Source: Bacillota bacterium (GTDB lineage: Bacteria > Bacillota_I > Bacilli_A > RF39 > UBA660). Taken from it: a stretch of DNA of 64,000 nt. Under the pieces are notes generated by a model. That model made no database searches, was not told where the DNA came from, and saw only the letters and a list, made by a program, of their open reading frames with translations. Each line of letters begins with the position of its first letter. Position 1 is the first letter of the stretch. Location of the stretch: contig SVAX01000001.1 of assembly GCA_015059155.1 (NCBI GenBank), forward strand, positions 26,247 to 90,246. The letters run 5' to 3'. This document shows, piece by piece, positions 1-64,000 of this stretch. The translations under genes were made by a program, and so were the position numbers.

Positions 1-217
1 TAATAGCATCTTCTTTATTTCCTACACTACTAATCCCCTTAAATCTATCACATATAAGATTTAGGGCGATTGAAGAAGCAACTTCCCCATTCTTATGTCC
101 ACCCATTCCATCAGCAACTATAAGTAATTTCTCTTTTGCACCATTTTCTACTATAGATACACTATCCTCATTTCTTTCCCTAACTTTACCAGGATCTGTT
201 ATATAATAATAATCCAT
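1..217 (-). CDS. prpC: PP2C-family Ser/Thr protein phosphatase, N-terminal part (gene runs off the window edge)
   Basis: My own translation of the minus strand from the ATG at 217 gives [49 protein letters not shown]..., which carries the RxxNED and DGMGGH motifs of PP2C phosphatases. It lies 1 nt downstream of rlmN, as in the conserved rlmN-prpC-prkC neighbourhood. It is absent from the ORF track because it is truncated. Confidence 0.8.
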
Positions 218-218
218 A

Positions 219-1238
219 TTATACCTCCTCATAGTGTGAACGTAATTGTCCACAAGCAGCATTAACTTTACTACCAAACTCTCTTCTTATTGTAACTCCA
301 ATATTATTCTTCTTCAATACATCATAAAATTTCATAATATCATCTTGACTACTCTTTTTATACTCTATATGACTAGTCTCATTATAAGGTATTAAATTTA
401 CATAGCAATTCATTCCTTTAAGTAATTTACTTAATTCTAAGGCACATAAAGTACTATCATTAACACCCTTAAGCATTATATATTCAAAAGTTACTCTCCT
501 ATTTGTTTTTGCTATATAATCTTTTATAGCAATCATTATTTCTTCTATCGGATAAGCTTTATTAATGTTCATAATCTTATCTCTTATCTGATTATTCGGA
601 GCGTGTAAACTTATGGCTAAATTAACCTGCTTATCATAATTAGTAAATTCTCTTATTTTTGGTACTATACCACACGTAGATACAGTTATATGTCTACTAC
701 CTATAGCTATTCCTTTATCAGAATTTACTATGTCTATAAATTTAATAACATTTTCATAGTTATCAAAAGGTTCTCCTATACCCATTAAAACTATATGAGA
801 AAGTCTAGTCTTTATATCTTCTTCCACCATAAGTATCTGAAGTACCATTTCATATGTTTCAAGATTTCTAACTTTTTTTAATCTTCCACTTTCACAAAAC
901 TTACATCCCATATTACAACCTACTTGAGTTGAAATACAAATACTTGTGCCATAATCATGATACATAACAACAGCTTCTACTTTTTCTCCATCTTTAAGTC
1001 TAAATAAGTATTTAGCTACATCTATATCTTCTTGTTTTTGTATTATTTCTAATCTGTCAAAATAAAAATCATTCTTCATTGTATTTATAGTTTCTTTTGA
1101 TACATTACGCATTTCTTCAAAGTTTTTAATTCTTTTTCTATATACCCAATCAAAAACTTGAGTAGCTTTAAATTTTTTATCATTTCTATCTATAAAATAC
1201 TTTTCTAATTCTTCAAACGTTATTCCATATATATTCAT
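219..1238 (-). CDS. rlmN: 23S rRNA/tRNA adenine-C2 methyltransferase RlmN (radical SAM)
   Basis: 339 aa with the radical-SAM cluster motif CNMGCKFC and the C-terminal ACGQL motif typical of RlmN/Cfr. It lies upstream of prpC. Confidence 0.9.
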
Positions 1239-1342
1239 AAATACACCTATATCAATTATATCAAAAATAGAAAAAAAATAATAGGAATTTCTATTATTTT
1301 AACATAATTATTAACTTATAACTTTACACTTTTATTAATTAT

Positions 1343-1369
1343 GAAAAATAAAAGCCATTCCTGGCTTTT
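1343..1369 (-). terminator. Rho-independent terminator downstream of the amidase gene
   Basis: Stem AAAAGCCA / TGGCTTTT with a 4-nt loop, followed on the minus strand by ATTTTT. Confidence 0.6.
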
Positions 1370-1478
1370 ACAGTAGTAAGGAGTGTTTGTTTAAGGATTT
1401 ACCTTACAAGGTTTTATCGCCTTGCAAATACATTATATAATTTATATGTGTATGAAAGTTGTCGAAAATGTGTAAATT

Positions 1479-2729
1479 TTATGAAATATTTAAATATTCT
1501 TCTATTGATTTAGATATTGCTTTAGCAAATGCATCTTTTTTATTCACTATATTTTCTAAATCTTTTTTGTAATTCATATAACCTAATTCTATTAAATAAG
1601 GTTCTGCTACTTTGTTAGAATTATAATATTTATTTAATCCATGTTCTTCGTTTCTTCCATCTATATATGCTCCAGTATTAATTCCACCTACTTCACGAAT
1701 CATATACATATATGGTGACCCTACTTTAATATCATAAGGTTTCATATTGTTAGCTATCATATCGTTACTAGAATCTTTAATATTTTGTTTTGTAAAATAA
1801 GTATAGTATACTCCATTTGATATTTTATCTGTTAGTTTTTTTGAAAAACCTACTATTTCACTTATATTGCGAGCTAGAGTTTGAGCAAAATCATAATTTA
1901 TATCATTCGGTGTATATACTTCTACACCACCATAATTCATATAACCATCAAAACTATTTAAATGGATTGATAAAGAATATTTTGAATCAACTTTATTTGG
2001 TATAACTGCTCTACCTTCATCACCATATGCATCTAAGTAAATATCATTAGTTCTAGTTAATTTAACTTTTAATCCTAAATCTTCTAACTCCTCTTTTAAT
2101 AATAAAGATATTTCTAAAGTTAAATCTGATTCATGATAATTTACCCCATTTAATGCATAACTAGCTCCTATATCATTTCCTCCATGTCCTGGATCTATAG
2201 TAATATCATAAACATCTTTAGGTAATGATGTATTTACTATTTTTAAACTTAAATAACTTTTATTAATATATTCATTAAAATCTATATTTATTTTATTATT
2301 TTTATTATTTTTAGTTATCGTATAATACTCTATATCTTTATAATCAGTATTATTTTCTAAAGTATAATATTTATCGTCTTCTTTTACTAACAACAAAAAC
2401 TTACCTAAGTCTAATTCATCTAAATTTATCCCTTCATTATTTTTATCAGATAACACAAAACAAGTTTTATCATCTTCTTTTTCAAAAGAACCATCTATAA
2501 CAATTTCTTCTTTAGTATTTTTTAATATTAAGGATAATTCTCCTTCTAAAATTTCATCTATACAACCACTAATATTTAAATGTGTTCCAAATACTGTATA
2601 TTTTTCTACATAAAAATAATCATCTTCTGTTTGTTCTACTACTCTTTTTAAATCATTTAAATAAAAAAACTTATAATAACAAAACACCCCTATTATTAAT
2701 AATAAGAATAATATAAGTTTCTTTTTCAT
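1479..2729 (-). CDS. Membrane-anchored N-acetylmuramoyl-L-alanine amidase (Amidase_3 type)
   Basis: N-terminal hydrophobic anchor (KKKLILFLLLIIGVFCYY). The C-terminal domain has DPGHGGNDIGA and further Amidase_3-like blocks. Confidence 0.7.
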   Translation of the reverse strand: MKKKLILFLLLIIGVFCYYKFFYLNDLKRVVEQTEDDYFYVEKYTVFGTHLNISGCIDEILEGELSLILKNTKEEIVIDGSFEKEDDKTCFVLSDKNNEGINLDELDLGKFLLLVKEDDKYYTLENNTDYKDIEYYTITKNNKNNKINIDFNEYINKSYLSLKIVNTSLPKDVYDITIDPGHGGNDIGASYALNGVNYHESDLTLEISLLLKEELEDLGLKVKLTRTNDIYLDAYGDEGRAVIPNKVDSKYSLSIHLNSFDGYMNYGGVEVYTPNDINYDFAQTLARNISEIVGFSKKLTDKISNGVYYTYFTKQNIKDSSNDMIANNMKPYDIKVGSPYMYMIREVGGINTGAYIDGRNEEHGLNKYYNSNKVAEPYLIELGYMNYKKDLENIVNKKDAFAKAISKSIEEYLNIS

Positions 2730-2762
2730 ACTACCACCTCTAAATTATATCAAAAAGTATGG

Positions 2763-3755
2763 TTAATACCATACTCCAAATACGATTGCAGCCATACTAA
2801 GTAGTAATCCTATACACCAAAATACTACTACGATATCTCTTTCATTCCAACCAAGTTTTTCTAAATGATGATGAAACGGTGTCATTAAGAAAACTTTTTT
2901 GTGAAAAAAAACCATACTTACTATTTGTATCAAACAAACTAAAGTTTCAAATATAAATACTCCAGCTATTATTATAAATGTTAATTCATGACTAGTTATG
3001 ATTGCTATTGTAGCCATAACAGCACCTAAAGCTAAACTTCCTGTATCTCCCATAAATACTTTTGCAGGTCTTGAATTAAAAGCAAGAAACCCAAGTAAAC
3101 ATCCAACAAGAACAAAGCAGAAAACTGATATATCACTTGTCCCTTGTATGGCAGGAGAATTTGCACTTATTAAAGCAAATGTTAAGAAAGCTATTAAAGA
3201 AAGCCCTCCAGCAAGACCATCAAGTCCATCTGTAATATTAACTGCGTTTGAACTTGCTACTAACATAAACAATATAAATATTCCATAGAACCATCCAAGA
3301 TTTATTTCTATACCTAAAGTATATATTTCAACAATTGGTTCAGCACCACTTTTCATATATATTATAAAGAATATTATAGCTATTAATATTTGACCTATTA
3401 ATTTTTGAACTACAGTAAGTCCCTCATTATTTTTTCTTTTTATTATTAAGTAGTCATCAATAAAACCTAATAATGCATAACTTAAAAATACAAACATAAC
3501 TATAAATAAGTTAGCAGAAAACTCAATTTTATTCCAAAGTAGTAATACTATAATTGCAAGTATTGTTGGAATTATAAATATTAATCCACCCATAGTAGGA
3601 GTACCTGCTTTTTCTTTATGAGCTTTAAACACATAACTGCTTAATGTTTGTCTAGCTTTTAATTTTTTTAAGAGTGGCACTAAAATTACACCAAATACAA
3701 TTGATATTATAAATCCAATCATTAGTGCGAGCACTCCTCTAGTTAGTTGATACAT
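2763..3755 (-). CDS. mraY: Phospho-N-acetylmuramoyl-pentapeptide transferase MraY
   Basis: Polytopic membrane protein with the MraY blocks GTPTMGG, NAVNITDGLDGLA and MGDTGSLALG. The track start at 3764 is a GTG inside the SD (GAGGTGAAATATATG), so I place the start at the ATG at 3755. Confidence 0.9.
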   Translation of the reverse strand: MYQLTRGVLALMIGFIISIVFGVILVPLLKKLKARQTLSSYVFKAHKEKAGTPTMGGLIFIIPTILAIIVLLLWNKIEFSANLFIVMFVFLSYALLGFIDDYLIIKRKNNEGLTVVQKLIGQILIAIIFFIIYMKSGAEPIVEIYTLGIEINLGWFYGIFILFMLVASSNAVNITDGLDGLAGGLSLIAFLTFALISANSPAIQGTSDISVFCFVLVGCLLGFLAFNSRPAKVFMGDTGSLALGAVMATIAIITSHELTFIIIAGVFIFETLVCLIQIVSMVFFHKKVFLMTPFHHHLEKLGWNERDIVVVFWCIGLLLSMAAIVFGVWY

Positions 3756-3760
3756 ATATT

Positions 3761-5092
3761 TCACCTCAAATATTTCATTACTTTTTCTTTATCACTAAAA
3801 GGAATTTTTTTATCTCTTATTATTTGATAATCTTCATGTCCTTTTCCTAACAATAATAGTATATCATTTTTTGATAACATTTGTATACTTTTCTTTATAG
3901 CTTTTTCTCTGTTTTCAATAATTTTATAATTTTTTATGTCAAGTTTACAAGTTATATCTTTAAGTATTTTTTTAGGCTTTTCATATCTTGGATTATCACT
4001 AGTAAATATTACATAATCTGAATATTTTGTAGCAATATCCCCCATTATACTTCTTTTAGAACGATCTCTATTACCTCCACAACCTATTAAAGTTATTACT
4101 TTATTATGAGGTAATTTAGATACATTAGTTATTATCTTTTCTACTGCATCAGGAGTATGAGCATAATCTATTATTATTACATTGTCTTTATAATTTATAA
4201 TATCCATTCTACCATTAGGTGAATCTAAATTTTCTATTACCTCTTTTATTTTTTCTACTTCAAGTAATTTTAACAAAATTATTACAACAGTTATATTATA
4301 AATATTATATTCACCTATTAATTTAGTAAAATATTCTTCATCATTTAATCTAAAACTAGATCCTTTTATAGTACAATTTATATCACTTATTTTGTAATCA
4401 TTACTAGTTTTTCCATATGTTATATTTTTATTATCTAAAATAAAATAATCTTTGTATTTATCATCACTATTAATAATAGCAAAACTATTATTAGTCATTT
4501 TAAATAGTTTCTGTTTCTCTAATACATAGTTATCAATTGTACCATGATAATCTAAATGATCTTGTGTTAAATTAGAAAATATTACATAATCGAAAACAAG
4601 TGTATCTACCCTACCCATAGATATTCCCTGACTGCTTACTTCCATTACTACATATTCATAATTATTTTGTACACATTCAAGTAACATTTCATATAATTCA
4701 TAAAGACTAGGTGTAGTGTTTGTAAGCATTCTTTTTTCATCAGTTAAATAGAAACCTAATGTTCCAATATATGCACATTTCTTATTTATTTTATTTAAAG
4801 CTTGATACAACAAAAAACATGTGGTTGTTTTTCCATTTGTTCCTGTCATACCAATAAGTTTTAATTTTTTTATTTCATCATAGTAATTATTTTCAAGATA
4901 TTCTTTTAAATATTCTTTAGTATCTTTAACTACAATAGTATTAACATTATATTCTCCTTCTTCTACTATTACTGTACTAGCTCCATTTTTTATAGCATCT
5001 ATTACGTATTTATGTCCATCATTATTTATTCCTCTTAAAGCTATAAAAGTATCTCCTTTTATAACTTTTCTAGAATCAATTTTTATATTCAT
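3761..5092 (-). CDS. murE: Mur ligase, MurE-type paralogue 1 (UDP-MurNAc-L-Ala-D-Glu : diamino acid ligase), short form
   Basis: DSRKVIKGDTFIAL N-terminus, P-loop GMTGTNGKTTT, and C-terminal FTSDNPRYEKP (the DNPR motif of MurE). It sits directly upstream of mraY. Confidence 0.75.
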   Translation of the reverse strand: MNIKIDSRKVIKGDTFIALRGINNDGHKYVIDAIKNGASTVIVEEGEYNVNTIVVKDTKEYLKEYLENNYYDEIKKLKLIGMTGTNGKTTTCFLLYQALNKINKKCAYIGTLGFYLTDEKRMLTNTTPSLYELYEMLLECVQNNYEYVVMEVSSQGISMGRVDTLVFDYVIFSNLTQDHLDYHGTIDNYVLEKQKLFKMTNNSFAIINSDDKYKDYFILDNKNITYGKTSNDYKISDINCTIKGSSFRLNDEEYFTKLIGEYNIYNITVVIILLKLLEVEKIKEVIENLDSPNGRMDIINYKDNVIIIDYAHTPDAVEKIITNVSKLPHNKVITLIGCGGNRDRSKRSIMGDIATKYSDYVIFTSDNPRYEKPKKILKDITCKLDIKNYKIIENREKAIKKSIQMLSKNDILLLLGKGHEDYQIIRDKKIPFSDKEKVMKYLR

Positions 5093-5146
5093 AAAAACAC
5101 CTCAATATAGTTTATGAATTAAAGAGGCGTTTGTGTTTTTACTGAT

Positions 5147-5175
5147 TTGACAAATATAATATAATTTATTATAAT
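5147..5175 (+). promoter_or_regulatory. SigA-type promoter of antisense RNA, copy A
   Basis: TTGACA (5147-5152), a 17-nt spacer, then TATAAT (5170-5175). Confidence 0.7.
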
Positions 5176-5181
5176 GTATAT

Positions 5182-5293
5182 AGATGAGGGAAACTTCATA
5201 CAATAAAAAAGGGAATGTTCAGTTTGCTACACTGAATGTCTACCTAAAAGTTTTAGGCGACATTTAAGCTAAATGCTTAAGTGTCATTTTTTT
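5182..5293 (+). ncRNA. Putative antitoxin antisense RNA, copy A (about 110 nt)
   Basis: It starts downstream of the consensus promoter and ends at the terminator hairpin GACATTTAAGC/GCTTAAGTGTC plus T7. It is complementary to the 3' part of the convergent peptide mRNA. Ends are approximate. Confidence 0.55.
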
Positions 5294-5374
5294 ATAGCTA
5301 ATACCAACAAGGTAAGAAGCGATAAAATGATAGAGATGTATCTTAAAATTTTTATTACAAAAATTTTTTTTCAT
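5284..5374 (-). pseudogene. Type I toxin-like peptide gene, copy A, out of frame because of an A8 run after the ATG
   Basis: GGAGGT-N6-ATG at 5374. The frame equivalent to copy B reads IFVIKILRYISIILSLLTLLVLAIKK-TGA but is displaced by +1 from the ATG. With A7 instead of A8 it would read MKKIFVIKILRY... The ATG frame as given encodes a 36-aa peptide, MKKNFCNKNFKIHLYHFIASYLVGISYKKMTLKHLA (5264..5374). Confidence 0.55.
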
Positions 5375-5438
5375 CTTATCACCTCCAATCTTTCAAGATT
5401 AAAGGTAGACACTCTGTAACTGATATTCCCTATTAATA

Positions 5439-5468
5439 ATTATACCATTTGTATATATGCTAAATCAA
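5439..5468 (-). promoter_or_regulatory. Promoter of toxin mRNA, copy A
   Basis: On the minus strand: TTGATT, an 18-nt spacer, then the extended -10 TGGTATAAT. Confidence 0.55.
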
Positions 5469-5564
5469 TATAAATTTTATAAAAACACGTATTTTTATTG
5501 TTCTATATTTTTTAACAAAAACGAGCATTAAAATATGATATAATGTTGTTAGGAGGAGTTGAAA

Positions 5565-6299
5565 ATGTTAAGATATTTAAACTATGATAAAATAAATATT
5601 GATGAGGAATTTATAAAAATTCAAAATTCAAAAGAGGCAGAAATTATATTAGAACCTAATAATAAAATATGTTTGTTTATTTTAGGTATGTTATTTGTAA
5701 ATGGAATTAAAATAAAATTATTAAATGAAGAAGAATTAAATTTAAAAGAAACAAATAAATCTTTTTCTATGATGCCTTATGTTTGGAGTAAAATTGGTGA
5801 TAATAATTTTAATTATTCTAATGTTGGAACTGAAATGGATAAAAGAATTGAAAATATAAAAAGACTTGGTGTTAAAGTAGAAAAAATAAATAATAATCCT
5901 ATTGATAATAAAATATTTTTAATTTGTCCTGTTAGAAATGCAACTGGTAACCAAAAAAAATGGATAGAAAATTTTGTTAAAGAAAAAAATACTGAAGGAT
6001 TTATTATACACGCTCCTCACCTTCATACTATACAAAGTGATTTGTTTGGTGGATATGCTATATGTAGACAAAATGCTAATGCTGTAGCTACTTCTGAAGA
6101 AATAGATATTTATTATGACCAATCAAGTACTGGTAGCGTTTTTGATTTAGGTGTAGCATATGCTTTAAATAAACCATTATTACTATTAAACAAAGAAGAA
6201 ATTATATTTGATAATAATGATTTAATTGATACAACAATAAAATCATGGCCTTATAAGAAAGAAAAACAAAAAGTATTATCAAAAAAGAACACGAAATAG
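5565..6299 (+). CDS. Hypothetical protein with a C-terminal nucleoside 2-deoxyribosyltransferase-like domain
   Basis: The C-terminal half (IFLICPVRNAT ... SSTGSVFDLGVAYALNKPLLLL) resembles the xYxAGP ... D.GT..E.G.A.A.gKP pattern of the deoxyribosyltransferase/Rcl fold. The N-terminal 115 aa are unrecognised. The track start (TTG 5559) is only 2 nt from the AGGAGG, so I prefer the ATG at 5565. Confidence 0.45.
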   Translation: MLRYLNYDKINIDEEFIKIQNSKEAEIILEPNNKICLFILGMLFVNGIKIKLLNEEELNLKETNKSFSMMPYVWSKIGDNNFNYSNVGTEMDKRIENIKRLGVKVEKINNNPIDNKIFLICPVRNATGNQKKWIENFVKEKNTEGFIIHAPHLHTIQSDLFGGYAICRQNANAVATSEEIDIYYDQSSTGSVFDLGVAYALNKPLLLLNKEEIIFDNNDLIDTTIKSWPYKKEKQKVLSKKNTK

Positions 6300-6312
6300 T
6301 GTTCTTATTTTT
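6285..6312. terminator. Bidirectional terminator shared by the convergent genes 5565..6299 and 6305..6808
   Basis: Stem AAGAACAC / GTGTTCTT with a 6-nt loop and T-runs on both strands. Confidence 0.65.
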
Positions 6313-6808
6313 TATCTAATGTTTTTTGCTTATTTAATTCTTTAGCAGGTATAATATCTTCTCTTACACTTTCAGCATATGGTTCTTTTAAATTACCTTC
6401 TTCATCAAGTATACCAGCTCTTTGAAGGCTTTCTACTGCTTCTTTTTTAGCAAGTTCAGGACATTCTTTTTCTAATACTTTTAATTCTTCTAACATTTGT
6501 TTTTGTTTTTCTATAAAATCAACTGGATCATATGGCTTATTAATATCTTTTTCATTTATTTTAATATATTTTAATAATATATCTTTTTTAGATAGCATTA
6601 AAGGATTTAGTATTTGTCCATTTTTATATGTTGCTATAGCTAATATAGAATAATATTTAGTTAAAGATTCAACTTGATCATTTTCTTCTAATAATATCTT
6701 TTCTCCTGTTAATATTTCTTTATATTCATTATTTATTATCTTTTTACATATAAATTTATACCCTCTTTTTTCTACAACCCATAAATAAAATACATTATAT
6801 TTTTTCAT
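6305..6808 (-). CDS. Hypothetical protein (167 aa), 9 nt downstream of murE paralogue 2
   Basis: Long ORF with the local codon bias, tightly spaced behind the upstream gene. I recognise no motif. Confidence 0.5.
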   Translation of the reverse strand: MKKYNVFYLWVVEKRGYKFICKKIINNEYKEILTGEKILLEENDQVESLTKYYSILAIATYKNGQILNPLMLSKKDILLKYIKINEKDINKPYDPVDFIEKQKQMLEELKVLEKECPELAKKEAVESLQRAGILDEEGNLKEPYAESVREDIIPAKELNKQKTLDKK

Positions 6809-6817
6809 ATTACCACC

Positions 6818-8254
6818 CTATCTATTTGTTACTTTTAGTCTATCACCTAAATGTTTTTTACATTCTTCTATATCATTAAAGTAAATTGTTCTATCTTTTA
6901 ATTTTTGATATGATTCATTACCTTTACCAAGAACCATTACCATATCGCCTTCTCTTGCTACATCAATAGCTCTTTTAATTGCTGTACTTCTATCTACTAT
7001 TATTTCATAATTATTTCTATCTTTTATATTTTCTATCATCATATCTATAATATCTTTTGGATCCTCTGATCTTGGATCTTCATAAGTGAATATAGCAAGA
7101 TCACAATTTTTAGAAACTATTTCACCTACTGTTTTTCTTTTATACGGATCTCTTTCACCCGCTTGACCTATTACTACTATACTTCTTTTAATTGGAAGCA
7201 ATCTTACATATTCAAGTAATTTTGTTATTCCATTTGGAGTATGAGCATAATCTACCATAAGGTAGAAATCTTGTCCCATATCAATCATTTCAAGTCTTCC
7301 ACTTACTTTTAATAGTGGTATTCTAGATTGAATATAATCGAAATCATAACCTAAAGCAAATAAAGTAAGAATAGCTGCACTTAAATTGTATATATTAAAT
7401 AAACCTGCCATAGGACTATCTATTTCATATTCTTTATCTTTATAAACAATTGTAAATAAGTTTCTACCTGGATATAATCTTATATTTTTAAAGTATAAAT
7501 CATTATCAGTACCTTCTCCATAAGTTAATACTTTTCCATTAGCAGCTTCTTTAGCTTGCTCATAGTGTTCATCATCTTTATTTAATATACAAAAACCATC
7601 TTTTTTAGTTTGACTAAATAACTTACACTTATCAGCTATATAATTTTCTAGTGTTCCATGAATATTTAAGTGTTCACTTGTTATATTAGTTAAAATAGAA
7701 ACATCATATTCTATATTTTTAACTCTACCACGCATTAAAGCTTCACTACAAACTTCCATAGAACAATACCTACAACCAGCATCAACAAATTCTCTTAAAT
7801 AACCATAAAGTTTATCTGCATCTGGGGTTGTATTATTGGTAGCTTTATCAAATTTAGCACAACTATATCCATTAGTACCTATATATCCAGAAAACTCATC
7901 ACCTAATAAAGTTTGTACCATAGTAGCTACACTAGTTTTTCCATCTGTTCCTGTTACTCCTATCATAGTAAGCTTTTCTTCTGGCGCATCATAAAATTTA
8001 GATTCTATTATATGAAGTAAATCATTTGGATTATCTACTTTTATTATAGGAACCGACTTTTCTCCAACATCTTTTTTTACAATTATGGCTACAGCTCCTC
8101 TTTCAATCGCATCATCTATAAAATCATGTCTATCTAAAGTACCCATGTCAGTACAAACAAATAAATCTCCATTTTCTATTTCTCTAGAGTTTATTTTTAT
8201 ACCATTAATTTCTATATCATAATTACAATCAATTAGTTCATTTAATTTTTTCAT
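6818..8254 (-). CDS. murE: Mur ligase, MurE-type paralogue 2
   Basis: P-loop GVTGTDGKTSV, MurE-like middle domain, and C-terminal FTYEDPRSEDP. I place the start at the ATG at 8254 (GGTGATAAT ATG) rather than the track start at 8284. Confidence 0.8.
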   Translation of the reverse strand: MKKLNELIDCNYDIEINGIKINSREIENGDLFVCTDMGTLDRHDFIDDAIERGAVAIIVKKDVGEKSVPIIKVDNPNDLLHIIESKFYDAPEEKLTMIGVTGTDGKTSVATMVQTLLGDEFSGYIGTNGYSCAKFDKATNNTTPDADKLYGYLREFVDAGCRYCSMEVCSEALMRGRVKNIEYDVSILTNITSEHLNIHGTLENYIADKCKLFSQTKKDGFCILNKDDEHYEQAKEAANGKVLTYGEGTDNDLYFKNIRLYPGRNLFTIVYKDKEYEIDSPMAGLFNIYNLSAAILTLFALGYDFDYIQSRIPLLKVSGRLEMIDMGQDFYLMVDYAHTPNGITKLLEYVRLLPIKRSIVVIGQAGERDPYKRKTVGEIVSKNCDLAIFTYEDPRSEDPKDIIDMMIENIKDRNNYEIIVDRSTAIKRAIDVAREGDMVMVLGKGNESYQKLKDRTIYFNDIEECKKHLGDRLKVTNR

Positions 8255-8339
8255 ATTATCACCACTATCTATATTATATAACAAACTTTAATTCTTTTAC
8301 AATTAATTTACTTATTTTCTTTGTAATTTCTTTATTTTC

Positions 8340-8368
8340 TTGACAAATTTAGTTAATTATTTTATGAT
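8340..8368 (+). promoter_or_regulatory. SigA-type promoter of the arginase gene
   Basis: TTGACA, a 17-nt spacer, then TATGAT, about 30 nt upstream of the GTG start. Confidence 0.55.
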
Positions 8369-8397
8369 TAATAATAGAGAAGTTCAAAGGTGATTAT

Positions 8398-9252
8398 GTG
8401 AAAGATATAAATTTTATAAGTGCGTGTTCTGATTTAGGAGTAAATATAAATGGGACTGAAAAAGGCCCATTAATATTGGCTCCTAATTTTAATGTTAAAA
8501 ATTATATATTGGAAAAAGAAAATATAAAAAAAAGTTTAAATCCTAATGACTTAAGAAAAAATGAAATTTATATAAATAATTTTACTGAAATCATATTTAA
8601 TACAGCAACAAAAATTTTAAATAATAATAAAACTCCTTTACTTATTGGTGGAGATCATAGTTGTAGCATCGGTAGTGCTTTAGCTAGTCAAAAATATTAT
8701 AAAAACATAGGCATTATTTGGATAGATGCACATGGAGATTACAACACTTTTGAAACGACTGAATCAGGTAATATTCATGGGTTACCTCTTGCAGCTATTA
8801 CAGGATATAAATGTGAAGAACTTACTAACTTTATAACAAATAATTTTATAAATCCAAAAAATTGTGTTATTGTGGGAGCAAGAAGTATAGATTCAAATGA
8901 AATTGGAAATATTAAAGATGCTGGGGTAACAATATATACAACTGAAGACATAAAAAATGAAGGTGCAGATGCTATAATGAAAAAAGCAATTGAAATTGCT
9001 TCTAATAATACTAACGGAATACATATAAGTTTAGATTTAGATGTAATGGATCCAAGTATTGCTCCAGGAGTTAGTATCCCTGAAGATAATGGGATAAATG
9101 ATAATGAGATGTATTTACTAATTGATGAAATATTAAAAAACAAAGAATTAATTACATCTATTGATTTAGTTGAATTAAATCCTACTCTAGATATAGACAA
9201 TAAAACTAAAAATATAGCAATAAATATTTTAAATAAGATAATTGAAAACTAA
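8398..9252 (+). CDS. rocF: Arginase-family ureohydrolase (probably arginase)
   Basis: Motifs GGDHS, WIDAHGDYNT, GNIHGLPLA and SLDLDVMDP..PGVS, which are metal-binding motifs of the arginase/agmatinase family. The GNxHGxPL block favours arginase. Confidence 0.7.
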   Translation: MKDINFISACSDLGVNINGTEKGPLILAPNFNVKNYILEKENIKKSLNPNDLRKNEIYINNFTEIIFNTATKILNNNKTPLLIGGDHSCSIGSALASQKYYKNIGIIWIDAHGDYNTFETTESGNIHGLPLAAITGYKCEELTNFITNNFINPKNCVIVGARSIDSNEIGNIKDAGVTIYTTEDIKNEGADAIMKKAIEIASNNTNGIHISLDLDVMDPSIAPGVSIPEDNGINDNEMYLLIDEILKNKELITSIDLVELNPTLDIDNKTKNIAINILNKIIEN

Positions 9253-9271
9253 GTTATGATAAACTTAGTTT

Positions 9272-9892
9272 TTATTCTATTGAATTTATATTATTATAAT
9301 TTATTTCTACTATATATTTATATCCATAATAATTGCTTAAATCTATTATTACATGATTTATATAAGTATCTGATTCCACTGCAATAGATACATTTATTAT
9401 AGTACAATCCATAGTACTACAATTATTTACTTCATTTAATAATGTAAAATATTCATTAGCACTCATATTATAAACGATCTTACTACTATCTGTGTATGTA
9501 GTTTTAGAATCACTATTTTCTATTAATAACTCTGTTTTATCATACTTATATCTATCAACATCAAAATCTATTGTTACTGGTGTATTATTAAAATAAATAA
9601 TACTATCCTTTTTTATATAATTAAGCGAATTATAATTAAATGAATCTTCATCACTTTTTAAAGTTCCTGTTATTTGATTTATAACATCATTATTGTTTAT
9701 TTTATAAATATATTCATAGTTTGAAACAATATCAGTAGTCTCTTCTGGTATATAATCCATAGTTGAAGAATTTCCACTATTATTTAAAACGATAAAAACA
9801 AATATAAAAAATATTGCATATATCCCTAGTTGAGTTAAAGCTTTCTTTTTAGGATCCTTTAAATTATCCCTTACTTTACTAAAAAAATCCAT
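9272..9892 (-). CDS. Hypothetical membrane-anchored protein
   Basis: One N-terminal TM segment (LGIYAIFFIFVFIVL) followed by an Asn/Tyr-rich extracytoplasmic part. No motif recognised. Confidence 0.5.
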   Translation of the reverse strand: MDFFSKVRDNLKDPKKKALTQLGIYAIFFIFVFIVLNNSGNSSTMDYIPEETTDIVSNYEYIYKINNNDVINQITGTLKSDEDSFNYNSLNYIKKDSIIYFNNTPVTIDFDVDRYKYDKTELLIENSDSKTTYTDSSKIVYNMSANEYFTLLNEVNNCSTMDCTIINVSIAVESDTYINHVIIDLSNYYGYKYIVEINYNNINSIE

Positions 9893-9899
9893 ACTATCA

Positions 9900-10859
9900 C
9901 TATCCTATTATTTTTCCCACTAATGATTCTTTTAATCCATTTAAATAATCTTTAGATTTCATTCTTGATTTACCCTCTGGTTGTATAACAGTTAAAACTA
10001 TTACCCCATTATGGGTTTTAACACCTATACCTTCTTTATATATTTTTACTATTTCACCATCTAAATTAGTTGGGAAGTATTCATCAACTATAATTGATTC
10101 CCATACTTTGAATCTTTTTCCATCTAACATAAAATAAGCACCTGGAAAACTATTTAATCCTCTTATTTGATTATATATTTCTCTACTAGTTTTACTAAAA
10201 TCTATTTTTTCATCATTTGGTTTTATTATTGGAGCATAAGTTACTTTACTTAATTCTTGAGGTATTCTTTTATTTGTACCATCAATTATGCTAGGAAGTG
10301 TTTCTATTAATAATTCACTACCTAATTTACTTAATTTATCATGAAGAGTACTTGCAGTATCTATATCAGTTATTTCTACTTCTTTTTGACTTATAATATC
10401 TCCATCATCCATACCTGGAGCCATATACATAATTGTTATACCTGATTTAGAATGTCCTTCTATAATAGCTCTATGAATAGGTGCTCCTCCTCTAAGTTTA
10501 GGTAATAATGAAGCATGTACATTTATACAACCAAATTTTGGATAATCTAAAAGTTCTTTTGGAAGTATTTGACCATATGCACATGTAACTATTAAATCTG
10601 GATCTAAATCTATTATTTCTTGATATTGTTCTTTTATATTATTTAATTGAATAACTAATATATCATTTTCTTGAGCAAGGATTTTTACTGGTGGCTTAGC
10701 TATTCTTCCACTTCTACCAACTTGTTTATCTGGTTGAGTTACTACTGCTTTTACTTTATAATTTTTTATTAGCGCGTCTAATACTGGCACACTAAAATCA
10801 GGAGTTCCCATAAATACTACTCTTAATTCTCTTTTTACCTCAATATCTTCAATATTCAT
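9900..10859 (-). CDS. fmt: Methionyl-tRNA formyltransferase
   Basis: RVVFMGTPDFSVP N-terminus, the HASLLPKLRGGAPI formyltransferase motif, and a length of 319 aa. Confidence 0.9.
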   Translation of the reverse strand: MNIEDIEVKRELRVVFMGTPDFSVPVLDALIKNYKVKAVVTQPDKQVGRSGRIAKPPVKILAQENDILVIQLNNIKEQYQEIIDLDPDLIVTCAYGQILPKELLDYPKFGCINVHASLLPKLRGGAPIHRAIIEGHSKSGITIMYMAPGMDDGDIISQKEVEITDIDTASTLHDKLSKLGSELLIETLPSIIDGTNKRIPQELSKVTYAPIIKPNDEKIDFSKTSREIYNQIRGLNSFPGAYFMLDGKRFKVWESIIVDEYFPTNLDGEIVKIYKEGIGVKTHNGVIVLTVIQPEGKSRMKSKDYLNGLKESLVGKIIG

Positions 10860-10912
10860 ATAATCACCACTATCATTATACTACGAAAACAATAAAATAA
10901 AAAGATTGAAAA

Positions 10913-11524
10913 TCAATCTTCTTTCAAAATATTTTTTATTTTTATTTTTATTCTTTGTATAGCATTATCAATAGATTTCCCATCTTTATCTAATATCTCA
11001 GCTATTTCTTTATATTTAAATCCAGATATAAGTAAAGAGAATACTTGTTCTTCTAAATCCGTTAACACTTCTCTTATTTTTTGCAACAAATCTTCTTCTA
11101 ATTCTATATTTAATATTTCTTCTTCTGGACTAGGTGTCTCAGATTTAATAAATCTAAGTAGTAAATTCTCATCGTCATCATATGAAATAGATTCATTCAA
11201 TATTTTATTTTTATTTCTATTAGAAGATATTACTACACTTATTATTTTTCTTTCTATACATTTTTTTGCATATGTATAAAATAATACATCTTTTTGTTCA
11301 TGATATCTTTCTATTGCATGATTTAACCCAATCATTCCTTCTTGTACTAAATCACTTTTTTCTAACCCATTATTTTTGCAGTATGGAAGCATTTTTATGG
11401 CAATTTTGTTTATTAATGGTTCATATTTCTTTATTATTATATTATTTGCATCTTCATTGCCTTCAGCAATATAATCTAAAAGTTCATAATCATTAAAATC
11501 TTTATATTCCATAAAATCACTCAC
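10913..11524 (-). CDS. sigH: RNA polymerase sigma factor, SigH-like
   Basis: Sigma-70 region 2 (DLVQEGMIGLNHAIERY) and a region 4 HTH. It lies downstream of mrnC-rlmB, as sigH does in Bacillus. Confidence 0.7.
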   Translation of the reverse strand: MSDFMEYKDFNDYELLDYIAEGNEDANNIIIKKYEPLINKIAIKMLPYCKNNGLEKSDLVQEGMIGLNHAIERYHEQKDVLFYTYAKKCIERKIISVVISSNRNKNKILNESISYDDDENLLLRFIKSETPSPEEEILNIELEEDLLQKIREVLTDLEEQVFSLLISGFKYKEIAEILDKDGKSIDNAIQRIKIKIKNILKED

Positions 11525-11530
11525 CTTTTT

Positions 11531-12226
11531 TTATATTCTTTGCTTAACTGCTTCAAATACTATTATTGCAGTAGCTACTGATGCATTTAAACTATTTACT
11601 TCACCTTGCATTGGAATACTTGCTATAAAATCACAATTTTCTCTTACTAGTTTAGACATTCCCGATCCTTCATTGCCACATATAATACATGTTTTACCTT
11701 TATAATCTAACTTAGTATAATCAGTACCATCCATATCAGTACCAAATATCCAATAACCTTTTTCTTTTAATAGTTTTATTGTACTGTTTAAATTAGTAAC
11801 TCTAGCAATCTTCATTTTTTCAGTAGTACCTACACTAGTCTTTATTACAGTAGAGTTTACTTCAACACTTCTATCAGTAGGTATAATTATTCCATCTACA
11901 CCTGCTGCTTCACAAGAACGAATAATGGCACCAAAGTTATGTGGATCTTCTATGTGATCTAACATTACAATTAAACTATCAGTATCACTTATAATATCAT
12001 AAATATCTGCATATTTATAATCCTCTACATCAAGTATTATTCCTTGATGTAATCCATTAACTTTTTTATCCATGTCAAATTTAGTTAATGTTTGAACTTT
12101 AATATTTTTATGCTTTATTTTATTTAACAAGTCATAATCATTAAAGTTATTTTGTATAAATGCTTTATATATTTTTTTATCACTGTTTAAATATTCTAAA
12201 GCTACATTTTTACCAAATACTAGCAT
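11531..12226 (-). CDS. rlmB: 23S rRNA (guanosine-2'-O)-methyltransferase RlmB (SpoU/TrmH family)
   Basis: SpoU motifs DPHNFGAIIRS, GNEGSGMS and SLNASVA. Confidence 0.85.
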   Translation of the reverse strand: MLVFGKNVALEYLNSDKKIYKAFIQNNFNDYDLLNKIKHKNIKVQTLTKFDMDKKVNGLHQGIILDVEDYKYADIYDIISDTDSLIVMLDHIEDPHNFGAIIRSCEAAGVDGIIIPTDRSVEVNSTVIKTSVGTTEKMKIARVTNLNSTIKLLKEKGYWIFGTDMDGTDYTKLDYKGKTCIICGNEGSGMSKLVRENCDFIASIPMQGEVNSLNASVATAIIVFEAVKQRI

Positions 12227-12228
12227 AA

Positions 12229-12603
12229 CTACCTCCCTAATATATAGTTTATTATTTCTTCTATTCTATCTATTTTTTCTTCTAAATATAGATACCCTAT
12301 TAATGCTTCAAAACCTGTTGCATACTTATAAGTAATTATATCACAATTTTTAGGTTTATGATTATTTTTATGATTTCTAGCACAAGTAATTATATTTAAT
12401 TCCTCTTCATTAAAAAAACTATTATCCATCATTTCTTTTAAATAAGATGCTTGTCCTTTAGCACTTACATATTTTATAGATTCACTTTGTAATTCTTTTA
12501 CTTTACATATTCCTTTATCTATTAAATATTTTCTAATATATGTTTCATATATACTATCTCCTAGATAAGCTAAAACTAACATATTTTTATTCATATCTAT
12601 CAA
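12229..12603 (-). CDS. mrnC: Mini-ribonuclease III
   Basis: LAYLGDSIYETYIRKYL RNase III-like signature, about 120 aa, in mrnC-rlmB-sigH synteny. Confidence 0.8.
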   Translation of the reverse strand: MIDMNKNMLVLAYLGDSIYETYIRKYLIDKGICKVKELQSESIKYVSAKGQASYLKEMMDNSFFNEEELNIITCARNHKNNHKPKNCDIITYKYATGFEALIGYLYLEEKIDRIEEIINYILGR

Positions 12604-13453
12604 ATGTAATTCCTTTCAAAGCACCCGTTTTTATATCATTTATAACTACATTATAAACTTTATCATAATCAACTACTCCACCTCGTACTAAACATCCTCT
12701 TTTTCTACCGATAGTTTCTAAAGTTCCTTCTATTTCTTCATTGTCTACTTTATCTATACCATATCTTTCTTTTAAAATATTATTATAGTATTTATCTAAA
12801 GTATTTAAGATATAAATAACTACTCTATCTATAGGAAGTATTTCTTCTTTAATAGCAGTTAAACTTGCTAAATTTAAAGCAACACTTTCTTCATCAAGTT
12901 TAGGCCAAAGTATACCTGGAGTGTCCATAAGTTCTATATCATTATTAATTCTTATCCAACTAAGATTTTTAGTTACTCCAGGCATATTACCTACATTAGC
13001 TACTTTTTTACCTACTAATCTATTTATTAAAGTACTCTTACCTACATTTGGTATACCTACTACTAAAACCCTTGTTTTTCTTTTAGACATCCCCTTTTCT
13101 AATCTTTTCTGATTTTCTTCTTCCATTAATTTATTAGTTAGATTTATTAAATTATTTAAACTAGTATTTTTTTCTAAATTTAAACCTATTACTGTATATC
13201 CCAAAGATTCATAATATTTAATCCATTTATTAGTTTCATCTATGTCACATAAATCTATTTTAGTCATAATAAGTATTCTTTTTTTATTTTTTATATAGTT
13301 ATCTATGTCTTTTATTTTAGATGAATATGGCATTCTAGCGTCTATTACTTCATATACAACATCTATTAAATTTATATTTTCACTTATTAATCTTTTAGTT
13401 TTAGCCATATGACCTGGATACCAGTTTATATTAGTTTTATTTTCGTTATTCAT
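12587..13453 (-). CDS. rbgA: Ribosome biogenesis GTPase A (YlqF)
   Basis: INWYPGHMAKTKR, and a circularly permuted GTPase (G4 TKIDL before G1 GIPNVGKST). The start is moved to the ATG at 13453 behind GGTGG; the track start is a GTG. Confidence 0.85.
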   Translation of the reverse strand: MNNENKTNINWYPGHMAKTKRLISENINLIDVVYEVIDARMPYSSKIKDIDNYIKNKKRILIMTKIDLCDIDETNKWIKYYESLGYTVIGLNLEKNTSLNNLINLTNKLMEEENQKRLEKGMSKRKTRVLVVGIPNVGKSTLINRLVGKKVANVGNMPGVTKNLSWIRINNDIELMDTPGILWPKLDEESVALNLASLTAIKEEILPIDRVVIYILNTLDKYYNNILKERYGIDKVDNEEIEGTLETIGRKRGCLVRGGVVDYDKVYNVVINDIKTGALKGITFDRYE

Positions 13454-14315
13454 TCTTACCACCCACTTTGCTTTCGATTTTCTTAATTCCTTGGTTTTCT
13501 AATTGTTTCTTTTCTCTTTCAAGTTCTTTTAAACTATTTTTAGGCGTTGGCATTTCTTCTGGCATCATTCCACCAATATCAGCAATTGCTTTTCTAACTT
13601 TTTTACCAACTTCATAATGTACGTCTTTTGCTTCTTTTTCTCCTTGCACATTATCTCTTATAAGCCTTTGTTTAGTTTGATTTATTCTAAATAAATTGGC
13701 AACTAATTCATCTTCATTCATATTATCTAAAATATCTTCTCTATAGCGTAATTTTTTTCTTTTAAAAATATCATCAGCAGTTTCTCCATTATACAAGCCT
13801 TTATATCTGGCATTATGAAACTCAGCCATATTTTTAACGCCAGCAGATGATGCAACTTTTTGTAGTGTATAATTACCTTGCTTTGTTAATTTTCTTTGAT
13901 AAAATCTTTTTTCATCATCTGACAACGAATCATATTCTTGTTCCGTTATTTCTTGTTTTCTAGTTTGAATAGCAAAATAAGTTTGTCCTAAGGCAACAAC
14001 TTCTTTGCTTGGATCAGCATTTTGAACTATCAAATAACATATATATCTTGATAATTTATAATCTTGTATATTAGCAACAGCATTATTGTTTCTTTTTGAC
14101 AACTTGTTGACCTCAACAAGTTGTTCATCTATATTAAACCCAGAATTTTTACAAGCATCTTTTGCTTTATTTAAAACCTTTAAGAAATTTCTCCAATCTC
14201 TATATTCTAAAACTTTTGAAAGTTCCCTAGCATACCAATATTCATTTTCGTATTCATCTATATGTTTAATATTCTCAAAAATATTGTTAGTATATTTATC
14301 TCCAATTTTATTCAT
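13446..14315 (-). CDS. dinD: DNA damage-inducible protein D homologue
   Basis: Strong recalled similarity to E. coli DinD along the whole length (YWYARELSKVLEY, LSRYICYLIVQNADPSKEVVALGQTYFAIQTRKQE, ELVANLFRINQT, GGMMPEEMPTP). Its stop overlaps the rbgA start (AAGAATGAATAA). Confidence 0.8.
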   Translation of the reverse strand: MNKIGDKYTNNIFENIKHIDEYENEYWYARELSKVLEYRDWRNFLKVLNKAKDACKNSGFNIDEQLVEVNKLSKRNNNAVANIQDYKLSRYICYLIVQNADPSKEVVALGQTYFAIQTRKQEITEQEYDSLSDDEKRFYQRKLTKQGNYTLQKVASSAGVKNMAEFHNARYKGLYNGETADDIFKRKKLRYREDILDNMNEDELVANLFRINQTKQRLIRDNVQGEKEAKDVHYEVGKKVRKAIADIGGMMPEEMPTPKNSLKELEREKKQLENQGIKKIESKVGGKNE

Positions 14316-14439
14316 TGTTACCTCCTTTTCTACTAATTGTATAAGTTATTTTTTCTTTGGTTCCCATTTCCCGTTGATATTTGTTTTATTATCATTCATA
14401 AAATCACTTTCTTTATTAAATTTGATAAACTATTTTTGA

Positions 14440-14477
14440 AACTTTTCTAAAATAATTAGAAAAGTTGATGTTTTTTA
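14440..14477 (+). terminator. Orphan terminator-like hairpin (11-bp stem plus T-run) on the plus strand
   Basis: AACTTTTCTAA / TTAGAAAAGTT with a 5-nt loop, followed by GATGTTTTTT. There is no credible plus-strand gene upstream. Confidence 0.4.
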
Positions 14478-14589
14478 TTTGCTTAATATTTGATATTTTA
14501 ATCAAGATATTATAAAACCAATCATTTGAAACACATAAAACCTGTATTTAAATTATATCATAAAATAAAGAAAAGCACTATTTCTAGTA

Positions 14590-15120
14590 CTAATTAAATT
14601 TTCCTATTTTAGTAAATGGAAATATTCTTATTGTTGTAGTTCCAACTATATCTTCTTTTTTTATTAAACCTACAGTATAATCTCTACTATCTCTAGAATA
14701 ACCTCTATTATCTCCCATTACAAAATAATAATTATCCGGAATATTATCAACATTATATAATTCTTTTAATGAAAAATCATTTGTGCGAGCAGTTGCAACA
14801 TCTTCAAGTTTTTCTCCATTGATATATAGTTCATTGTCTTTATATTCAATAGATTCTCCTGGTAACCCAATTACTCTTTTAACTAATTTAGAAGTTTTAC
14901 CATCAAATTTTACATTAACAACTACTACATCAAATCTTTCATATTCTGTATCTAATTTATTTAATATTAATATATCTCCATTTTTTAAAGTAGAATCCAT
15001 AGAAGAACCATCTACTCTTACTGGAGTAGCAATGAACGTTCTAAAAAGAACTACTACTACGACTATTACTACATAAGGATATAATTCTTTTATTATTTTT
15101 TTTAATTTTTCTTTATTCAT
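14590..15120 (-). CDS. lepB: Signal peptidase I
   Basis: S26 motifs GSSMDSTL, KRVIGLPGE and GDNRGYSRDSR. I place the start at the ATG at 15120 behind AGGTGA. Confidence 0.9.
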   Translation of the reverse strand: MNKEKLKKIIKELYPYVVIVVVVVLFRTFIATPVRVDGSSMDSTLKNGDILILNKLDTEYERFDVVVVNVKFDGKTSKLVKRVIGLPGESIEYKDNELYINGEKLEDVATARTNDFSLKELYNVDNIPDNYYFVMGDNRGYSRDSRDYTVGLIKKEDIVGTTTIRIFPFTKIGKFN

Positions 15121-15157
15121 TTTATCACCTAACAAAAATAAGGCTAAAGCCTTATTT

Positions 15158-15511
15158 TTATACTCTTTCTTTAATCTTTGGTGTTTTAGAAGACTTTCTA
15201 ATATAACCTAATTTAGCTTGTCTTACTTTACCTTTTCTAACAACAACGATAGTATCAATTCTTGGTGAATTAACTGGTAAAGTTTTTTCAACTCCAACAT
15301 TTCCAGAAACTTTTCTAACTGTAAAAGTTTTACTTATTCCAGAACCTTGAATAGCCATAACTAAACCTTCGAAAGCTTGAATTCTTGATTTCTTTTTACC
15401 TGAAGCATCAGTTTCATCGATTTTAATATCAACTCTAACTGTATCTCCAACTCTGAATTCTGGTAAATCAGTTCTGATTTGTTTTTTAGTAATTTTTTCA
15501 ACTAAATTCAC
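15158..15511 (-). CDS. rplS: 50S ribosomal protein L19
   Basis: Typical L19 sequence (PEFRVGDTVRV, RIQAFEG, FTVRK), GTG start, 117 aa. Confidence 0.95.
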   Translation of the reverse strand: MNLVEKITKKQIRTDLPEFRVGDTVRVDIKIDETDASGKKKSRIQAFEGLVMAIQGSGISKTFTVRKVSGNVGVEKTLPVNSPRIDTIVVVRKGKVRQAKLGYIRKSSKTPKIKERV

Positions 15512-15636
15512 AATGTCACTCTCCTTTATCTAATCTATGATCATGAACAAAAAAATATACAATCAGCGGATCACGTTATTAATAATACCATATTTTATTA
15601 ATAAATACAATAGTTTTTAAGAAAAAAAGAAGAAAA

Positions 15637-17190
15637 CTATTTAGCTTCTTCTATTGCTCTTGTTTCTCTTATTACTGTAACTTTAATTGTTCCAGGATAT
15701 TGTAACTCTTCTTCAATACGATTTTTAATATCTCGAGCTACTTTATGACTTTCTAAATCATTTATTTCTTCTGGTTTAACAATTACTCTTAGCTCTCTTC
15801 CTGCTTGCATAGCGAATGCTGTATCAACACCTTTTTGATCATTAGCTATATTTTCTAAATCTTGTAATCTTTGTACATAATTTTCTAATGAATCATTTCT
15901 AGCACCTGGACGAGTTGCTGATAGAGTATCTGCTATAGCTACAAGTTCAGAAATAATACTTTTAGCATCACTATCACCATGATGAGATTCTATTGCATTT
16001 ATAACAATTTCATTTTCTTTATATTTTTTAGCTATATTAGCACCTATTTCAACATGACTACCTTCAATTTCATGGTCAATAGCCTTACCTATATCATGAA
16101 GTAATCCTGATCTTTTAGCAAGCATTTCATTTTCGCCAAGTTCACCTGCCATAATTCCTGAAAGTTGTGCGACTTCAATAGAATGTCTAAGTGCGTTTTG
16201 TCCATAACTTGTTCTAAATTGTAGCTTACCTATTAATTCTATAAGTTCAGGTTCTACTTTAGTTATTCCAAGTTCAAATAATGCATTTTGTCCATATTCT
16301 ATTATTTTTTCTTTCATATCTTTACAAGTTTTGTCATAAATTTCTTCAATACGTGCTGGATGTATTCTTCCATCTTTAATTAAAGTTTCAATAGTAATTC
16401 TAGCTATTTCTCTTCTTAATGGATCAAATGACGATAGAACTATTGCTTCTGGAGTATCATCTATAATCAAATCTACTCCTGTTACAGATTCTATTGTACG
16501 GATATTTCTTCCTTCTCTACCTATAATACGACCTTTCATATCATCACTTGGTAAATTTACAACAGTAACTGTTTGTTCCTCTACAACATCGCTAGCATAC
16601 TTTTGCATACTTTCAACTAACATATTTTTAGATTTTTTATCTACTTCTAATTTAGCTTCAGCTTCTTTTTCTTTTATGTATGCAGCAATTTCTAGAGTCA
16701 TAGCATCTTCTACTTTTTTCATTACTAATTCTCTAGCTTTTTCTTTTGAGTAACCGCTAATACTTTCTAAAAGTTTTAGTTGTTCTTCTTTTAATTTCTC
16801 CACATTTGCTTCTTGTTCTTGAATATCTTTTTGTTTATCTAATAAATTTTTCTCTTTTTCATCTAATAAATTTTCTCTCTTTTGAAGATTTTGATCTCTT
16901 CTTTCAATATTCTCTTCGCGAGTATTTAATCTATTTTCAGATTCTTTTATCTCAGCCTTTTTTTCTTTTATTTCTTCTTCATTTTTTATTCTTAATTCAT
17001 TAGCTTCTTCTTTAGCTTCAGCGATATAATCTTTTTTTATTTTTTCGCCTTCTATACGAGCATTTTCTAAAATCTTATCAGCTTTATCAGTCGCAGAATT
17101 TTTTCTGATAAGATTAGCTATAAACATAACAATTATTCCAACAATAAGTCCTATTAGGACTAGCAACATGGAGCTCATAACATTTCCCAT
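15637..17190 (-). CDS. rny: Ribonuclease Y
   Basis: N-terminal TM, a Lys/Glu-rich coiled coil, a KH domain ([12 protein letters not shown]) and an HD domain (LLHDIGKA). I place the start at the ATG at 17190 behind GGAGGA. Confidence 0.9.
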
Positions 17191-17292
17191 ATTATTCCTC
17201 CACTTTCTACTTGAGTGATTCACACTCTATACTTATTATAAAGTATAGATAAAAATAAATCAAGAAAAAAAGAATTTTTTTAAAAATCCTTT

Positions 17293-18477
17293 TTATTTTT
17301 TCATTCCTTTTAATCCCTTAACTCCATAATTACTTAAGATATTACTTTCAAAAGAATATACTTTTTTACTTCTATTTTTATAATCTTTTATAGACAAAGT
17401 AATCATTTCATCTAATAAATCTTCATATTTTTTACCAACTTTTTCCCATAAATAATATGATAAGCTTCCAGGAATTGTATTTGGTTCATTAATATAATAT
17501 TTATTTGTTTTTTTATCTATTAGATAATCTATTCTACATACTCCACCTAAATTTAAAGCTTTAAAAGCTTGTTTAGAAGTTTCTTTTATTTTTTCTTCTA
17601 AATCTTTACTTATTCTTGCTGGTATAATTCTAGAAGCACTTGCCATTCCTTTAGAAGGTCCTTTTAATTTACCTTTAGATCCTCCTATATATTTATCAGC
17701 AAAAGTTAAGAATTCTTCATCACTAGTAACTTCTTCAATAACACTTGTTTCTTGATGTGAATAGTTTCCAAGTACACTACAGTTAACTTCTACTAAGTTT
17801 TTAACTGCTTTTTCTACTACTACTTTAACATCATATTTCATAGCTTCTTCAATCGCATTAGCAAGTTCTTTCTCTTCTTTTACATAAGTTATACCTACAC
17901 TACTACCAAGAGTAGCAGGTTTTACTATTACTGGATATCCTAATTTTTTTACATCAGCAAATATTTTTTCACAATCATCAGCATATTCACTATCAAAAAA
18001 CCACATATAATCTACTATAGGTAGCCCCATATCTTTAAATACTTGTTTCATTATTACTTTATCTTGTCCTAAAGCACTTCCAAGTACTTTACTTCCTACA
18101 TATGGAATTCCAACACTATCTAAATAGCCTTGAAGTGTTCCATCTTCTACATTGTTTCCATGAACTATTGGAAAAGCTATATCTATATCAGTTATATTTC
18201 TTCTAAATAATCCTTTAGTATTTTGTAGACAAAATTTATCTCCCATTTTTGTTAACACAACTTGTTTAGCATATCTTTTTAAATCATTAAAATCTTTATA
18301 TACTTCTATATCCATAAGCATTGGACTTGTATACCAAATTCTATCTTTACTTATATAAATTGGTACTATATCATATTTATCACGATTAATGTGTTCCATA
18401 GCTTGTACAGCAGTAATAACACTTACTTCGTGTTCAACTGTTTCGCCACCAAATATTACTCCTACTTTTATTTTCAT
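17293..18477 (-). CDS. ddl: D-alanine--D-alanine ligase (long form)
   Basis: GGETVEHEVSV N-terminus and an ATP-grasp body (PVIVKPATLGSSVGI, INEPNTIPG). It is adjacent to murF. Confidence 0.85.
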   Translation of the reverse strand: MKIKVGVIFGGETVEHEVSVITAVQAMEHINRDKYDIVPIYISKDRIWYTSPMLMDIEVYKDFNDLKRYAKQVVLTKMGDKFCLQNTKGLFRRNITDIDIAFPIVHGNNVEDGTLQGYLDSVGIPYVGSKVLGSALGQDKVIMKQVFKDMGLPIVDYMWFFDSEYADDCEKIFADVKKLGYPVIVKPATLGSSVGITYVKEEKELANAIEEAMKYDVKVVVEKAVKNLVEVNCSVLGNYSHQETSVIEEVTSDEEFLTFADKYIGGSKGKLKGPSKGMASASRIIPARISKDLEEKIKETSKQAFKALNLGGVCRIDYLIDKKTNKYYINEPNTIPGSLSYYLWEKVGKKYEDLLDEMITLSIKDYKNRSKKVYSFESNILSNYGVKGLKGMKK

Positions 18478-18489
18478 TTTACATCTCTC

Positions 18490-20067
18490 CTATTCATTAA
18501 ATAAGTCTGGCAAATCATTTTCTAAAAGTACATATGTGTTTTTTGTAGCTAATCTATTCATAAGTGGAAAAGCATCTCTAACATCATTAAGTACAAATAT
18601 TTTCTTTTTATCAAATTTATTATCAATTAATCCATCATATATTGGTTTAGTTTGTTTTTCTCCTATCAATATTACATAATCACAAACTTGACTTATATAT
18701 TCACCAAACTTATGATTTAGTTCATATTGTTTAGGCCCTAGTTCTATCATCCCTGGAGTTACTATTATTTTTAATCCTTCCATAAGCCCTAGGACTTCTA
18801 CTGCCATTTTTGAACCAACTGGATTTGAATTATAAGCGTCATCTATAATATTAATATTTCCATATTTTTTTAATTCTAAACGGTGCTCTATAGTTTTTAC
18901 ACTACTTACACCTCTTTTTAATTCTTCTATACTAAGACCTAGTTCTTTACCTAAAAGAATTCCTGAAAGTATATTATATACATTATGTTTACCTAATAAT
19001 TTAGTATTAAATGTATATTTATTTTTATCTCCTTTAAATACACAATCAAATGTTGTACCTCTACCAGATAATTTAATATTTGTAGCATAAAGGTCCACAT
19101 CTTTATTATCTATTCCAATCCATTTAACATTACAATTATTTTTAATTTTATATTTTAATTGATATTCATCATCACCATTTAATATAGCTAATCCATCACT
19201 AGGTAAAGATTCTATAAGTTCAAATTTGCCTTTCATTATGTTTTCTCTTGAACCAAAACTTTCTAGATGAGCTTCTCCAATACTTGTAATTATTCCATAT
19301 TTAGGTTTAACTATTTTACAGTTTTGTTTAATTTCTCCTATTTTAAAAGCTCCCATTTCAGCTATAAATATATCATTAAATTTATCTAAATAATTATTTA
19401 CCGAATTAATAAGTCCATAAGGTGTATTAAAACTTTTAGGAGTAGCAAATGAATTTAATTTAACATTTAATATGTCATTTATTATATTTTTACTACTTGT
19501 TTTACCATAACTACCTGTAATACCAACTACTGGTATATTCATACTTTTTAGTTTTTTTAAAGCTTGATGCCTATAATGTAAATAAACACATTTTTCTACT
19601 GGTTTATTTATAACATTAGCAGTCATTACTACGAAGTAATTAAGATAAGTAACTAAACCTAATAATAGATAACAGTATACTAAATTATCATAACTAAAGT
19701 TAACTATAAAAGGAATTATCATTATAAAATACATTAAAAACATTGTGAATGATAATCTTTTTATTCTAGCAGTTACTACTAATGGTTTTTTAGCTATTAC
19801 TTTTTTCTTTCTATAATTTATAAATATAATTCCATAAAGAATTATAAATGAACCTATAGTAACACCTATTTCAAAAAAAAGTGTACATGTAATTAATACA
19901 AATAATATATCATTTTCATAAGCAATTCTTGATATATTAGTTAATATCCATTTAAAATATCTATTGTCATCATCATAGTAATTTTGCTGCAACATATGAA
20001 ACGATTTTTTTGTTTTAAATATTGTAAATATTAAATAAGGTATTAGTGATATTAAAAACAATGTCAT
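18490..20067 (-). CDS. murF: MurF-type Mur ligase (D-Ala-D-Ala adding) with an N-terminal polytopic membrane region in place of the usual domain 1
   Basis: P-loop GITGSYGKTSSKN and C-terminal IDDAYNSNPVGSKMA ... PGMIELG blocks typical of MurF, directly downstream of ddl. The first 160 aa or so are 4-5 hydrophobic segments. Confidence 0.7.
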   Translation of the reverse strand: MTLFLISLIPYLIFTIFKTKKSFHMLQQNYYDDDNRYFKWILTNISRIAYENDILFVLITCTLFFEIGVTIGSFIILYGIIFINYRKKKVIAKKPLVVTARIKRLSFTMFLMYFIMIIPFIVNFSYDNLVYCYLLLGLVTYLNYFVVMTANVINKPVEKCVYLHYRHQALKKLKSMNIPVVGITGSYGKTSSKNIINDILNVKLNSFATPKSFNTPYGLINSVNNYLDKFNDIFIAEMGAFKIGEIKQNCKIVKPKYGIITSIGEAHLESFGSRENIMKGKFELIESLPSDGLAILNGDDEYQLKYKIKNNCNVKWIGIDNKDVDLYATNIKLSGRGTTFDCVFKGDKNKYTFNTKLLGKHNVYNILSGILLGKELGLSIEELKRGVSSVKTIEHRLELKKYGNINIIDDAYNSNPVGSKMAVEVLGLMEGLKIIVTPGMIELGPKQYELNHKFGEYISQVCDYVILIGEKQTKPIYDGLIDNKFDKKKIFVLNDVRDAFPLMNRLATKNTYVLLENDLPDLFNE

Positions 20068-20068
20068 A

Positions 20069-20803
20069 CTACTCTCCTCCTATAAAGTTTTTTAAAATAT
20101 TTACTGTTTGTCCTAATCTTTCTAAATAAGCATAGTGACTACATCCTTCATAAGGAATAACTGCTGCATCACTAATTAATTTTTCTAACTCATAAGCTCT
20201 TTCTATTGGTACTTCCTGATCCATTGTACCCCAAACAATAAGTGTAGGACATTTAATTTTCTTAACTTCATCTGTTATATCAAGATTAACATGTTCTACT
20301 AGTATTTTTCTCATAAATTCACTAGCTTCTCTATAATCCCTAGAACCTATATGTTTTTTAGCAAATCCCTCTAATTTATTCAAAAGAGGTACTTTCTTTA
20401 AACTTTTTAATATTTTTGTTTTAGTACTAAGCTTTTTTATTTCTTGTTTAAATGGACTGCCAAATAATACTAATTTTTGTACTTTATACTTGCTTGCATA
20501 TATTAGACTTATTTTTCCTCCAAAAGAATGACCTATCATTATAGGATTACTTACTTTTAAACTTTTTAATAATTCATGTATACATTCTGTATAATCATAC
20601 ATAGTCCAAATAGTATCAGGTTCATTAGATCCTCCAAATCCTGGAAGGTCTACTATTATTATTCTATTTTGTTTTTGTAGTTTATCCCCTATTGGTTTCA
20701 TCATTTCAATATTTTGTCCCCAACCATGAAGTAAAACGATCGTATTTTTTCCTTCACCATAATCTACATAATTGATATCAACATTATTTATATGTTTAAT
20801 CAT
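20069..20803 (-). CDS. Alpha/beta-fold hydrolase
   Basis: LLHGWGQN, and a GHSFGG nucleophile elbow. Confidence 0.7.
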   Translation of the reverse strand: MIKHINNVDINYVDYGEGKNTIVLLHGWGQNIEMMKPIGDKLQKQNRIIIVDLPGFGGSNEPDTIWTMYDYTECIHELLKSLKVSNPIMIGHSFGGKISLIYASKYKVQKLVLFGSPFKQEIKKLSTKTKILKSLKKVPLLNKLEGFAKKHIGSRDYREASEFMRKILVEHVNLDITDEVKKIKCPTLIVWGTMDQEVPIERAYELEKLISDAAVIPYEGCSHYAYLERLGQTVNILKNFIGGE

Positions 20804-20869
20804 GTTATCACCATTACCATTATAACACTTTTAAATACAAAATAAAAGAAATGCAATTATTTTTTACAA

Positions 20870-21841
20870 TTATTTACACTTTTTATTATCTTTAATATTT
20901 AATTTAGTTATTATCTTATTATAAGTATTATCATATAAAATTTTATTTGTATTTTCTAAAGAAAAATATTTAAGTAAAGTTTCTTTAGTTTCATATGTTA
21001 TATTGTCATAATTATATATTGACGTTTCTAAATATTCAGAGTTTATGTCACCACAAAAACTCATATCATCAGTAGACAGCATAACATTATCTATACCTAT
21101 TATATTAGATATATAAACTATATGTTTTAAATATTCTAACTTTTGTTCTTCTTTTGATAAATTGAAATTGGGTGTTACAAAATTTCTATTAGAAAAAACA
21201 CCTACTAGTCCATTTACTTCTTTAATTAATTTAAGTTGTGTATCAGTGAGATTTCTTTTTCTATCACATAATCTTCTAGAATTAGAATGACTTGCATAGC
21301 ACACAACTTCTTTACCTAATTTTTGATTTTCTTTTATTACTCCGATAAGTCCATAAAATGTATTTAAATTAGCATGTGATAAATCTATACCAATTCCTAA
21401 ATCTATAGCTTTATTGATAAAATTTATTCCAGCTTTGGTTAATTCTTTATTTGTTCTATTACCTGAACCATATTTATTTTCAGTATTCCAAACAAGTATA
21501 ATAGATCTTAATCCTTCATTATATAGTAATTCAAGATCATTAATATTTACATAATCACAACCTTCTATGCTGTATACAAAATCAATATTTGGCAAATAAC
21601 TTTCTAATATTTGTTTTGATATTTTAAACATATCTAATACAGATACATTAGGATTATAGTAATTTTCGTGCAATTCTTCTTTCATTTCTTCTTCACTCAT
21701 GAAATAAAGATTAGCAAATATACACTTTATATTATCCTTATTACTTTTTATTTTCTTTACTATTTCTTCTATTTTACTATAATCATTTTTTAGATAGCAA
21801 ACATAACAAATAGAAAGCAAATCATAATGTGTATCTACCAT
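20870..21841 (-). CDS. Membrane-dipeptidase family (M19) protein
   Basis: DTHYDLL N-terminus, DLSHAN, and ASHSNSRRLCDRKRNLTD, matching M19 renal-dipeptidase blocks. Confidence 0.65.
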   Translation of the reverse strand: MVDTHYDLLSICYVCYLKNDYSKIEEIVKKIKSNKDNIKCIFANLYFMSEEEMKEELHENYYNPNVSVLDMFKISKQILESYLPNIDFVYSIEGCDYVNINDLELLYNEGLRSIILVWNTENKYGSGNRTNKELTKAGINFINKAIDLGIGIDLSHANLNTFYGLIGVIKENQKLGKEVVCYASHSNSRRLCDRKRNLTDTQLKLIKEVNGLVGVFSNRNFVTPNFNLSKEEQKLEYLKHIVYISNIIGIDNVMLSTDDMSFCGDINSEYLETSIYNYDNITYETKETLLKYFSLENTNKILYDNTYNKIITKLNIKDNKKCK

Positions 21842-22080
21842 ATTATCACCTCTTAATTAATTTTAGATACTATCTTGTCTAAATATTCTTTAGCTCCTAT
21901 TTCGTTTATACCAAATTAGAGCTTTTAAGTAAGAATCAACGTGGTATAAATTATTATCTATAATTATAAATCTATCGTCTAAGAAATTTTTATTTTTGTA
22001 CAAAAAAGAACTAGAATAAATCTAGTTCTAAAGTGCAAACTAAATCGTTTGCATTATTATTCTATGTATTAAATTTTTAT

Positions 22081-22881
22081 TCATACATCTTTTCTTAGAT
22101 AAATTTTTAATACTAATAAAATAATTATACTAACTATTAATAAATATAAATTAAATACTATATAATTCTTAATAATCAAATTTAACATAAGTATTATCGT
22201 TGTATTTAAGAAAATATGCATTAAAATTGGAGCTTTTAAAGTTTTATATTTTTCATAAAGATAAATAAATATAAAACTAACACCAAATGCGTATATTGCA
22301 TTTACAATATCATTATGAAATATACTAAATATAACGCTAGTAAGTATTAAAGAAACAATAGACTTATTAAATTCCTTCAATTTATTATAAACAATTCCTC
22401 TGAATACCAATTCTTCAAGTATTGGTCCTAAAATGCCAGAACATATTATTTGAATTATTATTGGTATACTACTAACTTCAAAATTATTTGTAAAATTTAG
22501 ATAGTTATTTAGTTGAAATAGTACTATATTATAAATTAGTGATATTGTTATACCAAAAGTAATTGGTATAAAGATATCTTTTAATTTAAAATTATTTGTT
22601 GTTTTATATTTTTTAAATACTATATATAAAATAGGTATAAATATTATAGCTGTTATTAAAACTATCACAAGTGATTTTGAATTTATATAACTATTAAGTT
22701 TTTCTTGATATTCTATTGTACTGATATATTTTATAAATTCACCATTTGTCATTGTTCCTTGTTCATTTGAATTAAATATAGAGACAAAAACATAATTTAT
22801 AAAAAAAGTACCCAACGAAAATATAATAGGCCAAAATAATACTTTAATTATATTCTTTATATACTTCCAACTATTTTTCAT
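22081..22881 (-). CDS. CPBP-family intramembrane glutamic endopeptidase
   Basis: Polytopic membrane protein with EELVFRG and FSIFH motifs. Confidence 0.75.
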   Translation of the reverse strand: MKNSWKYIKNIIKVLFWPIIFSLGTFFINYVFVSIFNSNEQGTMTNGEFIKYISTIEYQEKLNSYINSKSLVIVLITAIIFIPILYIVFKKYKTTNNFKLKDIFIPITFGITISLIYNIVLFQLNNYLNFTNNFEVSSIPIIIQIICSGILGPILEELVFRGIVYNKLKEFNKSIVSLILTSVIFSIFHNDIVNAIYAFGVSFIFIYLYEKYKTLKAPILMHIFLNTTIILMLNLIIKNYIVFNLYLLIVSIIILLVLKIYLRKDV

Positions 22882-23140
22882 TTTTACCTCTTTTTTGATT
22901 ATTTTTTTCTTTTTTATTATTTATAAAGTTTATTAAATAATCACGAGTTGTTACTAAAAGAATCATTCCTAATATTACAAATACTAGAAATTGAACAAAA
23001 TAAATATCTACAAAAATAGATAGAATTAAAGAAATAACAGCACTTGCAACAAACCATATAGTAACTAAATTTTTAGTAGCAAGTTCTAGTAGTGTTAAAA
23101 CTATAATTATTCCTAACCATATCCATATCATCCATATCAC
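22871..23140 (-). CDS. Small integral membrane protein (possibly an NfeD-like membrane segment)
   Basis: 89 aa with three hydrophobic segments and a basic tail. It overlaps the next gene by 11 nt. Confidence 0.45.
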   Translation of the reverse strand: MIWMIWIWLGIIIVLTLLELATKNLVTIWFVASAVISLILSIFVDIYFVQFLVFVILGMILLVTTRDYLINFINNKKEKNNQKRGKNEK

Positions 23141-23185
23141 CTATTTAAATTATACTAGGTTTTATCATTTTATTCAACAAATTTT

Positions 23186-24373
23186 TTATTTTTTTATTTG
23201 AGAAGCTTTCTTTATTATGTTAGTACCATAAATACTTTTTAATTTATCTACAACTTTATCAAGTTCATTATTTTTTTCTAAACTTTTAACATCTTCAAAC
23301 ATAGATATTTGATGAGTTTGAATATTAGAAAATTTACCTAAAGAAACTCCTACTAATCTAATACCTTCTTCATTCCATAATTCCTTAACCAATTCTTTAG
23401 CTATACTATATATTTCATCAGTATTACTTGTTGGATTTTTTAGTTTTCTTTGATGTGAATAAGTTTTAAAAGTTTTATCTTTTAATATAACTCCTATAAG
23501 CGATGTATATTTATTATTTTTTCTTAAAGTCATACTTACATTTTCTACAAGAGGATATAAAAATTTATAAATATCTTCTAAACTATTTAAATTATAGCTA
23601 GTTGTTGTTGAATTACTTATACATTCACTTTCACTTTTTTTTATATTTATAATACTATCATCTATACCTTTAGCACTATTAATAATTTTTTCTGTTTGAT
23701 TTTTAAAATATTTATATAACTTATTATAATCACTATTAGCTAGATCTCCTATTGTATTTATATTTAATTCTCTTAACCTTTTACTACTACTTTTACCTAC
23801 TCCGTATAGTTCTTCTATAGGAAGTGGATACATTTTCTTTTCTATTTCTTCTTTAAATAGTGTATGTACCCTATCTGGCTTTAAAAAATCACTTGCCATT
23901 TTCGCGCATAATTTATTATTAGCTATTCCAATATTTACTGTAAATCCTAAAGTATTTTTTATTTCACTTTTTAATTTATAAGCAAATTTTATAGGGTCCC
24001 CATATAACTTCCTTACCTTTGTATAATCTATAAAGCACTCATCCACACTTAATTTTTCAATATCAGGAGTATATTTACTTATTAAATTAAATAATTTATT
24101 AGACATTTCTTGATATAAAGCATAATTAGGAGGAAATATTTTTAAATCATTACATTTTCTTTTAGCATCTCTAATTGTTTCAGCAGTTTTAACACCTTTA
24201 CTTTTAGCAACCATACTTTTAGCAAGCACAATTCCTCTTCTTTGTGATTCATCTCCACCTATTATGGATTCTATATTTCTTATATCTATTTTATAACCTT
24301 TATTAAGTAAATCTACTGCAGTCCAAGAAAGAAAAGCATTATTTACATCTATGTGCATAAATATATTATCCAT
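23186..24373 (-). CDS. Y-family DNA polymerase (UmuC/PolY-like)
   Basis: HIDVNNAFLSW (D.NNFY-type N-terminus), SVDECFIDY, and LPIEELYGVGKSSSKRL. I place the start at the ATG at 24373 behind GGTGAT. Confidence 0.8.
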   Translation of the reverse strand: MDNIFMHIDVNNAFLSWTAVDLLNKGYKIDIRNIESIIGGDESQRRGIVLAKSMVAKSKGVKTAETIRDAKRKCNDLKIFPPNYALYQEMSNKLFNLISKYTPDIEKLSVDECFIDYTKVRKLYGDPIKFAYKLKSEIKNTLGFTVNIGIANNKLCAKMASDFLKPDRVHTLFKEEIEKKMYPLPIEELYGVGKSSSKRLRELNINTIGDLANSDYNKLYKYFKNQTEKIINSAKGIDDSIINIKKSESECISNSTTTSYNLNSLEDIYKFLYPLVENVSMTLRKNNKYTSLIGVILKDKTFKTYSHQRKLKNPTSNTDEIYSIAKELVKELWNEEGIRLVGVSLGKFSNIQTHQISMFEDVKSLEKNNELDKVVDKLKSIYGTNIIKKASQIKK

Positions 24374-24427
24374 AATTATCACCACTTTAATTATATAAAA
24401 TATAAATTTTTTAGTCAACAAAAAAAG

Positions 24428-24441
24428 CGAACATAAATTCA
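24428..24441. promoter_or_regulatory. Candidate LexA (Cheo-type) box upstream of the Y-family polymerase gene
   Basis: CGAACATAAATTCA versus the consensus CGAAC-N4-GTTCG (two mismatches in the right half). It lies 9 nt upstream of the TTGACT-17-TATAAT promoter. Confidence 0.25.
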
Positions 24442-24445
24442 CTTT

Positions 24446-24865
24446 TTAATTATAAAATTTTACAAACACCATTGTATCTTTTATTTTAAATTCCTTATCT
24501 TTATAAAAGTAATGTGCTTGTCTTCTTTGATTACCTGATGTAAGCTCTAAATACTTAACGTCATTTTCTTTGACTAACTCTTCAATTTTATCAAATAATT
24601 TTGATGCATAACCTCTTCTTCTATATTCTTTTTTTACTCCTAAATAACTTATATAGTAATATTTTTGATTTTTAATATATTCAAATCTTTCTTCTAAAAC
24701 TACAGAAGCAACTACTTCTTCTTCGTTTTTTATTACTAAAACTTTATTTTTTCTTATCATTTTTTCTATTGATTCTCTATTGCTTTCATAACCAAAAATT
24801 TCATCTATAAACTTAATATAACTATCTATATCTTTTTTCTTTAAAGTTTCTACTTCTATACTCAC
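24446..24865 (-). CDS. GNAT-family N-acetyltransferase
   Basis: LGVKKEYRRRGYASKLF acetyl-CoA binding motif, 139 aa. Confidence 0.75.
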   Translation of the reverse strand: MSIEVETLKKKDIDSYIKFIDEIFGYESNRESIEKMIRKNKVLVIKNEEEVVASVVLEERFEYIKNQKYYYISYLGVKKEYRRRGYASKLFDKIEELVKENDVKYLELTSGNQRRQAHYFYKDKEFKIKDTMVFVKFYN

Positions 24866-24884
24866 ACTATCTACCTCTTTATAA

Positions 24885-27038
24885 TTATAACATATTTTCT
24901 GAATTTATTCTTATATTATTAATCCCTATTTCAAAATAATTCTCATCTAATTTAGTTCTTTTATAGTCATAAATATACATTAAATTATTTTTGATTTTTA
25001 TTTTATATTTATTATTGAATCTATCAATTAAATAACCTTCATCTACTTTATATTTTTTTAACATATTATATTTACAAACCATTGCTTCTATATTAGCATC
25101 CACGATTACTTCTAAATTAGGATGCTTATTATATCTTTCTTTATAATTGTCTATTAAAATTCTAATTTGTTTATAATTTAATTCATGAGATAAAGTTACT
25201 TTTTTAACACCTAAACTATGTAAAAAAGCAACACTATATGAATTAGTTACATTAAGTGAAAAATCTGTATCCACAGCCTTATATTTATAAACACTACCCA
25301 AATCACTTACAAGTAATCTTTGATTATAAGCACTCAAATGTTCATTAATTCTATCTAACTTTAATACACATTTATCATCATCTATTTTATTGAATTCTTC
25401 AAGATTATCAATATAAATAATATTATATTTATCTTTAACTTTTAAATATTGTTCGTAAGTACTTATTAATATATTTTTATTGTTAGTTTTTTCAAAGTTA
25501 TCCACACATATATCATAAGCTTCTTTTTTATAATTAGTTTTGTACATCCTTGAGAAGTTTAATGTATTCATAACTTCACGTCTTAATTCATTTAATTTAT
25601 TTATTGGTACAAATATACTATCATCTTTTTCTATTTCAAGATTATCAAATTCATATATAGTATCACCTAGTTTGTTTAATTGTTCTTTTATTCTATCAGT
25701 AGTAGTTTCTGATTTTTGAGACTTTTCTACTATATAATCACTATATTTTTCAACTGTATTTTTTGCATCACTAACGATTAATTTTATAGGTTCTCCTACT
25801 TTTAAAATACATTTGCCACTTATTTTAATTTTTCTATCTATTTTTATTTTATCTTCTATTTCTTTTATTTGATTATAATCAGTAGTTTTTAATACAATAG
25901 CATTATTATCAATTGTTTCTTTAAAAGGAATACTAATTATATCACCTTTAAAAGCATTACTTACCCTATTACCATTTTTATACATAATAGTTACAATACT
26001 ACCTGTATCATTTTTACCTATTATCCTTATACCATCATTAATATTTAAATTATCATTTAATTTTATTATAGCTTGTCCTTTTTTATAATCTAAAACAGTA
26101 CCTATTTTAATACCTAAATGATTAGGTCTATATGTATTAACAAATGAATCATTTTCTTCATTAAATAAGAACCCTTTAGTAAACTGTCTATTAAACAACT
26201 TTTTCAAGTTTTTAATATCATTTTCAGTTATTTTTGTTTCTCCATATTTTACATAGTTATCTATAGCTTTACGATAAAGACTTGTTACTAAATATACATA
26301 TTCAGGTCTTTTCATTCTACCTTCTATTTTTAAACTATCTACACCACATTCAATAAGTTCTCCAATATTATCTAAAGTATTTAAATCTTTCGTACTAAGT
26401 AAATATTCATTATTACTAACAAGATCACCATCTATTTCTAAACTATATGGTTGTCTACAACTTTGAGCACATGTTCCACGATTTCCACTTCTATTACCTA
26501 TTAAAGCACTCATTAAACATTCGCCAGAATAACTCATACAAAGTGCGCCATGTACAAATATTTCTAATTCCGCATTTGTTTTATCTTTTATTTCTTTAAT
26601 CAATTCTATAGGAGTTTCACGAGCAAGTACTACTCTTTTTATACCTAACCCTTCACAAAGTTTGACACCTTCTAAATTATGTATATTGGCCTGAGTTGAA
26701 GCATGTATTTCTAAATTAGGATAAGTCTTTCTAACTAAATCTATCATACCTATATCTTGCATTATAACTGCATCTACACCTAATTGGTGTATATAATCTA
26801 TATATTCAATAAATCTATCTACTTCTACATCATATATTAAAGTATTTACAGTTATATAAACTTTAACTCCATACAAATGACAAGTATTAATAGCAATTTC
26901 TAATTCTTCACGAGAAAAATTACCAGCAAAACTTCTGGCACCAAAATTTCTACCTGATAAATAAACTGCATCACAACCTGCATTTATAGCAGCCTTTAAA
27001 CATTCCATATTTCCTACGGGAGCAAGTAACTCTGGCAT
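24885..27038 (-). CDS. Peptidase U32 family protein (long, two-module form)
   Basis: MPELLAPVGN...AGCDAVYLSG N-terminus and an E..VHGALC block typical of U32. I place the start at the ATG at 27038 behind AGGTGA. Confidence 0.8.
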   Translation of the reverse strand: MPELLAPVGNMECLKAAINAGCDAVYLSGRNFGARSFAGNFSREELEIAINTCHLYGVKVYITVNTLIYDVEVDRFIEYIDYIHQLGVDAVIMQDIGMIDLVRKTYPNLEIHASTQANIHNLEGVKLCEGLGIKRVVLARETPIELIKEIKDKTNAELEIFVHGALCMSYSGECLMSALIGNRSGNRGTCAQSCRQPYSLEIDGDLVSNNEYLLSTKDLNTLDNIGELIECGVDSLKIEGRMKRPEYVYLVTSLYRKAIDNYVKYGETKITENDIKNLKKLFNRQFTKGFLFNEENDSFVNTYRPNHLGIKIGTVLDYKKGQAIIKLNDNLNINDGIRIIGKNDTGSIVTIMYKNGNRVSNAFKGDIISIPFKETIDNNAIVLKTTDYNQIKEIEDKIKIDRKIKISGKCILKVGEPIKLIVSDAKNTVEKYSDYIVEKSQKSETTTDRIKEQLNKLGDTIYEFDNLEIEKDDSIFVPINKLNELRREVMNTLNFSRMYKTNYKKEAYDICVDNFEKTNNKNILISTYEQYLKVKDKYNIIYIDNLEEFNKIDDDKCVLKLDRINEHLSAYNQRLLVSDLGSVYKYKAVDTDFSLNVTNSYSVAFLHSLGVKKVTLSHELNYKQIRILIDNYKERYNKHPNLEVIVDANIEAMVCKYNMLKKYKVDEGYLIDRFNNKYKIKIKNNLMYIYDYKRTKLDENYFEIGINNIRINSENML

Positions 27039-27085
27039 AAACATCACCTAGATAATTATAACACACTATTCTTTTATTTAAAAGT

Positions 27086-27114
27086 TTGACAAGCAATATA
27101 TAATTTGTTATAAT
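27086..27114 (+). promoter_or_regulatory. SigA-type promoter of antisense RNA, copy B
   Basis: TTGACA (27086-27091), a 17-nt spacer, then TATAAT (27109-27114). Confidence 0.7.
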
Positions 27115-27120
27115 GAATGT

Positions 27121-27228
27121 GTCAAGGAAACTTGCATATAATAAAAAAGGGAACATTCAGTTTGGTTCACTGAATGTCTACCCATGTGAGTGGACATTTA
27201 AGCTAAATGCTTAAGTGTCATTTTTTTA
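27121..27228 (+). ncRNA. Putative antitoxin antisense RNA, copy B (about 105 nt)
   Basis: It runs from the consensus promoter to the hairpin 27193-27219 (11 bp with one GU) plus T7. It overlaps the last 11 nt of the peptide ORF and its 3' UTR in antisense. Ends are approximate. Confidence 0.6.
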
Positions 27229-27310
27229 TTGCTAATACCAACAAGGTAAGAAGCGATAAAATGATAGCGATGTATCTTAAAATTTTTATTACAAAAATTC
27301 TTTTTTTCAT
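27218..27310 (-). CDS. Type I toxin-like hydrophobic peptide (30 aa): MKKRIFVIKILRYIAIILSLLTLLVLAIKK
   Basis: My own translation. GGAGGT lies 6 nt before the ATG. The peptide has a single TM-length hydrophobic core flanked by Lys/Arg. It has its own extended -10 promoter and a terminator hairpin at 27153-27177 plus a T-run. It is too short for the ORF track. Confidence 0.65.
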   Translation of the reverse strand: MKKRIFVIKILRYIAIILSLLTLLVLAIKK

Positions 27311-27374
27311 CTTATCACCTCCAATCTTTCAAGATTAAAGGTAGACACTCAGCAACTGATATTTCCTATATGTA

Positions 27375-27403
27375 ATTATACCATTTGTATATATAATATT
27401 CAA
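27375..27403 (-). promoter_or_regulatory. Promoter of toxin mRNA, copy B
   Basis: On the minus strand: TTGAAT, a 17-nt spacer, then TATAAT preceded by TGG (extended -10). Confidence 0.55.
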
Positions 27404-27422
27404 GAAAATAAATAAAATTTCA

Positions 27423-27457
27423 CAAAAAACATAAGTTGTCTAGTGTATAGACAACTT
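27423..27457 (-). terminator. Terminator downstream of the deacetylase-like gene (T-runs on both strands)
   Basis: AAGTTGTCTA / TAGACAACTT with a 5-nt loop. Confidence 0.65.
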
Positions 27458-27461
27458 GTTT

Positions 27462-28301
27462 TTATTCTAATATATTCTCTTCTAAATTTGTAAGTTTATA
27501 TCCTTTTGATTTGATATAAATAAGTATAGTAGATAATTCTTTTTTTACCTGTGAATTTATTTTTAAAGAAAGAAGTGAGCCTGATTCTAATTTTGACTTT
27601 ATATCTACTAATGGTGAATTTTCTGAAATTACTGTAGGTTTAATAGTATAATTACTTCTTAATACACACTCATCTAAATTATCTTGATTTTCATTTACAT
27701 TATAACAAAACCCTATACTCTGTTTATTTATTTTTTTTAAAACCATATCCATCCATTCAAAATTTGAATCTCTGTAATCTTCCATTAAAGGAGCAACTAT
27801 ATGACCTTTATTTATCAATTCTTCAACTAAATTATTATTATTACTAAACCAATTGTAACTTACAAAAAAAGTTGATTTTGCATTATAATTGTTAAGTATA
27901 TTTAATAAATCTCTTATATCTTCATCTGATTCTATAGTGAATATTAAACTTACCATTCTTTTACTTGGATTTCCCTTTATTACATATTTATCTATATTAT
28001 CATTTAAACTAATATTAGGTTTGGTATAATCATAAACAAATAATTTATCGCTAAAATATCCATTATCTTTCATAGCTTTATAGCTTTTATTTACATTAAC
28101 TTTTTTAGCACTTACTCCAGGTATTATTATATTATTATCTATTATAGCATCTATTGAGTCGGTCTTATATTCATCTTTTTTAGCTTTTATTTCTATCATA
28201 ATTTCATCCATATCACTTACAACTGTAGCAGTTTGTTCAGTCACAAAAAAACTAAAACAAGTTAAACTAATTAGGCCTATCATTTGAAATGTTTTTTTCA
28301 T
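27462..28301 (-). CDS. Secreted polysaccharide deacetylase-like (NodB-homology) protein; the first catalytic motif looks degenerate
   Basis: Signal-peptide-like N-terminus. Its layout resembles sporulation deacetylases (STFFVSYNWF, NKGHIV), but FTIESDED stands where TFDDG is expected. Confidence 0.4.
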   Translation of the reverse strand: MKKTFQMIGLISLTCFSFFVTEQTATVVSDMDEIMIEIKAKKDEYKTDSIDAIIDNNIIIPGVSAKKVNVNKSYKAMKDNGYFSDKLFVYDYTKPNISLNDNIDKYVIKGNPSKRMVSLIFTIESDEDIRDLLNILNNYNAKSTFFVSYNWFSNNNNLVEELINKGHIVAPLMEDYRDSNFEWMDMVLKKINKQSIGFCYNVNENQDNLDECVLRSNYTIKPTVISENSPLVDIKSKLESGSLLSLKINSQVKKELSTILIYIKSKGYKLTNLEENILE

Positions 28302-28343
28302 GAAATCACCTAATTAAATATATGTTTTAGTTTTTTATCTATA

Positions 28344-29441
28344 CTAGTTTAATTCTTTTAATTCATCTAGTACAAACTTTCCATCTTTGCGAATTAATAC
28401 ATCATCAAAATATATTTCTCCTCCGCCAAATTCTTCAGTTTGTATAAGTACTAAATCCCAATGTATGCTAGATACATTACCATTATCACAATCTTCATAA
28501 CATCTTCCAGGTGTAAAGTGTAAACTACCCATTATTTTTTCATCATATAATATATCTCCCATAGGTTTAGTTATCATAGGATTAAATCCTAGTGAGAATT
28601 CCCCTATATAACGAGCTCCTTCATCTGTATCAAATATTTCTTTTAATTTTTCTTCTTGTTGATCACAACTACAATTTACAATTTGTCCATCTTTAAATTC
28701 TAATCTTATATTACTAAATGTATTCCCATGGTATGGTGATGGGGTATTATAAGTTATAACACCATTAACACTTTCCTTTATTGGAGCAGTATAAAGTTCA
28801 CCATCTGGAATATTTGCTGTGCCACAGCAAGGGATTGCAGGCATTCCTTTAATACTAAATGTAATATCAGTATCAGGACCTACTATTCTAACCTTATCAG
28901 TTTTTTCCATTAAGTCTTTTAGTGGTTTTATTTTTTCATTCATACTTTGGTAGTCAACATTCATAACATCTAATGAATAGTTATAAAAATCATCATATTT
29001 CATTTTCGCTTTATAAGCATCAATTAGTGATGGATAATTTAAGAGTACCCATCTTCTTTGATTTATTCTAATATCATCTATTTCCCTAGATTTACTTCCT
29101 AATTCTTTTCTAACACTTGAAGTTACATTTTTATCTTCAAATTCATTTTCTGTATAACAAATTCTTATAAAACAATCAAAATTATCTACTTCATAAGTTT
29201 TCATTTTTACCATTTCATCTATAACTTTACTATCTGCATTTTCAAGTATCAAAGAGCTAATCTCATTATCCAATAATTTTACGAATGGTATTCCTTTATT
29301 TTTATAAATATCTTTAATTAAACATTTTACAAGTGGATTACACATACTACTTTCATATTGAATTAATACTCTATCATTTTCACTAACTTTAACTGAATAA
29401 TTAACTATAGTATTACTAAGTTGTTTTAATCTTTCATCCAT
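28344..29441 (-). CDS. Aminopeptidase, M29 (AmpS/PepS) family
   Basis: The length, the N-terminus (LSNTIVNYSVKV..NDRVLI) and the C-terminal blocks (PDGE.YTAP, IGEFSLGFNP, HFTPG) fit M29. Confidence 0.7.
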   Translation of the reverse strand: MDERLKQLSNTIVNYSVKVSENDRVLIQYESSMCNPLVKCLIKDIYKNKGIPFVKLLDNEISSLILENADSKVIDEMVKMKTYEVDNFDCFIRICYTENEFEDKNVTSSVRKELGSKSREIDDIRINQRRWVLLNYPSLIDAYKAKMKYDDFYNYSLDVMNVDYQSMNEKIKPLKDLMEKTDKVRIVGPDTDITFSIKGMPAIPCCGTANIPDGELYTAPIKESVNGVITYNTPSPYHGNTFSNIRLEFKDGQIVNCSCDQQEEKLKEIFDTDEGARYIGEFSLGFNPMITKPMGDILYDEKIMGSLHFTPGRCYEDCDNGNVSSIHWDLVLIQTEEFGGGEIYFDDVLIRKDGKFVLDELKELN

Positions 29442-29492
29442 ATTATCACCAATTCTTTCTCATAACATATTATACCATGAAAGGAGTTTTTT

Positions 29493-29762
29493 ATGTATAA
29501 TTCTTATCAAATTCCAGGAAGTTTTAATAATTCTATGAATAGTTCTTTCGATAGTTCTATAAGTAGACCTATAAATAGCAGTTTCGATAGTAGACTTATT
29601 GGTGGTGGATTTGCTGGGCCATTTTTACTTGGAGGTATAACAGGTGGATTAATTTCTCCACTATTTTATGGTAGAAGACCTTACTATAATAATTATTATT
29701 ACTATCCTCCATACCCAAGACCATATCCTCCAAGACCTTACCCACCATACAGACCATATTAA
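29493..29762 (+). CDS. Pro/Tyr/Gly-rich small protein, CotT-like putative spore coat protein
   Basis: Good SD (AAAGGAG) and its own terminator. It has a Gly-rich hydrophobic centre and a tail YYGRRPYYNNYYYYPPYPRPYPPRPYPPYRPY, reminiscent of B. subtilis CotT composition. Confidence 0.45.
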   Translation: MYNSYQIPGSFNNSMNSSFDSSISRPINSSFDSRLIGGGFAGPFLLGGITGGLISPLFYGRRPYYNNYYYYPPYPRPYPPRPYPPYRPY

Positions 29763-29784
29763 AAACAGTTAATCTGTTTTTTTA
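29761..29784 (+). terminator. Terminator of the CotT-like gene
   Basis: AAACAG / CTGTTT with a 5-nt loop, followed by TTTT. Confidence 0.6.
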
Positions 29785-31217
29785 AGAACAAAAGTCAAAA
29801 TAAATTTTGACCTGCCTAACTTCACAGTTAGGCTTTTCTACTTCATTGAAGTTTTTACTTCTCCATAGACCAGTTTCGGATAGTTGCTACCCTACTTATT
29901 TTTATCTGTCAAAATTTAACTGACTTGCAGTTCTATTCCTTTCCTCATATATATTTTTATTCCTTCAAACATTATATTTATACTTGCATTTATATCTCTA
30001 TTATTAATGTTGGTACAATTTGGACATTCCCACTTTCTTATATTTAAATCTTTCACTTTCTTTTCTTGATATCCACATCTTGAACATATTTGACTACTTG
30101 GATAATATGTTTCTATTTGGTAAAACTTTTTGTTTCTCCATTTACTTTTATATTCTAATTGTCTTATTAGCTCATACCATGATGCATCATATATTTTCTT
30201 TGAAAGATTTTTGTTTTGTACCATTTCATTAATTTTCAATTTCTCTGTTACTATTATATCATTATCAGTAACTAGTTTTTTAGAAATTGAATGTATGAGA
30301 TATTTTCTTGCGTTCTTTATTTTTTTATATACTGTTTGAAGTTTTTTTATTATCTTATATCTATTCTTACTTCCTGGCTTACTTCTTGACAACCATCTAT
30401 TTAATCCTTTTAATTTCTTTTCATATTTTTCTATTATATGTTTATTCTCTATTGTTTCTCCATCACTTGTTATTATTAAATCTTTTATTCCTAAGTCTAT
30501 TCCTATTATTTTTGTAGGGATAAGTTTAGGAATTGTAATATATTGTTCTACACATATACTTACATAATATTTTCCGGCTTCTTTATAAATAGTCGCATTT
30601 ATTATTTTTCCATTTATTTGGTTTAAGTTTCTATATCCTCTAATTTTTACTTCTTTTAATTTAGGTAGTTTTATTACTCTATTTTCTAAATCTATACTTA
30701 TACTATTATAAGTTTTTCCTTTATATGTACTTGTTATATTATTTGTTCTATATGATGGTCTTGTTTTTGTTTTTGATTTAAACTTTGGATATTCACTTAA
30801 TCCTTTACTATATCTTTTAAAACTATCTTCCAAATTAAATATACTACATCTAAGTAAACAGCTATCTACTTCACTTAACCATTCTTTTTCTTTTATTAAG
30901 TTTGGTATTTCTTTTATTACGTTATAACTATTTATATAATTTTTATTTTTACCTAAGAAATAGTTATAGATATATCTAGAACATCCAAAGCTTTTTTCTA
31001 TTAGTTCTATTTGTTTATCATTTGGATATAATCTAAATACATATCCTTTCATTATTTTTTTCATATACCAAACTCCCTTTATCATTAATGTATTAACATT
31101 ATAACAAAAGAACATTTGTTTGTAAATGAAATTTATGTGAAACTTTTATGAAATTACCAAGCACTTTCCTATTATATAAAAAAAGTTATAAACTTGCATC
31201 AAAATATAAACTGCATC
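29785..31217 (-). mobile_element. IS200/IS605-family element of the IS1341 type (tnpB only, no tnpA); boundaries approximate
   Basis: A TnpB ORF with structured ends: hairpins CCTAACTGTGAAGTTAGG and GTCAAAATTTATTTTGAC downstream of tnpB, and TTGAT pentanucleotides at the left end. It is wedged between two terminators. Confidence 0.65.
29916..31064 (-). CDS. tnpB: TnpB (OrfB) RNA-guided endonuclease-like transposon protein
   Basis: MKGYVFRLYPNDKQIELIEKSFGCSRYIYN N-terminus, RuvC-I GIDLGIKD, the zinc finger CSRCGY..CPNC, and RuvC-III NRDINASINI. I place the start at the ATG at 31064 behind AAGGGAG, because the TTTACA-17-TATAAT promoter lies inside the longer track ORF. Confidence 0.85.
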   Translation of the reverse strand: MKKIMKGYVFRLYPNDKQIELIEKSFGCSRYIYNYFLGKNKNYINSYNVIKEIPNLIKEKEWLSEVDSCLLRCSIFNLEDSFKRYSKGLSEYPKFKSKTKTRPSYRTNNITSTYKGKTYNSISIDLENRVIKLPKLKEVKIRGYRNLNQINGKIINATIYKEAGKYYVSICVEQYITIPKLIPTKIIGIDLGIKDLIITSDGETIENKHIIEKYEKKLKGLNRWLSRSKPGSKNRYKIIKKLQTVYKKIKNARKYLIHSISKKLVTDNDIIVTEKLKINEMVQNKNLSKKIYDASWYELIRQLEYKSKWRNKKFYQIETYYPSSQICSRCGYQEKKVKDLNIRKWECPNCTNINNRDINASINIMFEGIKIYMRKGIELQVS

Positions 31218-31220
31218 ATC

Positions 31221-31253
31221 AAAAAAATAGAAACATTTTAAATTTGTTTCTAT
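31221..31253 (-). terminator. Terminator downstream of rluD
   Basis: ATAGAAACA / TGTTTCTAT stem followed by T6 on the minus strand. Confidence 0.65.
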
Positions 31254-31256
31254 TTT

Positions 31257-32159
31257 TTATATACTCTCTTCTTCAAATATACTTAATATATTTTTAAAAC
31301 ATTCAGGCAATTCACATTTAAACTCCATATACTTATTAGTTGTTGGATGATTAAATCCTATTTGAAAAGCGTGTAAACATTGTCCACTATCATCTATTAG
31401 CTTTCTTCTACCATATACTGGATCATTAACTACAGGATGATTTATATAATTCATATGAACTCTTATTTGATGTGTTCTTCCTGTTTCAAGTTGTAATTCT
31501 ATTAAAGTTGCATCCTTAAATCTTTTTAATACTTTTAAATGAGTTATAGCATCTTTACTATTAATACTAGTTACTGCCATTTTCTTTCTATCATTATTAT
31601 CTCTTCCTATTGGAGCATCTATAGTCGCAGTATCTTCTTTTATTACTCCCCAAACTAAAGCTATATATCTTCTTGTTGTTTCCTTTTTACTAAGTTCTTT
31701 AGCTAGTATTTCATGAGATTTATTGTTTTTAGCTACCATAAGTAATCCTGTTGTATATGCATCTATTCTGTGCACTATTCCTGGTCTAAATTCGCCATTT
31801 ATATTACTTAAATTTTTAGAATAATAAAGTAAAGCGTTTACAAGAGTCCCATGATTATTACCTACTGCAGGATGAACTACCATTCCATTAGGCTTATTTA
31901 CTACCATAACATCTTCATCTTCATAAACAATATCTAAAGGTATATTTTCAGGTTCAACATTCATCTCTTCTTCAACATATTCCCCCACTGTTATTACATC
32001 ATCTTTTTTTAATGAGTAACTATTTTTAACACTCTTACCATTTACTAAAATAGTTTCATCACTTATCATTTTGCTTATTTTACTTCTACTATAATCTAAC
32101 TCATTACTTAAATAAGTATCTATCCTTATATTTTTATCTTCACTTACAACTATCTCCAT
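31257..32159 (-). CDS. rluD: 23S rRNA pseudouridine synthase, RluA/RluD family
   Basis: N-terminal S4 domain, and HRIDAYTTGLLMVAK with the catalytic Asp. Confidence 0.85.
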   Translation of the reverse strand: MEIVVSEDKNIRIDTYLSNELDYSRSKISKMISDETILVNGKSVKNSYSLKKDDVITVGEYVEEEMNVEPENIPLDIVYEDEDVMVVNKPNGMVVHPAVGNNHGTLVNALLYYSKNLSNINGEFRPGIVHRIDAYTTGLLMVAKNNKSHEILAKELSKKETTRRYIALVWGVIKEDTATIDAPIGRDNNDRKKMAVTSINSKDAITHLKVLKRFKDATLIELQLETGRTHQIRVHMNYINHPVVNDPVYGRRKLIDDSGQCLHAFQIGFNHPTTNKYMEFKCELPECFKNILSIFEEESI

Positions 32160-32617
32160 AAGTCCTCCTTAATCATCCTCAAAAGCATAATTATAACGGA
32201 TACTACAATACATATATCTGCAAAATTAAATATTGGAAAATAATAACTTCCAAATTTAAAACTTAAATAATCTATTACATATCCATAAACTATTCTATCT
32301 ATTAAATTACCAACTATTCCTCCCATTAACAAAGAATAAGTAAATATATCTATATCATCAATAACTTCTAATTTTTTTATATATATAATAAGACCTACTA
32401 AAGCAACAATTCCTATCAATATAAGTAAAATCTTACTACCTGTAAGTATACTAAAGGCTGCTCCTTTATTGTGTACAAGTGTAATTGAAAAAAAATCTTT
32501 TATAACTACATAAGTTTGATTAACAATAATTTTACTGCTTAATACTATTTTTACTACTTGATCTATTATTGTAAATATAATACCAAAAAACAGAATATCT
32601 TTTAATCCTTTTTTCAT
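32150..32617 (-). CDS. lspA: Lipoprotein signal peptidase II
   Basis: Motifs NKGAAFS, GGIVGNLIDR and FNFADICI. Confidence 0.9.
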   Translation of the reverse strand: MKKGLKDILFFGIIFTIIDQVVKIVLSSKIIVNQTYVVIKDFFSITLVHNKGAAFSILTGSKILLILIGIVALVGLIIYIKKLEVIDDIDIFTYSLLMGGIVGNLIDRIVYGYVIDYLSFKFGSYYFPIFNFADICIVVSVIIMLLRMIKEDLWR

Positions 32618-32663
32618 TTTATCACCTAACTAATTATAACACAATAACTCAAAAAAAAGAAGA

Positions 32664-33053
32664 TTACTTCTTTTTTATCGGTTTAATAATTAAATGATTA
32701 TAAGCACCTGTACTTAATACTTTTTCTTCGCCTTCAAAAATTTTACCTGTTAAAATTCTTCCTTGTAAATCAACTATTTCACTTCTTAATATCGATTTAG
32801 ATAATTCATATAAACTTTTTTTATAAAAATTTTGATCATTCTTATTTTGGGCATTTTCTATTAAATTATTTAGCTTATTAAATCTATCTTCTAAGCTTTT
32901 TACACTATATATTTCATGTACATCAAATTGTTTATTATATAATATAACCAATTCTTCTCCTGGCTCTCTTTTTGTAGTAGCAGGTATACATATTCTACCT
33001 TTTTTATCTACACTTATTTCTACTTGCCCAAATAATGGTTTTTCTCCAAACAT
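32664..33053 (-). CDS. MraZ-like (SpoVT/AbrB-type) DNA-binding protein, not linked to rsmH
   Basis: Two DxxGR repeats (VDKKGRICIP and VDLQGRILT) in a 129-aa protein starting MFGE, as in MraZ. Confidence 0.6.
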   Translation of the reverse strand: MFGEKPLFGQVEISVDKKGRICIPATTKREPGEELVILYNKQFDVHEIYSVKSLEDRFNKLNNLIENAQNKNDQNFYKKSLYELSKSILRSEIVDLQGRILTGKIFEGEEKVLSTGAYNHLIIKPIKKK

Positions 33054-33103
33054 TTTAATTCTCTCCTTTGCCGGATAATATTATACATGATTTTTTAAAA
33101 ATG

Positions 33104-34135
33104 TCAAAGCTTTTCTTTATTACTATTTAAAAAATATATGTAAGCTAATTTATTGTTAATTATCATGTATACAACAATGTTCTCCCTTTTATAGCACAAT
33201 ATAGGTAAATGTAACTCTTTTTGTATATCAATCATACTTTTAAAATATAAAGTTTTTATACATACAATATCTTTATCTTTTGGTAATGCATTTATTGGTA
33301 CAACAATATTTTCATAATCCTTCATTATTTTTCTATATTTAAATTCTAAATAATGAGATTTTTTAAATTTAAAAAACTTCTTTAATTCAAAAATTATAAG
33401 TACTATAAATATTGTTACACTAGCTATTATTAATATATTTAATAATAATTCTTTTATGTTTCTATTATTACTTAAAACTTTACCTTTATATTCTTTATTA
33501 CTACTATTTATAGAAAATGTGTTTTTTTCAAGAGGTAAAGTAAGAGTGTATTTATACTCTTCCTTTTGATTATTTTCAAATTCTACAAATACTTTTAATT
33601 CTAATAATAACTTAGATTTTACCGCTATATTTACAGAATTATTATATTCTTTTGCAATATTATTGTAATAATCATAATTTAATGAAACTTTATCTTTTAT
33701 ATAAAATACATTAGAAAAAGTATTAGTATAATTATAATTTATTAATTTTTGTTGTTTTCTAAAAACTTCTTTATTCTCTATTGATGAATCATCTAATTCT
33801 GAAATAACATAAGAATTTATTTCATATTTATATTTAAAATTTATATTTTCATCTAAAGTAAATTTATAATCTAAATCTACTAAAATATTATTTACTGTAG
33901 AAGATACAAACAAAGATTGATTACCAGTATTATCTCCAGTTATCATTCCTGGTTTAGCTTCTATTTCATAATTCATTTTTCCATCTAAAATATAATTTGA
34001 TAAACTATCATTATTATCTATATTAGTTTTAATTATAAATAATATAGTACAAATACCAAATAAACTAATTAAATATATTATAAATTTATTATAAATTTTA
34101 TTCATCTTAAACACACTATCACCACTTCTATCCAT
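33104..34135 (-). CDS. Hypothetical bitopic membrane protein (TM, about 200 aa extracytoplasmic beta-rich domain, TM, about 95 aa cytoplasmic tail)
   Basis: Hydrophobic segments FIIYLISLFGICTILFII and LLLNILIIASVTIFIVLIIF. It overlaps the signal peptidase gene by 8 nt. Confidence 0.55.
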   Translation of the reverse strand: MDRSGDSVFKMNKIYNKFIIYLISLFGICTILFIIKTNIDNNDSLSNYILDGKMNYEIEAKPGMITGDNTGNQSLFVSSTVNNILVDLDYKFTLDENINFKYKYEINSYVISELDDSSIENKEVFRKQQKLINYNYTNTFSNVFYIKDKVSLNYDYYNNIAKEYNNSVNIAVKSKLLLELKVFVEFENNQKEEYKYTLTLPLEKNTFSINSSNKEYKGKVLSNNRNIKELLLNILIIASVTIFIVLIIFELKKFFKFKKSHYLEFKYRKIMKDYENIVVPINALPKDKDIVCIKTLYFKSMIDIQKELHLPILCYKRENIVVYMIINNKLAYIYFLNSNKEKL

Positions 34136-35267
34136 TTAATACTTCATACATAAACATTTTAATACTTCCTAAATATTTAATATGAAAAATATATTTCCCC
34201 TTTATATCACTTAATTTTACTATTTGATTATCATTATTTTCGTTATTATCACCTTTTGTTATAATCCCATTATCTTGTATATTTACAATTCTATGTATAA
34301 TTGTATTTTCATTTTTATCATAATAAACAATTATATCACCTATATTTAAATTATCTTTTTCTTCTTCATTTAATTTTTTATAAACAATCGTATCACCTTT
34401 AGAATATAATGGCTGCATACTATTTGAAAGGATAGCTATCGATCCATATTTAAACACACCACTATAACCTAATATTATTAATACTATAATTAACATTATA
34501 GGTGTATAACTCAGCAAATTTTGCTTAGTATGATCTTGATAAACTTTAGAAATATCCAGTTCATGGTATTTATCAATAATTAAATAAACTATAACTGGTA
34601 AAGACGTATTTATCATACCACTTATAAAAAAATTTAAATTAGGTACTATTGGTATAAAAATAGAATAAATAGTAATTATTAATTTATATATTATTGATAT
34701 TTTATAACTAGCAATACTAGTTAAATAAGTTAACACAAGTTCTAAAGATATAAGAGGAATTAAATTAAGACATAAAAATTTTAAAAATGATTCTCCACTT
34801 ATAAAAACACTATTTAAACTATTAAAATTTAAATTTATCAATATAAATAATATACTAATAACAAACCTTATTTTATTTGAATTACTAGAATAATTACAAA
34901 GTACTCCCCTAATATATTCTTGAAATATAATTGGTAAAATAAATATATATACATTTTTTAATATATATTTTAAACTATCATTTTGATATACATTATAACT
35001 AAATCCAAATATTAATCCTAAAGAAAAATGTATTATTAAATATATAATTAATATTATAATAACTGTATATATTTTATCTTTCTTATCATAAAAATGATTA
35101 TAATCTGAATGTGTTATAAATATTCCTATAATAAAAATTATAAACCAAATTATAGGTATTATATTTGTTATCATAGGAATCATATTTATAGCACTTAAAA
35201 TTTTAATAAAAAGAAAGCAAATTATAATTATATACAAAGATTTAGTATTACTATTTATTTTTTTCAT
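34128..35267 (-). CDS. SipW-type (ER/archaeal-type S26B) signal peptidase fused to an N-terminal polytopic membrane domain of about 260 aa
   Basis: The C-terminal 110 aa carry SNSMQP (catalytic Ser), IIHRIV (His) and TKGDNNENND, as in SipW/Sec11-type peptidases. They are preceded by about 8 hydrophobic segments. Confidence 0.7.
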   Translation of the reverse strand: MKKINSNTKSLYIIIICFLFIKILSAINMIPMITNIIPIIWFIIFIIGIFITHSDYNHFYDKKDKIYTVIIILIIYLIIHFSLGLIFGFSYNVYQNDSLKYILKNVYIFILPIIFQEYIRGVLCNYSSNSNKIRFVISILFILINLNFNSLNSVFISGESFLKFLCLNLIPLISLELVLTYLTSIASYKISIIYKLIITIYSIFIPIVPNLNFFISGMINTSLPVIVYLIIDKYHELDISKVYQDHTKQNLLSYTPIMLIIVLIILGYSGVFKYGSIAILSNSMQPLYSKGDTIVYKKLNEEEKDNLNIGDIIVYYDKNENTIIHRIVNIQDNGIITKGDNNENNDNQIVKLSDIKGKYIFHIKYLGSIKMFMYEVLNG

Positions 35268-35287
35268 AATTTGCTCCTTTTTATTTA

Positions 35288-36178
35288 TTAATATACAAAA
35301 TACGATAAAGTTATTTCATTTGATGCGAATTGAATATAATTAGATTCATCAGATGCAATTACAAATTCTAGCGAATGTAGATTACCATCTTTTAAATTAT
35401 CCCCAGGGGTAAACGAAATATTATTAGAATTATAATAGTTATTATAATAACTTTCTCCTTGAGTATAAACTTGATAACTAACCTTTTCATATTCCCCGTC
35501 ATCAACTGACATATATAAGTGACAGTTTTCACCATAAGTTACCCCTTCTGGCAAATTAATTACTTCTATCTCAAAGGATTCATCACGATGGTCTGTTCCA
35601 AACACTATATAAGGTTGCGCAGAATTTATTTCTTCATCAATTACTTGTTGAGTGTTAAATGTAATCGAAATATCACTTGTAGTTTCACCAGATAATGCAT
35701 CTGAGTAATTATAAGATAAATTAACAATATATTTAACATTTTCGCCTGGAGATAAAGTAACATTTGTTAGATCTATAGGAGTATCTAAAGTTATATCTGT
35801 TGATCCATTTTTTACTATATCAATATTATCAAATACTGCAGCTATACTTCCTTTATTTTCAATTGTTACAAGATATGTTATAGATGTATCTAATCCTAAT
35901 CTTACATTAAAATTAGCAGTATCTGAAGTATATGATGGTTTTTCTATTTCAGCAACATCGCCTGTTATAAAAATTTCGCCTGCTCCCTTTCCTCCAGAAA
36001 AAAAAGTTCCATCATTATCTAATCTTTCAATTCCAGTAATTTCAACGTTAAAGTCAGAATCTATAGTAGCACTTCCTTCTATTTTTAATTGTTTTGATAA
36101 AATGGAATAACCTACTCCCATACCTAAAACAACAAACAATAATAATGCTATAACTACTATTTTTTTATTTTTTCTCAT
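35288..36178 (-). CDS. Secreted beta-rich protein, candidate SipW substrate (TasA/camelysin-like role)
   Basis: N-terminus MRKNKKIVVIALLLFVVLGMGVGYSILSKQLKIEGSATI, followed by a Thr/Ser/Asn-rich region predicted to be beta. It lies directly upstream of the SipW-type peptidase. I place the start at the ATG at 36178 behind AGGTGA. Confidence 0.55.
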   Translation of the reverse strand: MRKNKKIVVIALLLFVVLGMGVGYSILSKQLKIEGSATIDSDFNVEITGIERLDNDGTFFSGGKGAGEIFITGDVAEIEKPSYTSDTANFNVRLGLDTSITYLVTIENKGSIAAVFDNIDIVKNGSTDITLDTPIDLTNVTLSPGENVKYIVNLSYNYSDALSGETTSDISITFNTQQVIDEEINSAQPYIVFGTDHRDESFEIEVINLPEGVTYGENCHLYMSVDDGEYEKVSYQVYTQGESYYNNYYNSNNISFTPGDNLKDGNLHSLEFVIASDESNYIQFASNEITLSYFVY

Positions 36179-36279
36179 TTTATCACCTACCTTTCTATGA
36201 TAATTATAGCACAAAGTTAACGACGTGTCATTAATTTTTGCAGAAATTTGTCGAATTTTAGGAAATAAAAAAAGAAGAT

Positions 36280-36519
36280 TTAATCTTCTCTATCAACATT
36301 AATAAATAATTCATCATCAAAAAATTCGCTAAGTGTTATTCCTAAACCATCACATATTCTAATTATTGTAAGTAATTTAGGATTTTTAGATTTACCATTT
36401 ACTAAACTATCAACTGTACTTTGTGTTAGGCATGAAATACTAGCTAACTTATTTATTGTTATATCTTTTTCTCTTAAAATTTTATTTATTTTTTCAGACA
36501 TTGCTTCAGTTATTTTCAT
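36280..36519 (-). CDS. XRE-family helix-turn-helix transcriptional regulator (SinR-like size)
   Basis: HTH_3 signature (INKLASISCLTQSTVDSLVNGKSKNPKLLTIIRICDGLGITLSEFF), with its own terminator. Confidence 0.75.
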   Translation of the reverse strand: MKITEAMSEKINKILREKDITINKLASISCLTQSTVDSLVNGKSKNPKLLTIIRICDGLGITLSEFFDDELFINVDRED

Positions 36520-36605
36520 TGAAATCACCTAAGTTAATTGTATAGTTTTATTAGTAAATTATATTAACGTTGTATCGTTAAAATGGTTTAAAAAAAAGAA
36601 AGATG

Positions 36606-37151
36606 CTATATATATAGTGTCTCTTTCTTTTTGTTTTTATTCATTCTTTTATTTAAATTATATAATATAACTTCATGACTCTCTAATGATTTAGGTACAT
36701 CTATTATTCTTTGATTACTAGAACCTCTAAATTCTAAATCCATACTTTTTTTATCTAGTTCAAATTTACCATCTATAAGTACATCTATATTACTTAGAAA
36801 ATCTAATATATCTTTATTTCCTTTATTAAGTAATTCTTCAAAAGTAAATCCTGTATATGCCCATACATTCATACCTAATTCTTGAACTTTTTTAGCTAGT
36901 ATACTACACTCACGAGCTTGAAACATAGGATCTCCTCCTGAAAATGTAACACCATCTTGACCAGATAAATTTTCTAGTTCTTCTATTACATCTTCTATAT
37001 CTACTAAATCTCCTCCATTAAAATCATGAGTTTGCGGATTATGGCATTTATAACAATTATGAGAACAACCTTGAGTCCAAATAACAGTTCTTATACCAAG
37101 TCCATCTACTATACTATCTGTTTGTAAATCTGCAGCAAGTCTAATTTTCAT
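36606..37151 (-). CDS. nrdG: Anaerobic ribonucleoside-triphosphate reductase activating protein
   Basis: Radical SAM CSHNCYKCHNPQT. Its start overlaps the stop of the preceding small ORF (TAATG). Confidence 0.9.
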   Translation of the reverse strand: MKIRLAADLQTDSIVDGLGIRTVIWTQGCSHNCYKCHNPQTHDFNGGDLVDIEDVIEELENLSGQDGVTFSGGDPMFQARECSILAKKVQELGMNVWAYTGFTFEELLNKGNKDILDFLSNIDVLIDGKFELDKKSMDLEFRGSSNQRIIDVPKSLESHEVILYNLNKRMNKNKKKETLYI

Positions 37152-37321
37152 TATTTAGCACACTTACTAGTAGACATCAATTCTTTAACGCCAGTGTGTT
37201 TTACACGATCTTTTTCTTCTGCTCGTTTACCATTGTTGAAACGTTTAACATCTCCACTTAAGTATCCTGTAACTCTTCTAATTCTTTCGAATCCTACACC
37301 TTCACCAACTAATTTTTCCAT
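37151..37321 (-). CDS. Stand-alone glycyl-radical domain of class III ribonucleotide reductase (56 aa)
   Basis: My own translation: MEKLVGEGVGFERIRRVTGYLSGDVKRFNNGKRAEEKDRVKHTGVKELMSTSKCAK. RRVTGYL...FN.GK..E...RVKH is the NrdD C-terminal glycyl radical motif. It is preceded by GGAGGA and is in frame with nrdD, 4 codons after its TAA. Confidence 0.75.
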   Translation of the reverse strand: MEKLVGEGVGFERIRRVTGYLSGDVKRFNNGKRAEEKDRVKHTGVKELMSTSKCAK

Positions 37322-37333
37322 AATATATCCTCC

Positions 37334-39634
37334 TTAACATCCACATTGAAAGTTTTTAACTTCTTCAAGTGGTACTGAATCAAATTCTTTACGACCACAT
37401 CCTGGACAAACATCACCAATTACCCCTACATATCCACAAACTGGATCTCTATCTACTGGATGGTTAATTGCACCATAACCAATTCCAACTTCTTTCATTG
37501 TTCTAATTACACTTTCAAATGCATCCACATTCATAGCTGTATTTCCATCAAATTCAATATAAGAAATATGTCCTCCATTTGTTAAGTTATGATATGGAGC
37601 TTCTGTTTCAAGTTTATGTTTGATAGAAGTATTATAATAAACTGGAACGTGGAATGAATTTGTATAGTAACCTCTATCAGTTACACCTTTAATTTTTCCA
37701 TAGATTGCTCTATCTATGTTTACAAATCTTCCTGATAATCCTTCTGCTGGAGTAGCTATTAAAGTAAAGTTTAAATTATAATCTTTAGAAAACTCATTGG
37801 CTTTTTCTCTCATAAATCCAATTATTTCAAGACCTAATTTTTGAGCTTTTTCTGACTCACCATGGTGTTCTCCAATTAAAGCTTTTAAAGTTTCAGCAAG
37901 TCCTATAAAACCTAAAGTTAAACTACCATGTTTTAATATTTTTCTCATTCTATCTGTTGGTTTTAATTTATCTCCATCTGTCCAAACACCTTGTTCAATT
38001 AAGAATGGGAAGTTATAACATCTTTTATTACATTGAATTTCAAATCTTTCAAGTAATTGATCCCTAACAAGTTCCATAGTCTCTCCAAGTTCTTTATAGA
38101 AACCATCCATATCTGCTTTAGTTCTTTCTTTTAAACAAATACCATGTTTAATAGCTATTCTAGGTAAATTTATTGAAGTAAATGATAAGTTACCTCTTCC
38201 ACCTGTTGTTTGATTATTTAAATCAGTTACATCACTCATAACACGAGTTCTACAACCCATATAACCTACTTCTGTTCTATAATCTCCTGGTTTATAGAAT
38301 TCTAAATTAAACGGAGCATCTAAAAATGAGAAGTTTGGAAATAATCTTTTAGCAGATACTTCACAAGATAATCTAAAGATATCATAGTTTGGATCTTCAG
38401 TATTAAAGTTAACTCCTTCTTTAACTTTAAATATTGATACTGGGAATATTGGAGTTTCTCCTTTTCCTAATCCTGCATCTGTAGCTTTTAAGAAGTTAAG
38501 TGAAACCATTCTTCCTTCAGGAGATATATCTGTACCAAAGTTAATAGATGAGAATGGTACTTGCGCTCCTGCTCTAGAATGCATTGTATTTAAGTTATGA
38601 ATAAATGCTTCCATAGCTTGATAAGTTAACCTATCTGTTTTAGCTAGTGCTTTTTCATATGCTTTAGTAAATAATCTTTCTATTTGTTCTGATTCTTTAT
38701 ATATAGGTTTAAATATTTCTATACTAAAATTAATACTTTCTAATTTATCTATTTCACGAGCTACTCTATCCATACTTATATGAGAAAGTAATCCTTCTAA
38801 ATCAAGATAATCACTTATTTGTTGTTTAAATTGTTTTTTAAATGTCATAAGTACTCCAGGTGCCATAAAATAATCAAATGCAGGAATACTTTGTCCACCG
38901 TGTTGATCATTTTGATTTGCTTGAACAGCTATAGCAGCAAGAGCACTAAAAGATGCTATATCTTTAGGTGGTCTTAAATAACCATGACCTGTTGAAAAAC
39001 CTTTTTTAAATAATCTATCAAGTTCTATTTGCATACAAGTTGTAGTTCCCATTGCAAGGAAGTCCATATCGTGAATATGTATTTCTCCATTATCATGAGC
39101 ATCAGAAAATTTTTTCTTAACAAGATATGCTTTTGCAAATTCTTTTGATACAGTTGAACCATATTGAAGCATAGTTCCCATTGCTGTATCTCCATCTACA
39201 TTTGCATTTTCTCTTTTTGTATCATCTTCTGAAGCTGATTTAAGACCTAATCCTTCAATAGTTTTTAAGAATTTATGCATTCTTTTATCATCTATAAACA
39301 TTTCTCTTGATTGAGCTCTTCTATCTCTATATTCAGCAAAAGATACATATACTTCTTCATAACCTTTTTTCTTTAAAGATACTTCTATTAAATCTTGAAT
39401 TTCTTCTATTTTTATTTTATCAGTATAATTTTTCTCTATTGCTTTTATTACTTCATTATATACTTTAGTAATATCTTTATCATCATACTTATACTTTCCT
39501 GTTTCTTCATCTTGTTCATTTACACTGTCAAAACCTTTTTTAATAGCTAAAGCTATTTTTGTACCATCAAAATCAACTTTTTTACCATTTCTTTTGACTA
39601 CTACTAATTCTAATTTTTCTTCTACCTCTGTCAT
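37334..39634 (-). CDS. nrdD: Anaerobic ribonucleoside-triphosphate reductase, large part lacking the glycyl-radical tail
   Basis: N-terminal ATP-cone (VVKRNGKKVDFDGTKIALAIKKGF), the class III RNR core, and a C-terminal Zn ribbon (CPGCG ... CGC) followed immediately by TAA. I place the start at the ATG at 39634. Confidence 0.85.
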   Translation of the reverse strand: MTEVEEKLELVVVKRNGKKVDFDGTKIALAIKKGFDSVNEQDEETGKYKYDDKDITKVYNEVIKAIEKNYTDKIKIEEIQDLIEVSLKKKGYEEVYVSFAEYRDRRAQSREMFIDDKRMHKFLKTIEGLGLKSASEDDTKRENANVDGDTAMGTMLQYGSTVSKEFAKAYLVKKKFSDAHDNGEIHIHDMDFLAMGTTTCMQIELDRLFKKGFSTGHGYLRPPKDIASFSALAAIAVQANQNDQHGGQSIPAFDYFMAPGVLMTFKKQFKQQISDYLDLEGLLSHISMDRVAREIDKLESINFSIEIFKPIYKESEQIERLFTKAYEKALAKTDRLTYQAMEAFIHNLNTMHSRAGAQVPFSSINFGTDISPEGRMVSLNFLKATDAGLGKGETPIFPVSIFKVKEGVNFNTEDPNYDIFRLSCEVSAKRLFPNFSFLDAPFNLEFYKPGDYRTEVGYMGCRTRVMSDVTDLNNQTTGGRGNLSFTSINLPRIAIKHGICLKERTKADMDGFYKELGETMELVRDQLLERFEIQCNKRCYNFPFLIEQGVWTDGDKLKPTDRMRKILKHGSLTLGFIGLAETLKALIGEHHGESEKAQKLGLEIIGFMREKANEFSKDYNLNFTLIATPAEGLSGRFVNIDRAIYGKIKGVTDRGYYTNSFHVPVYYNTSIKHKLETEAPYHNLTNGGHISYIEFDGNTAMNVDAFESVIRTMKEVGIGYGAINHPVDRDPVCGYVGVIGDVCPGCGRKEFDSVPLEEVKNFQCGC

Positions 39635-39663
39635 ATATATACTCCTATTCTTTCTACAGTTTA

Positions 39664-39692
39664 AGTATATCATTCACATGTTTTATAGTCAA
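39664..39692 (-). promoter_or_regulatory. Promoter of nrdD
   Basis: On the minus strand: TTGACT, a 17-nt spacer, then TATACT. Phased A-tracts lie immediately upstream. Confidence 0.5.
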
Positions 39693-39850
39693 TAGATTTT
39701 TAGTGAAATTTGAAAAATATTTTTTTCTGGTTTTTTAGTTTTTTAATTTTTTTGTTTTGATTTTTTATATAAACCCTTATTTTATAAAGGTTTGCTGTTT
39801 TTAAAAAAACAAAAAAAGTGAATTTTTGCAAAAAACACTTTTTTACATTT

Positions 39851-41236
39851 TTATATTTTTTTGATTTTTATATCAAAATAAAATTTAGTTCCACTACCTT
39901 TTTTACTCTCTACTCCATAGTTAAAGTTGTGCAGTTTTAATATATCTTTCACTATCGAAAGACCAAGCCCTGTTCCATAAGTAACTCGTTTATATCTTTT
40001 ATCTACTTTATAATACTTATCCCATATATATTTAATATCTTTTTCATCTATTCCATTACCAGTATCAATAATCTCTACTCTAACTATATCATTAATTTTA
40101 AATAATTTAACATAAACTTTTTTATCTTCACCAGTATAATTAATCGCATTGTTAATTAAATTATAGATTGTTTGCTGCATCTTCTTTTTATCTGCAGTGA
40201 TATCTATATCAAATCCTTCATAGTTAATTATATATCCATCTTTTTCACATAATATTTCGAATTTATTTATTATTTCTTTTATAAGCCCATTTAAATTAAA
40301 TTTTTCTAAATTTAATTCAACTGATTTGGATTGTATTTTAGATAAATCAAGTATATCTTCAACAAGTAAATTTAATCTATCTACCTCTTCTATAATTGTA
40401 TTTAAATTTTTTTCTCTTTTTTCTTTATTTTTATATGTTAAATCTTTAACCATTTCAGCGTTAGCTTTTATTAACGTTAAAGGCGTCTTTAAATCATGAG
40501 ATACATTAGCCATTAGATCCCTTCTTAATTCTTCTGTTTTAGAAAGTTCTATAGCCATTTCGTTTAATGATTCTTCTAATTCTGTTATCTCTGTTATATC
40601 TGAATTACTACCAAATACTACATCATAATTTCCTTTACTTATTTCTTTACTAGCTTTATTTATTTTTTCCATAGGTTTAGATATTTTTTTTGATATTATA
40701 TTCCCTATTAAAAGAGCTAATAATAAAACTATTATCATAATCTGTATTAATTGTCTTTTTAATACTGATACAGTTGAACCAATAGGTTCTAGTGATGTAC
40801 TTATAAATGCATAAGTACCATCTTCTATTTTTACTCCATATATTAATGTTTTATTTTTAAAATTAGGATGAATTACTTTATAAGTTATAGATTTTTTATC
40901 ACTTAACATAAACTCTAACTTATAGTTATTTATTTCTCTACTATTTATTAAACATCCCCTAGTCGCACTATCTGTGGAATATGCTATACTATTATTTTCA
41001 GTAATCTCTATACATACATCTTTATCAAATGAAAGTTTATTTAATTGTTCAGAATAATCGCCACTAGTATAAGTTTTTGATACTATAGTAGCTATATCTT
41101 TAATCTCACTTTTTTTACTTAATTCATAATATAGATCAAGTGATAATATTTGTAAAAACCATATGCCACATATAATTACTATTGCAAATATAAGTAAATA
41201 AAACCATACTTTATTTTTTAACTTACTTTTCTTCAT
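39851..41236 (-). CDS. Two-component sensor histidine kinase
   Basis: Two TM segments, HAMP, HisKA (SHDLKTPLT), and an HATPase with N, G1 and G2 boxes (NAINYT, DTGNGI, GTGLGLS). Confidence 0.85.
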   Translation of the reverse strand: MKKSKLKNKVWFYLLIFAIVIICGIWFLQILSLDLYYELSKKSEIKDIATIVSKTYTSGDYSEQLNKLSFDKDVCIEITENNSIAYSTDSATRGCLINSREINNYKLEFMLSDKKSITYKVIHPNFKNKTLIYGVKIEDGTYAFISTSLEPIGSTVSVLKRQLIQIMIIVLLLALLIGNIISKKISKPMEKINKASKEISKGNYDVVFGSNSDITEITELEESLNEMAIELSKTEELRRDLMANVSHDLKTPLTLIKANAEMVKDLTYKNKEKREKNLNTIIEEVDRLNLLVEDILDLSKIQSKSVELNLEKFNLNGLIKEIINKFEILCEKDGYIINYEGFDIDITADKKKMQQTIYNLINNAINYTGEDKKVYVKLFKINDIVRVEIIDTGNGIDEKDIKYIWDKYYKVDKRYKRVTYGTGLGLSIVKDILKLHNFNYGVESKKGSGTKFYFDIKIKKI

Positions 41237-41885
41237 ATTTATATCCTATACTTCTTACAGTAGTTATTAAATTTCTATATTCACCTAAACCATTTCTTAA
41301 CATTTTTATATGTGTATCTATTGTTCTATCATCTCCATAAAAATCATATCCCCATATTTTACTAAGTAAAGTTTCTCTTGATAAAGCAATACCTTTATTT
41401 TGTACAAAGTATACTAATAATTCATATTCTTTTGGTGTTAATTTTACTTCTTCATCATTTATAAGTACATTATGGCCTAAATAATTTATTTTTAAATTCT
41501 TATAAATATATTCATCATTATTTGTTTTATTTCTACCAGTTACTACTTTAATACGAGCCATTAATTCTTTAGGACTAAATGGTTTAGTAACATAATCATC
41601 TACTCCTAAATCAAAACTTTGTAGTTTGTCGAATTCATCAGCTCTAGCCGATAGCATTATTACTGGTATATTATATGTCTCTCTTATTTTTTTTAATGTT
41701 GTATAACCATCCATTTTAGGCATCATTATATCTAGCACTATAACATCTACATCATTATTTTTTTCTAACTTTTCTAAAGCCTCTATTCCATTACTTGCTT
41801 CTAAAGTAGAATATCCTTCACTTATTGAATATTCTTTTATAACTTCTCTTATACCCTTTTCATCATCTACTATTAATATTTTCAT
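41223..41885 (-). CDS. OmpR-family response regulator
   Basis: Receiver domain (ILIVDDE, DVIVLDIMMPKMDG) plus a winged-helix output domain (LTPKEYELL). Confidence 0.9.
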   Translation of the reverse strand: MKILIVDDEKGIREVIKEYSISEGYSTLEASNGIEALEKLEKNNDVDVIVLDIMMPKMDGYTTLKKIRETYNIPVIMLSARADEFDKLQSFDLGVDDYVTKPFSPKELMARIKVVTGRNKTNNDEYIYKNLKINYLGHNVLINDEEVKLTPKEYELLVYFVQNKGIALSRETLLSKIWGYDFYGDDRTIDTHIKMLRNGLGEYRNLITTVRSIGYKYEEK

Positions 41886-41979
41886 AAAACACCTCTAATT
41901 TTATTATACATTATAATGTGTACTTTTAATGAAATTTTTAATTTAAAATAAGAAAAAAACAATCTTTCGATTGCCTTAT

Positions 41980-42843
41980 TTAATTTTGATTATATTTTTG
42001 ATTAAATCTTTCTATTTGACTTTTTCTTTTTACTTTACCATTTTCTTCTTTAACCATATAATTTAAATCTACATGTGGTATATTATCGTTTCCTCTTACG
42101 GGACAAATAGTAATTAAATCAGTTGAATCGTGCAAACAAATTACTTTAAAATAATCAACTAATCTACTATCAACTCTACCACAATTAGAATATTTAAATA
42201 CATATGTGTCATCAAAAAAACCATATAATAATTTTTTATTTGATGGAATATATTTTTTTATTTCTTCTAATACTTCCTCAATAGGAAAATTTGGTTCAAA
42301 AACATTAGAATTTGGTTCTATAGAATTATCATTATATTCTGCTAAATGTTTCTTTATGTGATCTAAAAAATCTTGTTCATCATATTTTGTTATTTGTCTA
42401 AATAAATATGAATTAGAATCTCTTTTTTCAACATCCAAATTACCAAGTTGTTTTTCTGTATAAAACCATACAGTATTAAAGTTTCTATCTTTTAATGGAT
42501 TAGGATTATTCTTATAAATATTATTTAATTCTTTATATCTTTTTTGATAAGACATTAGTTTTATTTTACAAAAAAATATGTTGTGCTCAAAAATTTTTGT
42601 TTTATCAAAATCTTTTATATTATCATCTTTTTTAAACTGTTCAACTATATAATTTAATTTTTTTTCAGCTAAATCTAGTTCACCTAATGTAATTAGATTA
42701 GAACAATAATAAGGGTATGCTGCATAATCTTTTGGGTATTTTTCTAAATACTGTTCATACAAGACTCTAGCAGATATTGGATCCATTTCAGCTAAATCCA
42801 AAGCTTGCTTAAATTCCCAAACATTAAAGTAAGTTTTAGACAT
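41980..42843 (-). CDS. Hypothetical protein (helical N-terminal half, possibly TPR-like)
   Basis: Long ORF with the local codon bias, an SD and a terminator. No family recognised. Confidence 0.5.
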   Translation of the reverse strand: MSKTYFNVWEFKQALDLAEMDPISARVLYEQYLEKYPKDYAAYPYYCSNLITLGELDLAEKKLNYIVEQFKKDDNIKDFDKTKIFEHNIFFCKIKLMSYQKRYKELNNIYKNNPNPLKDRNFNTVWFYTEKQLGNLDVEKRDSNSYLFRQITKYDEQDFLDHIKKHLAEYNDNSIEPNSNVFEPNFPIEEVLEEIKKYIPSNKKLLYGFFDDTYVFKYSNCGRVDSRLVDYFKVICLHDSTDLITICPVRGNDNIPHVDLNYMVKEENGKVKRKSQIERFNQKYNQN

Positions 42844-42885
42844 AATATTCTCCCTTCAAAACAATGATTATTATAATAATATTAT

Positions 42886-42912
42886 CAAAAAAAGTCAATC
42901 TTTCGATTGACT
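42886..42912 (-). terminator. Terminator downstream of tRNA-Gly
   Basis: AGTCAATC-GAAA-GATTGACT on the minus strand, followed by T7. Confidence 0.65.
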
Positions 42913-42924
42913 TGTAATTTCATA

Positions 42925-42999
42925 TGGAGCAAGTGACCGGGATCGAACCGGCATCCTAGCCTTGGCAAGGCCATATACTAACCATTGTACTACACCTGC
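42925..42999 (-). tRNA. tRNA-Gly (anticodon GCC), CCA encoded
   Basis: Manually folded cloverleaf: acceptor GCAGGTG/CACTTGC, D arm GTAC/GTAT, anticodon arm TGGCC-TTGCCAA-GGCTA, and T arm GCCGG-TTCGATC-CCGGT. Confidence 0.85.
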
Positions 43000-43053
43000 A
43001 TCAAAATAGTGATATATCAAATATACACTATTTTTTTTATTTTGTAAAGAGTT

Positions 43054-45027
43054 TTATTCACTTATTGTATCAAATTGTGAATTATATAATTCTGCATAAA
43101 ATCCATTTTTCTTAAGTAATTTATTATGAGAACCTTGTTCTACTATATTACCATCTTTCATAACAAGAATTAAATCAGCATTTTTAATTGTAGATAATCT
43201 ATGAGCAATTATAAAAGATGTTCTACCATGCGTTAATTTATCCATAGCTTTTTGAACTAATTCTTCTGTTCTAGTATCTACATTAGAAGTTGCTTCATCT
43301 AGTATTAAGAAAGGTGCATTTTCAATCATACCACGTGCAATTGTAAGTAATTGTTTTTGCCCTTGACTAATTGAATCATTTTCTCCTACTGTTGCATCTA
43401 ATCCACCAGGAAGCGTTTTAATGAAATGATCCACACCTACTGTTTTACAAGCTGCTAATATTTCTTCATCAGTGACATTCTTTTTGTTAAATTTAAGATT
43501 ATCTCTAATAGTTCCTTCAAATAGCCAAGTATCTTGAAGTACCATAACAAATAAATCATGAATATTTTCTCTAGTTAAATCTTTAGTTGATACACCATCT
43601 ATTAATATATCTCCTGAATTTATTTCATAAAATTTCATAAGTAAATTAACTAATGTAGTTTTTCCTGCTCCTGTTGGTCCTACTATAGCTATTTTTTGAC
43701 CAGGTTTAACTTTAACACTAAAATCTTTTATAATTGTCCTATTTTCATCATAACCAAACTTAACATTTTTAAATTCTATTTCACCCTTAACAGTTTCTTT
43801 ATTTAGTTTACTTTGTAATTTGCTTTCATTTGTCATTTCATTTTCATCAAGAAAATCAAATACTCTTTCTGAAGCAGCTGCTATTGACTGAAGTGAAGTC
43901 ATTGCTTGAGCTATTTGAGAAAGTGGATTTGTAAACATTCTAACATAAATCATGAATGCTACTATAACGCCAAACGTAATAACATTATTCATAACAAGTA
44001 GTGCGCCTACTACACATACTGCAACATATCCAAAGTTACCAACAAACATCATAATAGGTTGCATAATTCCACTTAGGAATTGACTCTTCCAATTACATTC
44101 ATATAATTTATTATTTAATTTATCAAATTCTTCATTTGCTTCTTTAGCCCCATTATATGCTTTTACTACATTATGTCCTGAATATATCTCTTCTATATGC
44201 CCATTTAAGTTTCCTAATTCTTCTTGTCTTTGTGTAAAATATTTTTGTGATTTACCTAAAATTTTACCCATCAAACTAAATCCTATCAAGCTTGCTAAAA
44301 TCGCAGTTATAGCCATAATCCAGTTAGTTATAAACATCATTACTATTGAGCCTATGAAAAGAGTTATGCTTGTAACAAGTGAAGTCAAACTATGATTCAT
44401 ATTTTGAGCAACTGAATCAACATCATTTGTAACTCTTGATAACACATCTCCTGTTTCATGTGTATCAAAATATTTTAAAGGTAATTTATTTATTTTTTTA
44501 CTTATACTACTTCTTAATTTTTTTGCAAATTTATTAGATATAGTAGTCATTATTAGTGATTGAATATAATTAAATAGTGCACTTATAAGATATAAACTAC
44601 CAAGGAATATAGCTATACTTTTTACTCTAGCCATATCTATTCTAGGTTTAACAATTTCATATATTGATTCTGGTAAATTATCAAAATCAGTATATATTTT
44701 ATTTGCATCTGATTCTTGATTTTGTGCAGCATCTAATAATTTTTTAAACTCTGCTTTGTCTTCATTACTAATACTAGTATCAGCCATTATATCTTGAATG
44801 ATTTCTTCGTTTAAATTAGGTTGTATTCCTAAAGTAATTGTATCAGTTAAACTTGATAGTTTATTAGGAGCAACCAACGAAAGAATCGCACTTACCATAG
44901 CAAGAACTAATGAAATAACCAAGAAATAACGCCATGTATTTAAACTATTAAATAATCTTTTTATAGAGCCTTTAAAATCTCTAGATTTTTCAGGTACTCC
45001 TCTATTTGGTCCCATTCCTCTAGCCAT
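43054..45027 (-). CDS. ABC exporter, fused permease/ATPase subunit (heterodimeric multidrug-type), second gene
   Basis: Six-TM ABC exporter domain, Walker A GPTGAGKTT, signature SQGQKQ and Walker B FLILDEATS. I place the start at the ATG at 45027 behind GGAGGAG. Confidence 0.85.
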   Translation of the reverse strand: MARGMGPNRGVPEKSRDFKGSIKRLFNSLNTWRYFLVISLVLAMVSAILSLVAPNKLSSLTDTITLGIQPNLNEEIIQDIMADTSISNEDKAEFKKLLDAAQNQESDANKIYTDFDNLPESIYEIVKPRIDMARVKSIAIFLGSLYLISALFNYIQSLIMTTISNKFAKKLRSSISKKINKLPLKYFDTHETGDVLSRVTNDVDSVAQNMNHSLTSLVTSITLFIGSIVMMFITNWIMAITAILASLIGFSLMGKILGKSQKYFTQRQEELGNLNGHIEEIYSGHNVVKAYNGAKEANEEFDKLNNKLYECNWKSQFLSGIMQPIMMFVGNFGYVAVCVVGALLVMNNVITFGVIVAFMIYVRMFTNPLSQIAQAMTSLQSIAAASERVFDFLDENEMTNESKLQSKLNKETVKGEIEFKNVKFGYDENRTIIKDFSVKVKPGQKIAIVGPTGAGKTTLVNLLMKFYEINSGDILIDGVSTKDLTRENIHDLFVMVLQDTWLFEGTIRDNLKFNKKNVTDEEILAACKTVGVDHFIKTLPGGLDATVGENDSISQGQKQLLTIARGMIENAPFLILDEATSNVDTRTEELVQKAMDKLTHGRTSFIIAHRLSTIKNADLILVMKDGNIVEQGSHNKLLKKNGFYAELYNSQFDTISE

Positions 45028-46783
45028 TTTGTAACTCCTCCTTTGATAGTTGTGATAAAGCAATTTCTTTATAAACTTTACATTTCTTTAAAAGTTCCTT
45101 ATGTGTTCCTATACCTACACATTCACCCTTATCAAGTACAACTATTTTATCTGCATTTATAATAGTTCCTATTCTTTGAGCAACTATCATACATGTTGCA
45201 TCCTTAGTATATTTCTTCAATTCTCTTCTAAGTACTGAATCGGTTTTATAATCAAGTGCTGAGAAAGAATCATCAAATATATATATTTCAGGATCTCTAG
45301 CTATGGCTCTTGCAATAGCTAATCTTTGTTTTTGACCACCTGATACATTAGTACCACCTCTAGCTATATGAGAATCATAAGTCTTATCCATTTTAGTTAC
45401 AAAATCAGTACCTTGAGCAACTTCTATAGCCTCTTTAATTTTCTTTAAACTAGCTTGTTTTTTTCCATTATACCCATACCCTACATTAGATTTAATGGTA
45501 CCAGTAAACATAACTGCTTTTTGAGGTACATAGCCTATTTTATTATTTAAAGATTCTAAAGTATAATCTTTAACGTTTATTCCATCTATTAATATTTTTC
45601 CATCAGTTGCATCATAAAATCTTGGTACTAAATTTATTAAAGTACTTTTTCCACTACCAGTTGAACCTATAAACGCTATTGTTTCTCCCTTTTCTACTTT
45701 AAAACTTATATTTTTTAATAAGTATTCATCTGCATCCGGATACTTGAATGATACATTTTTAAATTCTACTGTACCTACTTCTTTAGTATCTTTTACATCT
45801 AACTCACCATCTTTGATAGATATATCACTATCTAATACTTCATTAATTCTTTTAGCTGAAACTTGTGCTCGTGGTAATATCATAAATATCATAGCAAGCA
45901 TTAAGAATGCTGATATTACTTGCATACCATAACTTGTAAATACGACCATATTACTAAACAAATTAATTTTATCTAGTAAACCTGCATTATTTATTAAAAT
46001 TGATCCTATTATATATATTCCTAAAGTTAAACCATGCATAACAAGATTCATAATAGGATTAAGTATCGCAAAACATTTTTGATTAAACATTTGCATACTT
46101 GTTAAATTACTATTAACATTTTCAAACCTTTTTTGTTGATATTTTTCTGCATTAAATGCTCTTATAACCCTAATACCAGTTAAGTTCTCTCTTGTCACTC
46201 CATTAACTTTATCTATTAATTTTTGAACTTTTTCAAATCTAGGAAATACTATTATAAGTAACGTTATAACTGTTAATAAAAGTATTACTACACAAGCACC
46301 TGTAAGCATACTCCACTCTAAATTTTTATTAAGTATTTTAGATACTGCCCATATAGCCATAATAGGTGCTTTTATAAGCATTTGAAGTCCCATAGCAATA
46401 AACATCTCAAGTTGAGTAACATCATTTGTAGTACGTGTTATTAAACTACTAGTTTCAAACTTCTTTATTTCTTCCATTCCAAATTTACCAACTTTTCTAA
46501 ATATTTTTCTTCTTAAATTTAAAGAAAAATTAGCAGATAATCTAGAAGTTAAAAAGCCAACTATAATAGCAGATGTTAAACTACCTAAAGCACATAATAA
46601 CATAAATCCACCTTGAAGTATTATATCCGCCATAGTACTACCTTTTGTTTGTATAAGAGTTGTTATTGAACTCATATAATCAGGTAATTTTAAATCCAAC
46701 CATACTTGTACTGCTATAAGTATGAAGATTGTTAATACTATTAGCCAATCTTTCTTTGTAAAATTTTTGAACATCTTAAACAT
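45020..46783 (-). CDS. ABC exporter, fused permease/ATPase subunit, first gene
   Basis: Walker A GSTGSGKST, signature SGGQKQR, Walker B IYIFDDSFS. It overlaps the partner gene by 8 nt. Confidence 0.85.
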   Translation of the reverse strand: MFKMFKNFTKKDWLIVLTIFILIAVQVWLDLKLPDYMSSITTLIQTKGSTMADIILQGGFMLLCALGSLTSAIIVGFLTSRLSANFSLNLRRKIFRKVGKFGMEEIKKFETSSLITRTTNDVTQLEMFIAMGLQMLIKAPIMAIWAVSKILNKNLEWSMLTGACVVILLLTVITLLIIVFPRFEKVQKLIDKVNGVTRENLTGIRVIRAFNAEKYQQKRFENVNSNLTSMQMFNQKCFAILNPIMNLVMHGLTLGIYIIGSILINNAGLLDKINLFSNMVVFTSYGMQVISAFLMLAMIFMILPRAQVSAKRINEVLDSDISIKDGELDVKDTKEVGTVEFKNVSFKYPDADEYLLKNISFKVEKGETIAFIGSTGSGKSTLINLVPRFYDATDGKILIDGINVKDYTLESLNNKIGYVPQKAVMFTGTIKSNVGYGYNGKKQASLKKIKEAIEVAQGTDFVTKMDKTYDSHIARGGTNVSGGQKQRLAIARAIARDPEIYIFDDSFSALDYKTDSVLRRELKKYTKDATCMIVAQRIGTIINADKIVVLDKGECVGIGTHKELLKKCKVYKEIALSQLSKEELQNG

Positions 46784-46902
46784 TTTATCACCTCTTTAAT
46801 TATATACTATTTATTATAATTAGTGTATAATTTTTTTATTTTTACAAGTATTCTAAATATATACCTATTTATATCGATTGTCAATTATTTTCACCAAAAG
46901 TT

Positions 46903-46931
46903 CAAAAAAAAAGAATTCAAATTGAATTCTT
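46903..46931 (-). terminator. Terminator downstream of 46945..48408
   Basis: Palindrome AAGAATTCAA-A-TTGAATTCTT followed by T7 on the minus strand. Confidence 0.6.
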
Positions 46932-46944
46932 AATTGTATTTTTG

Positions 46945-48408
46945 TTATTTACTGCTTCTTAATCGATTCATATTTTCTTCATATTTGTTTGCACTTTCTT
47001 CAAAATTATAATTAATTGTTCCACCATTATAATCAAAATTTAATTCTTTTTTATCTTTAAAATAACTATCTTTTATTATTTCAATTGTTGCTTGAATAAT
47101 TTCATCTTGCTTATCTTCACTTGAATTAATAAATTTTTCCTCTGTCGCATCTACAAATAATCTTTCCATTAAGTATGAAAATTCACAATATAACTGTCCT
47201 TTATATATACCATCCATTTTAAAAATGTATTCTACAGGAGTATTGATTCCATTTTTATACATCAAATCATATAAACTTATTCCCTTATAATTAAATAACT
47301 GACCTATAGAGACATTACATAGATTAGCAATAACTCTTAATTCTTCTTCATATAGTTCATAAAAAGTACTAACATTGTAATCACTAGTTGCTAAATGAGC
47401 AATTAAATTAGCGCCACCTTCATTAACCATAATACCTACTGAATAACCAGTATATCTATTATCGGTTGGTAACATTAAATAATTTGTACAATCAAATACT
47501 ATTAACGAATTTTCAGTTTCTTCTCTATATGCTAATGTGCCATGACCCAATGTTTCGTGAATAAATTCAAACTTTTCTAACGGTTTATCACTTGGTAGGT
47601 AAACTATTCCAGATACTGAATCAAAATATGCATATACTGAATCTCTATTTGTAGTATTAATCATTTCTTCAGAAGAGAGATATTTAACTTTCATTCTTTT
47701 AGCATTAACATATAAAACACTTAAATCTATATCTTTAAGTTCTTCAGCATTTCGCATATTATTAATGCCGTCTAAAATTATACTTTTTTTGTCATCATCA
47801 ATGTTTTCATTATTTTGAAATACTGTAATCACATCATCCCAAGTAGGAATAAAATCTATATTATTAAATTTTCTAAATTCTTCATAATTTTGAAGTGTAA
47901 TTTGATTTTTGTTATCACTATTTACAAATTCATTAACAAAAATATAATCATTACCATCATATTCTTTATTTATTACATCCATATTATAACTTTTAAAATA
48001 ATTATAAATTTCTTGATTTTTGTCTTGTACCTCAACAATTGATGAACTTTCAATATTACTTGTATTATTTATATCGTTTGTTTGAGTACAACCACACATA
48101 GATAAAACTAAAACTAGTGATAATAGTCCACTTGTAGTTCTTATTAAGGGAGTAATATCGATATTTATGTTAAGTAAAGTTTTTTTAATTCTTTTCAAAT
48201 CATTTATTATATTAAAATATAATGTATTATCATTAGAATAAAATTTACTATATAATTCTTTAAATGTATCAATATCAGGATAATCAAAGTTATTTGTAGC
48301 TGAATTATACTCTAAAAAATAAAATGGATAATTTTTAGATATTAAATAAATATATTCTTTATTATTATATTTAAAACTATATAAGTATTTAAAATTTTCT
48401 CTTTTCAT
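46945..48408 (-). CDS. Hypothetical bitopic membrane protein (about 90 aa cytoplasmic, one TM, about 370 aa extracytoplasmic)
   Basis: Single internal hydrophobic segment GLLSLVLVLSMCGC. No family recognised. Confidence 0.5.
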   Translation of the reverse strand: MKRENFKYLYSFKYNNKEYIYLISKNYPFYFLEYNSATNNFDYPDIDTFKELYSKFYSNDNTLYFNIINDLKRIKKTLLNINIDITPLIRTTSGLLSLVLVLSMCGCTQTNDINNTSNIESSSIVEVQDKNQEIYNYFKSYNMDVINKEYDGNDYIFVNEFVNSDNKNQITLQNYEEFRKFNNIDFIPTWDDVITVFQNNENIDDDKKSIILDGINNMRNAEELKDIDLSVLYVNAKRMKVKYLSSEEMINTTNRDSVYAYFDSVSGIVYLPSDKPLEKFEFIHETLGHGTLAYREETENSLIVFDCTNYLMLPTDNRYTGYSVGIMVNEGGANLIAHLATSDYNVSTFYELYEEELRVIANLCNVSIGQLFNYKGISLYDLMYKNGINTPVEYIFKMDGIYKGQLYCEFSYLMERLFVDATEEKFINSSEDKQDEIIQATIEIIKDSYFKDKKELNFDYNGGTINYNFEESANKYEENMNRLRSSK

Positions 48409-48670
48409 AATTTATTTACCTCCATATATATATTTTACCATAAAAAATATTGTTTTAAATTATCAAAATTATTTTTATATTTTACACTATCTTATTTTAA
48501 TTGTTTTATTTAAACGCCTTTTTAATTCCTAGTGATACACTTCAACAAAAAAAGAAAAAAGTTCATAATATAGTTTTTTTTAACATTATATAAAAAAATA
48601 CCAACTTCTTTTAGAAATTGATACTTATATATTTAAGTCCTAACTATAAAAGTTCGGACAGATTTCCCAA

Positions 48671-48744
48671 TGGAGGGCCTAGTCGGATTTGAACCAACGA
48701 TCAGGGAGTTGCAGTCCCACGCCTTACCACTTGGCTATAGACCC
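48671..48744 (-). tRNA. tRNA-Cys (anticodon GCA), CCA encoded
   Basis: Manual fold: acceptor GGGTCTA/TAGGCCC, anticodon loop CTGCAAC, and T arm GTTGG-TTCAAAT-CCGAC. Confidence 0.8.
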
Positions 48745-48822
48745 GTTTTGTTAATACTATTATAGTATAACAAAATTAAATTTATTTTTCAATATATTTT
48801 ATATAAATATTTAACAAAATTA

Positions 48823-49165
48823 TGGTGGAGCCGAGGAGAATCGCACTCCTGTCCAAATACACTAACACAATAACGTCTACAAGTTTAGTTGATTAATAAA
48901 TGTCCTATTAAATACGTTAATCAACAAACAATTTAATAGTAAGTCTATATTATTCGTTATTATTTATAGACATCATAATAATATATCCTACTCATTCGAG
49001 CCTCATATAAATCTCGTAGGAAAAGATTTACTGAAGCAGCCTTCTATTTATCTTAAGCGAAAGCTAATTGATTTCTGTTTCCAGTTATTTTATTTTGGGA
49101 TTTGACGTATCACCTTACGACTTGCGATTAGAGCTCAAGTATACCTGTCGAAACTAGACGGCCCC
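48823..49165 (-). ncRNA. ssrA: tmRNA (SsrA)
   Basis: 5' end GGGGCCGTCTAGTTTCGACAGG and 3' end GGACAGGAGTGCGATTCTCCTCGGCTCCACCA, which is tRNA-Ala-like. The internal tag frame ends ...GGA AAC AGA AAT CAA TTA GCT TTC GCT TAA (…GNRNQLAFA stop). Confidence 0.9.
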
Positions 49166-49174
49166 GTAAGAAGA

Positions 49175-49203
49175 ATTATAGCACTAATTTTATCAATAGT
49201 CAA
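49175..49203 (-). promoter_or_regulatory. Promoter of ssrA
   Basis: TTGACT, a 17-nt spacer, then TATAAT, 9 nt upstream of the GGGG 5' end. Confidence 0.65.
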
Positions 49204-49283
49204 TTTCCCTAAACTTAATTATTATAGAATATTTATAACATTCACTAACATTGATTTATCTTATTTAATAAACAATTTTAAAT

Positions 49284-49547
49284 CTATTGATTTTGGATAT
49301 TAGAAAGAATTACTAATAATTGTTTTTGTATTTCAAAAATATCATCATATATAAATGTTAAAAAATCATTCTCAGGCATTTGTGAATTTAAATTATAATT
49401 TTTAATTTTAAAATCATTTTGAATGCCATGATATATTTCTAATTTTTTTAATAATTCTCCTATAAACATTAATTCACTACTTATTGCATCTTTTTTATCG
49501 TCAAGTTCTAATGCCTCAAACTTATTTTTTAAATTTAAACTGATCAT
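49284..49547 (-). CDS. Hypothetical small helical protein (87 aa), translationally coupled to the repeat protein
   Basis: ATGA start/stop overlap with the upstream gene. No family recognised. Confidence 0.5.
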   Translation of the reverse strand: MISLNLKNKFEALELDDKKDAISSELMFIGELLKKLEIYHGIQNDFKIKNYNLNSQMPENDFLTFIYDDIFEIQKQLLVILSNIQNQ

Positions 49548-50647
49548 ATATGTTTTACCTCTTCAATTTCATTTGATTTTGTATTAGATAAATTTCTTTC
49601 TATTTCTTGTTTTCTAGCATTGATAAATTCTTGTCTTTTTTCCTCTTGATTTTGTTTAAATCTTTGATAAGGTGTTAATTCATTTTCTCCATAAATCATT
49701 ACCTGGTGCCAATTTACATTTTTTCCACTTAACTCCTCATATATTAAATTAAGACCTGGAATCATATTCCCATTACGTTCAAATTGTTTACCATAATGTT
49801 GCCCTAAATCAGCAGGTATAGGCATAGTGAAAACGATATCCAATCTTCTTTGCTGTTGCCATAAATTTTCTTTTATATCTTCTGGAATTTTAATTGCATT
49901 TAAATCACTAAAATTCCATTGATGTTTTTTTAATACATATAAATATTTCTCATATATTGTTATTAAACTTTCTATTTCTTTCTTTGTGCTTTCTATTTTA
50001 ATTCTATCATTTTTGTCAACTTTTTTTAATTCAAAAGATTTCATATAAAGCTTTTCAAATAATTGTTCAATAAATTTTCTTATAATCCCATTTGACTGCA
50101 TACTTCTTATTGCTGCTGCCTCAAATTGATTTTCATCTGTTATAAGTGGATTATTAATTAAATTATTAAAATATTCATTGTATGGAATATCTTGTTTTCT
50201 TTTTTCTGCAACTTGAGCTTCCATAATTCTTATATCTGATTCATTTAAATTTTCTGCTGATCCATAATGTTGATATGTTGGTTTTACTTCATTTCTTCTA
50301 GCTCTTATCTCTGCTTCCATACTTTCTATTTCTGAACCATTTAAATTTTCTGCTGATCCATAATGTTGGTATGTTGGTTTTACTTCATTTCTTCTAGCAT
50401 TTATTTCTGCTTCCATACTTTCTATTTCTGAACCATTTAAATTTTCTGCTGATCCATAATGTTGGTATGTTGGTTTTACTTCATTTCTTCTAGTTCTTAT
50501 CTCTGCTTCCATACTTTCTATTTCTGAACCATTTAAATTTTCTGCTGATCCATAATGTTGGTATGTTGGTTTTACTTCATTTCTTCTAGCATTTATTTCT
50601 GCTTCCATATTTTTTATCTCTATATCGTTTAAATTTTCCATGTTCAT
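49544..50647 (-). CDS. Hypothetical protein with four N-terminal 32-aa tandem repeats and an unrecognised C-terminal domain of about 200 aa
   Basis: Strong SD (AGGAGGG) and its own TTGATA-17-TAGAAT promoter at 50668-50696. Repeat unit: EIESMEAEI(N/R)(A/T)RRNEVKPTYQHYGSAENLNGS. Confidence 0.6.
   Translation of the reverse strand: MNMENLNDIEIKNMEAEINARRNEVKPTYQHYGSAENLNGSEIESMEAEIRTRRNEVKPTYQHYGSAENLNGSEIESMEAEINARRNEVKPTYQHYGSAENLNGSEIESMEAEIRARRNEVKPTYQHYGSAENLNESDIRIMEAQVAEKRKQDIPYNEYFNNLINNPLITDENQFEAAAIRSMQSNGIIRKFIEQLFEKLYMKSFELKKVDKNDRIKIESTKKEIESLITIYEKYLYVLKKHQWNFSDLNAIKIPEDIKENLWQQQRRLDIVFTMPIPADLGQHYGKQFERNGNMIPGLNLIYEELSGKNVNWHQVMIYGENELTPYQRFKQNQEEKRQEFINARKQEIERNLSNTKSNEIEEVKHI
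50230..50645. repeat. Tandem repeat, 96-bp unit, about 4.3 copies, in frame within the CDS
   Basis: The string tgctgatccataatgttg recurs at 50255, 50351, 50447 and 50543 (96-nt period), with only a few substitutions between units. Confidence 0.9.
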
Positions 50648-50692
50648 ATATTGACCCTCCTAGTATAATTCTATCATATAAATTATTGTATA

Positions 50693-50902
50693 TCAATAGT
50701 CAATTCTTATTGCTTTTGTAATTACGTCTATATATGAAAAAGATTTAACTCCTAAATCAGTATCTACTAAAAACACATAATCATAAAGTTCCTTTATTTT
50801 AGCCTCATATTCTTCATACTTATTTCTACCTAAACTATATTTAATTGATACTTGATCACCTAAGTGTTCTAACATTTCTTTTTTTACACTCGATATTGTC
50901 AT
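50693..50902 (-). CDS. veg: Veg-like protein
   Basis: 69 aa. The pattern L..HLG..V.......R.........I.E.Y...F.V......SFSY.D..T recalls Veg (DUF1021). It lies directly downstream of yabG, as in Bacillus. Confidence 0.65.
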   Translation of the reverse strand: MTISSVKKEMLEHLGDQVSIKYSLGRNKYEEYEAKIKELYDYVFLVDTDLGVKSFSYIDVITKAIRIDY

Positions 50903-51678
50903 CTTGGATACCCCATATACATTGTACCTTTAGTAATAATACCACCTATCCCTTCTTTTCCATATTTAGTACTAGATATTATATCTTTTAGATCTATATC
51001 TTTATTTATATCTGATAAACTCATACGACTAGCTATTATTGCAGGATCTAAAGCATGTATATTTATTCTTTTAGGGCTAGACGCAAAATTAGCACCTGCT
51101 CTTATTAATTCCTCATAATCTGATTGACAAGCACCTGCTATTATAATTAATTTTTCATGGCTTTTTTCAAATCGTCTAGCTTCTTTTACTGCTTTAACAA
51201 AATTAATACTATTTTTATAACTATTTATATCGTGAATACCTCCTTTTTTCTTATAATAAGCATCATGACCCGTTATCACAAGTATATTTGGATTATATTC
51301 TTCTAAATATTCTCTTATTTTTTTAGGTACTATATTTTCATCTTCACATATTCCCATAGCCATTAAATTAATATTATTATAATATTTTAAACATCTATCT
51401 AAATATTCTCTATCTCCATCTATATGAAGAATTTTTCCAGGAAGATAAAAGTAATCATCTCTATCTAAACTAGTTGAATCTTTAACTCTTTCTACTACAT
51501 CTTTATCATCACTCATCTTGAAATCAGTTTTAACTAAATCTTCTATGTCACTATCTGCATATAATCTTACATTCGCACCCTTTAAATAACAAATATCTTC
51601 TTCTATACCTATTACTTTAAAAATCATATCATGATTGTGAGATGTTCTAGTTACATAATCTCCTACTTTTATATCCAT
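50899..51678 (-). CDS. yabG: Sporulation-specific protease YabG
   Basis: VGDYVTR...HDMIFKV N-terminus, HIDGD..YL, VITGHDAY, GACQS and NIHALDPA blocks typical of YabG (peptidase U57). Confidence 0.75.
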   Translation of the reverse strand: MDIKVGDYVTRTSHNHDMIFKVIGIEEDICYLKGANVRLYADSDIEDLVKTDFKMSDDKDVVERVKDSTSLDRDDYFYLPGKILHIDGDREYLDRCLKYYNNINLMAMGICEDENIVPKKIREYLEEYNPNILVITGHDAYYKKKGGIHDINSYKNSINFVKAVKEARRFEKSHEKLIIIAGACQSDYEELIRAGANFASSPKRINIHALDPAIIASRMSLSDINKDIDLKDIISSTKYGKEGIGGIITKGTMYMGYPR

Positions 51679-51742
51679 ATCATCACCAATAAATTATATG
51701 ATTAAAAAAATATTTTATTAAAAAAACACCTTAAAAGTGTTT

Positions 51743-52171
51743 TTAATCTCCCTCTCTTATTGGGTTATATATATTTTTATTGTTAACATTTATAATTGTT
51801 TTATTATATTGATAAGTATATACCTTTGTTTTAGGTTTTTCTTCTTCGTATATTCCATCACTTATAATAGTATATCCTAAATTTGTATAATATCTTTTTA
51901 AGTAACTTTTAATTGGATCTCTCATTCTTGGAATTCTACAATAAAAACGACCTCTATATCCATAAAGTTTAATTGCACCTATATATTCTATCAAAAAGTC
52001 TTCTTCATCATATATATTATTTTTACCTATAGTTTTGTTATATAAATCAGTAAGATTATGTTTTCTTATCCATTCCCAAGCTGTTTTTCTATGACCATTA
52101 CCTGAAGATAATTCTTCTTTCCAATCATTATTAAAAATAATAAATCCTATTCTTATTTTTGGATCTCTCAT
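51743..52171 (-). CDS. Hypothetical protein (142 aa)
   Basis: ORF with local codon usage. No motif recognised. Confidence 0.45.
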   Translation of the reverse strand: MRDPKIRIGFIIFNNDWKEELSSGNGHRKTAWEWIRKHNLTDLYNKTIGKNNIYDEEDFLIEYIGAIKLYGYRGRFYCRIPRMRDPIKSYLKRYYTNLGYTIISDGIYEEEKPKTKVYTYQYNKTIINVNNKNIYNPIREGD

Positions 52172-52291
52172 TTAAATTTCACGCCTTTCGTTTAATGATG
52201 TTATTGTATTATATAACTTTTTAAATATTTTTTCAAATTCACATATGAATAGTATCTTACAATTTATTTATACTAATAACGGAGGAATTTT

Positions 52292-52777
52292 ATGTTAATA
52301 TATACAGCTATATTCTTTTCTAAAATAATTGAGAATGCAATTAGTACTTTAAGGCTTATAGTAGTATCAAATGGTAAAAAAAAATTAGGTGCTTTTCTTC
52401 AAGGTATTGTCGCACTAGTTTGGATATTTGGTACTGGTATTGTCATTGTAGATATTAATAAAGATGTATTTAAAATAGTTATATTTATTATTGGATCGAT
52501 AGTAGGTTCTTATTTAGGAAGTATTATAGAAGAAAAGCTTGCTTTAGGTAGTAATATGTTAATATGTGTTGTAAAGGAAAAAAATGAAAAAATAATTAAA
52601 AATAAATTAAGTAATTATCAAATAACTACTATATGCGAGAAAGATAATGAATATTCTATTTTACTTATATTATTAAAAAGAAAGGAAATTAATAAGATAA
52701 GTAACATTATAAAAAAAATAGATAAAGATTCTATTATAATAAGTGAAAAAGCAAAAAATATTAGTAATATAGTCTAA
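52292..52777 (+). CDS. UPF0316-family membrane protein (DUF2179 C-terminal domain)
   Basis: N-terminus FFSKIIENAISTLRLIVVSNGKKKLGAFLQG matches the UPF0316 pattern. It has three TM segments plus a small soluble C-terminal domain. Confidence 0.6.
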   Translation: MLIYTAIFFSKIIENAISTLRLIVVSNGKKKLGAFLQGIVALVWIFGTGIVIVDINKDVFKIVIFIIGSIVGSYLGSIIEEKLALGSNMLICVVKEKNEKIIKNKLSNYQITTICEKDNEYSILLILLKRKEINKISNIIKKIDKDSIIISEKAKNISNIV

Positions 52778-52825
52778 TATAATTTACCTAATTATTTATT
52801 TTAATATAATATATTAGGTGATTTA

Positions 52826-52999
52826 ATGAATAGATGGTGTCGTGGTAGAGGTTTATGGTGGTTACTATTAATTGCTTTCTGCTTGATTTTATTTTATCAA
52901 ATTATTCTTACTTTTTTTATATTTACAAGATTTAACTTTTTTTTAATTTTTATTTTTATGTTTTTTATATTCTTTTGTTTTTGTAAAATATTATGGTAA
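52826..52999 (+). CDS. Putative small hydrophobic peptide (57 aa)
   Basis: My own translation: MNRWCRGRGLWWLLLIAFCLILFYQIILTFFIFTRFNFFLIFIFMFFIFFCFCKILW. AGGTGA lies 4 nt before the ATG, and the stop abuts the bidirectional terminator. Confidence 0.35.
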   Translation: MNRWCRGRGLWWLLLIAFCLILFYQIILTFFIFTRFNFFLIFIFMFFIFFCFCKILW

Positions 53000-53023
53000 A
53001 ACCCCTGTTTAAAACAGGGGTTT
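52998..53023. terminator. Bidirectional GC-cored terminator
   Basis: AAACCCCTGTTT / AAACAGGGGTTT, a perfect palindrome. Confidence 0.7.
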
Positions 53024-53810
53024 AATGTACTATATGTCCTAATAGAACACTTACCAATAACAATATAATTCCTATTACTATTCCCGTAATAGCTATTTTT
53101 TTATTTTTCATATGATATATTTGATGGAATAATTCAAATATTGATATATATATAAGCATACCTAATGTAAGTCCTAAAAGTATTCCTTCTATAAGTTCAT
53201 TAACACCACCCAATATAAACATAAATAATCCACCAATGAAAGTAGCAAGTGAAACTATTAAACTTATTTTCATTGTATTATTTTTTGAATAATTAGATGC
53301 TGTAAGTGTAGATGATATAACAAGTCCCATAGGTATATTATGTAACCCTATTCCTATACAAAGTAATATTCCAGATGTTAAGCTTGTACTAGATACTAAA
53401 TATAAACTCATACCTTCTATTAAATTATGAGCGATTACAGCTATAGAAGAGATTATCCCTATGTGAAATAAATGTTCACCATAACATTTATCACTACTAT
53501 GCTTATGTTTATGGTGTGCCTCATGTTCATGATGAGGTACAAATAAATCTAATATTTTTAATAAAGTTATACCGATTAAAGAAAGCAATACTATTACTAT
53601 TATCGTTCTAATTATTCCTATTTCCCCATTTAATATTTCAAATGTTTCTGGTAATATTTCAAATAATATTAAACTTAATATAACTCCAAAAGCTATTGAT
53701 ATACTAAAATCAGTAAACTTTTTATTATCCTTATAATTTAATCCTATATAACTACCTAATAATATAAACAATCCTACTGCGAGTGTTAAAATAAGTGCGA
53801 CTAAATTCAT
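53022..53810 (-). CDS. zupT: ZIP-family divalent metal transporter (ZupT-like)
   Basis: His-rich loop HHEHEAHHKHKH, plus HNLIEGM and HNIPMG motifs. Confidence 0.75.
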   Translation of the reverse strand: MNLVALILTLAVGLFILLGSYIGLNYKDNKKFTDFSISIAFGVILSLILFEILPETFEILNGEIGIIRTIIVIVLLSLIGITLLKILDLFVPHHEHEAHHKHKHSSDKCYGEHLFHIGIISSIAVIAHNLIEGMSLYLVSSTSLTSGILLCIGIGLHNIPMGLVISSTLTASNYSKNNTMKISLIVSLATFIGGLFMFILGGVNELIEGILLGLTLGMLIYISIFELFHQIYHMKNKKIAITGIVIGIILLLVSVLLGHIVH

Positions 53811-53826
53811 ATTTCCTCCTACTTAA

Positions 53827-56100
53827 TTATTTTTTATATTTAAATATTCTTTTCTCACATATATCAGAAATAAAATTAAATAAACCTACATCTAATATTG
53901 ATACAAGTACTATGAATATTATAAATATTGGTTTTAACAATACTAATTCAAAAACTTGATGCAAACCTATAATACAACTTAAGAAAATAATAATCAATAC
54001 AATATATAAAATTTTTCTTAAAATATTAAATTTATAACATATCTTATAAAGTAATATAAATCCTGTTATAGCTACAAGTATTACTGCCATAGTTGATATT
54101 ATCTCTTCACTTAAATTAAATATTTTAGCAACAATCATTACACTTATTACATTCATAACTATTGTGAGACCTCCAGGTAATGATTTTTTTAATACATTCC
54201 TAAAGAAATTACCTTTTATTCTTTCATGGTTAGGTTCTAAAGCAAGTATGAACGCTGGTATTCCTATTGTAATTGTACTAACTAAACTAAGTTGTATTGG
54301 TTGAAATGGATAATCCATTGGTACAAATAAGAATATAATAGCAAGTAATGTTGCATAAATTGTTTTAGTTAGAAAAAGTGATGAAGATCTTTCTATGTTA
54401 TTTATGGTTCTTCTTCCTTCTTCAACTATTTTAGGTATTGCATCAAAATCAGAATTAAGTAATACTATTTCTGATACATTTCTTGCAGCATCTGACCCAC
54501 TTGCCATAGCTATACTACAATCTGCTTCTTTGAGTGCAAGCACATCATTTACTCCATCTCCTGTCATAGCTACTGTATGTCCATTATTTTTTAAAGCTTT
54601 AATTAAATCTTTCTTTTGTTCTGGACTAACTCTAGCAAATATATTATAATTTTCTACTATTTGGTGATTCATATTAGTATGATTTTTAGACATATCTATA
54701 CATCTTATATCATTGAATCCTACTCTTTTTGCAATTCTAGTTATTACTTTTTCATTATCACCACTTATTATTTTTATATCAAGACCTTCTTTTCTTAGAT
54801 AATTAAGTGTATTACTTGCTTTAAATCTTATTTTATCTTTTAAAAGTATTAAAGCTATATTATCTTTTTTACTTTTAAGTAATACTAATCTGTTATCAGA
54901 ATATTTTTCTATTAATTCTTTCATTTCATCACTATTATCTAATACATCTGGAGCACCTAATATATATTTTCCTTCCTTAAATGTTACACTAGAGTATTTT
55001 TTATTTGATGAAAAAGGTTCTATTTCTAAACATTTAAAATCTGTCTTTTTATTAAACTTTCTACTTATTGCATCCATTGTTGGGGTATCATCAGAAAGTT
55101 CTCTAGACATCGCACACAATATTTTTTTATAGTCATATTTATCATTTAATACTACTATATCTTCTACTTCCATAATACCTTCTGTAAGAGTTCCTGTTTT
55201 ATCTAAACATATAGTATCTACTCGAGCAAGTGTTTCTATGCAATAAAGTTGTTGAACTAATACTTTTCTTTTTGATAATCTAAGTACACTTACAGCAAGT
55301 ACAGTACTAGTTAAAAGTACTAATCCTTCTGGTATCATACCTATAATAGCAGCTACTGTATTTACAACTGCATCTGTGATACTTTTATCAATGTTATATT
55401 GTCTTAAGAAAAGGATTATGCCTAAAGGTATTATTATTATAGATATTATTTTTATTATTTTTTTTAGAGTATTCATTATTTCAGAATTAACTTTTTTTAC
55501 ATATTTAGCTTCACTAGTTATTTTAGAAGCATAATTATTAATAGCTACTTTTTCTACTTTAGCAGTACATTTACCACTTACAACGAAACTACCTGAATAT
55601 AACATATCTCCTACCTTTTTAGTTATAGAATTTTCTTCACCACTAAGTAAGGATTCATTTACTTCAACAGTACCTTCTTTTATTATAGAATCAGCTATTA
55701 TTTGATTACCTCTTTTATAAATAATAATATCGTCTAACACTACTTCTTCTATTTTAATTATTTTACTTTTTCCTTCTCTTATTACATTTGCATTAACACT
55801 AGAAATAATAGATAATTTATCAATAGCTCTTTTAGATCTAATTTCTTGTATTATACTAATTAAAGTATTGCAAATAACTACACCAAGAAATAATAAGTTT
55901 TTATATGATCCAACCCAAAATATAAGTAAACCTAAACAAAGATTTAAAATATTAAACAAAGTAAAAACATTATAGAAAATGATTTGACCTATAGTTTTAG
56001 TTTTAACATCACTATTATAATTATAGTCACCATTTTTTATTCTATAATTTACTTGATTTTGATTTAAACCTTCTTCTATTTTTGGATTATATCTTATCAT
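53827..56100 (-). CDS. Cation-transporting P-type ATPase (P2-like)
   Basis: Motifs SGE, PEGL, DKTGTLT and GDGVNDV, with 10 predicted TM segments. Confidence 0.85.
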   Translation of the reverse strand: MIRYNPKIEEGLNQNQVNYRIKNGDYNYNSDVKTKTIGQIIFYNVFTLFNILNLCLGLLIFWVGSYKNLLFLGVVICNTLISIIQEIRSKRAIDKLSIISSVNANVIREGKSKIIKIEEVVLDDIIIYKRGNQIIADSIIKEGTVEVNESLLSGEENSITKKVGDMLYSGSFVVSGKCTAKVEKVAINNYASKITSEAKYVKKVNSEIMNTLKKIIKIISIIIIPLGIILFLRQYNIDKSITDAVVNTVAAIIGMIPEGLVLLTSTVLAVSVLRLSKRKVLVQQLYCIETLARVDTICLDKTGTLTEGIMEVEDIVVLNDKYDYKKILCAMSRELSDDTPTMDAISRKFNKKTDFKCLEIEPFSSNKKYSSVTFKEGKYILGAPDVLDNSDEMKELIEKYSDNRLVLLKSKKDNIALILLKDKIRFKASNTLNYLRKEGLDIKIISGDNEKVITRIAKRVGFNDIRCIDMSKNHTNMNHQIVENYNIFARVSPEQKKDLIKALKNNGHTVAMTGDGVNDVLALKEADCSIAMASGSDAARNVSEIVLLNSDFDAIPKIVEEGRRTINNIERSSSLFLTKTIYATLLAIIFLFVPMDYPFQPIQLSLVSTITIGIPAFILALEPNHERIKGNFFRNVLKKSLPGGLTIVMNVISVMIVAKIFNLSEEIISTMAVILVAITGFILLYKICYKFNILRKILYIVLIIIFLSCIIGLHQVFELVLLKPIFIIFIVLVSILDVGLFNFISDICEKRIFKYKK

Positions 56101-56178
56101 ATTATTGCCTCACTATATAAATAATTATACCATTTATGGTGGTAAATTAAAAGAAAAAATGTAGAATATTTTACTACA

Positions 56179-56817
56179 TCATTTTATTTTGTTTTTTTCT
56201 ATAGGCACTAAACCTTTCATAAACTCTATCTCAATATAACTTGGATATACATATCTAAGTGCGGTACCTAGTATCAAATTGTTTTTATCTAATTTGGTAT
56301 AATCTAAATCTAATGGTCCACAAGATTTATTTTTACTTTTCTCTACAACAAAATCTCTAAAGAATGATCTAACACTTCTACCATTACCTTCTCTAAAAGG
56401 ATGTATATATTGTATTTCATAATAATATTTTCCTAATTTATAGGCAAATTCTTGTATGGAATAAATATCACTATTATCAAACTCTTCATTCATTTGGTGT
56501 AATACTAATTTTAAATTATTTTCTATTTCTTCTGGTTTACAAAACTCATGAATATCTTTTTGTAATGTACAAGTCCTAATTTGACCGGCAAAAGGATAAA
56601 TTTCATCAAATATAAATTTATGAACATTTAAAAGGTGTTCTTTATCAAAATTACCTTTTATAGGGTTTAAATATAAATAAGCTAATTTTTTTCTTACTAT
56701 TTCTCTCTCTATTTTTTTCAACTTTTCTTTATCAACAATATTTAATTTGTTTTTTAACACTTCTGTCCCTGTTATTAAATATTCATTCCATCTAATTTCA
56801 TCTTCTATTCGGTTCAT
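56179..56817 (-). CDS. fic: Fic-domain protein (AMPylase-type Fido), class I-like
   Basis: Core motif HPFREGNGRSVR. The N-terminus Y.ITGTEVLKNKLNI resembles VbhT-type Fic proteins. Confidence 0.85.
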   Translation of the reverse strand: MNRIEDEIRWNEYLITGTEVLKNKLNIVDKEKLKKIEREIVRKKLAYLYLNPIKGNFDKEHLLNVHKFIFDEIYPFAGQIRTCTLQKDIHEFCKPEEIENNLKLVLHQMNEEFDNSDIYSIQEFAYKLGKYYYEIQYIHPFREGNGRSVRSFFRDFVVEKSKNKSCGPLDLDYTKLDKNNLILGTALRYVYPSYIEIEFMKGLVPIEKNKIK

Positions 56818-56950
56818 TATTTAAATCCTTTCTTAATACTTTAGCTTTTTCTTTTTCAAAAGTAGGAATTACTACTTCTTCAAAATCCATATTAGCATCT
56901 GCTTGTTCTAAAGCTTTTTTTATATCTTGTTCTGTAAACTTCTTATCCAT
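56798..56950 (-). CDS. Small ORF (50 aa) overlapping the fic start; candidate Fic antitoxin/inhibitor
   Basis: My own translation: MDKKFTEQDIKKALEQADANMDFEEVVIPTFEKEKAKVLRKDLNNEPNRR. It overlaps fic by 20 nt in another frame. The promoter lies immediately upstream. The SD is weak (GGGTG). Confidence 0.45.
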   Translation of the reverse strand: MDKKFTEQDIKKALEQADANMDFEEVVIPTFEKEKAKVLRKDLNNEPNRR

Positions 56951-56967
56951 ACTAAACACCCAAACTT

Positions 56968-56997
56968 ATTATACCAAAAAAAGAATTATTTGTTCAA
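56968..56997 (-). promoter_or_regulatory. Promoter of the small ORF-fic operon
   Basis: TTGAAC, an 18-nt spacer, then TATAAT preceded by TGG. The -35 overlaps the end of pflA. Confidence 0.5.
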
Positions 56998-57705
56998 TAA
57001 TTCTTCAAGATTTTTACACTTTTCCTTATCCATATCTAAAGTTTCAGTTAATCTATATTTTATATTTAGCTTGTCATATTTTTCTTTACCCATTGTGTGA
57101 TATGGAAGTAATTCTATTTTTTCTATATTTTTAAACTTTTTTATATATTTTTTTAGTTTGAATATATATTCTTCTGTATCATTTATATTAGGTACTATTA
57201 CTTGCCTTAACCAAATTTTATTATTATTTTCAAGTAACCTATCAACAAAGTAATTAAACATAGTCATATCCTTACCTGTCATTTTTTTATAATTATCCTC
57301 GTCAATAGCCTTTATATCTAATATAACTAAATCCGTATATTTTAATATTTCGTCCAAATATTTTTTATTATAACCAGTACCTGATGTGTCTAATGCGGTA
57401 TGTATTCCAGCTTTGTTACACATTTTTAACATTTCAAGTAAGAATTCAGATTGAAGAAGTGGCTCTCCTCCTGAGAAAGTCACTCCTCCATCCTTTTCTA
57501 TATACGGTCTATATTTTCTAATCTCATCCACTATTTCTTTAGAGGTCATTTTATTTTTTGAAACTTTTTCCCAAGTTTCTGGATTATGACAAAACAAACA
57601 TCTAAGTGGACAACCTTGCATAAATATAACTATTCTTATTCCAGGACCATCAACAAGTCCCATTGTTTCTATCTGATGTATAAAACCTGTTTTAAACTCT
57701 TTCAT
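56986..57705 (-). CDS. pflA: Pyruvate formate-lyase activating enzyme
   Basis: Radical [17 protein letters not shown], and the [10 protein letters not shown] block. Confidence 0.9.
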
Positions 57706-59917
57706 GGAAAGTCCTGCTTATTACTTCCTCTTTTTGTTCTTTAGTTAATTTATTGAAATTAACTGCATATCCAGATACTCTTATTGTAAGATTTGGATAT
57801 TTATTAGGATTGTTCATTGCATCAACAAGTAAATCTTTATCAAGTACGTTTACATTTAAGTGATGTGCGCCACTATTAAAGTATCCATCTAGTATCTTAA
57901 CTAAATTATTTATTCTTGATTCTTCTTCTGAACCAAGTGCGGTAGGTATTATAGAGAATGTATTAGATACTCCATCTTGACAGCAATCTTTATAAGGAAT
58001 TTTAGCTACTGATGAAAGTGAAGCTAAAGCACCATTTTTATCTGCACCTTGAGTTGGATTAGCTCCTGGAGAGAATGGTACCCCTTCTTTTCTTCCATCT
58101 GGTGTAGCACCTGTATGTTTACCATAAACTACGTTTGATGTTATTGTAAGAAGTGAAAGTGTTGGAATGGCATTTTTATATAACGGATATCTTTTTAATT
58201 CTCTATATACTCTTTTTACTAAGTTTTTAGCAATAGCATCTACATTATCATCGTTATTACCATATCTAGGATAATCAAATTCGATATCAAATGCGTTAGT
58301 TAAACCTCTTTCATCTCTTTTAACTCTAACATGACCATATTGAATAGCTGAGAATGAATCAGTTACAATTGATATTCCAGCAAGTCCAAAAGCCATTAAA
58401 TATTCTAACTCCGTATTTAGGAAAGCCATTTGGCTACTTTCGTAAGCATATTTATCATGCATATAATGAATTATATTTAAAGCATCTACATATATCTTTA
58501 CTGTTTTCTTTAAAACTTTATCAAATTGTTTTAATACTTGATCTGCATCTAAATATTCTCCTTCTAACTCATCTATACCTTCGATTACTAAATCTCCAGT
58601 TATTTCATCTCTACCACCATTTAAAGCATATAATAATACTTTAACAAAATTTATACGAGCTCCAAAGAATTGAGTTTGATAACCAAGTTTTAAAGCAGAC
58701 ACACAACAACTAATTGCATAATCATTTCCATAAAGTGGTCTCATTATATCATCATTTTCAAATTGTAAAGTATGTGTCTTAATTGACATTTTACTAGCAA
58801 ATTTTTTAAAATTTTCTGGAAGTTTCTTACTCCATAAAACAGTTAAATTAGGTTCTGCAGATTCACCTATATTATTAAGTGAATTTAACATACGATAAGC
58901 TGTTTTTGTTACTAAAGATTTTTCATCATCTAACATTCCACCAATAGATTCAGTTACCCAAGTAGGATCTCCTGCGAATAACTCATTATATTCAGGAGTT
59001 CTTAAATGTCTAACAAGTCTTAATTTAATTACAAACTGATCTATTAATTCTTGAGCATATTCTTCTGTAAGTATTCCTTTTTCTATATCTCTTTCTATAT
59101 AAATATCAAAGAAAGTTGTATTTCTACCTATACTTGTAGCAGCTCCATTATTTTGTTTGACTGCAGCAAGATATGCAAAATAAGTCCATTGTATTGCTTC
59201 TTTAGCATTACTTGCAGGTTTTGATACATCAAATCCATAACGAGAACACATTTTCTTTATTAATTCTAAAGCTTTTATTTGTTCTTTAACATCTTCTCTA
59301 AGTTGAATAGTTGATACATCATTAATTTCTGTTAACTTACTTAAATCTTCTTTCTTTTTTTCTATTAAAAAGTCTGCTCCATATAGTGCAAGTCTACGAT
59401 AATCTCCAATAATTCTTCCTCTTCCATAAGCATCTGGAAGTCCTGTTATTAAATGATTGTGACGAGCTTTTTTTATTTCATCTGTATAAGCATCAAAGAC
59501 TCCATCATTATGAGTTTTTCTAAACTCTTTAAAATTTTCTTCTAATTCTTTTTCTAAATGAAATCCATAAGCTTCTAAAGACTTTTTAACCATTCTATAT
59601 CCACCATATGGATTAACTATTCTTTTTAATGGTTCATCTGTTTGTAATCCAACAATTACTTCATTTTTTCTATCAATATATCCAGGTTCAAAATTATCTA
59701 TACCGCTCATTATAAATGTTTCTACATCAAGTACTCCACTTATAGCTTCACGCGCTAATAATTTTTTACACTTTCCCCATACTTTTTCTGTTCTATAGCT
59801 TATTCCCTTTAAAAAGCTATCATCATCTAAATATTCTTTATAGTTGCTTTCAATAAAATCTTGAACATCTATATTTTTTTGCCATTTTGTTCCTTTAAAA
59901 CCTTGCCATTCATTCAT
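57692..59917 (-). CDS. pflB: Formate C-acetyltransferase (pyruvate formate-lyase)
   Basis: 741 aa, with the active-site CC (AISCCVS) and the glycyl radical motif RVSGYAV. Confidence 0.95.
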
Positions 59918-59921
59918 ACTT

Positions 59922-62010
<2,089 letters not shown>

Positions 62011-62018
62011 TAATTCAC

Positions 62019-62843
62019 TTAATTAATATGTTTCTGTTTTCTTTTATTTAATACATTCAACTGATAATTCGCAATATTAGAAAGTATATCAAATCTTTCT
62101 TCTTTAGATTTACCTTCTTTAATTAACTCTGCATTATGAGTCTCTAAATTGGATAATACTGTCAATTCATTTATTGTAGCAAAATCTCTCATATTAGAAT
62201 TTTTAGATAAATCTAGATTTAATTCTCTCCATTCTTTTGCAGTTGTGTTAAATATTATTACATTTAATATATCGGCTTCTTCAGCATATTTTAACCAACT
62301 TTTATCTTTATAATAATTCTTATTTGGTAAAATATAATTTTTTATTGCTTCTGTATGTATTAAATAATTATTTTTTGTAAGTAATCTTTTAACATTCCAT
62401 TCACTATTTCTATTCTCTATTTGCTTTAATCTCTGAAACTCTTTTATCAAATATAGTTTAAATATAGGGCTTATTGATGATGCAAATTCAAATGCAATAT
62501 CTTTATGTGCATAAGTACCTCCATATTTACCTCGCTTTGAATATATCCCAATTGCGTTTGTTTTCATCGCCCACTCTGTTACACTAAGGGTAAAAGTGTG
62601 TAATCCAGAATTTTTTCTAAACCCGTCGAATTCGACGTAATTAAAATCAGGATTATATATTTGTTCCCAAGTCCCTAAAAATTCTAAAGTGCTTCTATTT
62701 CTTAACCAATTTTTAATTATATCATCAGTTTTCGATTTACCAATCTTTGCTTTTGCAATATCTGAAATACATATATAATCCTCTTCATTTTCAATAGTTA
62801 TATTTATTGGTATATCTTGTACTGTAATTGTACTGTTTTTCAT
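62019..62843 (-). CDS. KilA-N domain-containing protein
   Basis: The N-terminal roughly 130 aa (ICISDIAKAK...NWLRNRSTLEFLGTWE...GGTYAHKDIAFEFASSISP) match the KilA-N DNA-binding domain pattern. Confidence 0.7.
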   Translation of the reverse strand: MKNSTITVQDIPINITIENEEDYICISDIAKAKIGKSKTDDIIKNWLRNRSTLEFLGTWEQIYNPDFNYVEFDGFRKNSGLHTFTLSVTEWAMKTNAIGIYSKRGKYGGTYAHKDIAFEFASSISPIFKLYLIKEFQRLKQIENRNSEWNVKRLLTKNNYLIHTEAIKNYILPNKNYYKDKSWLKYAEEADILNVIIFNTTAKEWRELNLDLSKNSNMRDFATINELTVLSNLETHNAELIKEGKSKEERFDILSNIANYQLNVLNKRKQKHIN

Positions 62844-62904
62844 TTATTTTATTCCTCCTTTTATTTATAACCACACCTCACTTTCATTGGCTTTTTCCCT
62901 ATAT

Positions 62905-62988
62905 TTATTATAGCACCAGTATATATAACTATCTACAAAAAAAGTATATTATTTTATATACTTTCTTTGTACTCTTTTAGATATATTA
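62905..62988. repeat. Direct repeat R2 flanking the KilA-N cassette
   Basis: Identical 36-nt core at 62938-62973 and a collinear ttattatagca at 62905-62915. Confidence 0.85.
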
Positions 62989-63073
62989 CAGATAAATTCA
63001 TATAGTATGGTACTTAAATAATTATTTAAAGTTTTTATATGATTTATATCTTTATAGATGTATACTTTATTAT

Positions 63074-64000
63074 TTAATTTAACACTTCTTTTTTTATTGT
63101 TTTAATATTAACTACATCTTTATTATCGAGAATTTCATTTATTATAATCATCTCTATTTCATTTTTAATTATCTTATCTATTTTTCTTGCACCAAAATCT
63201 TTATAATTAGAATTCTCTATTACCTCTTCTATAACATTACTATTTATTTTAACATTTATACCTTTTTTCTTATATTTATTTTTTAGTTTCTTTATTTTAT
63301 TATTTATTATATCTTTTATATTATCATGGGTTAAATACTCAAATGGCAGTATATTATCTATTCTATTTATAAAAGGTATACTAAACGACTCTTTTAATTC
63401 GTTATTAACCTTATTTTTGTTATTAAATCCAATACTGTTATTATTAAAACCTATATTAGATGTCATAATTATCATACAGTTGTTAAAATATATATCCTCT
63501 CCTTTTGAATCTTTCAGTTTACCTTCATCTAGTATTTGATAAAATAAATTAATTATATTAGAGTGTGCTTTTTCTATTTCATCTAATATTAATACTGAGA
63601 ATGGATTATCTTTAACACGTTCTAATATATTTTTATTATCATCATAACCTACATATCCAGCAGGAGAACCTATTAATTTGCTTATTGTATGAGATTCACT
63701 ATATTCACTCATATCTATTCTAATAACACTATTACTTACTTTTTCTGAAAATATTTTAGCTAACTGTGTTTTTCCTACTCCACTAGGTCCAACAAAAAGC
63801 ATAGAATAACACATATTATCATCTTTAAAACCTAATTTTAATTTTTTATATATTTTTATTAATTCATCTATATTTTTATCATTACCAATAATATTTTTCT
63901 TTAAGTTTTTTTCAAAACTAATTATATCGTTTTTATCTAAATCTTTTAATTCGAATATAGGTACATTACTTTTTCTACTTACAATTTTAATAACATCTTC
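63074..64000 (-). CDS. Clp/Hsp100-family AAA+ ATPase, C-terminal (D2) part; the ORF continues past the window edge
   Basis: Walker A GPSGVGKT, sensor/Walker B ILDEIEKAH, and a D2 small domain. My own translation shows the frame stays open from 63814 to 64000 (…VSRKSNVPIFELKDLDKN…IIGNDKNIDEL…), so the track Met is internal. Confidence 0.8.
   Translation of the reverse strand, partial: EDVIKIVSRKSNVPIFELKDLDKNDIISFEKNLKKNIIGNDKNIDELIKIYKKLKLGFKDDNMCYSMLFVGPSGVGKTQLAKIFSEKVSNSVIRIDMSEYSESHTISKLIGSPAGYVGYDDNKNILERVKDNPFSVLILDEIEKAHSNIINLFYQILDEGKLKDSKGEDIYFNNCMIIMTSNIGFNNNSIGFNNKNKVNNELKESFSIPFINRIDNILPFEYLTHDNIKDIINNKIKKLKNKYKKKGINVKINSNVIEEVIENSNYKDFGARKIDKIIKNEIEMIIINEILDNKDVVNIKTIKKEVLN

Follow-up and report, generated by a model that had tools for sequence, protein, structure and literature searches.

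Two collinear modules in the genome of an uncultured gut bacterium

The window, by which we mean the whole 64-kb stretch of DNA that was analysed, comes from the genome (25% GC) of an uncultured gut bacterium and holds two collinear modules, copy A (5147-5468) and copy B (27086-27403), which can be aligned over ~330 nt. In each module a predicted plus-strand small RNA (sRNA) gene converges on a minus-strand transcription unit for a small hydrophobic peptide, the putative toxin, whose reading frame is intact in copy B and broken in copy A. The features of copy A are the following:

5147..5175, plus strand: sRNA promoter TTGACA-17-TATAAT, 12/12 consensus match
5182..5296, plus strand: predicted antisense sRNA of ~115 nt (ends predicted), fold -34.7 kcal/mol, z = -5.9
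5184-5199, plus strand: sRNA 5' hairpin ATGAGG-GAAA-CTTCAT
5200-5210, plus strand: A-rich linker of the sRNA
5211-5244, plus strand: sRNA hairpin H1
5243-5257, plus strand: sRNA hairpin H2
5259-5285, plus strand: sRNA terminator hairpin H3, with a T7 run at 5287-5293
5439..5468, minus strand: toxin-mRNA promoter TTGATT-18-TGgTATAAT, 10/12 match, extended -10
5205..5432, minus strand: predicted toxin mRNA of ~228 nt, fold -72.1 kcal/mol, z = -8.7
5409-5432 and 5211-5244, minus strand: 5' segment and 3' end of the mRNA, predicted to pair with each other (duplex -33.9 kcal/mol)
5375-5408, minus strand: Shine-Dalgarno (SD) hairpin (stem from 5381), with an 11-bp stem that covers the SD GGAGG at 5386-5382
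5364..5371, minus strand: A8 run right after the ATG (5374-5372), site of a 2-nt deletion relative to A7-G-AA of copy B
5264..5374, minus strand: frameshifted open reading frame (ORF) from the original ATG, 36 aa, MKKNFCNKNFKIHLYHFIASYLVGISYKKMTLKHLA, an unrelated, non-hydrophobic peptide
5284..5370, minus strand: toxin-frame remnant KKIFVIKILRYISIILSLLTLLVLAIKK plus TGA (residue codons 5370-5287), without a start codon and preceded by an in-frame TGA
5205-5239, minus strand: mRNA 3' hairpin and U run

Those of copy B are:

27086..27230, plus strand: promoter of the sRNA at 27086-27114 and, at ~27121-27230, the predicted sRNA, which carries the canonical 5' motif GTCAAGGAAACTTGCAT
27403-27375, minus strand: toxin promoter, followed by the predicted mRNA (27368-27143), fold -68.1 kcal/mol, z = -7.6
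27218..27310, minus strand: intact toxin ORF MKKRIFVIKILRYIAIILSLLTLLVLAIKK, 30 aa, with orthologues 70-80% identical in other species

An earlier note, made from the letters of the window, had described two collinear copies built from the same parts, and our alignment bears this out: the sRNA promoter of copy B is as perfect as that of copy A, and the SD hairpin as well as the sRNA terminator with its T7 run are 100% identical between the copies. The toxin promoter, for which identity had also been claimed, is common to both in its extended -10 element (TGGTATAAT) but differs upstream of it, with TTGATT and an 18-nt spacer in copy A versus TTGAAT and a 17-nt spacer in copy B. The repeat shared by the modules spans 94-113 nt at 94-97% identity, and no chance match to the 35-37-nt SD-to-start pattern (with a variable gap over the A run) is expected in shuffles, which together exclude a likeness by chance. 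The flanks of the two copies are merely 36-67% identical.

The toxin reading frame of copy A is broken by a 2-nt deletion

On the minus strand, ATG-A8-TTTTTG in copy A stands against ATG-A7-G-AA-TTTTTG in copy B, as the earlier note had read it. Relative to copy B this is a 2-nt deletion that shifts the frame as a +1 would. As also claimed there, the hydrophobic frame is displaced and has a TGA in front of it (which overlaps the ATG), the ATG opens the unrelated 36-aa frame instead, and removal of one A from the run regains a 29-aa ORF with its native SD and start. The remnant frame is 93% identical to the copy B peptide (tblastn), and the two ORFs differ by two substitutions (one nonsynonymous, one synonymous) in addition to the indel. 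In the intact, full-length relatives that the copy B peptide has in L008, L020/L049 and L035, the ORF still counts 30 codons and the fourth of these is Arg or Lys, which makes A8 the derived state.

Three explanations had been offered for the broken frame, namely a decayed copy, slipped-strand switching of a toxin and a homopolymer sequencing error. The first fits best, but "decayed" is too strong a word for a module whose SD hairpin and terminator are identical to those of copy B and whose ORF is nearly so. The near-identity of this core between flanks that are so much less alike implies either that the inactivation of copy A was recent or that the core was homogenised by gene conversion. The preserved ORF and SD core could also mean that the toxin mRNA is still selected for something.

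The A8 run is the same in assemblies from ten samples

Homopolymers are error-prone on some sequencing platforms, and the two copies, being 95% identical, may confuse an assembler. Scaffold L070 is a hybrid of A and B, and the junction in the terminator loop of the L065 and L070 variants may stem either from a true insertion or recombination or from a chimeric assembly. If such an error were at work in copy A, its true sequence would read A7 or A7-G-AA and its toxin would be intact. We find this scarcely credible. One and the same 472-bp spacer with A8 stands in the contigs of 10 samples from two data sources, seven from JGI (3300018878, 3300032167, 3300022753, 3300024269, 3300023371, 3300018494 and 3300022661) and three from ENA (ERZ27248351, ERZ27248314 and ERZ27248370). 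The A7-G-AA of copy B was intact and identical in six other assemblies, located via a 279-aa neighbour protein (an exact look-up of the 720/718-aa ORF adjoining copy B returned no record). The copy B state moreover requires two nucleotides including a G, which is no mere miscount of a run, and of 23 runs of eight or more A or T in the window, 15 lie inside intact long ORFs. A sequencing error is thus essentially refuted.

The idea of switching holds that replication slippage (A8 to A7 or A10) turns the toxin on and off, or that transcriptional slippage yields a minor share of A7 transcripts, which encode MKKIFVIKILRY... and so give an attenuated toxin. As in phase-variable contingency loci and slippage-rescued genes, the frameshift of copy A lies in a homopolymer, here right after the start codon; loss of a single A would suffice to restore the frame, the remaining ORF, SD hairpin and promoter are essentially undamaged, as for a switchable gene, and slippage has been documented on runs of nine A and in some organisms of eight (PMC1088944). 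Unlike at such loci, however, the consensus assemblies from the 10 samples revealed no length polymorphism at 5364-5371, although these represent one clone (0 differences over 3.1 kb) and report consensus bases, among which a minority A7 is invisible. The comparison of orthologous loci that had been proposed as a check also speaks against a switch, as relatives do not conserve the run, let alone an unusually long one, and interrupt it in AAGAAAAGA, AAAAACAAA and AGTAAAAGA. Eight A are an ordinary length for this genome, and the 15 runs within intact ORFs suggest that such tracts are not notably slippery or harmful here (by the reasoning of PMC1088944), while the toxins of other family members were lost through non-reversible lesions (see below). 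An exact look-up in a collection of 15 billion proteins found neither the copy B toxin, nor the 36-aa product, nor the A7, A10 or Arg-containing restored copy A peptides, an absence that is uninformative about "ON" variants because small ORF calls are not part of that collection. We consider a toxin that is switched or leaks by slippage quite improbable, and the 2-nt deletion in copy A real.

Predicted structure of the antisense sRNA and of the toxin mRNA

The predicted sRNAs and mRNAs of both copies fold with whole-RNA z-scores between -5.2 and -8.7. A CA-to-TG change at 5216-5217 in copy A leaves G-U pairs in H1 of the plus-strand RNA but amounts to A-C mismatches once the minus strand is transcribed. 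H1 of the sRNA weakens from -14.3 kcal/mol (B) to -10.1 kcal/mol (A), and the toxin mRNA loses more, its local 3' hairpin going from -16.4 kcal/mol (B) to -6.7 kcal/mol (A). That these substitutions weaken the local terminator of the toxin transcript, as had been stated, is therefore thermodynamically right. [quoted passage not shown] We also rejected the notion that the change disables the toxin mRNA of copy A as a whole, since the 5'-3' pairing energy is unchanged.

The 5' hairpin of the copy A sRNA is 60% identical to that of copy B in a motif that is otherwise near-invariant. Its GAAA loop has been kept via compensatory changes, and natural variants of the stem occur elsewhere (GTCAAA-GAAA-TTTGAC in L033 and TGAGA-GAAA-TCTCA in L060). 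With its perfect promoter, identical terminator, G-U-paired H1 and compensated 5' hairpin, the sRNA of copy A looks maintained; the divergence of the 5' hairpin might just as well mark the onset of decay. We computed a duplex energy of -111 kcal/mol for the heterologous sRNA-mRNA pair of copies A and B versus -150 kcal/mol for the cognate pair, and the overlap regions have an identical block of 37 nt in common. On these models it is plausible that the sRNA of copy A can cross-neutralise the toxin mRNA of copy B, although strict cognate specificity of antitoxins is the rule in the type I toxin-antitoxin (TA) families studied (PMC6393307, PMC6733600).

A module family in uncultured gut Bacilli

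A search of genome contigs with the pattern of sRNA promoter plus 5' motif returned 57 loci in 50 species-representative metagenome-assembled genomes (MAGs), all from uncultured gut Bacilli or "Tenericutes", and a peptide search added eight further copies, each with a variant 5' hairpin in its sRNA. In every complete module a small hydrophobic ORF, preceded by an SD, converges on the sRNA gene, and this ORF is intact (23-31 aa) in 44 of 54 evaluable modules. Strong promoter, 5' hairpin with GAAA tetraloop, A-rich linker, H1 and terminator recur as the sRNA layout, to which copy B conforms with the exact motif and copy A with a variant 5' stem, so that both are members of the family. The 47 unique sRNAs fold to essentially one layout, with compensatory double changes at 7/8 pairs of H1; RNAalifold recovered the 5' hairpin and H1 only, the terminator hairpin not being alignable across peptide groups (MAFFT). 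One 5' handle (GAAA hairpin and A-rich linker) is common to at least five different peptide groups.

Four of the peptide groups gave a pooled pN/pS of 0.19-0.41, the fifth one of 0.65, and by this coding signature the family ORF is under purifying selection. Hairpins at the SD region average -11.5 kcal/mol versus -4.4 kcal/mol for 198 ordinary genes of the same loci, and the duplexes between the mRNA 5' and 3' ends range from -27 to -38 kcal/mol (z of -6 to -11) though their sequences differ between peptide groups. The modules are multicopy and arranged in tandem, with turnover of presence and absence at hot spots. Together, the 50-species distribution, the coding signature, SD occlusion, 5'-3' mRNA pairing and covariation strongly support the "TA-like module" reading of the earlier note.

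Known families did not account for the modules. Neither copy A nor copy B scored near the gathering threshold of any Rfam model, and among 21 peptides compared with Pfam and NCBIfam the best E was 0.035, with no known toxin family below E = 0.23. Module-specific pattern scans of viral contigs and of metagenome contigs gave no match, nor did the SD-hairpin pattern in genome contigs; since the window and loci L001-L004 are all recognised by the latter pattern, the collections that gave no match apparently do not include this organism. In the literature on type I TA in Mollicutes, on gut MAGs and in T1TAdb we found no description of the family, which does not in itself prove novelty.

Recurrent loss of the toxin with retention of the sRNA promoter

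Copy A is not alone in its lesion. The toxin is not intact in 10 of the 54 evaluable modules, all of which retain the sRNA promoter and 5' motif, a proportion that is biased because the sRNA motif served as the search probe and modules without an sRNA cannot be found with it. The modules with a dead toxin are:

Copy A: 2-nt deletion
L039: 4-nt deletion
L018: frameshift
L023, L025, L028, L046, L047, L053 and L056: 5' truncation

The fold of the sRNA is normal in L025, L039, L046, L047, L053 and L056, and L023 and L028 lack part of the sRNA body. The reverse case, a toxin kept and an sRNA lost, did not occur among the eight copies from the peptide search. That the ORF is lost repeatedly where the sRNA promoter and 5' motif stay in place is an indirect hint that the peptide may be toxic.

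This pattern bears on a different reading, in which the peptide is a harmless small membrane protein under control of a cis-antisense RNA, and copy A a redundant paralogue on its way to losing its coding capacity. Toxicity of the peptide is indeed presumed, homology to known toxins is lacking, and not every small hydrophobic peptide that comes with an antisense RNA is toxic. Against it stand the one-sided losses just described and a combination of features that forms the signature of type I TA systems (PMC6733600, PMC8594479): the antisense promoter is a consensus one and that of the mRNA weaker, the SD is occluded, the mRNA ends are locked 5'-3', and the modules occur in several copies and in tandem, with presence/absence turnover at hot spots. 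We deem the harmless-peptide reading unlikely and continue with a TA-like family.

Comparison with known type I systems

By its architecture, which is what the class assignment consists in, the intact module would be a type I TA system. It has a hydrophobic ORF of fewer than 60 aa with SD and start (30 aa in copy B, broken in copy A), a cis-antisense RNA with promoter, terminator, three-hairpin fold and ~90-nt overlap with the 3' end of the mRNA in silico, and a primary transcript that SD hairpins and 5'-3' duplexes are predicted to make non-translatable. A primary transcript kept from translation, either by an anti-SD that occludes the SD or by a long-distance interaction between 5' and 3' ends, is a hallmark of type I toxins (PMC6733600). 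No curated model of the known families (such as Fst, TxpA, BsrG/E/H, YonT, SprA1, SprG, Hok, Ldr, Ibs and TisB, or the Rfam antitoxins) matches the modules significantly.

With TxpA/RatA, BsrG/SR4, BsrE/SR5 and YonT/SR6 of Bacillus subtilis the modules have in common convergent transcription, an antisense RNA that overlaps the last part of the ORF and the 3' end of the mRNA, small hydrophobic peptides whose ends are charged, and a toxin mRNA folded so as to bury the SD. Several of the B. subtilis type I systems reside in prophage regions. By contrast, the modules from gut Bacilli, whose hosts are uncultured and low in GC, had no match among viral contigs; their peptides are shorter (24-31 aa), a single 5' handle serves at least five peptide groups, and neither by sequence nor by covariance model do they match RatA or another Rfam antitoxin, or a Pfam or NCBIfam toxin. 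An organisation with the antitoxin on the 3' side has been described for Gram-positive families in T1TAdb (PMC8594479).

SprG/SprF of Staphylococcus aureus resembles the modules in its several paralogous copies per genome and in RNAs that interact via overlapping 3' ends, and one of its copies, SprG4, is not expressed (PMC6393307). There is no homology between the two, and SprF neutralises its cognate toxin only (PMC6393307), which argues against assuming that the copy A sRNA protects from the copy B toxin, even though the overlaps of A and B share the 37-nt identical block. The hok/Sok and AapA/IsoA systems likewise have toxin transcripts locked by a 5'-3' interaction and SD/anti-SD hairpins (PMC6733600), and chromosomal multicopy toxins that are readily inactivated by single mutations; they differ in that their antitoxin overlaps the 5' region or ORF and acts on 3'-processed mRNA, whereas the antisense RNA of the gut Bacilli modules, which are not known to have such a processing step, covers the very 3' segment engaged in 5'-3' pairing.

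Fst/RNAII (par of Enterococcus) is similar in its convergent RNAs, Gram-positive host, facing terminators, small membrane peptide and structured mRNA 5' end. Fst carries a conserved Pro-containing motif, which is absent from the gut Bacilli peptides, and no Pfam or Rfam match connects the two. The interaction between the Fst RNAs involves 5' direct repeats. It takes place outside the overlap (PMC8594479), which is a further difference.

Discussion

We conclude that copy A likely belongs to a type I TA-like family with no Rfam, Pfam or NCBIfam match, that a 2-nt deletion put its toxin gene out of action in the recent past, and that its antisense RNA gene is structurally intact. From the predicted features we infer that both RNAs are transcribed, and we propose the following mode of action for a module that, like copy B, is intact. 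A weaker minus-strand promoter would give a ~225-nt mRNA that encodes a hydrophobic membrane peptide (24-31 aa), and this mRNA would silence itself, with a local hairpin hiding the SD and the first ~30 nt pairing with the last ~45 nt. The plus-strand promoter, of consensus strength, would drive a convergent sRNA of ~110 nt able to pair without a mismatch with the 3'-terminal ~90 nt of the mRNA, including the final Lys codons and the stop, the 3' hairpins and the U tail. By analogy with TxpA/RatA, BsrG/SR4, BsrE/SR5 and SprG/SprF, the duplex may lead to mRNA decay, by a presumed RNase step, and/or to a block of translation. From copy A the hydrophobic peptide could no longer be made at the ATG and the sRNA could still be produced; this sRNA may now function as an orphan antitoxin, possibly also against the copy B mRNA. 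The near-invariant 5' handle, here taken to include the promoter, joins peptide groups that look unrelated; it may be what a host factor recognises in all of them, or it may anchor recombination and so let toxin cassettes be swapped at hot spots such as the site upstream of murE.

If, on the other hand, slippage does occur at A8, rare A7 DNA or transcripts would yield the 29-aa toxin from a preserved cassette, and the toxin would be dosed by slippage.

What emerges is a large family of loci of the type I TA-like kind. Standard annotation has missed it, as the usual pipelines call neither the sRNAs nor ORFs of 30 aa, and it has no match in curated libraries. The lineage in which the family is found consists of uncultured gut bacteria with small, low-GC genomes, for which no such systems have been annotated. 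The frameshifts of copy A, L039 and L018 and the seven 5' truncations offer natural "suppressor" alleles for the design of toxicity tests, and an intact copy B next to a broken copy A, with identical SD hairpin and terminator, provides a paired comparison within one genome. The same pair is suited to the question of whether an orphan antisense RNA may cross-protect against a paralogous toxin, in a field where the families studied are strictly specific.

Nature of the frame break in copy A

The window (25% GC) is chromosomal, carrying tmRNA, tRNAs and cell-wall genes, and copy A lies in a 472-bp spacer between a Mur-ligase gene and a 244-aa ORF. It comprises a predicted plus-strand antisense sRNA gene and a convergent minus-strand frame for a small hydrophobic peptide, the predicted toxin. 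A further unit (copy B, 27086-27403) aligns with it collinearly and has the full set of copy A's parts.

Features of the modules and identity between copies A and B (H1 and H2, internal sRNA hairpins; H3, sRNA terminator hairpin; SD, Shine-Dalgarno)
3761-5092, minus strand: Mur-ligase gene, left of the copy A spacer
5147-5175, plus strand: sRNA promoter, 12/12 consensus match; identity 83%
sRNA 5' hairpin: identity 60%
H1: identity 89%
H2 region: identity 36%
ending near 5205, minus strand: 3' hairpin and U run
5259-5293, plus strand: sRNA terminator, 11-bp G+C-containing hairpin and T7, ~85 nt downstream of the promoter
5259-5295: terminator H3 with T run; identity 100%
toxin ORF: two substitutions and the indel between copies
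5374, minus strand: ATG
5375-5408: SD hairpin; identity 100%
5381-5408, minus strand: hairpin burying GGAGG
5468-5439, minus strand: toxin promoter, 10/12, extended -10; identity 67%
5565-6299: 244-aa ORF, right of the spacer
27218-27310: copy B peptide MKKRIFVIKILRYIAIILSLLTLLVLAIKK, intact ORF

The U tract of the sRNA terminator is templated by the C-terminal AAA-AAA-TGA/TAG of the ORF and that of the mRNA terminator is complementary to the A-rich linker of the sRNA, two shared tracts that show how tightly toxin and sRNA genes interlock. The sequence statements of the earlier note all held, except that the two copies have the "same" toxin promoter: they share only the extended -10. Elsewhere in the window, a 96-nt unit in four tandem copies (72-90% identity, 50191-50670) lies within a 367-aa ORF (49544-50647) for a repeat-domain protein, and a 64-nt intergenic repeat (86% identity, 61960-62023 and 62938-63001) lies upstream of two consecutive minus-strand genes.

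Directly behind its ATG, copy A has A8-TTTTTG where copy B has A7-G-AA-TTTTTG, a 2-nt deletion. The ATG frame of copy A gives an unrelated 36-aa peptide. Its hydrophobic frame, at 5370-5287, shares 93% identity with that of copy B but has no start and is preceded by an in-frame TGA. A homopolymer sequencing error, one of three explanations offered earlier, is very unlikely, since the entire spacer including the A8 run is unchanged across contigs of 10 samples (JGI and ENA; consensus calls that, except for the mosaic contig L076, represent a single clone and show 0 differences across 3.1 kb), copy B reads A7-G-AA identically in 6 assemblies, and 15 of the 23 A/T runs of at least 8 nt in the window leave long ORFs unbroken. 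These contigs, retrieved from other assemblies through exact-protein look-up of flanking genes, prove the sequence and, being clonal consensus, carry little information on low-frequency variants. L076 (ENA ERZ27248314) matches the window exactly over the spacer and three genes to its right; from the gene boundary on, 91 of 728 positions differ in murE (L076:1-728 versus 4365-5092), so it is a mosaic produced by recombination or else a chimera of metagenome assembly. A8 is the derived state, because those relatives of the copy B peptide that are intact and full-length (loci L008, L020/L049 and L035) are encoded by 30 codons, the fourth specifying Arg or Lys.

Slippage at A8 might switch the copy A toxin on and off, as the earlier note proposed, or make it leaky: the cassette is otherwise pristine, loss of one A restores the frame, and slippage on A9, sometimes A8, is documented (PMC1088944). 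However, no length polymorphism of the A run was seen among the consensus contigs of the 10 samples, comparison of related loci revealed that the tract is not conserved in orthologues, and runs of this length are nothing out of the ordinary in the genome; phase variation is therefore not supported, and we regard it as very improbable.

Mosaic identity and pairing of the two copies

Identity between the copies is mosaic along the module, and the toxin core of copy A lacks the drift expected of an old pseudogene. Hence, of the proposed decay, the frame break is real and long-standing drift is not seen (H3 and the SD hairpin remain identical to copy B), which argues for either a recent deletion or homogenisation of the core by gene conversion. 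One scaffold (L070) has copy A-type SNPs at the copy B site, compatible with gene conversion and with misassembly; it also contains an N gap and an A/B-hybrid toxin ORF with its stop mutated from TGA to AGA. Strain variants of copy A (L065:1-110) and copy B (L070:2575-2670) break off exactly at the loop of the sRNA-terminator hairpin that the two copies have in common (GACACTTAAGC^ATTTAGC on the minus strand, corresponding to 5270-5275 and 27204-27209) and run on into similar foreign ends (..GTCCAA..AATGGGGTTCA..ACA); these could reflect an inserted element or third module type targeting the loop, or assembly chimeras of two 95%-identical copies.

In the toxin mRNA, the CA-to-TG change in H1 lowers the predicted stability of the local 3' hairpin (-16.4 to -6.7 kcal/mol), with a smaller loss in the sRNA hairpin (-14.3 to -10.1 kcal/mol). 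The earlier point that G-U pairs in the sRNA become A-C mismatches in the mRNA holds thermodynamically; as a sign of relaxed selection on the toxin transcript it is weak, since one event is all it draws on. The 5'-3' pairing of the mRNA is unaffected (-33.9 versus -34.0 kcal/mol). Given a modelled heterologous duplex between copy A sRNA and copy B mRNA of -111 kcal/mol (cognate, -150) with a 37-nt perfect block, cross-protection against toxin B is possible. The antitoxins SprF and IsoA, however, act on their cognate partners only (PMC6393307, PMC6733600).

A family of modules in uncultured gut bacteria

Neither copy matched Rfam at gathering thresholds, nor anything relevant at E up to 10, the peptides had no match in Pfam or NCBIfam, and the module family was not found in these databases or in the literature searched. 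Scanning one genome per GTDB species with the promoter and 5' motif (TATAAT-N6-GTCAAGGAAACTTGCAT) yielded 57 loci in 50 MAG assemblies, all from uncultured gut "Bacilli", "Tenericutes", "Mollicutes" or "Erysipelotrichaceae" of human, mouse, rabbit, goat, rumen and chicken. Viral contigs gave 0 matches to the sRNA motif. Records with MurE homologues bear the label "MAG: Bacilli bacterium". Several module-bearing MAGs (L009, L013, L024, L029, L036, L045, L055 and L059) are titled "uncultured Muribaculaceae", and NCBI taxonomy places Candidatus Scybalousia under Bacteroidales; these labels look wrong, or the bins contaminated. Contig L042 ends right after a truncated module in CTGTCTCTTATACACATC (3000-3022), which we take to be Nextera-adapter-like and thus an artefact of assembly that entered a public MAG.

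Downstream of the motif the order is constant (A-rich linker, H1, variable middle part, terminator hairpin and T run), and the opposite strand of each module carries a small ORF for a hydrophobic peptide, preceded by an SD, a hairpin over it and a -10 box. The peptides (24-31 aa) form 5 to 6 groups; their N-terminus is basic, their core hydrophobic, and many end in Lys-Lys. A peptide-based search added 8 copies, none obviously without a convergent hairpin-terminator unit, whose sRNA 5' hairpins vary in sequence and keep the GAAA loop (e.g. GTCAAA-GAAA-TTTGAC and TGAGA-GAAA-TCTCA); the copy A hairpin, ATGAGG-GAAA-CTTCAT, is a further natural variant of this kind. Tandem modules are frequent (2-3 copies, 300-1650 nt apart, peptide groups sometimes mixed; among L008-L064, e.g. 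L009, L029, L034, L040, L043, L059 and L064). Locus L050 is an sRNA 5' handle alone.

Several measures indicate that the parts are functional. As a coding signal, pooled pN/pS lay between 0.19 and 0.41 for four of the peptide groups and reached 0.65 for the fifth. The 47 unique sRNAs are predicted to adopt essentially one layout, in which the 5' hairpin is followed by a single-stranded A-rich linker, H1 and the terminator, with compensatory double changes at 7/8 H1 pairs in a 24-sequence alignment. Whole-RNA fold z-scores of the two copies were -8.7 and -7.6 for the mRNAs and -5.9 and -5.2 for the sRNAs. The 48 nt upstream of the start place the SD in the 3' arm of a predicted hairpin, and their mean folding energy is -11.5 kcal/mol, compared to -4.4 for 198 ordinary SD-bearing genes of the same loci. 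Pairing is also predicted between the first 32 and the last 48 nt of the mRNA (-27 to -38 kcal/mol, z -6 to -11; the few outliers are wrongly called promoters), and this pairing is maintained despite different paired sequences between peptide groups. [quoted passage not shown] The kind is already known: type I TA in which the antisense RNA overlaps on the 3' side, one paralogue's toxin being inactivated. The strong plus-strand promoter would keep the sRNA in excess, and the sRNA would bind the ~90-nt 3' region of the toxin mRNA, pairing likely being initiated by loop-loop contacts at H1 and H3; by analogy with RatA, SR4, SR5 and SprF, the duplex may lead to cleavage and decay and/or hold the mRNA closed.

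Module turnover and recurrent toxin loss

Comparison of the murE spacer (5093-5564) with L005:2373-2501, L006:2040-2500, L007:2040-2500 and L021 bore out the value of examining related loci. In L005 (91% MurE identity) the spacer is 128 bp without a module; in relatives with 87-89% MurE identity it holds an inverted module with other peptides, MNKKDFLIFSQVITILLLILLLFIVLI and MTKRELSQFIIILLLFFIVITLLFK, whose sRNA promoter and 5' end are nearly identical to copy B. With its module missing, inverted with another peptide group or copy B-like depending on the genome, this site upstream of the murE paralogue is a hot spot of module turnover.

Modules that have lost the toxin but retain the 5' motif and promoter of the sRNA are common in the family (10/54 evaluable modules, a count biased by use of the sRNA motif as probe): besides the 2-nt deletion in copy A, there is a 4-nt deletion (L039), a frameshift (L018) and 5' truncation in L023, L025, L028, L046, L047, L053 and L056. 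The sRNA fold is still normal in six (L025, L039, L046, L047, L053 and L056), and part of the sRNA body is lost in L023 and L028. The dead ORF of L047 is chimeric, with a group-1-like N-terminal and a group-2-like C-terminal part.

The broken frame is thus real but ordinary biology. What is unusual is that one near-invariant sRNA 5' handle is common to several peptide groups, and that a single intergenic site turns over between absence of the module, inversion and a different peptide; the greater value lies in the module family behind the broken frame than in the broken frame itself.

Follow-up and report, generated by a model that had tools for sequence, protein, structure and literature searches.

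What is encoded in the intergenic gap (27048-27461) between a U32 peptidase gene and a polysaccharide-deacetylase gene in the 64,000-nucleotide stretch of Bacillota DNA analyzed here (the window)? The original prediction had read a type I toxin-antitoxin-like gene pair into this gap, and every sequence feature that it listed was found in its place. We propose that the gap probably holds an autonomous type I toxin-antitoxin-like module, one that founds a family not described before.

Layout of a convergent gene pair

The gap and its neighbors comprise the following features, in the order of the plus strand:

24885..27047, minus strand: U32 peptidase gene
27048-27461: intergenic gap between the two genes
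27082..27055: promoter-like site of the U32 gene, downstream of the module
27086..27114, plus strand: antisense promoter, TTGACA-17-TGtTATAAT, 12/12 consensus
27121..27228, plus strand: predicted antisense RNA, ~105-108 nt
27123..27134, plus strand: antisense 5' hairpin, CAAG-GAAA-CUUG, with an A-rich linker after it
27149..27183, plus strand: antisense hairpin 2
27193..27219, plus strand: antisense terminator hairpin, 11 bp, then T7 (U7) at 27221..27227
27142..27368, minus strand: predicted toxin mRNA, ~227 nt, its ends inferred from promoter and terminator motifs
27178..27152, minus strand: toxin-mRNA terminator hairpin, then CCCTTTTTT, with the U-run at 27148..27143
27150..27182, minus strand: 3' arm of a fold-back, GGUAGACAUUCAG (27182..27170) and AACUGAAUGUUCC (27162..27150), including the terminator hairpin
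27218..27310, minus strand: 30-aa ORF, MKKRIFVIKILRYIAIILSLLTLLVLAIKK plus TGA, opened by GGAGGT-N6-ATG
27317..27342, minus strand: anti-SD/SD (Shine-Dalgarno) hairpin, ACCUUUAAUCU / AGAUUGGAGGU, 11-12 bp, UGAA loop
27322..27318, minus strand: SD GGAGG, within this hairpin
27340..27366, minus strand: 5' arm of the fold-back, GGAAAUAUCAGUU (27366..27354) and CUGAGUGUCUACC (27352..27340)
27375..27403, minus strand: toxin-gene promoter motif, TTGAAT-17-TGgTATAAT (extended -10)
27431..27459: bidirectional terminator of the deacetylase gene
27462..28301, minus strand: polysaccharide-deacetylase gene

Two convergent sigma-A-type promoters form the borders of this module of ~310 bp. On the minus strand, the prediction had called an extended -10 promoter (TTGAAT, 17-nt spacer), a peptide gene led by GGAGGT-N6-ATG, a stem sequestering the SD, and a terminator for the toxin mRNA; the promoter lies at 27403..27375, the peptide gene runs from 27310 to 27218 and ends in TGA, and a terminator hairpin with its U-run occupies 27178..27143. 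On the plus strand, the consensus promoter that it had named matches at all 12 of 12 positions and carries the TG as well, and the 11-bp hairpin with its T7 does overlap the toxin stop codon (TGA at 27220..27218). The perfect pattern TTGACA-N17-TATAAT occurs at only two sites in the 64 kb (0.03 expected; 0/100 shuffles), and both are antisense promoters of module copies, the second of which is described below. Terminator-like sites are likewise concentrated around the locus, with 5 in 1.5 kb against 0.3 expected. RNA folding, which had been suggested as a check, yielded structures far more stable than expected on both strands (minus-strand RNA, MFE -68.1 kcal/mol, z = -7.4; plus-strand RNA, MFE -34 kcal/mol, z = -5.1).

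From the coordinates, the antisense RNA has full complementarity to the 3'-terminal ~86 nt of the toxin mRNA, in line with the overlap of ~85 nt that had been anticipated. Within this overlap lie the last Lys codons and the stop codon, as well as the post-ORF hairpin and the terminator of the mRNA; the C-terminal Lys-Lys codons and TGA are complementary to the U-tract and stem base of the antitoxin terminator. Toward the toxin 5' UTR the antisense RNA has no complementarity, being of the same sense there.

Coding potential of the peptide and conservation of the RNA folds

The peptide has a single hydrophobic core of transmembrane length, a net charge of +7, and a maximal 19-residue KD mean of 2.61. 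Its frame is intact in nearly all homologues (~25 species), with the family consensus MKKRIFIIKVLRYIAIILLLLTLLVIVIKK and a length that stays at ~30 aa. The ratio pN/pS is 0.41 in this frame, compared to 0.76 and 1.23 off frame, variability by codon position follows the order 3>1>2, and substitutions in the hydrophobic core are conservative. Homologue retrieval used a pattern inside the ORF, and codons 12-19 and the predicted start-codon helix consequently look over-conserved. Together these data support the view that the ORF is coding and under purifying selection. Reading of TGA as Trp (code 4) was rejected, since, of the 45 long ORFs in the window, TGA closes 7, and reading through it lengthens coding sequence hardly at all.

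Could the ORF be incidental to a repeated non-coding element, such as a small-RNA pair or a miniature mobile element? The unit does recur, both inside single genomes and across genomes, its homology has sharp boundaries, and no gene caller had annotated the 30-codon ORF in the host contigs. We nevertheless regard this explanation as very improbable. The length, start, and stop of the ORF are kept in ~25 species amid many substitutions, the selection signature is confined to this one frame, and a conserved SD stands 7-10 nt from the start codon. Furthermore, the divergent paralogues L045 and L042 carry a different short hydrophobic ORF in its position.

On the RNA level, a local hairpin holds the SD base-paired in 24/24 family members (mean z = -3.6), with anti-SD arms that differ, which bears out the proposed sequestration. 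A second, long-distance interaction joins the extreme 5' end of the toxin mRNA to both arms of its terminator in a helix of 2 x 13 bp. The complementarity between GUGUCUACC and GGUAGACAU, from which a possible hok-like 5'-3' fold-back had been suspected, is real and constitutes part of this much longer helix, and covariation across the family supports the fold-back. In the family alignment A5, its 26 pairs are 90.3% paired, compared to 33-48% in slid controls, and compensatory changes occur in 9 pairs (28 cells), a level reached by 0/500 shuffles. The RNAalifold consensus, an independent prediction, contains the same helix, and alignment column 244 in the 3' arm covaries with column 14 of the 5' UTR, not with column 233 of the terminator. 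The helix is kept with a different sequence in divergent paralogues; in the window's own copy, its outer half has three mismatches. The outer 7 bp of the terminator hairpin itself are conserved across the family.

A covarying structure of three hairpins is similarly supported for the antisense RNA. In alignment A8, which was fitted to the covariance model (R1) and hence favors pairing, 94.6% of cells are paired, and 17/28 pairs show compensatory changes, a result equaled by 0/500 shuffles. A8 was built with a stricter threshold that left out weak opposite-strand matches, and it was used in place of a MAFFT alignment, which puts the 5' hairpin and the inner stem of the terminator out of register. 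It includes U.G pairs that are valid on the plus strand only.

Both promoters keep their positions across the family. Most members have TTGnnn-17-(TG)TATAAT 9-11 nt from a conserved GGAA 5' end on the toxin side, and most have TTGnnA-17-TGnTAtnAT at a fixed distance on the antisense side, where the promoter is weak or unrecognizable in two lineages (L041/L044 and L022).

Family distribution, genomic context, and a second copy

A search of related genomes, as had been advised, recovered a multicopy family. Neither the peptide nor the spurious ORFs that overlap it had an exact match, and a metagenome DNA scan with the SD-hairpin pattern returned only six unrelated contigs of higher GC. A phmmer search against 1.84 billion representatives gave one match, P0001, which then seeded the homologue search. 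The module was found in 24 loci of metagenome-assembled genomes (MAGs) from low-GC Bacilli of gut and rumen, as well as in additional metagenome contigs, and its conservation extends to about 25 uncultured bacteria of these habitats. It occurs in multiple copies, sometimes in tandem, and as divergent paralogues; among the sequences collected are intact, tandem, divergent-toxin, C-terminally extended, and frameshifted copies. Eight contigs of the same species (L001-L008) are uninformative because their gap is 100% identical. One of these scaffolds, L004, is a chimera with Ns that joins the two copies of the window, the module repeat being a cause of assembly chimeras.

The window contains a second copy of the module, with these features:

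5138..5458, minus strand: module copy 2, 88.6% identical
5147..5175, plus strand: antisense promoter of copy 2, perfect consensus
about 5184..5295, plus strand: antisense RNA of copy 2
5370..5284, minus strand: peptide frame of copy 2, separated from its ATG
5374..5372, minus strand: ATG of copy 2
5447..5439, minus strand: toxin -10 of copy 2

Homology between the two copies starts at the toxin -10 box and runs exactly from promoter to promoter. The peptide frame of copy 2 is cut off from its ATG because A8 stands in place of A7GAA, and the same frameshift is present in four independent metagenome assemblies. Judged from its sequence, copy 2 carries a fixed frameshift that removed the toxin frame and spared the antisense gene, and it may serve as an orphan antitoxin. 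The fixed loss of the peptide frame provides an indirect hint that the peptide may be toxic.

Is the gap simply part of its neighbors, either a cis-regulatory leader or attenuator of the U32 gene or the 3' UTR of the deacetylase gene, with the ORF as a leader peptide or a chance occurrence? In the window, the module does lie on the same strand between both genes, with a terminator ahead of U32. Across the other genomes, however, the flanking genes are unrelated and about half of the loci have the downstream gene on the opposite strand, for which reason we conclude that the module is neither a U32 leader nor a 3' UTR. Copy 2 lies upstream of a Mur ligase gene instead, and in the gap itself the deacetylase has its own bidirectional terminator (27431..27459) and U32 its own promoter-like site (27082..27055). 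This explanation, which the original prediction had named among the outcomes that would overturn it, is scarcely credible, and the U32 leader was rejected on genomic context across loci.

A more serious alternative is that the gene pair is real and its peptide non-toxic, a small membrane protein of another role whose level is tuned by the antisense RNA; such a protein might regulate a membrane complex or be a leaderless peptide that is secreted or antimicrobial. Everything that points to a coding ORF and to conservation of the antisense RNA agrees with this interpretation just as readily. The module also was not found on mobile elements: two pattern scans of viral contigs and searches of plasmids (tblastn) and phages (blastn) recovered none, and no recognizable prophage surrounds it, whereas many Gram-positive type I systems do occur on phages or plasmids. 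We consider a non-toxic role unlikely nonetheless, given a putative triple repression by the SD hairpin, the 5'-3' clamp, and an antisense promoter of consensus strength set against a weaker sense promoter. Tandem copies, divergent paralogues, and scattered loci with unrelated neighbors also speak against it, as does a fixed frameshift that hits the peptide only and leaves the antisense gene in place, and no conserved partner, transporter, or immunity gene adjoins the module in any of the loci examined. Such traits are characteristic of type I toxins, not of housekeeping small proteins.

Relation to known type I systems and a proposed mechanism

To which known family, if any, does the module belong? 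The peptide of the window had no Pfam match at E<=0.01, nine family members gave nothing relevant at E<=10, and searches of NCBIfam (nothing above noise), PADLOC, and PHROGs (no match) added none; the peptide matched the profile of none of the named toxin families (TxpA/BsrG, Fst/Ldr, Hok, Ibs, TisB, and others). An Rfam cmscan of 26900-27600 on both strands at E<=10 returned only sub-threshold, unrelated matches and no antitoxin family (RatA, SR4-like, RNAII/par, Sok, Sib, SprF, and others); across the whole window, only the tmRNA and tRNAs reached the gathering score. The literature searched contained no described family matching the module and no type I system for uncultured, very AT-rich gut or rumen Bacilli.

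Because no known toxin or antitoxin family matches, we assign the module to the type I class solely by its architecture: a hydrophobic peptide of <60 aa with a predicted transmembrane helix and a selected ORF, a cis-encoded, mRNA-complementary antisense RNA with its own promoter and terminator, and a toxin mRNA that is predicted to be folded against translation by SD pairing and the 5'-3' helix. The position of the antisense RNA (27121..27228) relative to the mRNA (27368..27142) corresponds to the Gram-positive 3'-overlap layout of TxpA/RatA, BsrE-G-H, YonT, and SprG/SprF (as defined in PMC8594479), and the module agrees both with the Gram-positive type I families that have a 3'-side, mRNA-overlapping antisense RNA and with the rule of SD sequestration (PMC8594479, PMC6563280). 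From these sequence comparisons we conclude that the module would represent a new sequence family of this known Gram-positive kind, with a hok-like fold-back in addition.

The likeness to txpA/ratA and bsrG/SR4 that had been drawn originally holds for the layout (PMC8594479, PMC6563280) and fails for sequence homology. Shared are the convergent RNAs, an antisense RNA that covers the mRNA 3' end including the end of the ORF, a small single-transmembrane peptide with charged ends, and an SD that is partly or fully sequestered. Antitoxin duplex formation and RNase III-dependent decay are established for both of these systems, and their peptides are longer (TxpA, 59 aa; BsrG, 38 aa) than the 30 aa found here. 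In contrast to either, the module has no sequence similarity in peptide or RNAs, no recognizable prophage around it, and a conserved 26-bp clamp from 5' end to terminator; we know of no such clamp in txpA or bsrG.

Long-distance closure of the mRNA and a sequestered SD are instead features shared with hok/Sok and with AapA1/IsoA1 of Helicobacter pylori, in which 5'-3' pairing closes the full-length toxin mRNA, as defines the 5'-3' interaction class of type I mRNAs (PMC8594479). There, the antisense RNA is directed at the 5' or translation-initiation region, and the anti-SD can be 3'-terminal. Unlike these systems, the module has an antisense RNA that targets the 3' end, the very site bound by the mRNA's own 5' end, as well as a local anti-SD, no mok-like leader ORF, and hosts among Gram-positive-type Bacilli. 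Fst/RNAII (par of pAD1) and SprA1/SprA1as resemble it in their convergent RNAs with a common terminator region, an SD-sequestering 5' stem-loop, a peptide of ~30 aa with a charged end, and a Gram-positive 3'-side antisense RNA. Their functional interaction lies outside the overlap, at the mRNA 5' region (PMC8594479), whereas the antisense RNA described here lacks complementarity to the 5' UTR and Pfam detects no type I toxin match. The type I modules of Clostridioides difficile (CD2517.1-RCd8 and others) also combine small hydrophobic toxins, which have no homology to those of Bacillus or Staphylococcus, with cis-antisense antitoxins in multiple copies in low-GC Firmicutes (PMC6563280). Their toxins of 34-59 aa have charged C-terminal tails, and many of the modules reside in prophages or beside CRISPR arrays with SigB promoters (PMC6563280); none of these traits is present here, and no sequence similarity was detected.

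Based on these parallels, we propose the following model. The full-length toxin mRNA would adopt a compact, stable fold that is poorly translated. An abundant antisense RNA would meet it via complementary hairpin loops and extend into a long duplex over the 3' end, and this zipping would destroy both the terminator and the 5'-3' clamp. As in txpA/RatA and bsrG/SR4, RNase III would then degrade the mRNA together with other RNases. Should antisense synthesis stop, leftover mRNA could be translated, and insertion of the peptide into the membrane would lead to arrest or death.

What is the relevance of the fold-back in such a system? Its 5' arm and hairpin 2 of the antisense RNA have the same sense. 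It is conceivable, although we hold it to be somewhat doubtful, that the toxin mRNA carries a built-in antitoxin mimic, with its first ~27 nt corresponding to the sense of hairpin 2 and binding the same 3' terminator sequence. Since the two share both sense and target, the 5' end of the mRNA would be in competition with the antitoxin for a single site. In its closed 5'-3' form, the mRNA would then be translationally silent and shielded from the antitoxin, which would capture the nascent or opened form. If true, the mimic would constitute a new type I regulatory logic that combines a hok-type fold-back with the Gram-positive 3'-overlap design, found in a clade of uncultured gut Bacilli without a known type I system.

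To our knowledge, annotation hardly ever includes type I toxin-antitoxin loci, and a small number of cultured model organisms account for the known families. The putative new family is well delimited, by a peptide consensus, both RNAs, and covariation-backed structures, in an unstudied, uncultured clade. Its natural variants would help to work out the interplay of 5'-3' clamping with 3' antisense targeting, and the covariance model and HMM built in this analysis could serve to annotate the element in MAGs.

Organization of the locus upstream of the U32 peptidase gene

The original prediction placed two convergent promoters, an ORF opened by an SD sequence and an ATG, and two terminators in the gap upstream of a U32 peptidase gene, and each of these motifs is found in the sequence (the terms toxin and antitoxin denote predicted roles).

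Features of the window (positions, strand, description)
24885..27047, minus: U32 peptidase gene, neighbour of the gap
27048-27461: gap upstream of the U32 peptidase gene, between two minus-strand genes
27086..27114, plus: antisense promoter, a perfect TTGACA-17-TATAAT with TG (motif)
27178..27152, minus: toxin-mRNA terminator, then CCCUUUUUU
27193..27219, plus: antisense terminator, an 11-bp hairpin then T7, overlapping the TGA stop of the ORF
27310..27218, minus: 30-codon ORF, start GGAGGT-N6-ATG (motif)
27403..27375, minus: toxin promoter, TTGAAT-17-TATAAT with TG upstream (motif)
27462..28301, minus: polysaccharide-deacetylase-like gene, neighbour of the gap
42925..42999, minus: tRNA-Gly(GCC), ordinary
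48671..48744, minus: tRNA-Cys(GCA), adjoining the tmRNA gene, ordinary
48823..49165, minus: tmRNA gene, 142 bits, ordinary

Within the 1.5 kb surrounding the locus there are five terminator-like sites where 0.3 would be expected, the perfect consensus promoter pattern is present at two places in the 64 kb (expectation 0.03), and the predicted RNAs fold at -68.1 kcal/mol (minus strand; z = -7.4) and -34 kcal/mol (plus strand; z = -5.1). Given these statistics, the features of the gap are not due to chance. The stretch that separates the deacetylase stop from the module holds a palindromic hairpin of 12 bp (27431..27459, both strands), flanked on either side by T-runs, that looks like a bidirectional terminator. 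An Rfam match to the Enterococcus sRNA RefA9 at the same positions (26.9 bits against a gathering threshold of 49; E = 0.07) was taken as chance.

A family of short hydrophobic peptides

An exhaustive phmmer search with the peptide returned one relative, of 42 aa, which as a seed led to three further proteins and their contigs. Alignment of three lineages exposed an invariant block inside the ORF, and a pattern made from it, TNAGATACATYKCTATCATTTTRT, was used to scan GTDB species representatives. The scan recovered 24 loci, all in MAGs whose GC content is 22-29% and whose labels are Bacilli, Erysipelotrichaceae, Tenericutes or Clostridium sp. CAG:433, from the gut or rumen of goat, deer, rabbit, mouse and human. 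The window's host is seen in metagenome contigs only, in which the gap sequence is identical, and phage, viral-contig and plasmid collections held no match to the module.

Comparison of the homologues bears out the claim that the 30-aa ORF is a gene: its length is kept, selection acts in frame, and changes in the core are conservative. Nearly all homologues are about 30 aa long, with the consensus M[KN]KR.F[IV]IK[VI]LRYI[AS]IIL.LL..L[VI]..IKK. In the window's peptide, 19 consecutive residues average 2.61 in hydropathy, and the net charge is +7. Among 26 distinct ORFs, variable sites by codon position are 17/30, 12/30 and 23/30, and the pooled pN/pS is 0.41 when read in the ORF frame, where the two alternative frames give 0.76 and 1.23. 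Conservation at codons 12-19 is not independent, since the search pattern held them fixed. Core substitutions are exchanges among I, V, L, F and M. The invariant Lys-Lys-stop is probably explained by the complementarity of the ORF end to the U-tract and stem base of the antitoxin terminator.

The departures from this form are informative. One lineage has A6 for A7 ahead of the TGA, giving a 42-aa peptide with an acidic tail; the L041 and L044 peptides carry two extra residues; a frameshift affects L047 and a second copy in the window (copy 2); and L028, L029 and L038 are rearranged. TGA is a true stop in the window organism. In the JGI gene call P0003 (L022 5001-5152) a TGA stop is read as Trp to give a 46-aa product (ending in AIKKWHLIHQKMN); translation under table 11 does not yield these 46 aa, and apparently either genetic code 4 was used for the contig or the gene caller passed over the stop.

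Two conserved predicted RNAs and a putatively closed messenger

In most members the toxin promoter, TTGnnn-17-(TG)TATAAT, lies at a fixed distance upstream of a conserved GGAA 5' end, and the antisense promoter, TTGnnA-17-TGnTAtnAT, which usually comes nearer to consensus than the toxin promoter, at a fixed distance from the antisense 5' hairpin. Individual folds of the antisense RNA contain the same elements in almost all members: a 5' hairpin of 4-6 bp directly at the predicted start, an A-rich linker that complements a U-run in the mRNA, a hairpin 2 closed by GGG/CCC, and a long terminator hairpin followed by U6-7. When 26 hits were aligned to a covariance model built from 10 sequences, 94.6% of cells were paired and 17 of 28 pairs showed compensatory changes (59 cells; 0/500 shuffles, slid controls 29-41%), figures biased toward pairing because the alignment was fitted to the model. 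Despite this bias, the eye readily picks out compensatory changes in the 5' hairpin and in the inner stem of the terminator. At several pairs roughly half of the members have U.G (for instance 110/143: UG 13, CG 11), which would be a C-A mismatch on the minus strand, and the terminator region is stabler on the plus strand in 18/23; selection therefore acts on a plus-strand RNA.

The SD of the toxin mRNA, proposed to be blocked by a 5' UTR stem, is sequestered in a local hairpin in all 24 of the sequences compared, with anti-SD arms that differ among members (CCUCU..AGAGG, CCUUUAAUCU..AGAUUGGAGG, AAAUCUCU..AGAGAGGGGGUUU). The suggested hok-like fold-back likewise gains support, as the 5'-3' helix covaries across the family alignment of the toxin mRNA. 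The first ~27 nt (GGAACAUUyAGUUGyUGAGUGUCUACC) are complementary to the two arms of the terminator on the same mRNA, GGUAGACAUUCAAC...AAACUGAAUGUUCC. Over the 26 pairs of the helix, 90.3% are standard and nine show compensatory changes (28 cells); none of 500 shuffles attains these figures, and slid controls are paired at 33-48%. RNAalifold arrives at this helix unguided. Column 244 changes in concert with column 14 of the 5' UTR (GC 18, UA 3, AU 2), and its putative terminator partner is mostly unpaired. RNAalifold also pairs the start-codon GAUA..AUG with ACAU..UAUC in codons 13-16, a helix given no weight because it is invariant and partly forced by the search pattern. Three mismatches in the outer half of the helix make the copy in the gap 27048-27461 (copy 1) a weaker example than the family consensus.

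Autonomy of the module and a model for its action

Is the region merely a leader of the U32 gene or a 3' UTR? Flanking proteins are unrelated across loci, except in two pairs of near-identical genomes, and at about half of the loci the downstream gene lies on the opposite strand, which excludes either role; the U32 gene has its own promoter-like site at 27082..27055. In one metagenome assembly (L002 4264-6418) the U32 gene is in two pieces of 386 and 228 aa, a possible pseudogene or assembly error.

A BLAST search with the unit located copy 2 in the window at 5146..5458, in the same orientation and 88.6% identical over 317 nt. Homology extends from the toxin -10 box to the antisense -35 box, so what is repeated is precisely the module from promoter to promoter. 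After its ATG, A8 replaces A7GAA, which cuts the hydrophobic frame off from the start codon and leaves a non-hydrophobic product of 36 aa. The allele is identical in four independent metagenome assemblies and is thus real and fixed. Its antisense promoter (the window's other perfect consensus promoter), antisense RNA and antisense terminator are all intact. A search of the window with a family HMM revealed no third copy. One metagenome scaffold (L004 3616-4121) joins copy-1 flanks to copy-2-like sequence over a run of Ns; the two copies are a cause of assembly chimeras.

Elsewhere the HMM found extra copies, tandem or partial, in L035 and L024. Divergent paralogues adjoin the main copy in L045 (542-855, minus) and L042 (6353-6683, minus). 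They keep the antisense promoter, 5' hairpin, U-run and terminator scaffold, and a 5'-3' helix of different sequence, around unrelated short hydrophobic peptides (27 and 23 aa; MNKKDFLILALVIIIFLLLLLLFITLI and MKYFLILSLIIIYLLTHCLTFYF). The scaffold is therefore older than this peptide. These paralogues hint at a broader superfamily whose toxin cassettes are exchangeable.

Some neighbourhoods are defence-island-like: the module adjoins TelA, an AAA/nSTAND3 ATPase and a YhcG/DUF1016 nuclease in L017/L018 (2046-6413), and a 317-aa reverse transcriptase (RVT_1) in L022 (5470-6423). In the window, an IS200/IS605-family TnpB gene (29916..31115, minus; also L001-L003 238-1386; domains HTH_OrfB_IS605, OrfB_IS605 and Cas12f1-like_TNB) lies three genes away. 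L004, with an identical deacetylase protein, has no TnpB between the pseudouridine synthase gene and an 89-aa gene, so the insertion appears polymorphic among strains. The 89-aa ORF (29493..29762, plus), called in all same-species contigs, is rich in Ser and Asn in its N-terminal part, in Gly in the middle and in Pro, Tyr and Arg in its tail (ending in RRPYYNNYYYYPPYPRPYPPRPYPPYRPY), and has no match in Pfam.

We propose the following model. The strong antisense promoter would keep the antitoxin RNA in excess, and the SD hairpin would lessen translation of nascent and free mRNA. Pairing would be nucleated by complementary loops, hairpin 2 with the mRNA terminator loop and the antisense terminator loop with the post-ORF hairpin. 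The resulting ~86-bp duplex would abolish both terminator and 5'-3' clamp, leaving the mRNA open to attack by RNase III and exonucleases. Since the mRNA 5' end and the antisense RNA share a 3' binding sequence, they must compete. By analogy with hok or aapA1, the closed mRNA may be a protected reservoir.

The convergent arrangement with a 3' overlap is the one described for Gram-positive type I families (PMC8594479). The module resembles txpA/RatA and bsrG/SR4 in layout, hok and aapA1 in mRNA closure, and Fst and SprA1 in size and SD stem-loop, but none of them in sequence. The peptides matched no family in Pfam, NCBIfam, PADLOC or PHROGs, nor did either strand in Rfam; the literature searched contained no mention of the peptide motif and no type I system linked with Erysipelotrichaceae. 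The type I interpretation is supported as far as sequence analysis reaches. We regard a conserved module of two RNAs and a small peptide as very likely, and its working as a toxin-antitoxin pair as probable. Judged by its sequence, it is a new family of a known kind of system, not a new kind: unsurprising in that respect, yet solid, annotatable and with an interesting regulatory twist.

Follow-up and report, generated by a model that had tools for sequence, protein, structure and literature searches.

A probable AbpX-type surface-fibre or matrix cassette with a polytopic signal peptidase and a DUF5305 protein in an uncultured gut Bacilli lineage

In a 64-kb stretch of DNA (hereafter the window), a locus was found that probably constitutes a divergent bacterial surface-fibre or matrix cassette of the AbpX type, i.e., of the TasA superfamily. 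This reading is based on the gene content of the locus, the family assignments of its products, the conservation of a gene trio, the catalytic residues of the peptidase, and the profile-level homology of the secreted subunit to AbpX via an intermediate family. A first-pass annotation of the window had proposed a dedicated ER/archaeal-type peptidase acting on a substrate with an unusual signal peptide in a TasA-like fibre or matrix system, and our analysis supports this core idea. It had also suggested that the system might be undescribed, but since bacterial systems of the AbpX type have already been described bioinformatically (bioRxiv 10.64898/2026.01.04.697558; PMC12518558), the locus is not of an undescribed kind. 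The cassette would be a bacterial form of a class of fibre systems (TasA/AbpX-type) that has lately been reported chiefly from archaea, and is in that sense not wholly new.

A conserved trio of subunit, peptidase and DUF5305 genes

The four co-oriented genes that had been annotated at this locus are real, and lie on the minus strand together with a MraZ-like gene (32664–33053; Pfam MraZ 2e-4, below threshold) that had been named along with them. They encode an HTH regulator (36280–36519; 79 aa from its ATG), a secreted subunit (35288–36178; 296 aa), a signal peptidase (34128–35267; 379 aa) and a bitopic, TafG-like protein (33104–34135, with an alternative start at ATG 34105). The host, with a genome of 25% G+C, belongs to an uncultured gut Bacilli lineage.

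The conserved core of the locus consists of three genes, i.e., those for the subunit, the peptidase and the DUF5305 protein. This order was found in 10/10 distinct related loci examined, with the DUF5305 gene immediately 3′ of the peptidase gene in each of them and with at least five different flanking contexts represented; the arrangement is not due to chance. Moreover, the subunit-family HMM matched the gene or genes immediately 5′ of the peptidase (1e-32 to 1e-56) in four loci that had been chosen solely via distant peptidase homologues (30–39% identity), and some related loci carry tandem subunit paralogues. Of the gene block originally proposed, it is thus the trio that is conserved in relatives, whereas the HTH gene recurs only in the nearest one (locus L013).

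The trio genes are separated by short gaps (20 nt between subunit and peptidase, in which no hairpin was seen) and have plausible ribosome-binding sites. No genes for a minor subunit, tip or anchor (SLH, LPXTG, sortase) were found in the locus or the window, nor any prepilin-processing or assembly genes (PilD/PibD, ATPase, platform) at the locus. Since a bacterial-type housekeeping SPase I is encoded separately at 14590–15135, the 379-aa peptidase is an extra, dedicated enzyme.

The last gene of the trio had been described as encoding a 2-TM protein. Its product indeed has two TM segments (aa 17–35 and 230–248); it belongs to Pfam DUF5305 (PF17231; 8.4e-15, 55.2 bits vs. a cut-off of 29) and is not TapA-like. 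The start codon is ambiguous: ATG 34135 overlaps the peptidase stop, as had been pointed out, but the ATG at 34105 would yield a 333-aa protein that fits the length of its homologues (333–334 aa). DUF5305 (TafG) has been proposed to be an SPase I accessory subunit of archaeal Tafi and AbpX loci (PMC11821415; bioRxiv 10.64898/2026.01.04.697558).

The peptidase is an ER/archaeal-type SPase I fused to a polytopic domain

The C-terminal part of the peptidase (aa 248–379; 34131–34526, minus strand) comprises a TM anchor and an ER/archaeal-type catalytic domain with S283, H325 and D340/D346. The SNSM, HRI and GDNN motifs, which had been recognised from the start as marking a Ser/His enzyme, are invariant in 35 peptidase homologues (S281/S283, H325, D340, D346). 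The protein matches the archaeal-type SPase I model TIGR02228 (85.2 bits vs. a cut-off of 51.85), and Foldseek retrieved human SEC11C (7p2q_A, E 5.6e-5) as the best match of its C-terminal domain. The enzyme, which had been read as SipW-type, is not a plain SipW: residues 1–247 (34527–35267, minus strand), previously unmentioned, form a polytopic domain of some eight TM helices with invariant N105, E117, R120 and P206. The AF2 model (pLDDT 85) contains eight helices in the N-terminal part, then the anchor helix, and a short one at the C-terminus. The SipW equivalog model (NF046067) was rejected at 54.4 bits vs. a cut-off of 190, with 247 extra N-terminal residues in the peptidase. By contrast, HHalign aligned the enzyme over 304 columns with the 380-aa AbpX-adjacent peptidase of P. 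abyssi (98.9%, E 1.7e-17), although the N-terminal domain alone did not reach significance (E 0.064). The peptidase is an ER/archaeal-type SPase I and a polytopic fusion of the AbpX-adjacent type.

Like the Rce1/CPBP intramembrane glutamyl proteases (MmRce1, PDB 4CAD; PMC5874806), the N-terminal domain has 8 predicted TM helices. Foldseek matched it to Rce1 (4cad; E 0.017, prob 0.99, TM-score 0.48–0.51 over 254–266 columns), a resemblance that is moderate and structural only. Of the residues typical of that family, the domain keeps just the invariant E117-x-x-R120: the His/His/Asn set (FxxxH, HxxxN) is not conserved, no His is conserved, and Pfam CPBP (PF02517) gave no match at E up to 10. The E117-x-x-R120 pair is situated in the fourth helix, which is presumably also where the EExxxR motif of Rce1 resides. 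The domain probably does not function as a CPBP protease.

The secreted subunit shares remote, profile-level homology with AbpX

The subunit has a single, N-terminal hydrophobic segment, preceded by the leader MRKNKK of a Sec-type signal in which an RR (twin-arginine) motif is absent, as is a prepilin-peptidase motif (G/A at –1 right after the charged leader). A signal peptide (aa 1–25; 36104–36178) and a donor strand (aa 26–44; 36047–36103) are predicted, followed in the AF2 model by an AbpX-like beta-sandwich (aa 45–185; 35624–36046) and an extra beta-sandwich (aa 186–296; 35291–35623), all on the minus strand. The model (pLDDT 85.5) shows a helix at residues 3–32 and then two beta domains. 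Residues 29–39 are of low confidence in this monomer model, and the donor strand of AbpX has likewise been reported as low-confidence (PMC12518558). The mature protein is rich in S/I/N/T and acidic (pI 4.05; Asp+Glu about 16%, i.e., 16.1%), while a pI of about 4 and about 15% D/E are traits of AbpX-like proteins (bioRxiv 10.64898/2026.01.04.697558).

In the narrow-family alignment (A1), GMGVGYSILSKQLKIEG is near-invariant. The hydrophobic segment, with its conserved end G-M-G-V-G-Y-S, and the stretch that follows show much stronger conservation than is usual for signal peptides, and the part past the predicted cut (L-x-I-x-G-T-A-x-I) is conserved as strongly as the cleavage region. When aligned with AbpX, whose published mature N-terminus (a cut between TYA and QWSETLSLSATI) rests on a PrediSi prediction in the paper concerned, cleavage of the subunit falls between GYS and ILSKQLKIEGSATI. 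This cut would leave small residues at –3 (G23) and –1 (S25) and a strand in which every second residue is hydrophobic, as in AbpX, the alternation from L31 to I47 being co-linear with AbpX W2–I12. [quoted passage not shown] This Trp2/Glu4 pair of AbpX is missing from the subunit, which has Leu27 and Lys29 there, and a wide family related to it has F or Y at position 2 in 51/122 members and T, Q, S or K at position 4. Because of these residues, the subunit was not filed as a strict AbpX family member.

For the subunit, models for Peptidase_M73/TasA/camelysin (NF046066), TapA and TIGR04088 gave no match at E up to 0.1, a UpsA-pilin match was weak (E 0.02), and HHalign of A1 against AbpX was not significant (8.8–18.8%). 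When the AF2 model was compared with the PDB by Foldseek, only generic Ig-like, adhesin or S-layer-type folds came up (best E 1.6e-3, Ig-like), with no TasA, AbpA or thread subunit among the best 50 matches; AbpX was not retrieved by sequence searches of the PDB copy used. The missing link was provided by the wide family mentioned above, a large, uncurated bacterial family of 2,445 clusters at 50% identity. HHalign connected it to A1 (100%, E 7e-44) as well as to the AbpX family (95.9%, E 5.8e-9, 155 columns), and the latter match persisted when the signal peptide and donor strand were left out (86.7%, E 4e-6); a single-target hmmsearch gave p = 3e-6. No similarity to TasA had been recognised in the substrate, but at the level of sequence profiles a remote similarity to the TasA superfamily is detectable, via AbpX and through this intermediate family. 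Many wide-family members are about 170 aa long and pilin-like (i.e., signal peptide, strand and one beta-sandwich), and a range of modules occurs at the C-terminus of wide-family proteins (CBM2, Listeria-Bacteroides repeats, a glycine-rich domain). Faint, sub-threshold matches to TasA or BsaA models occurred in 3/32 and 2/32 members, respectively.

A candidate local regulator flanked by palindromes

The promoter and terminator calls in this section rest on agreement with consensus in a genome of 25% G+C, in which the total of promoter-like sites was not above chance. A sigma-70-type promoter (ATGACA-17-TGcTATAAT; 36203–36231, minus strand) was predicted for the subunit-peptidase-DUF5305 operon in the intergenic gap. 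It matches the consensus at 11/12 positions, with a TG extending the –10 box, ranks second among the sites of the region, and is conserved in L013. A palindrome (TTAATGAC-AC-GTCGTTAA; 36217–36234) overlaps its –35 box as a candidate operator of the HTH protein; L013 keeps the arms but has a different centre, which makes the palindrome perfect there (TTAACGAT-GT-ATCGTTAA). A second palindrome, TTAACGATACAACGTTAA (36564–36581), lies upstream of the HTH gene as a candidate autoregulatory operator, and L013 has a corresponding site upstream of its own HTH gene. It is one of two matches to TTAAYGA-N4-TCRTTAA (at most one mismatch) in the window, where 0.36 are expected by chance. In both loci the palindrome is confined to the two promoter regions on either side of the HTH gene.

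The HTH protein itself is a bare XRE domain (Pfam HTH_26 1.8e-11, HTH_3 2.5e-8), whose 79 aa include no SinR-type oligomerisation domain and whose match to the SlrR model is a generic HTH one (24.8 bits vs. a cut-off of 250). Its gene is 87% identical and in the same position in L013, and absent from related loci L001–L005. The regulator had been credited with its own terminator, and a hairpin followed by a T-run does lie after the gene (36264–36291, minus strand), its arms AGAAGATT/AATCTTCT forming an 8-nt perfect inverted repeat. This AT-rich element is weak, however (–7 kcal/mol, z –1.4), and fails a strict scan for G+C-rich terminators. The HTH protein is probably a local regulator and a lineage-specific accessory of the cassette, as the conserved palindrome in both flanking promoters suggests, but the proposed parallel with SinR and AbrB fails on its domain content and on its presence in the nearest relative only. 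The MraZ/AbrB-fold gene, which had been drawn into the same parallel, has a perfect (12/12) promoter of its own, and most related loci lack it (L001, L002, L005 and L013); the gene is an unrelated neighbour in a separate transcription unit, not conserved with the cassette.

Proposed mechanism and alternative readings

From these features we infer a cleavage site, a cutting enzyme, polymerisation, a role for the HTH protein and a biological function, as follows. A single promoter would drive the subunit, peptidase and DUF5305 genes, and the 79-aa HTH protein would probably gate it via the palindrome overlapping the –35 box. The 296-aa pre-protein would be exported by Sec, its signal-peptide end G-M-G-V-G-Y-S recognised, and the chain cut after Ser25 by the dedicated ER/archaeal-type peptidase, equipped with its own 8-helix membrane domain and the DUF5305 accessory. 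Cleavage would release the amphipathic N-terminal strand starting with ILSKQLKIEGSATI, which may then slot into the following subunit's beta-sandwich (donor-strand complementation). The product would be an acidic fibre, its exterior decorated by the second, family-specific beta-sandwich domain.

The subunit might instead be a monomeric secreted or surface protein (e.g., an adhesin or binding protein) that needs a dedicated peptidase and forms no fibre, its conserved N-terminus serving as a recognition element only. We consider this rather unlikely: the generic Foldseek matches, the C-terminal modules in the wide family (as in displayed adhesins or enzymes), the single subunit gene without tip or anchor genes and the lack of Trp2/Glu4 would fit such a protein, but L-x-I-x-G-T-A-x-I is conserved like the cleavage region, its amphipathic pattern aligns with the experimentally defined donor strand of AbpX, many family members are pilin-like at about 170 aa, and tandem paralogues occur in some loci. 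It is decidedly improbable that the N-terminal helix is retained, as a membrane anchor or type IV pilin-like helix, with the peptidase's polytopic domain as a processing or assembly platform. The extraordinary conservation of the hydrophobic segment and the stretch downstream, the UpsA-pilin match and the invariant Glu and Arg within a membrane helix of the polytopic domain would agree with retention, yet neither a prepilin-peptidase motif nor PilD/PibD, ATPase or platform genes accompany the subunit at the locus. Moreover, the invariant SPase I catalytic residues argue that the protein is indeed cleaved, on the outer face, and AbpX is cut at the equivalent aligned site according to its published mature protein mass.

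The first-pass annotation had drawn the parallel with tapA-sipW-tasA of Bacillus, but hardly any credence can be given to a genuine equivalent of that operon under repression by SinR-like and AbrB-like proteins. An ER-type SPase beside its substrate, an XRE-family HTH gene nearby and the faint TasA/BsaA matches in a few wide-family members recall that operon. Against this, the subunit matched none of the TasA, TapA or SipW-cognate-signal models, the peptidase scored far below the SipW cut-off and has 8 extra TM helices, the HTH protein has no oligomerisation domain of the SinR type and does not occur in most related loci, and the MraZ-like gene is separately transcribed and absent from the four loci named above. 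The fourth gene is a DUF5305 gene, and DUF5305 is not known from Bacillus. The Bacillus parallel is an analogy only, and a divergent AbpX-type cassette remains our preferred reading.

Comparison with known systems

With tapA-sipW-tasA of Bacillus subtilis (PMC9674648, PMC10151520), the locus has in common an ER/archaeal-type peptidase dedicated to a donor-strand subunit and an XRE-family regulator nearby, whereas homologues of TasA/camelysin or TapA are lacking here, all membership models having missed, and SipW has no polytopic N-terminal domain. In haloarchaeal Tafi (TafA/E subunits, TafD peptidase, TafG = DUF5305; PMC11821415, PMC12337348), a dedicated peptidase and DUF5305 are likewise encoded with donor-strand subunits, and deletion of the peptidase stops both subunit processing and fibre formation (PMC11821415). 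However, Tafi subunits carry Tat signals, in contrast to the subunit here, and TafD has 4 TM helices and an N-terminal peptidase domain instead of about 8 TM helices followed by a C-terminal one.

From AbpX loci (PMC12518558; bioRxiv 10.64898/2026.01.04.697558), the locus differs in that its subfamily matches AbpX via an intermediate family only, in the Leu/Lys at strand positions 2/4 instead of aromatic/acidic residues, in an additional beta-sandwich (about 110 aa) at the C-terminus, and in having no minor subunit, tip, anchor, kinase or c-di-GMP genes. The preprint moreover lists thermophiles and Clostridia, and the host here is an uncultured gut Bacilli of 25% G+C. Nevertheless, both have an acidic subunit in which a Sec signal precedes an amphipathic N-terminal strand and a beta-sandwich, and the subunit families are homologous at the profile level. 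A DUF5305 gene is reported for most AbpX-like loci (bioRxiv 10.64898/2026.01.04.697558), although missing in P. abyssi itself. Finally, AbpX loci encode, immediately 3′ of the subunit gene, a many-helix peptidase (about ten TM helices) some 380 aa long, and that adjoining the experimentally characterised AbpX of Pyrodictium abyssi (380 aa) corresponds in length and layout to the 379-aa enzyme described here.

A recurring unit of three genes

The genes listed in the first-pass annotation are all present on the minus strand, between positions 32664 and 36519 of the window, whose G+C content is ~25% throughout. They encode a 79-aa XRE-family HTH protein (36280-36519, minus; Pfam HTH_26 at 1.8e-11 and HTH_3 at 2.5e-8), a secreted 296-aa subunit with one N-terminal hydrophobic segment (35288-36178, minus), a 379-aa signal peptidase (34128-35267, minus), a DUF5305 protein (33104-34135, minus) and a single-domain, 129-aa MraZ/AbrB-like protein (32664-33053, minus; Pfam MraZ at 2e-4, below threshold). 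The DUF5305 protein, earlier described as a two-TM protein with no recognised similarity to TasA, TapA or camelysin, belongs to PF17231 (55.2 bits vs. a cut-off of 29), its TM segments spanning residues 17-35 and 230-248. Since its homologues are 333-334 aa long, its true start may be the ATG at 34105 instead of the overlapping ATG at 34135.

The secreted subunit has 18 close relatives (33-54% identity) in a collection of 5.8 billion sequences, and seven distinct contigs (L001-L005, L007 and L013) were compared. The order of subunit gene followed by a gene for a 366-386-aa peptidase was kept in all seven, and a 333-334-aa DUF5305 gene came next in all six contigs for which gene tables were examined, the comparison of L007 covering the subunit and peptidase. 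The flanks differ, i.e., nrdDG and lspA-rluD in L001-L004, serS and sepF-divIVA in L005, and nrdG plus unrelated downstream genes in L013, the nearest relative. In four further loci (L009-L012), chosen solely via distant peptidase homologues (30-39% identity), DUF5305 again followed the peptidase (4/4), and the one or two small genes preceding the peptidase matched the HMM of the subunit family (1e-32 to 1e-56); one of these loci carries a tandem subunit-family pair, and one an extra 548-aa family member after DUF5305. Because the order of the trio recurs in related loci, the conserved unit comprises three genes. Of the four-gene block for which a synteny search had been proposed, the subunit, peptidase and DUF5305 genes recur, while the HTH gene was found only in the window and L013 among the loci compared (87% identical at the protein level, vs. 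just 54% for the subunit). A genome search with the profile of the narrow subunit subfamily (A1) gave one match, a Hadza-gut Bacilli MAG, so that the taxonomy is approximate.

The MraZ-like gene, earlier noted as an orphan gene 50 nt downstream and as a parallel to AbrB, is missing from L001, L002, L005 and L013 and has its own promoter; L003 and L004 have a weak homologue in the equivalent place (29% identity over 75 aa, E 5e-7). It is a neighbour outside the cassette, and it carries its own hairpin and T-run. Elsewhere in the neighbourhood, a gene for an IS200/IS605-family TnpB RNA-guided endonuclease (29916-31115, minus; NF040570, 296.6 bits vs. a cut-off of 100) lies directly downstream of rluD. 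The anaerobic ribonucleotide reductase NrdD is encoded in two pieces, a 779-aa ORF (37334-39673, minus) spanning model positions 3-715 of 746 and, 12 nt downstream, a 56-aa ORF (37151-37321, minus) that covers model positions 712-744 and bears RVTGYL, the glycyl-radical motif of the C-terminus. A counterpart of this small ORF (56-57 aa) also follows nrdD in L001-L004 and L014-L017; the two pieces are separated by an IS110 transposase gene in L003. The genes upstream of nrdD encode a histidine kinase like WalK/PhoR and a response regulator of the OmpR family (39851-41885, minus), and L003 and L004 have the same pair there; no evidence tying this pair to the cassette was found.

Candidate promoters and a putative local regulator

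The two best sigma-70 matches of the region are both intergenic, although promoter-like sites in total are no more frequent than in shuffled sequence. One lies upstream of the subunit gene (36231-36203, minus; ATGACA-17-TATAAT with extended TG) and the other upstream of the MraZ-like gene (33107-33080, minus; TTGACA-16-TATAAT, 12/12), overlapping the DUF5305 stop codon. The 20-nt gap between the subunit and peptidase genes contains an AAGGAG ribosome-binding site and no hairpin. Downstream of the HTH gene lies a weak hairpin, AT-rich and accompanied by a T-run; a strict terminator scan of the region found none, its hairpins being AT-rich and weak.

The window contains exactly two copies of the palindrome TTAAYGA-N4-TCRTTAA (vs. 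0.36 expected, at most one mismatch allowed), one over the –35 box of the operon (36217-36234) and one upstream of the HTH gene (36564-36581). Both sites are present in L013, with conserved arms and diverged centres. Because the palindromes flank the HTH gene in both the window and L013, they support a role for the HTH protein as a putatively autoregulated local regulator in this lineage. The parallel drawn with SinR was not borne out: the protein is a bare XRE domain and no SinR orthologue, and among the loci compared its gene is confined to these two.

An ER-type signal peptidase with a large membrane domain

The peptidase passes TIGR02228, the curated archaeal/ER-type SPase I model (85.2 bits vs. 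51.85), and scores far under the cut-off of the SipW equivalog (54.4 vs. 190 bits), so that it is not of the SipW type first proposed. Since a general, bacterial-type SPase I is encoded in the same genome (14590-15135, minus; TIGR02227, 1.4e-42), the polytopic peptidase is an extra enzyme with a dedicated role. Its peptidase domain is confined to residues 248-372 of 379, with S281/S283, H325, D340 and D346 invariant among 35 sequences, and the top structural match of this catalytic domain is human SEC11C (7p2q_A, E 5.6e-5). A SipA-like non-catalytic pilus chaperone was rejected, as the catalytic residues are intact.

The first 247 residues are strongly hydrophobic, with eight membrane helices predicted (AlphaFold2, pLDDT 85). 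Within this N-terminal domain (34527-35267, minus), N105, E117, R120 and P206 are invariant; it has no conserved His, and Pfam scans matched it to no family even at E 10. Foldseek aligned it with MmRce1 (4cad), an eight-helix glutamyl intramembrane protease of the CAAX type (E 0.017-0.05, probability 0.99; TM-score 0.48-0.51 over 254-266 columns). Critical Rce1 residues are E140, E141, R145, H173, H227 and N231 (PMC5874806), whose sole counterpart here is Glu117-x-x-Arg120 in the fourth helix. We regard a CPBP-like scaffold, probably non-catalytic, as a moderate lead from the predicted structure; the AbpX preprint does not mention a resemblance to Rce1.

In the Pyrodictium abyssi locus, the gene of the fibre subunit AbpX is followed by that of a 380-aa Peptidase_S26 protein, with which the window peptidase family aligns over 304 columns (HHalign 98.9%, E 1.7e-17), the invariant FQEYIR pairing with GREMVR. 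Similarity between the two N-terminal domains alone was not significant (E 0.064).

The subunit and its link to AbpX

Structure prediction of the subunit, as proposed in the first-pass annotation, yielded an AlphaFold2 monomer (pLDDT 85.5) with a helix at residues 3-32, low confidence at 29-39 and beta-sandwiches at 45-178 and 190-294, for which Foldseek returned only generic Ig-like matches in the PDB. The mature protein is acidic (pI 4.05, 16% Asp+Glu). An exhaustive profile search (E ≤ 1e-3) gathered 2,445 cluster representatives, ~27 of them full-length; the others have residues 1-185 in common, many being 165-200 aa long and others carrying long, varied C-terminal extensions. This wide family corresponds to no Pfam or NCBIfam family, its sub-threshold matches being CARDB, DUF11, choice-of-anchor-D and a few TasA or BsaA. 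At the N-terminus its members share the consensus M-[AGS]-[VI]-G-[YF]-[AS], followed past the predicted cleavage site by [ALIV]-[LFY]-S-x-x-L-x-I-x-G-T-A-x-I-x-S-x-W-x-V-x-I-T.

Against an AbpX profile built from the AbpX sequence (preprint supplement) and five database relatives, one of them named 'CARDB domain-containing protein' in UniRef, the wide family aligned over 155 columns (HHalign 95.9%, E 5.8e-9), and still matched it without signal peptide and donor strand (86.7%, E 4.4e-6). The wide-family HMM also matched AbpX as a single target (13.3 bits, p = 3e-6). The window subfamily matches the wide family (100%, E 7e-44), whereas its direct match to AbpX is weak (8.8-18.8%), so that the intermediate family is needed and the link between subunit and AbpX is transitive. 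PDB sequence searches with the narrow and wide profiles found nothing relevant. The mature N-terminus of AbpX, QWSETLSLSATI preceded by TYA, as predicted by PrediSi (bioRxiv 10.64898/2026.01.04.697558), aligns with ILSKQLKIEGSATI preceded by GYS in the window subunit, with an identical alternating hydrophobic pattern.

Elsewhere in the wide family, the N-terminal module of signal, strand and beta-sandwich is fused to CBM2, Listeria-Bacteroides repeats or an ALK/LTK-type glycine-rich domain (e.g., L009 7176-7988, L010 10213-11868, and proteins P0041, P0036 and P0038), and one 5,081-aa protein repeats the beta-sandwich 29 times. Given these fusions, the module may double as a handle for display or anchoring.

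A probable minimal AbpX-type cassette

The locus best fits a minimal bacterial AbpX-type cassette, in which a divergent subunit with two domains is encoded together with a dedicated, polytopic ER-type signal peptidase and a DUF5305 partner. By homology, the subunit would be cleaved after Ser25 and would polymerise through its donor strand. Because the Trp2/Glu4 signature of AbpX-like proteins is missing and direct similarity is weak, we call the cassette a variant working like the AbpX system, and not a strict family member. The tapA-sipW-tasA operon, to which the locus was initially likened, is an analogy only, as every membership test failed. A type IV pilin/prepilin system was rejected given the lack of PilD or ATPase genes in the locus and of a class III signal, and sortase pili were rejected since neither LPXTG nor sortase occurs within the window. 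Genetic code 4 was also rejected, the length with TGA read as a stop being that of the homologues.

A bolder and rather unlikely extension of the AbpX-type reading is that the degenerate Rce1/CPBP-type fold of the peptidase and DUF5305 jointly form a dedicated processing and assembly machine, more than a simple peptidase, whose clients share a widespread Bacillota surface-display or pilus handle. The invariant, membrane-embedded Glu-x-x-Arg would sit in that fold, and the clients would be held by their signal peptide or donor strand and then handed on for polymerisation or surface display. The handle would consist of signal, L-x-I-x-G-T-A-x-I strand and beta-sandwich, a module that recurs in 2,400 or more 50%-identity clusters, fused in some of them to CBM, repeat or glycine-rich domains. 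If true, this would be a third Bacillota route to surface fibres, beside sortase pili and type IV pili.

Donor-strand fibres of the TasA superfamily are increasingly seen as a matrix scaffold common to bacteria and archaea. In the literature searched, experiments on the AbpX branch, in which a many-helix signal peptidase is partnered by DUF5305, come only from a hyperthermophilic archaeon. Because the window locus probably cuts this machinery down to three genes, in uncultured low-GC gut Bacilli, and its subunit is one of a very large family of proteins without Pfam or NCBIfam model, it offers a compact experimental system. With it, the role of the extra membrane domain and DUF5305, fibre formation without calcium-clamp residues, and the matrix or adhesion structures produced by such gut bacteria could be addressed.

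Literature on DUF5305 led to two known systems. In haloarchaeal Tat-fimbriae, the DUF5305 protein TafG is encoded alongside the dedicated peptidase TafD, and deletion of tafD stops both the processing of TafA and the formation of fibres (PMC11821415). Archaeal and bacterial AbpX-like loci encode a dedicated ten-TM-helix SPase I and often a DUF5305 'SPase accessory', and AbpX-like proteins have a pI of ~4 and ~15% acidic residues (PMC12518558; bioRxiv 10.64898/2026.01.04.697558). The window trio likewise combines an acidic subunit, a polytopic dedicated SPase and a DUF5305 protein; unlike AbpX, its subunit is two-domain and divergent, with Leu and Lys at the positions equivalent to the donor-strand residues Trp2 and Glu4.
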